Origin: Verrucomicrobiota bacterium
GTDB lineage: Bacteria > Verrucomicrobiota > Verrucomicrobiia > Limisphaerales > CANJSG01
NCBI GenBank assembly: GCA_038209745.1
Contig: JBBQXJ010000095.1
Coordinates: 1 to 16,585, forward strand
Direction of reading: 5' to 3'
Length of the DNA stretch: 16,585 nucleotides
In this document: one piece after another, positions 1 through 16,585 of the stretch
Layout: every line of letters starts with the position of its first letter
Numbering within the stretch: the stretch's first letter is position 1
Notes under the pieces: generated by a model
The model's input: only the letters and a program-made list of their open reading frames with translations
Databases searched by the model: none
Told to the model about the DNA's origin: nothing
Made by a program: the position numbers and the translations under genes

Positions 1-18
1 TCCGCCAAGGCAAAGTAA
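1..18 (+). CDS. 3' end of an upstream gene (partial, ...SAKAK*)
   Basis: Frame 1 reads tcc gcc aag gca aag taa and is followed by a terminator hairpin; too short to identify. Confidence 0.4.
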   Translation, partial: SAKAK

Positions 19-55
19 CGAAAACAACAACCTCCTCGCCCAGACTCAACCTCGC

Positions 56-93
56 AGCCGCCGGCCCTCGCAAAGGGCCGGCGGCTTTCTTGT
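56..93 (+). terminator. Rho-independent terminator
   Basis: Perfect 13-bp stem AGCCGCCGGCCCT (56-68) / AGGGCCGGCGGCT (74-86), loop CGCAA, then TTCTTGT. Confidence 0.85.
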
Positions 94-166
94 CGGCGCC
101 GGGCACCAGTCTCCGGATCCCATCCCGCTGGCCCCCTCGGCAAGACTCAGGTAAACCTCCAACCTC

Positions 167-1381
167 ATGACACGCCGCAGGAAGCTGCTCCTCTCCATCG
201 CCGCTCTGGCGCTCGGGCTCGTCGCCCTGCTGCTGATTCGGAACCGCGAGCCACGCTACCAAGGACGGACGATCAGCGAGTGGGCGGACATCGGACTGAA
301 GGCGACGGACTCGGTGCCGTGGGACGAGCCCAACGTCCTCATGGCCAGCAACGCCCTCCGCCGGATCGGTATGCCGGCATTGGGTGTCAGGTTTTCGAGC
401 GACGTGTATCGTAAGGACACAAGGCTGTTGGCCGCTTGTCTGGCCGAGAAGCTCGGTGGTCCGGGGGAGGAGATCGTCGCATGGCTGAAGGCGCGAGCCC
501 ACCAAGACGCCGATGCTCTCTTGGATCGCAGCGCCTTCATCGCCTATTCGCTCGCCACGGATACAAACGTCTTCCTCCCTCGATTGCTCGACGATGAATG
601 GCTCAATGCCACCGTTGTCACGGCCGCTCTGGATGGATCCCTTGCGCCAAAGCTGGTGGATGTTTTCCTGAGCCAGACCAATCCGGCCGGAAACAATGCC
701 CGCATGGTTTTGACGTATATGGGCAGCAAGGCCGCATCGGCGGACCCGATCCTGAGGCCTTTCGTGGGAACCAGCCGGGGCCACCCGAATTGGGAAGCTG
801 CGATCAGGATCGTCGCCCAAGTCGGCCACCGCCAAGAAGACACCGCCAACATGGTTCTCACCGACGCCGAACTGCCGGCGAACAAGAAGCTGGAAATTCT
901 TGCTCTCATGGGCGAGCAGGGCACCCGGGCTACGGCCGGGTTCTTGACCGATACCAATCCAGCCGTTCGTGGCCAGGCCCTGCTGCACTTGTTGCTCCAA
1001 ACCGAGCGGCTTCAAAGCTGGGAGCGAGCGTGTAAGCCGACGTTTCGAATAGATCAATTCGGAGGTTGGCCGCCGCCGCTGGTATTCCCGAGCGGATGGC
1101 GTCCGCCGGGTGAGGTCATGCGCGTGCTCCAGCGAACGAGCCCCGAAGCTCAGTTGTCGGCGATCACCACAGCGGTTGCTCTGATGGGATGGGGCGACGC
1201 GACGCTGGAGGAGGCGGCATTCCGATACAATGGCATCGATGCCGGCTACCGCCGCCGAGCGATCCGGGCTTTCGTCGCGGAGCTGGCCAAGAGCCCTGTT
1301 CCCAAAATCGCCGCCGCCGCCAGCGACGCGCTTGCAGGGCTGACACATCAAAATGGGGCCGGAGAAGGGCGGGAGCGGTAG
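167..1381 (+). CDS. Membrane-anchored hypothetical protein, probably HEAT/alpha-solenoid
   Basis: 404-aa ORF. Basic N-terminus and hydrophobic helix (MTRRRKLLLSIAALALGLVALLLI), then EPRYQGRTISEW; HEAT-like segments such as LTDTNPAVRGQALLHL and SPVPKIAAAASDALAGL. Confidence 0.7.
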   Translation: MTRRRKLLLSIAALALGLVALLLIRNREPRYQGRTISEWADIGLKATDSVPWDEPNVLMASNALRRIGMPALGVRFSSDVYRKDTRLLAACLAEKLGGPGEEIVAWLKARAHQDADALLDRSAFIAYSLATDTNVFLPRLLDDEWLNATVVTAALDGSLAPKLVDVFLSQTNPAGNNARMVLTYMGSKAASADPILRPFVGTSRGHPNWEAAIRIVAQVGHRQEDTANMVLTDAELPANKKLEILALMGEQGTRATAGFLTDTNPAVRGQALLHLLLQTERLQSWERACKPTFRIDQFGGWPPPLVFPSGWRPPGEVMRVLQRTSPEAQLSAITTAVALMGWGDATLEEAAFRYNGIDAGYRRRAIRAFVAELAKSPVPKIAAAASDALAGLTHQNGAGEGRER

Positions 1382-1530
1382 GGCGACGGCTCCGGCCGAG
1401 CCGCCGGAGGATTCGCTGACGCCGGGGCCGCCGCTCTGGCAACTCCTTCGCGTTCCGGAATGGCCCGTGTCGCTGTTTTCAAAATGCAGTTCGCCCCAAG
1501 GCGGCTCGGCGGGAACCGTCGCCCTACCGC
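1375..1530. repeat. GTAG-type REP doublet (inverted pair)
   Basis: 1375-1405 GCGGTAGGGCGACGGCTCCGGCCGAGCCGCC matches the reverse complement of 1500-1530 at 29/31 nt. Confidence 0.8.
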
Positions 1531-1556
1531 ATTCCTGCCGGAACGATGCCGTTGAA

Positions 1557-1582
1557 GGTAGGGCTGCGTTGCCGCGAGGCCC
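1557..1582 (+). repeat. Single GTAG-type REP-like unit
   Basis: GGTAGGGCTGCGTTGCCGCGAGGCCC: GTAG followed by an imperfect GC-rich palindrome; no partner seen. Confidence 0.5.
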
Positions 1583-1662
1583 AAACATCCGAAGGAAACC
1601 AGCGCAGCGCCGTTTCCGGTTTCTCTCACTCGACGGACTCACTCAGCCGGAACGAGGCAGAT

Positions 1663-1818
1663 GGAGCGCGGACGGTCACATCCGCGGGGCCACGTTCCCA
1701 GGTCCAGAGCGCACTTCCCGGACGGCCGCTGTCCGCTCCCAACGGCGGGAGCCACGCATCACCGGCCAACCCGTTGCGGCATTCGGGCTCGACTCGCGGA
1801 CGTGACCGTCCGCGCTCC
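1663..1818. repeat. GGAG-type REP-like doublet (inverted pair)
   Basis: 1663-1686 GGAGCGCGGACGGTCACATCCGCG matches the reverse complement of 1795-1818 at 23/24 nt; a related pair is at 11453-11609. Confidence 0.8.
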
Positions 1819-1868
1819 TTTCCACTGCCTCATTCCGGCTGAGATGGGGCTGCTTTCAAACCTCGGAT

Positions 1869-1889
1869 CAGGCTGGAAGCCCGTCCTTC
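1869..1889 (-). repeat. Degenerate REP-like unit
   Basis: Minus strand GAAGGACGGGCTTCCAGCCTG, resembling a GTAG-led unit with a GGCT-TCC-AGCC hairpin core. Confidence 0.35.
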
Positions 1890-2007
1890 TCTCGCTCCGG
1901 CTGAGGATCCATTGAGCCGTTCCTTGCGCAAACCTTCCGCTTCGGGATTCGATGTCCCGCGTTCGCGGACCCGTTCCAGGTCTGGACGCCGCACCACCCG
2001 CATATTG

Positions 2008-3834
2008 ATGAGCGACACCGCAAAGAAGCCCACCCGCCGCTGGCCCCTCTTTGGGATCGTGGCGTATCTGCGGCGCTATCCGGGGGCCGTGGCGATGTCG
2101 ATCAGCCTGCTGCTGGTCAATCTCTCCATCGAGATGGCGCAGCCGCAGATCATCGGCAGCACCATCACCCAGCTCCGTTTCCACGCGGAGTGGGGCGCCC
2201 AGGTCGATCTCTGGCCGTTCGTGCTGCTCTTCGTCTCGCTCGTGGCCACCCGCGCCGGGGTTGGCATCATCCTCGGTCCCATCCGAAACCGGCTCGTCCA
2301 ACGCGCGCTCAACGACATCCGCGCCGCCGTCTACGATTCCATCCAACGCCTCGGCTTCCGCTACCACGACCAGTCGAGCACCGGCGAATTGATCTCCCGT
2401 TCGACCACCGACATCTGGCGGCTGCAGGACTTCCTCTTCGCCTGCCTGTTCCTCGTGGTGGACATCTCCGTGGCCCTCGTCGCCACGATCACCTTGATCT
2501 TCTTCATCCATCCCCTGCTCGGCTGGCTGACCCTCGCGACGATGGCGCCCACGGTGGGCCTGATCGCCTTCTACGCCTCGAAGCTCCAGCCGCAGTGGCG
2601 CAAGGTCCACGACCTGCACGCCTCGATGACCACCGTCATCCAGGAGAACATCGCCGGCGTGCGCGTGGTGAAAGCCTTCGCCAAGGAAGAGGCGGAGATC
2701 TCGAAGTTCCGCGGCAAGCGCGACGCCTTCCTCGGCCACTTGATGTCCACGGTGAACTATTGGGCGGCCCGGGTGCCCTTCGCCCAGTTCATCTTCGGAT
2801 TGAGCACACCGCTGATGCTGTGGATCGGCGGCCGGATGGTCGTGCGCAACGAGATCCCGGTCGGCGATCTGGCCAAGGTGATCTTCTACCTCATGGCCAT
2901 CGCGGCGCGCATGGGCGCGATCGGCCAGTTCACCAACATCCTCCAGAACGCCAGCGCCAGCGCCGAGCGGCTGCTGGAGATCGTGGACGAGCCGAAGACG
3001 CTGGTCGGTGGAACGAAGCCGTTGCCGGAGGGGAAAGGACGCGTCGAATTCCGCAATGTCAGCTTCGGGTATGCCGCCCGTAGGCCGGGCATCCCTGCCC
3101 GGCAAGTTGAAGCGAAGACGCCGGATGAGGTTCCAGCACCAGCGGACGAACTTGCCGGGCTTGGATGCCCGGCCTACGGGGCGCTGCACGACATCTCCTT
3201 CACCGTCGAGCCCGGCCAGACCGTCGCCATTGTCGGCGCCACCGGCGCGGGCAAGAGCACGTTGATCCAGCTCGTCCCGCGCTTCTACGATCCCGACTCG
3301 GGCGACGTGTTTCTCGACGGCGTGAACCTCCGCGAGCTGCGTCTCGACGAACTTCGCCGCGCCGTCGGCATCGTCTTCCAGGAGACGTTCCTCTTCAGCG
3401 CGACCGTGGCGGCCAACATCTCCTATGGCCGTCCCGACGCCACGCGCGAGCAGATCGAAGCCGCCGCCCGCGCCGCCCAGGCCCACGAGTTCATCGCCGA
3501 ACTGGAGAAGGGTTACGACACGATCATCGGCGAACGCGGCGTCTCGCTCAGCGGAGGCCAGCGGCAACGCCTCGCCATCGCCCGCGCCTTCCTCCTCGAT
3601 CCACGCATCCTCATCCTCGACGACGCCACGGCGGCGGTGGACTCGCACACGGAGCGCGCCATCCAGGAAGCCATGCGCAAGCTGAGCGAGGACCGCACCG
3701 TGTTCATCATCGCCCATCGGCAAAGCACGCTGCGCCATGCGGACAAGGTCGTGGAGTTGGAAAGGGGGCGGGTTGTCGGTTGTAGGCTGCGGGTTGGTGG
3801 TGGAGCAGAAGCTGATGAGTCAGAACGAATTTAA
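2008..3834 (+). CDS. ABC exporter half-transporter (TMD+NBD), degenerate-site subunit
   Basis: TM helices, ENIAGVRVVKAF, Walker A GATGAGKS, Q-loop VFQE, signature LSGGQRQR, Walker B ILILDD (non-canonical), H-loop IAHR. ATG 2008 preferred over TTG 1912. Confidence 0.93.
   Translation: MSDTAKKPTRRWPLFGIVAYLRRYPGAVAMSISLLLVNLSIEMAQPQIIGSTITQLRFHAEWGAQVDLWPFVLLFVSLVATRAGVGIILGPIRNRLVQRALNDIRAAVYDSIQRLGFRYHDQSSTGELISRSTTDIWRLQDFLFACLFLVVDISVALVATITLIFFIHPLLGWLTLATMAPTVGLIAFYASKLQPQWRKVHDLHASMTTVIQENIAGVRVVKAFAKEEAEISKFRGKRDAFLGHLMSTVNYWAARVPFAQFIFGLSTPLMLWIGGRMVVRNEIPVGDLAKVIFYLMAIAARMGAIGQFTNILQNASASAERLLEIVDEPKTLVGGTKPLPEGKGRVEFRNVSFGYAARRPGIPARQVEAKTPDEVPAPADELAGLGCPAYGALHDISFTVEPGQTVAIVGATGAGKSTLIQLVPRFYDPDSGDVFLDGVNLRELRLDELRRAVGIVFQETFLFSATVAANISYGRPDATREQIEAAARAAQAHEFIAELEKGYDTIIGERGVSLSGGQRQRLAIARAFLLDPRILILDDATAAVDSHTERAIQEAMRKLSEDRTVFIIAHRQSTLRHADKVVELERGRVVGCRLRVGGGAEADESERI
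3077..3180. repeat. Intragenic in-frame GTAG-type REP doublet
   Basis: 3077-3108 CCCGTAGGCCGGGCATCCCTGCCCGGCAAGTT matches the reverse complement of 3149-3180 at 30/32 nt. The left arm has a perfect GCCGGGCA-TCCC-TGCCCGGC hairpin after GTAG. Confidence 0.88.
3771..3798 (+). repeat. Heptamer tandem array GGTTGNN x4 (left arm)
   Basis: GGTTGTC GGTTGTA GGCTGCG GGTTGGT. Confidence 0.8.
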
Positions 3835-3839
3835 CCCTG

Positions 3840-4211
3840 ATGACAGCGGCATTTGAGAGATTGGAAGTTTACCAACTGTCGGAACGACTGGCTGACGCGA
3901 TATGGAATCTTGTAAAAGGCTGGAATCCGTTTTCCAAAAGCACGGTTGGCGAACATGTGGTTCGTTCTGCCGACAGCATCGGGGCCAACATCGCCGAGGG
4001 CTATGGACGGGGAACCCCGGCTGACAATCGGCGTTTTGTTCGGATCGCCCGAGGTTCGCTCAACGAGACCCAGCACTGGCTCCGTCGCGCCTACAGCCGA
4101 GGACTGGTCCCGAAGGAAAAGGTCGAGGAACTAAAACCACTGATTGACGAACTCGGTCCACGCCTCAACGCCTACCTGAAATCCATCAAGCTTCGCGCCA
4201 CCGAGGACTGA
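3840..4211 (+). CDS. Four helix bundle protein (23S rRNA intervening sequence protein / bAvd-like family)
   Basis: 123 aa with family motifs FERLEVYQLS, RSADSIGANIAEGYGR, RFVRIARGSLNET.HWL; 5' half visibly more AT-rich than the flanking genes. Confidence 0.92.
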   Translation: MTAAFERLEVYQLSERLADAIWNLVKGWNPFSKSTVGEHVVRSADSIGANIAEGYGRGTPADNRRFVRIARGSLNETQHWLRRAYSRGLVPKEKVEELKPLIDELGPRLNAYLKSIKLRATED

Positions 4212-4251
4212 CAACCAGCAACCAACAACTGGCTAAGAACAACCGACTACG
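4210..4251 (+). repeat. Heptamer tandem array NNCAACC (right arm, inverse of 3771-3798)
   Basis: GACAACC AGCAACC AACAACT GGCTAAG AACAACC GACTACG; overlaps the TGA stop at 4209-4211. Confidence 0.8.
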
Positions 4252-4255
4252 GACC

Positions 4256-6058
4256 ATGCCATCCCAAGACGAAATCCAGCTCGAGGAGGAGTTCCAGCAG
4301 GCGCCGATGCGCTCCGGCACCTTCCGCCGTTTGATGGGCTACGTGGCGCCGTATCGGCGCACGCTCGTTTTGAACCTTGTCTTCACCGTGCTGGCCACGG
4401 CGTCGGCGCTGCTGGGACCGAAGTTCATCCAGCTCGGCATCGACCGCTACCTGACGAGCGTCACCACCGCCGAGGCCGCGATGCACGGCGTCTTCGTGCT
4501 CAGCGTCTACTATCTGGCGAATCTCCTCCTCGGCTGGGGCCTGTCCGTGGTCCAGGTGAAGAGCGCCATCCGCGTCGGTCAAAGCGCGATGAACGACCTG
4601 CGCATGGCCGTCTTCGAACAGATCCAGCGGCTTTCATTGAACTACTTCGACGTGACCCACCAGGGCCGTATCATCAGCCGCGCCGACACGGACATTGATT
4701 CCCTCGATCGGATCCTAACCTGGGGAGCGAACCAGCTCCTCTCCAGCGCGCTCACCCTCGTGGGCGTGCTCGGGTTGATGCTGCAATACGACTGGCGCCT
4801 GTGTCTCGCGGTCAGTGCCGTGGTCCCTCCGTTGGCCGTCGCGTCCCGGATCTTCCATGTGAAGGGCATGAACGCCTATCGCCGCATGCGTCAACAAAGT
4901 TCGGCCCTCACCGGCGCCGCAGCCGAAGCCATCTCCGGCGTCCGCGTCGTGCAGGCCTTCGCCCGCGAGGAGGAGAACCTTCGGCGCTTCGATGAAATGG
5001 GGCAGGAATACGGCCGCCGCCAGCTCGTCGCGGCCCGGATCTTCCACACTTACATGCCGTTCGTCGGGCTGCTCTCCGGCCTGGGGATGGCGATCATCCT
5101 CGGCTACGGCGGCACATTGGTTCTGCGGAACGAGATCACCGTCGGCGAGCTGGCCGCCTTCACGCTGTATCTGGGCATGTTCTTCGGTCCCATCCAGACA
5201 ATGGGCGATCTCTACAACGCCCTTCTCTCCACCGCCGCCAGCGCCGAGCGCATCTTCGGCCTGCTCGACACCCCGGTGCAGGTCCGCAACCGGCCGGACG
5301 CCATCCCTCTGCCACCGGTGCGCGGGCACATCGTCTTCGACCACGTCTGGTTCCGCTACGACACCACGCCGGCCGAAACCTGGATCTTGAAGGACGTTTC
5401 CTTCGAGGCGAAACCCGGCGAAACCGTCGCGTTCGTCGGCGCCACCGGCTCGGGCAAGACCAGCATCATCAGCCTCATCTCACGCTTCTATGAACCGCAG
5501 CGTGGACGGATCACGATGGATGGCATCGATCTCCAGGCCGCCACCGTCGAGTCGCTCCACGAACAGATCGGCATCGTCACCCAGGACAACTTCCTCTTCA
5601 CCGGCACGGTGATGGAGAACCTCAAGTTCGGCCGCCCCGGTGCGAGCGACGACGAAGCCATCGCCGCCGCGCAGACGCTCGGCACCCACGAGATGATCCT
5701 GCGGCTCCAGGAGGGTTATCAAACGACCGTCTCCGAACGCGGCGCGAATTTCAGCGCCGGCGAACGCCAGCTCCTCTGCTTCACCCGCGCCATGGTCGCG
5801 CGGCCCCGCATCCTGATCCTCGACGAAGCCACCAGCGCCGTGGATCCGAAGACCGAGGGCGCCATCCAGCACGCTCTTGAAAAGCTCTTCGAGCAACGCA
5901 CATCCTTCGTCATCGCCCACCGCCTCAGCACCGTCCGCCACGCCGACCGGCTCTTCGTCCTCGGCCACGGCGAGATCCTGGAGCACGGCACCCACGACGA
6001 GCTGATCGCCCGGGGCGGTGCCTATGCGAAGCTCTACGAGGAGTTCGTTCGAGCCTGA
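4256..6058 (+). CDS. ABC exporter half-transporter (TMD+NBD), partner subunit
   Basis: 600 aa. Walker A GATGSGKT, degenerate signature FSAGERQ, canonical Walker B LILDE, IAHRLST, C-terminal EHGTHDELIARGGAYAKLY. Confidence 0.95.
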   Translation: MPSQDEIQLEEEFQQAPMRSGTFRRLMGYVAPYRRTLVLNLVFTVLATASALLGPKFIQLGIDRYLTSVTTAEAAMHGVFVLSVYYLANLLLGWGLSVVQVKSAIRVGQSAMNDLRMAVFEQIQRLSLNYFDVTHQGRIISRADTDIDSLDRILTWGANQLLSSALTLVGVLGLMLQYDWRLCLAVSAVVPPLAVASRIFHVKGMNAYRRMRQQSSALTGAAAEAISGVRVVQAFAREEENLRRFDEMGQEYGRRQLVAARIFHTYMPFVGLLSGLGMAIILGYGGTLVLRNEITVGELAAFTLYLGMFFGPIQTMGDLYNALLSTAASAERIFGLLDTPVQVRNRPDAIPLPPVRGHIVFDHVWFRYDTTPAETWILKDVSFEAKPGETVAFVGATGSGKTSIISLISRFYEPQRGRITMDGIDLQAATVESLHEQIGIVTQDNFLFTGTVMENLKFGRPGASDDEAIAAAQTLGTHEMILRLQEGYQTTVSERGANFSAGERQLLCFTRAMVARPRILILDEATSAVDPKTEGAIQHALEKLFEQRTSFVIAHRLSTVRHADRLFVLGHGEILEHGTHDELIARGGAYAKLYEEFVRA

Positions 6059-6101
6059 TCGGCCCCATTCGCCGATACGCCGAATAGGCAGCCTCTCCTG
6101 C

Positions 6102-6128
6102 TACAGGTTTTCCAACCTCCGCCGATAA
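6102..6128 (+). promoter_or_regulatory. Sigma28 (FliA)-like promoter
   Basis: TACAGGTT-N11-GCCGATAA versus consensus TAAAGTTT-N11-GCCGATAA (-10 perfect, -35 6/8), upstream of an MCP. Confidence 0.65.
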
Positions 6129-6259
6129 ATCCCTCGGCAACACTTCGGATACCGATGACCCGGCTCCACCGCTGCTTCATTGAGCAGCCCGCGCCGACCG
6201 CGCCACGAGAATGGTCCGAGCTCCAAAGGCCCCCAAAAGACGCGACAACTCGAACGTCC

Positions 6260-7873
6260 ATGCGAAATCTCAAATTCAGCACACACCTGTATCTCCTGAC
6301 CGCCTGCTTGGTATTCGTAGCGGTCGCCGTCGGAACAATCGGCATCGTCGGGGCCCGCAGAGCCAACCAGGGCCTCGAAACGGTCTACAACAACCGCGTC
6401 GTCCCCCTGAGCCAGCTTAAGAGCATCGCCGACGACTACGCCGTCGTGATCATCGGCGCCGCGAACAAGGCCAGTGCGGGCCTGGTTTCGTCCACGGAAA
6501 CGCTCAAAAATCTCAATGCAGCCGACAAGCGGATCCACGAAACGTGGAGGAGCTTCACCTCCGCGAAGAGGACCGACGCGGAGCAGAAACTGTCCGGGGA
6601 AGCCGCGGCCCTGTTTGTGGCCGCGGACAAATCCGTAGAGACCCTCCGCCAACGCCTTGGCGCCGAGACCGTTTCCCTCAACGGCGCGCCCGGCGACTTC
6701 GCAGGGCCGCTCTACGCGACGATCGATCCGATCAGCAGCAAGATCACCGAACTGGTCGATCTCCAGCTCCGCGTCGCCGCGACGGAATATCAGGAGTCCC
6801 GCACCCTCTACGAACTCGTGTTCTGGCTCTCGGTCGCCGTGTTGGTCGCAGGGGTCAGCCTCTCCGGAGGTGCCGCCGTGATCCTGACCCGGAACCTTAC
6901 CCTCGCCATCGGCAACGTTTCCGCCGAACTCTCCGCCGGCGCCGAGCAGACCACCTCCGCCTCCTCCCAGGTGTCCGCCGCCAGCCAGACCCTCGCCGAA
7001 TGCGCCAGTGAGCAGGCCGCCAGTCTGGAGGAGACCAGCGCCTCCCTCGAAGAGATGGCCAGCATGACCAAGCTGAACTCCGACAACGCGCGCACTGCGA
7101 AGGTGAAGGCGTCCGAAGCCCGGGCCGCCGCCGACTCGGGCGCCGGCCAGATGGCCTCCCTCGTGGCCGCCATGGACACGCTGGTGGCCTCCAGCACCGC
7201 CATCACCAAGATCCTCAAGACCATCGACGAGATCGCGTTCCAGACCAACATCCTCGCTCTCAATGCCGCGGTGGAAGCCGCCCGGGCCGGCGAGGCCGGC
7301 GCCGGGTTCGCCGTCGTCGCCGACGAGGTCCGCAGCCTCGCCCAGCGCTGCGCCAACGCCGCCCGGGAAAGCGCCTCCAAGATCGAGGACAGCGTGCAGA
7401 AGAGCCAGCAAGGCGCCCAGATCAGCGCCGGGGTCGCCAAGAACTTCGGCGAGATCCAAAACCACGTGCGCGAACTCGACGCCCTCGTCGGAGAAATCGC
7501 GGTCGCGTCGGACGAACAACGCCAGGGCATCTCCCAGGTGAACATCGCCGTCTCCCAGATGGATCGCGTGACCCAGAGCAACGCCGCCAGCGCCGAAGAA
7601 AGCGCCAGCGCCAGCCAGGAGCTCAACGCCCTCAGCCTCGGGATGAAGGCGGCCGCCGACAGACTGCAGCACTTGTTGACCGGCCGGTCAGAGGTTGGCC
7701 GCGAGAACAAGCCCACCGCCCCGGTCGTCCGCATTCCGGCGGCCCGCAGCCCAAAGCCCGCGCCTCGTCCCGCCCAGCGGACCACCACCACCGTGCACGT
7801 TTCTTCCTCGAAATCCTCCGCCCCGACGCCCTCCGCCAAGTCGGACGATGTCGACGGATTCATGTCCTTCTAA
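6260..7873 (+). CDS. Methyl-accepting chemotaxis protein
   Basis: TM1, 4HB-type sensor ([16 protein letters not shown]), TM2, signalling hairpin [45 protein letters not shown] 6260 (MRNLKF) preferred over 6155. Confidence 0.95.
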
Positions 7874-7900
7874 GGAACCGGCTCGGCTCGGTGCCACCCG

Positions 7901-8799
7901 GGCATTTTCGGAAAGTAGCATCTGGGCGACAACGACCGACTGCGCGCCACCGATCGGGGATTCGAGGAGGCGCCCGTGCCGCGCGGCCATCCCGGCAATG
8001 CCGACGTTGTCGCCCGCTTCGACGCCATGGTGGAGAACATCGACCAGAACGTCGGCCGGCTTATGGCGCCCGCCATGTGGGGCAGATGCGTGGCCAGAAA
8101 ACCGAGAACCACGACGGCAGCATCCGGTCGCCTTTCTTCGCCCATTGGCCCGCGCGGTTCAAAGCCAGCACCCACAGCGACCGCATCGCCGCATTCAACC
8201 GGTGGCGTTCAACAACGTGGCCGTCCGAGACCCGGACTGGAAGCGGGTCCATCCCTCGGGCTTCGGCGCGCAGAAGATGCCGACCGATATGCCTCTGGAA
8301 CTCTACGGGGCCGACGCCGATCCGACCGCGAAGACGAATCTGACCAGGACGCATCCAGACATGGTGAAGCGGCTGTCAGCCGCCTGAGACCCGTGGTTCC
8401 AGACCGTTGCTTCCACCCGGCCCGACAACTTTGCCCCGCCCCGCATCATCATCGGCACCGACCATGAAACGACGACGGTGCTGACGCGGCAAGATTGGCG
8501 CGTGACCGAACCGGAGGGCTGAGGGCCACAACGGCCATTGGGACCTCCACGCCGCCCAGAACGCCGTCTCCGACGTGGAACTGCACTGGCCCAAGCCGAT
8601 CAAACCCGCCGAGATCGAAGTCCGCGCTGGCAAAACCCTCCGAACGCTGGAGTTGAAGGAAGCGTCGGCCTCAGCCGAGCTGAAAGGTATCGCGATCAAA
8701 TAAGGCGATCTGGAGCTGAACGTGGGTCTGCTGCGGGACGGCAAACGGGAGGATCCGTATCACGTGATTCTCAAGCGGGTGTCGGTCGGTAAACAGTAG
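7901..8799 (+). pseudogene. Decayed arylsulfatase pseudogene
   Basis: Collinear fragments across frames: GIFGK*HLGDN (GKWHLG motif, TAG at 7916), [81 protein letters not shown]. Further stops at 8385, 8520 and 8701, plus frameshifts. Confidence 0.85.
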
Positions 8800-9034
8800 C
8801 CCGATGGGTCGTTCAGGCCGCATTCCGGGGGTGTCGTCGTGCTGCGCGTTCCTCAACCTCCGGCTACCGTCTGACAAACCTTTGAGGTTGCCGGAAGACG
8901 ACGAATCGCTTGCGGCTACGAAGCGGGTGATCGACGACCTCCGGTCAACGCCACGTATTGGCGGCGGAGATTCTACGCCCCCTCCTCGGACGGGCTTCTA
9001 CCTTCTCACCTACTCGGGATAGTTCTTCTTCCGT

Positions 9035-9460
9035 TCAGGAACCAATATGCGCCATCCACATCTGATGAGCGCCAGCCAATACGAACGGCAACTCCGGGTC
9101 TTCTTTCGCGACACGGACCGTCATGATGAAACTACTCTCGTCGTATTCCGCGCTCCAGCGTCCGAAGGAAATCTTAACCTTCATCGGAAATCTCTCCTCC
9201 AGAATCTCCAATTCGGAATCGCCGATACGAAGAATCTGTCGGCGGCCAAAAAGGCCACGAAAACGAAGAAGAGGAAGACGCCTTCCACTGATCACAATGT
9301 CAGCATCAGGAAGAAACGTGTTTTTGATCTGAAAACGCACGCTCTCATCGGCTCCTCTCATGGTGCGATAGTCACTGGCCCACGATTCACCGCCTTCAAA
9401 GCGGATCACCGCCCCGGTATTCTGCCACAAAGCTCCGCGACGTGGTGAGATGGTGAGCAT
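9035..9460 (-). CDS. Hypothetical protein
   Basis: 141-aa ATG-started ORF with protein-like, beta-rich composition in a lower-GC stretch; no family recognised. Confidence 0.55.
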   Translation of the reverse strand: MLTISPRRGALWQNTGAVIRFEGGESWASDYRTMRGADESVRFQIKNTFLPDADIVISGRRLPLLRFRGLFGRRQILRIGDSELEILEERFPMKVKISFGRWSAEYDESSFIMTVRVAKEDPELPFVLAGAHQMWMAHIGS

Positions 9461-9695
9461 ACTTCGGCTAACAGATATTCGGCCTCAATTTACGATGAAG
9501 CACGATTGGTGGGAGCGCAGTCACCGGAAAAGGGTAATCACGAGGAACTGGCTGTCGAGCAGGGTTTCGGCAAAGGCCCGGCATGGAGCAGACATGTCGG
9601 AATGCAACGGTGGTGAGACCCAAAGGCAACAGTGGACCCGTTGAACAGAATTTGTCCCGAACGATGCGACCTGCCCGCCACTGCACAATCCCTGT

Positions 9696-10553
9696 TCAGG
9701 ACTCCGCCAGCTTCGCCGCCTCCAGCACGCGTTCCAGGATCACGTCGGCGATGTGGGGTTCGTTGCCGATGCTGGGGGTATACCAGACTTTCTTGCCCTG
9801 CTTCTCGGTGGGGTTGCGCCAGGTGGGCTGGCCTTCCTTGAAGCGCTTCTGCACGACGGCTTCGGGTTCGCCCAGCATCACCGGGATGTCCTCGAAGGAG
9901 TGCAGCCCGTCGCTGATGAAGAAAGGGACCATCACGATGTTCTTGGTCTGGGCCAGCGCGTAGCAGTCGCCGATGCGCGGCTCCTCCTCCATGAAGGCGG
10001 CGTGGACTTCACCGTAGATCCCCATGGCGCGGATGAGCTCGACCTGGTGCTCGATGGCTTTGCGGGAGTTCTCGCTGTTGCCGGTGCCGTGGCCGGCGAT
10101 GAAGAGCGCGGTGTCCTGAGGTTTGGCCGGTCGGGGAAAAGGATACTTGTCCAACGTCTCCTGGGCGCGGGCGAGGAGCACCCGCGTCATGCTGTCGTGG
10201 GTGCCGACGGGGCCGCAGTAGTAGACGGTCTGTTCGCCGCGCGTTCGGACGATGGGCGCCTGGACAACGTCGCCCTTGGCGCAGAGGCCGAGTTCGCGCG
10301 GGATGACCTGCTCGGTGAAGTAGCCTTCGCTGATGAAGAGGGGCACACAGAAAATGCGTTTGCCCCAGGCGCCGCGCAACACGGCGCAGAAGTTGGGCTC
10401 CTGCTTCCAGAAGCTTTCCAGCACCTGACCGAAGATGCCGCGCCGCCGGAGCTCGTCGACGTGCTGGAAGGTCGGCGCGTCGGAATCGGCGTTGAGCGTC
10501 GATCCGTGGCCGAGGATGACCAGCGTGGCGTCGGACAGGTCCGGTAGTTGCAT
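9696..10553 (-). CDS. CbiX/SirB-like class II chelatase domain protein (two CbiX-like halves)
   Basis: LVILGHGS...VPLFISEGYFT and FIAGHGT...AAFMEEEP...VPFFISDGLHSFEDIP; start set at ATG 10553 (MQLPDLS). Confidence 0.85.
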   Translation of the reverse strand: MQLPDLSDATLVILGHGSTLNADSDAPTFQHVDELRRRGIFGQVLESFWKQEPNFCAVLRGAWGKRIFCVPLFISEGYFTEQVIPRELGLCAKGDVVQAPIVRTRGEQTVYYCGPVGTHDSMTRVLLARAQETLDKYPFPRPAKPQDTALFIAGHGTGNSENSRKAIEHQVELIRAMGIYGEVHAAFMEEEPRIGDCYALAQTKNIVMVPFFISDGLHSFEDIPVMLGEPEAVVQKRFKEGQPTWRNPTEKQGKKVWYTPSIGNEPHIADVILERVLEAAKLAES

Positions 10554-10586
10554 CGGCGAAGAAGTAGCGGGCCGATCCCTGCGGGG

Positions 10587-10711
10587 CAAATCCGAAGCGC
10601 GAAGGCCAAAGGACGAACACGTCGCCAGAGGCGGAAGCGGAATTGTCGACAGGTGTTTCGCAACGGGGCTTCGGGTTTCCTCCGGGCTTTGGCCTTCGGG
10701 CTTCGGATTTG
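10587..10711. repeat. Inverted repeat built from heptamer units
   Basis: 10587-10611 CAAATCCGAAGCGCGAAGGCCAAAG matches the reverse complement of 10687-10711 at 24/25 nt; 7-nt periodicity TCCGAAG CGCGAAG GCCAAAG GACGAAC. Confidence 0.8.
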
Positions 10712-10788
10712 GCGAAGTGCGCCGTGAAACGCCCGCATCCAGCCCCTTGATGCCCGGCGGGTTCTGGCGCTAACTACCGATACTTGGC

Positions 10789-11436
10789 ATGAACCATCCT
10801 CCCCGCATCCTGATCGTCGAGGACGACGACCTCCAGTATGAGATCTATGAAGAGGCGTTGTCGGAGTTCGACCTCGTCCGCGCCAAGAGCGGGAGCGAGG
10901 CGTTGGTGGAGCTGCCCAAGATCCAGCCCGATATCATCCTCCTCGACCACATCCTCGACGGGGGCGATCTGGGGCTGGACTACCTGCCGGAATTCAAGGA
11001 TCTCCTGCCCTTCGTCCCGATCATCGTGGTTTCCGGCGCGCTGGAGGTGCACCAGCAGATGACCGCGTTGCAGGGACCGCGGCGGGCCCATTACTGCCTG
11101 ACGAAGCCGGTGGACATGGACGACATCCAGAAGCTCGTGAAGCAGGCGCTGGAGGAATGCGGCGAGACCGAAGTTGTGCGCAGCTTCGAGGCGCTCGAAC
11201 GATCGAAGCGCGTGGATGCGCTGGAGCTCTTCAGCCGCTCCACCGACCGCCTCACCCGGCAGAACCACATCCGCCAACAGCTCGGCGAATCATTGGAACG
11301 TCCGAACATCTCCGCGCTGGCCCGCCAATACGCCGTGGCCCGGCGCACGATCATCCGGGATCTCCAGGAATTGATCCGCCGCGGCCAGCTCAAGCCGGAG
11401 ATCTATCCGGAGTGGGAATCGGAGCCGAAGGAGTAG
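10789..11436 (+). CDS. Response regulator (REC + C-terminal HTH)
   Basis: ILIVEDDD, DIILLD (phospho-Asp), VVSG, LTKP; C-terminal ISALARQYAVARRTIIRDLQELIRRGQL helix-turn-helix. Confidence 0.9.
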   Translation: MNHPPRILIVEDDDLQYEIYEEALSEFDLVRAKSGSEALVELPKIQPDIILLDHILDGGDLGLDYLPEFKDLLPFVPIIVVSGALEVHQQMTALQGPRRAHYCLTKPVDMDDIQKLVKQALEECGETEVVRSFEALERSKRVDALELFSRSTDRLTRQNHIRQQLGESLERPNISALARQYAVARRTIIRDLQELIRRGQLKPEIYPEWESEPKE

Positions 11437-11452
11437 GCCCGCCGAACGGGAA

Positions 11453-11609
11453 GGGGCGCGGACGGCCACGTCCACGAGTCGCGCACACTGGAAGGCGCGC
11501 CGGAGTGTCCGACTCTGTGCCACACGCTTCAGGTGGTTGTCCAGAGGGCCTGGAACTGGCCCGTCGTGCCTTTGAAGGTGGCCTCGCGGATGTGACCCGT
11601 CCGCGCTCC
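11453..11609. repeat. GGAG-type REP-like doublet between convergent genes
   Basis: GGGGCGCGGACGGCCACGTCCACGAG (11453-11478) inverted against CTCGCGGATGTGACCCGTCCGCGCTCC (11583-11609); same family as 1663-1818. Confidence 0.75.
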
Positions 11610-11614
11610 GAGCT

Positions 11615-13753
11615 TCACGGTTTCCGACGCACCTTCATCTCACGTTTGGCCGGTCTGCCGGCGAGGGCCGCGGAGCTTTTCTTCCCGTCCAGAGCCAGGT
11701 CGATGAACTCCGTCTGGCTGCGGCGCAACGTTTCCTTCTTCCCCGGCTTGGGCAGCAGGTAGGTGCCGTCCGGTTGGAGGATGCGGGCCTTGGTGTTGTC
11801 GCCGAGCTGGAGTTCCAGGAGCTCGTTCTTCAGGCGGTCGATCAGGTTGCCGTCCTCGATCGGGAAGACGACCTCGATGCGCTTGTAGAAGTTGCGCGGC
11901 ATCCAGTCGGCGCTGCCCACATAGACCTCGGGCTGAAGCGCGTTCTCAAAATAGGCGACACGCGAATGCTCGAGGAAGCGGTCGACAATGCTGCGGACGG
12001 AAATGGTCTCGCTCAGGCCGGGGACGCCCGGCCGCAGACAGCAGATGCCGCGCACGATGAGGTCGATCTTCACGCCGGCCTGCGAAGCCCGGTAGAGAGC
12101 CTCGATGGTCTCGCGGTCGACCAGGGCGTTCATCTTCGCGAGGATGCGGGCGGGCAATCCCCGCCGGGCATGTTCCGTCTCGCGGTCGATCAGCTCGTTG
12201 ATCCTCGGGTGCAGGCTGAAGGGCGCGACCAGCAGCTTCTTCGTTCCCTGGAACTGGCAGATGCCGGTCAGGAGATTGAACAGGTTCGCGGCGTCCTCGC
12301 CGTAGTCGGGCCGGCACGTGAGCAGGCTGACGTCGGTGTAGAACCGCGCGGTGGTGGGGTTGTAGTTGCCGGTGCCGAGGTGGAGGTAGCGGCGGATGCA
12401 GTCCTCGTCGCGCCGGACGATGAGGCACATCTTCGAATGGACCTTGTAGCCGACGAGACCGTAGACGACGTGGACGCCCGCCTCCTCCAGCTGCCGGGCC
12501 CAGCGGATGTTGTTCGCCTCGTCGAAGCGGGCCTTCAACTCCACGACCGCCGTGACCTGCTTGCCGTTCTTCACCGCCTCCATCAGCGAACCGACGATGC
12601 GCGTGTCGCCCGAGGTCCGGTAGAGCGTCTGCTTGATCGCGAGGACATCGGGATCCGCGGCCGCCCGCTTCAAGAAGTCGACGACGGTGCTGAAGCTCTC
12701 GTAGGGATGGTGCAGCAGGATGTCGCGGCGGCGGATCGCGGCGAAAAGGTCCGGCTCGTTCGCGACGGAGCGGGCCACCGGCGCGATGAACGGCGGATCG
12801 CGCAGCTCCGGCGAATGGTCGCCGTCATAGATCGCCATCAAGCGCGTGGGATTGATCGGGCCGTCGATGACGTAGAGATCCTCGGGGCCGAGCTGGAGGT
12901 GCTCCAACAGCTGGGAGCGGATCTCCTCCGGACAGTCTTTCTCGACCTCCAGCCGCACGGCGTCGCCCTTGCGGCGGTTGTGCAGCTCGGCCTCGACGGC
13001 CTTCAGCAGATTGGCGACGTCCTCCTCGTCGATGTAGAGCTCGCTGTTGCGGGTGACGCGGAAGTTCCACGCGCCCAGCAACAGCGTGCCCGGGAAAAGA
13101 TCGCCCAGATAATGGCGGATGATGTTCGCGAGGAAGACGTAGTCCATCCGGCCATCGTCGCGGGGCAGCTTGACCAGGCGGGGCAGCGAGCGCGGCACCT
13201 GCACGATCGCGAGCCGCTTCTGCCCGCCGTCGCCGGTCATCAACTCGAGCTGGACGAGGATGTTCAGCGTCTTGTTCATCAACTGCGGAAAGGGGTGCGC
13301 GAGATCGATGCCCAGCGGCGTGAGGACCAGGGCGACTTCCTTCCGGTAATAGGCGTCGATCCAGTCGCGATCGGCCTCGTCCAACTGGTCGATGGCGAGG
13401 AAGCGGATGCCGTTGCGGGCGAGCCCGGGCAGCAGCTCCTTGCGCCAGCACTCGGATTGCAGGTCGAGCATGGCGACCACGCGCTGGCGGATCTCCCGCA
13501 GGGTCTGGGAGGCGGTGCGACCGTCGGCCGTGCGCTCGACGACGTGGCTCTCGACCTGTTGTTTCAGGCCGGCGACGCGGACCTCGAAGAACTCGTCGAG
13601 ATTGGAGCTGACGATGGTGAGGAACTTGACCCGCTCCAGCAGCGGCGTCGCCGGGTTCAACGCCTCGTCGAGGACACGCCGGTTGAACTCCAGCCAGCTG
13701 AGTTCGCGGTTGAAGAAATTTGCGGCGGCAGTCTTGGGAACCGGGGCAGCCAT
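11615..13753 (-). CDS. ppk1: Polyphosphate kinase 1
   Basis: FFNRELSWLEFNRRVL, SSNLDEFFEVRVAGL, LLHHPYESF, IKQTLYRT, ELKARFDE, KVHSK, HLGTGNYN, RFLEHSR, SADWMPRN; start likely ATG 13753. Confidence 0.97.
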   Translation of the reverse strand: MAAPVPKTAAANFFNRELSWLEFNRRVLDEALNPATPLLERVKFLTIVSSNLDEFFEVRVAGLKQQVESHVVERTADGRTASQTLREIRQRVVAMLDLQSECWRKELLPGLARNGIRFLAIDQLDEADRDWIDAYYRKEVALVLTPLGIDLAHPFPQLMNKTLNILVQLELMTGDGGQKRLAIVQVPRSLPRLVKLPRDDGRMDYVFLANIIRHYLGDLFPGTLLLGAWNFRVTRNSELYIDEEDVANLLKAVEAELHNRRKGDAVRLEVEKDCPEEIRSQLLEHLQLGPEDLYVIDGPINPTRLMAIYDGDHSPELRDPPFIAPVARSVANEPDLFAAIRRRDILLHHPYESFSTVVDFLKRAAADPDVLAIKQTLYRTSGDTRIVGSLMEAVKNGKQVTAVVELKARFDEANNIRWARQLEEAGVHVVYGLVGYKVHSKMCLIVRRDEDCIRRYLHLGTGNYNPTTARFYTDVSLLTCRPDYGEDAANLFNLLTGICQFQGTKKLLVAPFSLHPRINELIDRETEHARRGLPARILAKMNALVDRETIEALYRASQAGVKIDLIVRGICCLRPGVPGLSETISVRSIVDRFLEHSRVAYFENALQPEVYVGSADWMPRNFYKRIEVVFPIEDGNLIDRLKNELLELQLGDNTKARILQPDGTYLLPKPGKKETLRRSQTEFIDLALDGKKSSAALAGRPAKREMKVRRKP

Positions 13754-13860
13754 AAGCCTTGGGACGGTAGGGCCCGGCCAGCTCGGGAGGCGAGCCACTT
13801 TTGCGTGGCGGGCGACGGTCGACCGCACCGGGTCAAGAAACAGCCGCCGGGACCATTCTC

Positions 13861-16191
13861 CTACTCCTGCGGATAGACCAGAATCCGATCGTGGACGAAG
13901 ACGACCAGATCGGGCTTGCCGTCGCCGGTGACGTCGCCGACCAGGGCCTCGCGCGGCTCCAAGCCGCTACCGGCGCGGCTTTGCCGGAAGGTGCGTTCCT
14001 CGAAGACCTGCCAACGGTTTCCCGGCACGAGCCGGTGCGGTTTCTCGAACAGCACGATGTCGATGTAGTGTTTGCTGGACTCCAAGAAGACGAGATCCTT
14101 GCGCCCGTCGTTGTTCAAGTCGCCGGAGACGACATCGGTGAGCCGGCCGTCCTTGATCGGGGTCTCGTAGCCGTCGAGCTCGCGCAGTTCCAGCACGTCG
14201 CCCTGGAGTCGCTGCCAAGCGGCGAGGTTCTGTCCGAGGAAGGCGATGCTGTTGGGACGCTTCGCCCCGAGAGCCAGCGGCTGCAGCTCGCCGAATTCCA
14301 TGACCGGCAGCGGGATGTTGCGGAGCACGCGCCAGACGCCCGCCGCGTCGCGCTGCACGAAGCTCAGCGCCCGCCGTTCGGCATCGAGGAGGAACAGCAC
14401 CGGCGTGGGATCGTCGCCGATCTTCAGAGCCGCCGCCGCGACGATCCGCGAATTGCCGGCGGCGCCGTTGATCTGTTCGCGCACGTCGAGGTCCCACTGC
14501 GCCCCGGTCTTCCGGAGAACGACGGTGCGGACGAAGTTCTTCTGTGCCAACAGCAGCTCCGCCTTGCCATCGCCGTCCACGTCCGCGGTGGCACACCACG
14601 GCTTCTCCCCGTCCGCGCCCGGCAAGGTCATCTCGATCTCCTCGAACTCGCCCCCGGCCACTTGTCGCAGGATGCGGGCCTTTTCGTAGGGCACGAGGAT
14701 GATCAGGTCCTCCAGTCCGTCCTGGTCGATGTCATGGGCGACCAGCGCGACCGGCGAACCCTTGAACGACTCGCCGAGACTGAGGGACCGCAGCGAACCA
14801 GCGGCGTTGAAGAGCTGGAGGGAGCGTTTCCCGTCGTTGTCCGCCACCACCGCGAGCACCCGCGCCCCGTCGTTCAAACGAACGGAGCCCAGCAGCAACG
14901 GCCGGCCTTTGAGGGCCACCCGTGTGGGAAACGGAAGCTTGCCCGCATCGTCGAGCCGGGTGACCGCGACCTGCTTCTCGTCCTGGCTGAGCAGCGCCAC
15001 CTCGGCGCGGCCGTCGCCGTCCCAGTCGAGCACCGCGATGTCCGTGATCCCGGCGAGCGTCGGAAACACGGCGGCGGCTCCGAACGTGCCGTTCGTCTGC
15101 TGGAGCTGGAGCGACATCTGGCCGCTCTCCGGATCGGCGGCCAACAGATCGGGCAGTCCGTCGCCGTTGATGTCGGCGAAGGCCAGACCGCGCTTCGCCT
15201 TGGCCGTGCGGGAGAGCGGCTGGATCTCGAAGCGCCCTTCCACCAGTCCCGGCGCCAGCGCCTGGGCTTCGGTCGCCACGATGTTCGCCACCGACGCGCG
15301 CCCGGAATTCTGGGCAATGCCGACGATCTCCGCCTTGTGATCGCCGTCCAGATCATCGGCCCAATAGGAACGCAGCGCGGGGGCGGCAAAGTGGATCTCG
15401 GGCCCGAGCTGACCGGCCGCGTTCTGGAAGCGGACGCGATAGGGCGTCGGCGAATCCCAGTTCACCAGGAGCAGGTCCTGTCGCCCGTCGCCGTCCACAT
15501 CGATGATCTGGACGGACTTCACTTCGGAGGAGAGCGGGATCCGCTGCGGCTCCGACAAACCATGGTCGGCCCGCTGGTAGAGCACGTAGAAATGGCTCTC
15601 GGCCAGCAGCACGACATCCGGCCGGCCATCGCCGTTGAGATCGCCGACCGCCAAGGCATTGGGCGTGAGAAGCGCGTCGTCGATGGGCCAGCGCTTGGGC
15701 GTCGCCCAGCCGTTGGTCCCGAGGTTCGCCTGGAAGACGAGCTCCTTGGGATCGCCGCCGTAGTAGACGAAGTCCGGGCGGCCATCGCCGTTGAGATCGG
15801 CGACGGCCAGCGCGGCGATCCGTTTCTCGGAAGCGACGGAATCGATGCGGAAGCGCGCGTCCGGCGGGAGCTCGTTGACGTCGCCTCGATCCTTGACTGT
15901 GACAGGGCGGTTGGTTTCACCCGTCTGGTTCCACAGGATCTGGATGCGGGAGCGGGCGTTGTTCACGATCACGAGATCGAGTTTTCCGTCGCCGTCCAGA
16001 TCGGCGGAACGCAGCTGCGACGCCGCAAAATCCACGGGAAAGATCTCCGGCCCCTTGAAGCCGAGAGCGGCCGCAGCCGCATGGATGGGCTCGGCCGCCA
16101 CGACGGCTCCGACCCACGCTCCTGTCAAAACGGCTGCAACTGGAAGGATCAACGCGCGCACCCCCCGAAACTGCCACGCGGCCGGTTCCAT
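13861..16191 (-). CDS. Secreted FG-GAP/VCBS repeat (beta-propeller) protein
   Basis: Signal-peptide-like N-terminus and more than ten D-x-D/N-G-D-G-x-x-D/E motifs (DLDGDGKLD, DLNGDGRPD, DVDGDGRQD, DINGDGLPD, DVTGDGKPD). Start codon uncertain. Confidence 0.9.
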   Translation of the reverse strand: MEPAAWQFRGVRALILPVAAVLTGAWVGAVVAAEPIHAAAAALGFKGPEIFPVDFAASQLRSADLDGDGKLDLVIVNNARSRIQILWNQTGETNRPVTVKDRGDVNELPPDARFRIDSVASEKRIAALAVADLNGDGRPDFVYYGGDPKELVFQANLGTNGWATPKRWPIDDALLTPNALAVGDLNGDGRPDVVLLAESHFYVLYQRADHGLSEPQRIPLSSEVKSVQIIDVDGDGRQDLLLVNWDSPTPYRVRFQNAAGQLGPEIHFAAPALRSYWADDLDGDHKAEIVGIAQNSGRASVANIVATEAQALAPGLVEGRFEIQPLSRTAKAKRGLAFADINGDGLPDLLAADPESGQMSLQLQQTNGTFGAAAVFPTLAGITDIAVLDWDGDGRAEVALLSQDEKQVAVTRLDDAGKLPFPTRVALKGRPLLLGSVRLNDGARVLAVVADNDGKRSLQLFNAAGSLRSLSLGESFKGSPVALVAHDIDQDGLEDLIILVPYEKARILRQVAGGEFEEIEMTLPGADGEKPWCATADVDGDGKAELLLAQKNFVRTVVLRKTGAQWDLDVREQINGAAGNSRIVAAAALKIGDDPTPVLFLLDAERRALSFVQRDAAGVWRVLRNIPLPVMEFGELQPLALGAKRPNSIAFLGQNLAAWQRLQGDVLELRELDGYETPIKDGRLTDVVSGDLNNDGRKDLVFLESSKHYIDIVLFEKPHRLVPGNRWQVFEERTFRQSRAGSGLEPREALVGDVTGDGKPDLVVFVHDRILVYPQE

Positions 16192-16311
16192 GCCAGACGA
16201 ATCCTGCGGGACAGAACTTCGGACCTTCGCCTCTCGACCCGAGCCCGCATCGCTTCGCGGGTGTGATTAGAAGTAGCGGTCAAGCCGGCGGGGAAAGTGG
16301 ATATTTTGGCA

Positions 16312-16339
16312 TTGTACAAAGGGGGTTTTTGCGTATGGT
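16312..16339 (+). promoter_or_regulatory. Possible sigma70-type promoter inside the IS end
   Basis: TTGTAC-N16-TATGGT just upstream of the transposase ATG. Confidence 0.3.
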
Positions 16340-16349
16340 GGAGGTGTTC

Positions 16350-16585
16350 ATGAAGGATGAACCGTCGGTGGAATTGTCCGGGACGCGGCGGAGCCTCGAG
16401 GTCCGTCTGGCCCAGCGGCCGGAGCTGCGCGCGCGTCTGGACCAGATCCTGGACATGCTGGACCACTCCGTGGCCGACGGCTGCGACGCGCACGCGGCCG
16501 AGGAGCGGGTCATCGGACAACAGCGCCAGCTCGGGCAGGAAGTCCTCGGGCAGTGGGCGCAGGAGGCCAACGCGCAGGCGCAGGC
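16350..16585 (+). CDS. ISKra4-family (UPF0236-like) transposase N-terminus, partial
   Basis: Not in the ORF track. GGAGG then ATG 16350: MKDEPSVELSGTRRSLEVRLAQRPELRARLDQILDMLDHSVADGCDAHAAEERVIGQQRQLGQEVLGQWAQEAN, matching the remembered RL..HPEL..R...A..AEERVI...R.LG.E.L..WA pattern. Confidence 0.7.
   Translation, partial: MKDEPSVELSGTRRSLEVRLAQRPELRARLDQILDMLDHSVADGCDAHAAEERVIGQQRQLGQEVLGQWAQEANAQAQ

Follow-up and report, generated by a model that had tools for sequence, protein, structure and literature searches.

A PF05635 gene with inverted heptamer arrays: a probable transposase-free mobile cassette in a verrucomicrobial ABC transporter operon

A small PF05635 gene (IVP) that separates two partner ABC half-transporter genes is, in our judgment, probably part of one discrete, horizontally acquired unit, the IVP cassette, which comprises the gene and its own inverted TnGTCnK arrays and occupies the stop/start junction of the ABC pair. 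The same joint reading, held with the same confidence, makes the cassette the kind of unit represented by the ORF-bearing intervening sequences (IVSs) of rRNA, here placed in an ordinary operon. Most likely, it is a transposase-free mobile cassette, whose TnGTCnK unit is recognized in a sequence-specific manner, the reader being probably the basic protein that it encodes. The window is the whole stretch of DNA that was analysed, a contig of 16,585 nt (16.6 kb).

Organization of the ABC1-IVP-ABC2 locus

The features of the locus are as follows:

1912..3834, + strand: ABC1, upstream ABC half-transporter gene (Pfam ABC_membrane and ABC_tran; stop codon TAA at 3832-3834)
3771..3805, + strand: left arm, five tandem heptamers (direct reading; lag-7 self-identity 0.64; consensus from 72 left arrays)
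3806..3839, + strand: spacer from the left arm to the IVP start (includes the stop codon of ABC1 in its extended frame)
3840..4211, + strand: IVP gene, 123 aa, PF05635 / TIGR02436 (profile matches, fold, dN/dS)
4211..4255, + strand: right arm, six heptamers and ACC (direct reading; lag-7 self-identity 0.61)
4256..6058, + strand: ABC2, downstream ABC half-transporter gene and partner of ABC1 (ABC_membrane and ABC_tran; ATG at 4256)

Compared with the full-length C-termini in four relatives (G003, G006, G009, and G028), ABC1 lacks its natural C-terminal ~27 codons. Its residues beyond ...GRVV (from 3778) come from the left array and spacer of the cassette, and its NCBIfam match stops at residue 622, which corresponds to position 553 of the 576 in the model. 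The insert removed the tail of ABC1, though the gene continues under purifying selection (dN 0.064, dS 0.51 against the congener G002). The extended ABC1 frame terminates 5 nt upstream of the IVP ATG, a spacing that would be compatible with translational coupling. This spacing and the position of the right arm suggest that transcription of the host operon drives the cassette, and the A/C-rich right arm may become the leader of ABC2. No sigma-70-like promoter was found in positions 3500-4500, which include the cassette, and no Rfam family, rRNA included, in the window. Neighbors of the cassette on the contig include ABC transporters and an MCP, among others; the scanned ORFs of the contig contain no transposase or integrase Pfam domain, and the domain scan identified no recombinase that could move the cassette.

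Heptamer arms of this copy

A sequence-only reading of this DNA had placed heptamer arrays on both sides of the gene. The arrays are indeed present, but the left one has five units reaching 3805 rather than four ending at 3798: GGTTGTC (3771-3777), GGTTGTA (3778-3784), GGCTGCG (3785-3791), GGTTGGT (3792-3798), and GGTGGAG (3799-3805). In the register used for the family, the left unit is TTGTCGG, which agrees at 6 of 7 positions with the subfamily consensus T[TGA]GTC[AC][GT]. The right array begins on the A of the IVP stop codon and reaches up to the ABC2 ATG; its units are ACAACCA (4211-4217), GCAACCA (4218-4224), ACAACTG (4225-4231), GCTAAGA (4232-4238), ACAACCG (4239-4245), and ACTACGG (4246-4252), followed by ACC. 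In the best 35-nt window, lag-7 self-identity is 0.64 upstream and 0.61 downstream of IVP, whereas 1500 random window pairs drawn from this genome with matching geometry reach at most 0.571, the statistic being the smaller flank and the larger of lag 7 and lag 8. TRF at a score of at least 30 detects the right array alone. The inverted relation proposed earlier also holds, as the right arm is a degenerate reverse complement of the left one, but complementarity is weaker than had been implied (70% over 30 nt, 3772-3801 with 4221-4250, or 85% over 13 nt). The arrays vary in length by whole units: an allele with 21 extra nucleotides behind position 4224 (one contig, run X11) contains exactly three additional units. 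Single-nucleotide polymorphisms in the right-arm region lie at 4236 and 4253, and no empty-site joint spanning the cassette was seen in four DNA runs.

History of the insert at the ABC junction

If the cassette is an acquired insert, orthologous ABC pairs without it might be expected, and such empty sites were found in four relatives: G003 and G006, from the same genus (stop-cc-ATG), and G009 and G028, from other families. In all four, the ABC pair is uninterrupted, with the two genes between 2 nt apart and 4 nt overlapping. Together with the domain scan of the contig, the empty sites bear out the earlier proposal of a discrete acquired cassette without a recognizable recombinase. At this junction, the congener G002 carries another cassette, whose arms are of the TGGTCCG type, unlike those of the present copy, and whose IVP dS is 1.68 versus 0.54 and 0.51 for the flanks. 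In another congener, G001, the cassette is gutted: pieces of the arms and the last ~29 nt are kept, and the 283-nt interior is unrelated. Because the ABC2 tree groups (G000, G002) and (G001, G003, G006), with support of 99/99 for each, the history of the cassette at this junction needs at least two events. By these comparisons, the IVP cassette is evidently an insert that arrives, is exchanged, and is gutted as one unit. A single junction in one genus, found empty, filled, swapped, and gutted, provides a clean natural experiment.

At the filled junction, ~20 nt of target bases were lost in G001 and ~84 nt in G000 and G002. The filled-versus-empty comparison, made at one site, revealed no target-site duplication, which counts against reading the cassette as a mobile element; loss rather than duplication of target bases at this site, like the absence of a transposase from the scanned ORFs, also sets the cassette apart from insertion sequences, transposons, and MITEs.

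The position of IVP between two partner genes would suit a stable accessory gene of an ABC exporter with low-complexity flanks that arose by chance, and its Avd-like fold would suit a degenerate Avd gene of a diversity-generating retroelement (DGR). We find such ordinary content scarcely credible: the first version is contradicted by the four relatives with empty sites, by flank periodicity exceeding that of all 1500 controls, and by the five unrelated operons that house the other five copies, and the DGR link was rejected when the genome (92% complete) gave no match to RVT_1 (PF00078).

IVP copies in the genome and in relatives

The genome contains six copies of IVP, all six located between co-directional partner genes; the remaining five occupy five unrelated operons. 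The sequence-only reading had pointed to the flanks of paralogs as a place to look for 7-nt periodicity and inversion. These flanks proved to be inverted periodic arrays, whose sequences differ between copies, and in four of the six copies periodicity on both sides lies above all 1500 random controls. The arms of the lutA/lutB copy, which this genome shares with G003, consist of the host's commonest heptamer unit, and relatives of this copy from other families (56-57% identity) bear GGGATGC-type units. With dN/dS values of 0.16 for the present copy (against G002) and 0.21 for the lutA/lutB copy, the IVP gene is evidently retained under purifying selection.

We surveyed 79 loci of the IVP subfamily at 62-70% identity only, found with the two closest sequences and spanning at least eight phyla; the wider family was sampled by separate genome searches. 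Relatives at this level of identity come from Planctomycetota, Acidobacteriota, Cyanobacteria, Verrucomicrobiota, Chloroflexota, Thermodesulfobacteriota, Geobacter, and Victivallis. The best lag was 7 upstream of the gene in 76 of the 79 loci and downstream in 51. Both flanks reached a lag-7 identity of at least 0.60 in 45 loci, compared with none of 74 control windows; the other 34 loci fell below 0.60 on one or both flanks, which speaks against the cassette. The arm pairing score exceeded the control maximum in 52 of the 79 loci, and right arms mostly run up to the next start codon. Both neighbors were on the same strand as IVP in 56 of 76 loci, a count based on crude ORF calls and therefore indicative only. 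A modal array length of five units in this survey was discarded as an artefact of the 35-nt minimum window. Across 41 relatives, the copy number of IVP ranges from 0 to 16 per genome. Relatives of IVP are also found on eight plasmids, where one copy (55% identity) lacks arrays, again contrary to the cassette reading; none were found in the viral contigs or the phage collection searched.

The consensus T[TGA]GTC[AC][GT], derived from 72 left arrays, has core positions with 2.0, 1.5, 1.7, and 1.1 bits of information, and 53% of units match TTGTCAG at six or more of seven positions, compared with 1.9% of composition-matched random 7-mers. Within a locus, the left unit and the reverse-complemented right unit agree at 6.18 of 7 positions on average, versus 3.71 when the right unit comes from another locus. 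Unit similarity follows protein identity (Mantel r of 0.365, equalled in none of 2000 permutations), although such co-variation is also expected from co-inheritance and need not indicate binding. From these alignments, the unit is evidently conserved inside a protein subfamily and different between subfamilies, and the arms evidently travel together with the gene, because subfamily relatives in at least eight phyla share TnGTCnK and relatives of the lutA/lutB copy share GGGATGC-type units. A role of right arms in closing every reading frame with a stop codon was considered and abandoned: judged by eye, TGAC-type units do so, but the CAACC units of the present copy and GATGCCG-type arms do not.

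Heptamer arrays across the genome

Strong arrays (at least 21/28) number 49 in this genome at lag 7, versus 0, 5, 9, and 4 at lags 5, 8, 10, and 11, respectively; shuffling the genome leaves 2 at lag 7. Only 10 strict inverted pairs stand against these 49 arrays, and the majority have no detectable inverted partner, which does not favor the cassette reading. The single strict pair with a loop longer than 232 nt encloses IVP, the sole ORF-sized cargo at the strict threshold. Gene-less hairpins and solo arrays are far more numerous than IVP genes; one such hairpin lies inside the window (-70.1 kcal/mol, z -5.15). At 63% GC, both strands of this genome look open, which makes stop-to-stop frames uninformative for the context of solo arrays. 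The arm types of IVP copies recur without the gene, above all as the GATGCCG family but also as GGGTTGT and GACGACT arrays. The genome of G001 (93% complete) has no PF05635 match, yet it contains 91 GATGCCG-array matches, equal to its congeners; therefore, arrays persist in the absence of the gene. RAYT-like (Y1_Tnp) genes were considered as mobilizers of the cassette and rejected, as their flanks have lag-7 values of 0.46-0.54 and carry their own non-heptameric palindromes.

Two other explanations bear on this abundance of gene-less arrays. On the one hand, the arrays may be independent host repeats or hairpins in which IVP genes land or become trapped, so that gene and arms would not form one element. 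The excess of solo arrays and hairpins over IVP genes, the survival of arrays in G001, and the use of the commonest host unit by the lutA/lutB copy would all suit this explanation, but we hold it to be distinctly improbable, given that subfamily relatives in at least eight phyla share the TnGTCnK unit, that relatives of the lutA/lutB copy in other families keep their GGGATGC-type units, that IVP is the only ORF-sized cargo between strict inverted arrays, and that RAYT-like genes have no heptamer-array flanks.

On the other hand, the arrays may be genome-wide regulatory or structural repeats, comparable to STRR-like leaders, with IVP as a trans-acting binder and the flanking arrays as autoregulatory sites rather than transposon ends. 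We regard such a host regulator as possible, if doubtful. The enrichment of lag-7 arrays, the gene-less occurrence of every IVP arm type, right arms that usually stop at the following start codon, and purifying selection on IVP across genus-level time all argue for it; in addition, published heptamer arrays lie mainly just 5' of start codons, according to the accessible portion of one study (PMC4679880), and arrays change reporter expression in Nostoc, according to an excerpt of another (bioRxiv 10.1101/2022.06.06.494920). Against it are the presence of arrays in G001, where the IVP gene is absent, the patchy copy number of IVP, and the presence/absence, swapping, and decay at one site, which is the behavior of a selfish insert; as an array-binding factor, moreover, IVP is putative.

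Pairing between the arms in RNA

The sequence-only reading had further suggested that the arms pair in mRNA and loop out the gene. This part gained no support from folding or duplex energies in the present copy. The minimum free energy (MFE) fold of 3755-4265 ignores arm-arm pairing and instead pairs the left array with 4089-4111 within the IVP ORF, and a forced loop-out fold is ~19 kcal/mol worse. The arm-arm duplex has an energy of -35.7 kcal/mol, which 11.5% of 1000 shuffles and 10% of 1500 genomic controls attain. Aligned arms of the 79 loci contain 105 G·U and 122 A·C pairs, along with 223 transversion mismatches; G·U is not in excess, and neither strand gives any indication that wobble pairs are tolerated. 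At several Microcoleus loci, the arms are consistently mismatched (TTGTCAG versus CTGCCAA). The arms of this copy have probably decayed, so that a stable stem is no longer closed.

A precedent for action at the RNA level does exist. The available part of a study of Coxiella burnetii describes an IVS in helix 45 that has a terminal stem of 28 bp, an S23p ORF, and tandem GACAGAT heptamers 5' of the start codon of this ORF, and in which RNase III cleaves at the start of the first repeat and heptamer copy number differs among strains (PMC4990558). By analogy with such 23S rRNA IVSs, the arms could pair in the operon transcript and RNase III could cut the stem, which would free the IVP mRNA and separate or re-join expression of ABC1 and ABC2, with RNA pairing as the selected trait. 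Apart from the Coxiella case, this reading draws on the long, well-matched arms of many related loci (the 52 above the control maximum), on the strong fold of the gene-less hairpin in the window, and on the placement of all six copies in co-directional, probably co-transcribed pairs with a cassette that has no promoter-like site. We nevertheless think it unlikely: the duplex of this copy does not surpass shuffles or genomic controls, the loop-out fold is costly, G·U pairs are no commoner than A·C, the Microcoleus arms mismatch systematically, and the unit sequence itself is conserved, which pairing alone would not demand.

The IVP protein and its possible mode of action

Assignment of the protein to the IVP family of four-helix bundles with an Avd-like fold, first made by eye, was confirmed by profiles and structure. 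The gene scores 101.8 bits with PF05635 (cut-off 33.8) and 97 bits with TIGR02436 (cut-off 24), and the protein has a pI of 9.6. Its AlphaFold2 model (pLDDT 96.4) consists of four long helices, and Foldseek matches it to 2GSC (XCC0516; TMq 0.90), 2RLD (BT_0352; TMq 0.75), and, at TMq 0.73-0.74 and 13-15% identity, Avd (4DWL) and DGR ribonucleoprotein entries including 8UBE. By phmmer, the E values are 1.7e-8 for 2gsc_A and 2.5e-5 for 2RLD. The 2GSC entry holds five chains, A-E. PF05635 is not known to have a catalytic activity, and none is evident, which weighs against the mobile reading. The motif R42xxxS46xxxN50xxE53 is complete; in 35 aligned sequences, E53 is invariant and R42, S46, and N50 are each present in at least 90%. 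As stated in the accessible part of Zhang and Ye 2014 (PMC3936711), RxxxSxxxNxxE is a conserved motif of the four-helix-bundle family.

For the mobile cassette, we infer that IVP binds the heptamers. As a basic, probably pentameric relative of Avd, it would bind its own arrays sequence-specifically, on a single strand or on a hairpin or cruciform; the arrays would be the ends of the element, at which host enzymes of replication, repair, or recombination could act to insert, swap, or delete the cassette. We would give binding and this use of the arrays, taken together, an even chance. A broader proposal, which we put forward tentatively and do not expect to hold in full, would make the PF05635 family the missing partner of the heptamer repeats of bacteria: each subfamily would form an Avd-like ring that recognizes successive copies of its own 7-nt unit on a single strand, much as TRAP reads triplet repeats. 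The gene and its inverted arrays would then constitute a new class of transposase-free element that colonizes operon stop/start junctions and helices of rRNA, gives rise to heptamer hairpins that have no gene, and provides the next gene with its leader.

Relation to known repeats and mobile elements

Tandem heptamer repeats of cyanobacteria have been known for decades, and descriptions from Beggiatoaceae, Geobacter, and others followed; the cyanobacterial STRR heptamers were reportedly described by Mazel et al. in 1990. The arms of the cassette belong with the STRR/TAACTGA class in that they consist of tandem 7-nt units, with lag 7 enriched over other periods, and such arrays are mostly intergenic and often run up to a start codon. 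TAACTGA repeats occur in Beggiatoaceae, cyanobacteria, and Bacteroidetes, and the right-arm unit of the subfamily, (C/T)AACTGA-like, is essentially the published motif, as given in the accessible text (PMC4679880); heptanucleotide elements are also described in Geobacter (PMC2700814). In contrast to the present case, where inverted pairs surround one specific gene, the accessible portions of both papers link no gene family to the arrays, with no occurrence of "four helix," "S23," or "intervening" (PMC4679880, PMC2700814). According to the available part of a 2022 Nostoc preprint, the binding partner of the repeats is "yet to be identified" (bioRxiv 10.1101/2022.06.06.494920).

With rRNA IVSs (Coxiella, Leptospira, and the insertions in CPR rRNA), the cassette shares the protein family, inverted termini around the gene, heptamers just 5' of the ORF in variable copy number (here the +21-nt allele), and a patchy distribution over scattered insertion sites (PMC11270868). 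It differs in lying in a protein-coding operon, between ABC genes, rather than in an rRNA helix, and in having degenerate heptamer arrays on both sides and, in this copy, no favored stem, whereas the IVS has a near-perfect 28-bp stem. The literature searched yielded no description of an IVP gene with heptamer arrays outside rRNA.

REPIN-RAYT systems, said to have been described by Nunvar in 2010 and by Bertels and Rainey in 2011, likewise combine a single-copy-type gene with inverted-repeat flanks and repeats that also occur as many gene-less hairpin doublets. IVP, however, does not have the HUH/Y1 transposase fold, the flanked gene here being PF05635; arrays persist in an IVP-less congener, and the RAYT-like genes of this genome have non-heptameric palindromes. 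MITE-like intergenic hairpins that are co-transcribed and processed include Correia/NEMIS of Neisseria and ERIC. Such hairpins and integron attC cassettes resemble the IVP cassette as small inserts between operon genes with symmetry-defined ends and both cargo-bearing and empty forms, but here the arms are periodic, the cargo comes from one dedicated family, and there is no transposase or integrase. Avd (4DWL; DGR ribonucleoprotein 8UBE) shares the four-helix-bundle fold and is a basic protein that works in a nucleic acid-protein complex; in contrast, no reverse transcriptase was found in this genome, no template or variable repeat is evident, and IVP is PF05635 proper, to which 2GSC and 2RLD are far closer.

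If IVP reads its own repeats, it would provide a simple programmable protein-repeat pair and a mobile element without a transposase, and the origin and role of heptamer repeats would be one of two old puzzles that merge into one question. For annotators, the findings call for caution: IVP genes in operons, including those in cas loci, as noted in the accessible part of an earlier study (PMC3936711), are inserts rather than pathway components.

The IVP gene and its arms

In profile searches, the 123-aa product of the gene between the two ABC genes of the window matches PF05635 (101.8 bits) and TIGR02436, which define the four-helix-bundle IVP family, and sequence matches include XCC0516 (2GSC) and BT_0352 (2RLD). 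A model built from a 35-sequence alignment predicts four long helices (pLDDT 96.4). Foldseek ranked two family structures highest (TM 0.90 for 2GSC), followed by Avd of the Bordetella phage DGR (4DWL, TM 0.73) and DGR ribonucleoprotein entries. The protein is basic, with a pI of 9.6, which is also the family median. Given these profile matches, the four-helix model, and the similarity to 2GSC and Avd, the label "IVP/bAvd-like" assigned in the sequence-only reading is correct. No RVT_1 match occurs in the genome (92% complete), so the gene is not part of a DGR.

Features of the locus in the window

1912-3834: ABC1, ABC half-transporter gene
3771-3805: left array, five tandem heptamers read from the sequence (GGTTGTC, GGTTGTA, GGCTGCG, GGTTGGT, GGTGGAG)
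3778-3834: end of ABC1, a new 18-residue tail, GCRLRVGGGAEADESERI, encoded by the repeat array
3840-4211 (+): IVP gene
4211-4255: right array, six units read from the sequence (ACAACCA, GCAACCA, ACAACTG, GCTAAGA, ACAACCG, ACTACGG) plus the stub ACC
4256-6058: ABC2, ABC half-transporter gene

The right array begins on the stop codon of the IVP gene and runs up to the next ATG (4256). Self-identity at a 7-nt shift (lag-7) is 0.64 for the left array and 0.61 for the right one; among 1500 randomly chosen pairs of windows with this geometry, also taken from the same genome, the smaller of the two flank values was always 0.571 or less. The arrays said to bracket the gene are present as described, and slightly more extensive, the left one having five units and reaching 3805. 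The two arrays are only moderately complementary (70% across 30 nt, or 85% across 13 nt). In one metagenome contig the right arm is longer by exactly three units, and two SNPs were also found in this arm.

History of the ABC1/ABC2 junction

Forty relatives were searched with ABC2, and their junctions were then read. Empty sites, proposed earlier as a check on mobility, were found in four genomes. In G003 and G006, of the same genus, the tail of ABC1 is complete, and only two bases separate its stop from the ABC2 ATG; in G009 and G028, from other families, the pair is likewise uninterrupted (with a 28-nt gap and a 4-nt overlap). G002 carries the cassette (IVP gene plus arms) at exactly the same junction as the genome with the window, G000, after ...GR(V/L)V. 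Between these two genomes, identity is only 66% for the IVP protein and 87-90% for the ABC genes, dS is 1.68 for IVP, 0.54 for ABC2, and 0.51 for ABC1, and IVP dN/dS is 0.16. The G002 arms are built from a different unit variant (TGGTCCG type). In both genomes ABC1 lacks its last ~27 codons and has a tail translated from the left array, and it is still under purifying selection (dN 0.064 at the above dS). The array-encoded tail of G002 differs from that of G000.

In G001, arm pieces near-identical to those of G000, along with the cassette's last ~29 nt, are sited ~27 codons further downstream, and the insert between ABC1 and ABC2 (L011) has an unrelated 283-nt interior. This interior is G+C-rich, with internal palindromes with GCCGGTGGCGCGAGCCACCGG-type arms, and blastn found no match to it in G000; it may be another small element that took the place of the IVP gene. 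In the ABC2 tree, one clade (99/99) joins G000 and G002, and another (99/99) joins G001 and the empty-site genomes G003 and G006; set against the junction states, this topology therefore needs at least two events. Within one genus, the same junction occurs empty, filled, replaced, and gutted.

Other IVP copies in the genome

PF05635 matches lie in six places in G000, in every case between co-directional known partner genes.

Neighbors of the IVP copies in G000

ABC/ABC: the window
DUF1553/DUF1501
beta-lactamase-family gene and MacB-type permease
lutA/lutB: C12:11261-11843 (L004/L146), GATGCCG/CATCCGG arms
E2/E3 of 2-oxoacid dehydrogenase: C84:12831-13388 (L005), period-8 arms
livG/livF-like ATPases: C14:56296-56514 (L006), degraded (45.9 bits, profile positions 7-77)

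Paralog flanks were compared for the periodicity and inversion named earlier as a check. Periodicity of both flanks exceeds all 1500 controls in four of the six copies (one with period 8) and the 99th percentile of controls in a fifth; the degraded copy has lost periodic arrays from both flanks. The units vary from copy to copy (GGTTG/CAACC, TCAGT/ACTGA, GATGCCG/CATCCGG, GGAGT/ACTCC), and the left and right arms remain mirror images; in three copies this inversion is significant (0.001-0.003). G003 also has the lutA/lutB copy, at the same site (IVP dN/dS 0.21); thus, cassettes can also be long-lived. The degraded L006 retains a perfect 12-nt inverted repeat, AATGAAAAATGG / CCATTTTTCATT. In L005 the period-8 arms are of the ACGGAGTG and ACTCC types, and the open frame continues through the right arm; period-8 arms were also found in L122 and L135-L137.

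Distribution of the cassette

A family-wide scan, in which each species was represented by one genome, confirmed 564 relatives. The 80 best of them (62-70% identity) represent at least eight phyla, and 79 of these had full flanks (L090, with a short flank, was left out). Of the 79 loci, 76 had a best period of 7 upstream, and 51 had it downstream. Both flanks reached at least 0.60 in 45 loci, compared with 0 of 74 control windows 500 nt further out; 34 of the 79 fell short of this two-flank value. The arm-to-arm pairing score had a median of 34 (17 in controls), and 52 of 79 loci exceeded the control maximum. The right arm mostly begins 0-5 nt past the IVP stop, and the left arm ends 13-80 nt upstream of the IVP ATG. 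The same architecture recurs in another sample of greater diversity, drawn from the order and phylum of G000, in which 58 of 59 loci had a match, with periods of mainly 7 and at times 8, 4/8, or 6. Copy number in 41 relatives ranges from 0 to 16. On a conjugative cyanobacterial plasmid, a relative with 55% identity (L176; Pseudanabaena sp. PCC 7367 pPSE7367.01, 43488-43868) immediately follows a ParA gene and a small hypothetical one; it lacks heptamer arrays on both sides.

RNA pairing versus recognition of the unit

In the sequence-only reading, it was suggested that the arrays could pair in mRNA and loop out the gene. The window copy does not support this: in the minimum free energy structure of 3755-4265 (-186.5 kcal/mol, z -2.09), the left array pairs with 4089-4111 in the ORF and ignores the right array, closing the arms costs ~19 kcal/mol, and the arm duplex is equaled by 11.5% of shuffles. 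Selection for an RNA stem should leave clearly more G·U than A·C on the transcribed strand. In the aligned arms of the 79 loci, 2125 positions form Watson-Crick pairs, 105 are G·U, 122 are A·C, and 223 are transversion mismatches; G·U shows no excess over A·C on either strand.

The unit itself is conserved beyond what pairing alone requires. The consensus of 72 left arrays is T[TGA]GTC[AC][GT], with a strongly conserved core, and 53% of units match TTGTCAG at 6/7 or better, versus 1.9% of composition-matched random heptamers. The left unit agrees with the reverse complement of the right one at 6.18 of 7 positions within a locus and at 3.71 between loci. Unit similarity increases with protein identity (Mantel r 0.365, 0/2000 permutations), and at variable positions within the subfamily the two arms of one locus also agree (2.26 versus 1.50 of 3, 0/5000 permutations), both values being inflated by relatedness. 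In six loci from Microcoleus and other Oscillatoriales/cyanobacteria (L052, L058, L066, L068, L082, L083), the right unit is consistently CTGCCAA and the left one is TTGTCAG in four, TTGACAG in L052, and TTGTCAA in L083; in five of the six the arms mismatch at one and the same position of each unit, and thus each arm seems to be homogenized separately.

Nature of the cassette

We conclude that the IVP gene and its arms at this locus form a mobile cassette. Its type is widespread and corresponds, within operons, to the ORF-bearing IVS of rRNA. Because the unit is conserved and subfamily-specific, arm polarity is constant (G/T-rich upstream, A/C-rich downstream), and the fold is basic and Avd-like, the arrays may be recognized sequence-specifically, with the protein of the cassette itself as the most economical candidate, and in DNA they would form the ends of the element. 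On that view, pairing in RNA and cleavage by RNase III would follow wherever arms match well; those of the window copy do not. Against this reading, no enzyme that moves the cassette was found, the single filled/empty comparison shows target loss and no duplication, and the arrays outlast the IVP gene in G001.

Cleavage of the Coxiella IVS by RNase III, with a cut at the first heptamer, is reported in PMC4990558, and IVP-containing insertions in CPR rRNA in PMC11270868; 18 IVP genes within cas loci were interpreted as having an associated function (PMC3936711). Heptamer arrays are described in PMC4679880 and PMC2700814 with no mention of the IVP family, and in Nostoc heptamer repeats are reported to affect expression, their partner being given as unknown (bioRxiv 10.1101/2022.06.06.494920). 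A link between PF05635 genes outside rRNA and flanking inverted heptamer arrays was not found in the literature searched, which largely excluded subscription journals.

Heptamer arrays beyond the IVP gene

G000 contains 49 strong lag-7 arrays (2 after shuffling), and 0, 5, 9, and 4 arrays at lags 5, 8, 10, and 11; lag 10, with its 9 arrays at 21/28 or more, ranks second in enrichment. GATGCCG-type units dominate, along with GGGTTGT, GCCGAAG, and GACGACT families. Five genomes of the genus carry the GATGCCG pattern to an equal extent (64-121 matches each; 0-1 for the reversed control), among them G001, which has no PF05635 match; therefore, array persistence needs no resident IVP gene. Ten strict inverted array pairs were found in G000: nine contain no gene and have loops between -9 and 232 nt, and the tenth, with a 481-nt loop, contains an IVP gene.

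The RAYT-like genes of G000 have no heptamers in their flanks. Two RAYT/IS200-like Y1_Tnp genes are present (C137:1525-1989 and C12:6850-7314), the former flanked by its own REP-like palindromes of the GGTTCGACCCTTTCAGGGTCGTG and CCGCAGGTTGCACCTGCGG types, a separate repeat system within the genome. A gene-less hairpin in the window (10586-10712; -70.1 kcal/mol, z -5.15) consists of inverted arrays of CCGAAG/GCCAAAG and CTTCGG units between the divergent genes for CbiX and a response regulator, and its unit family recurs at C1:138674-138803 and C39:33221-33309.
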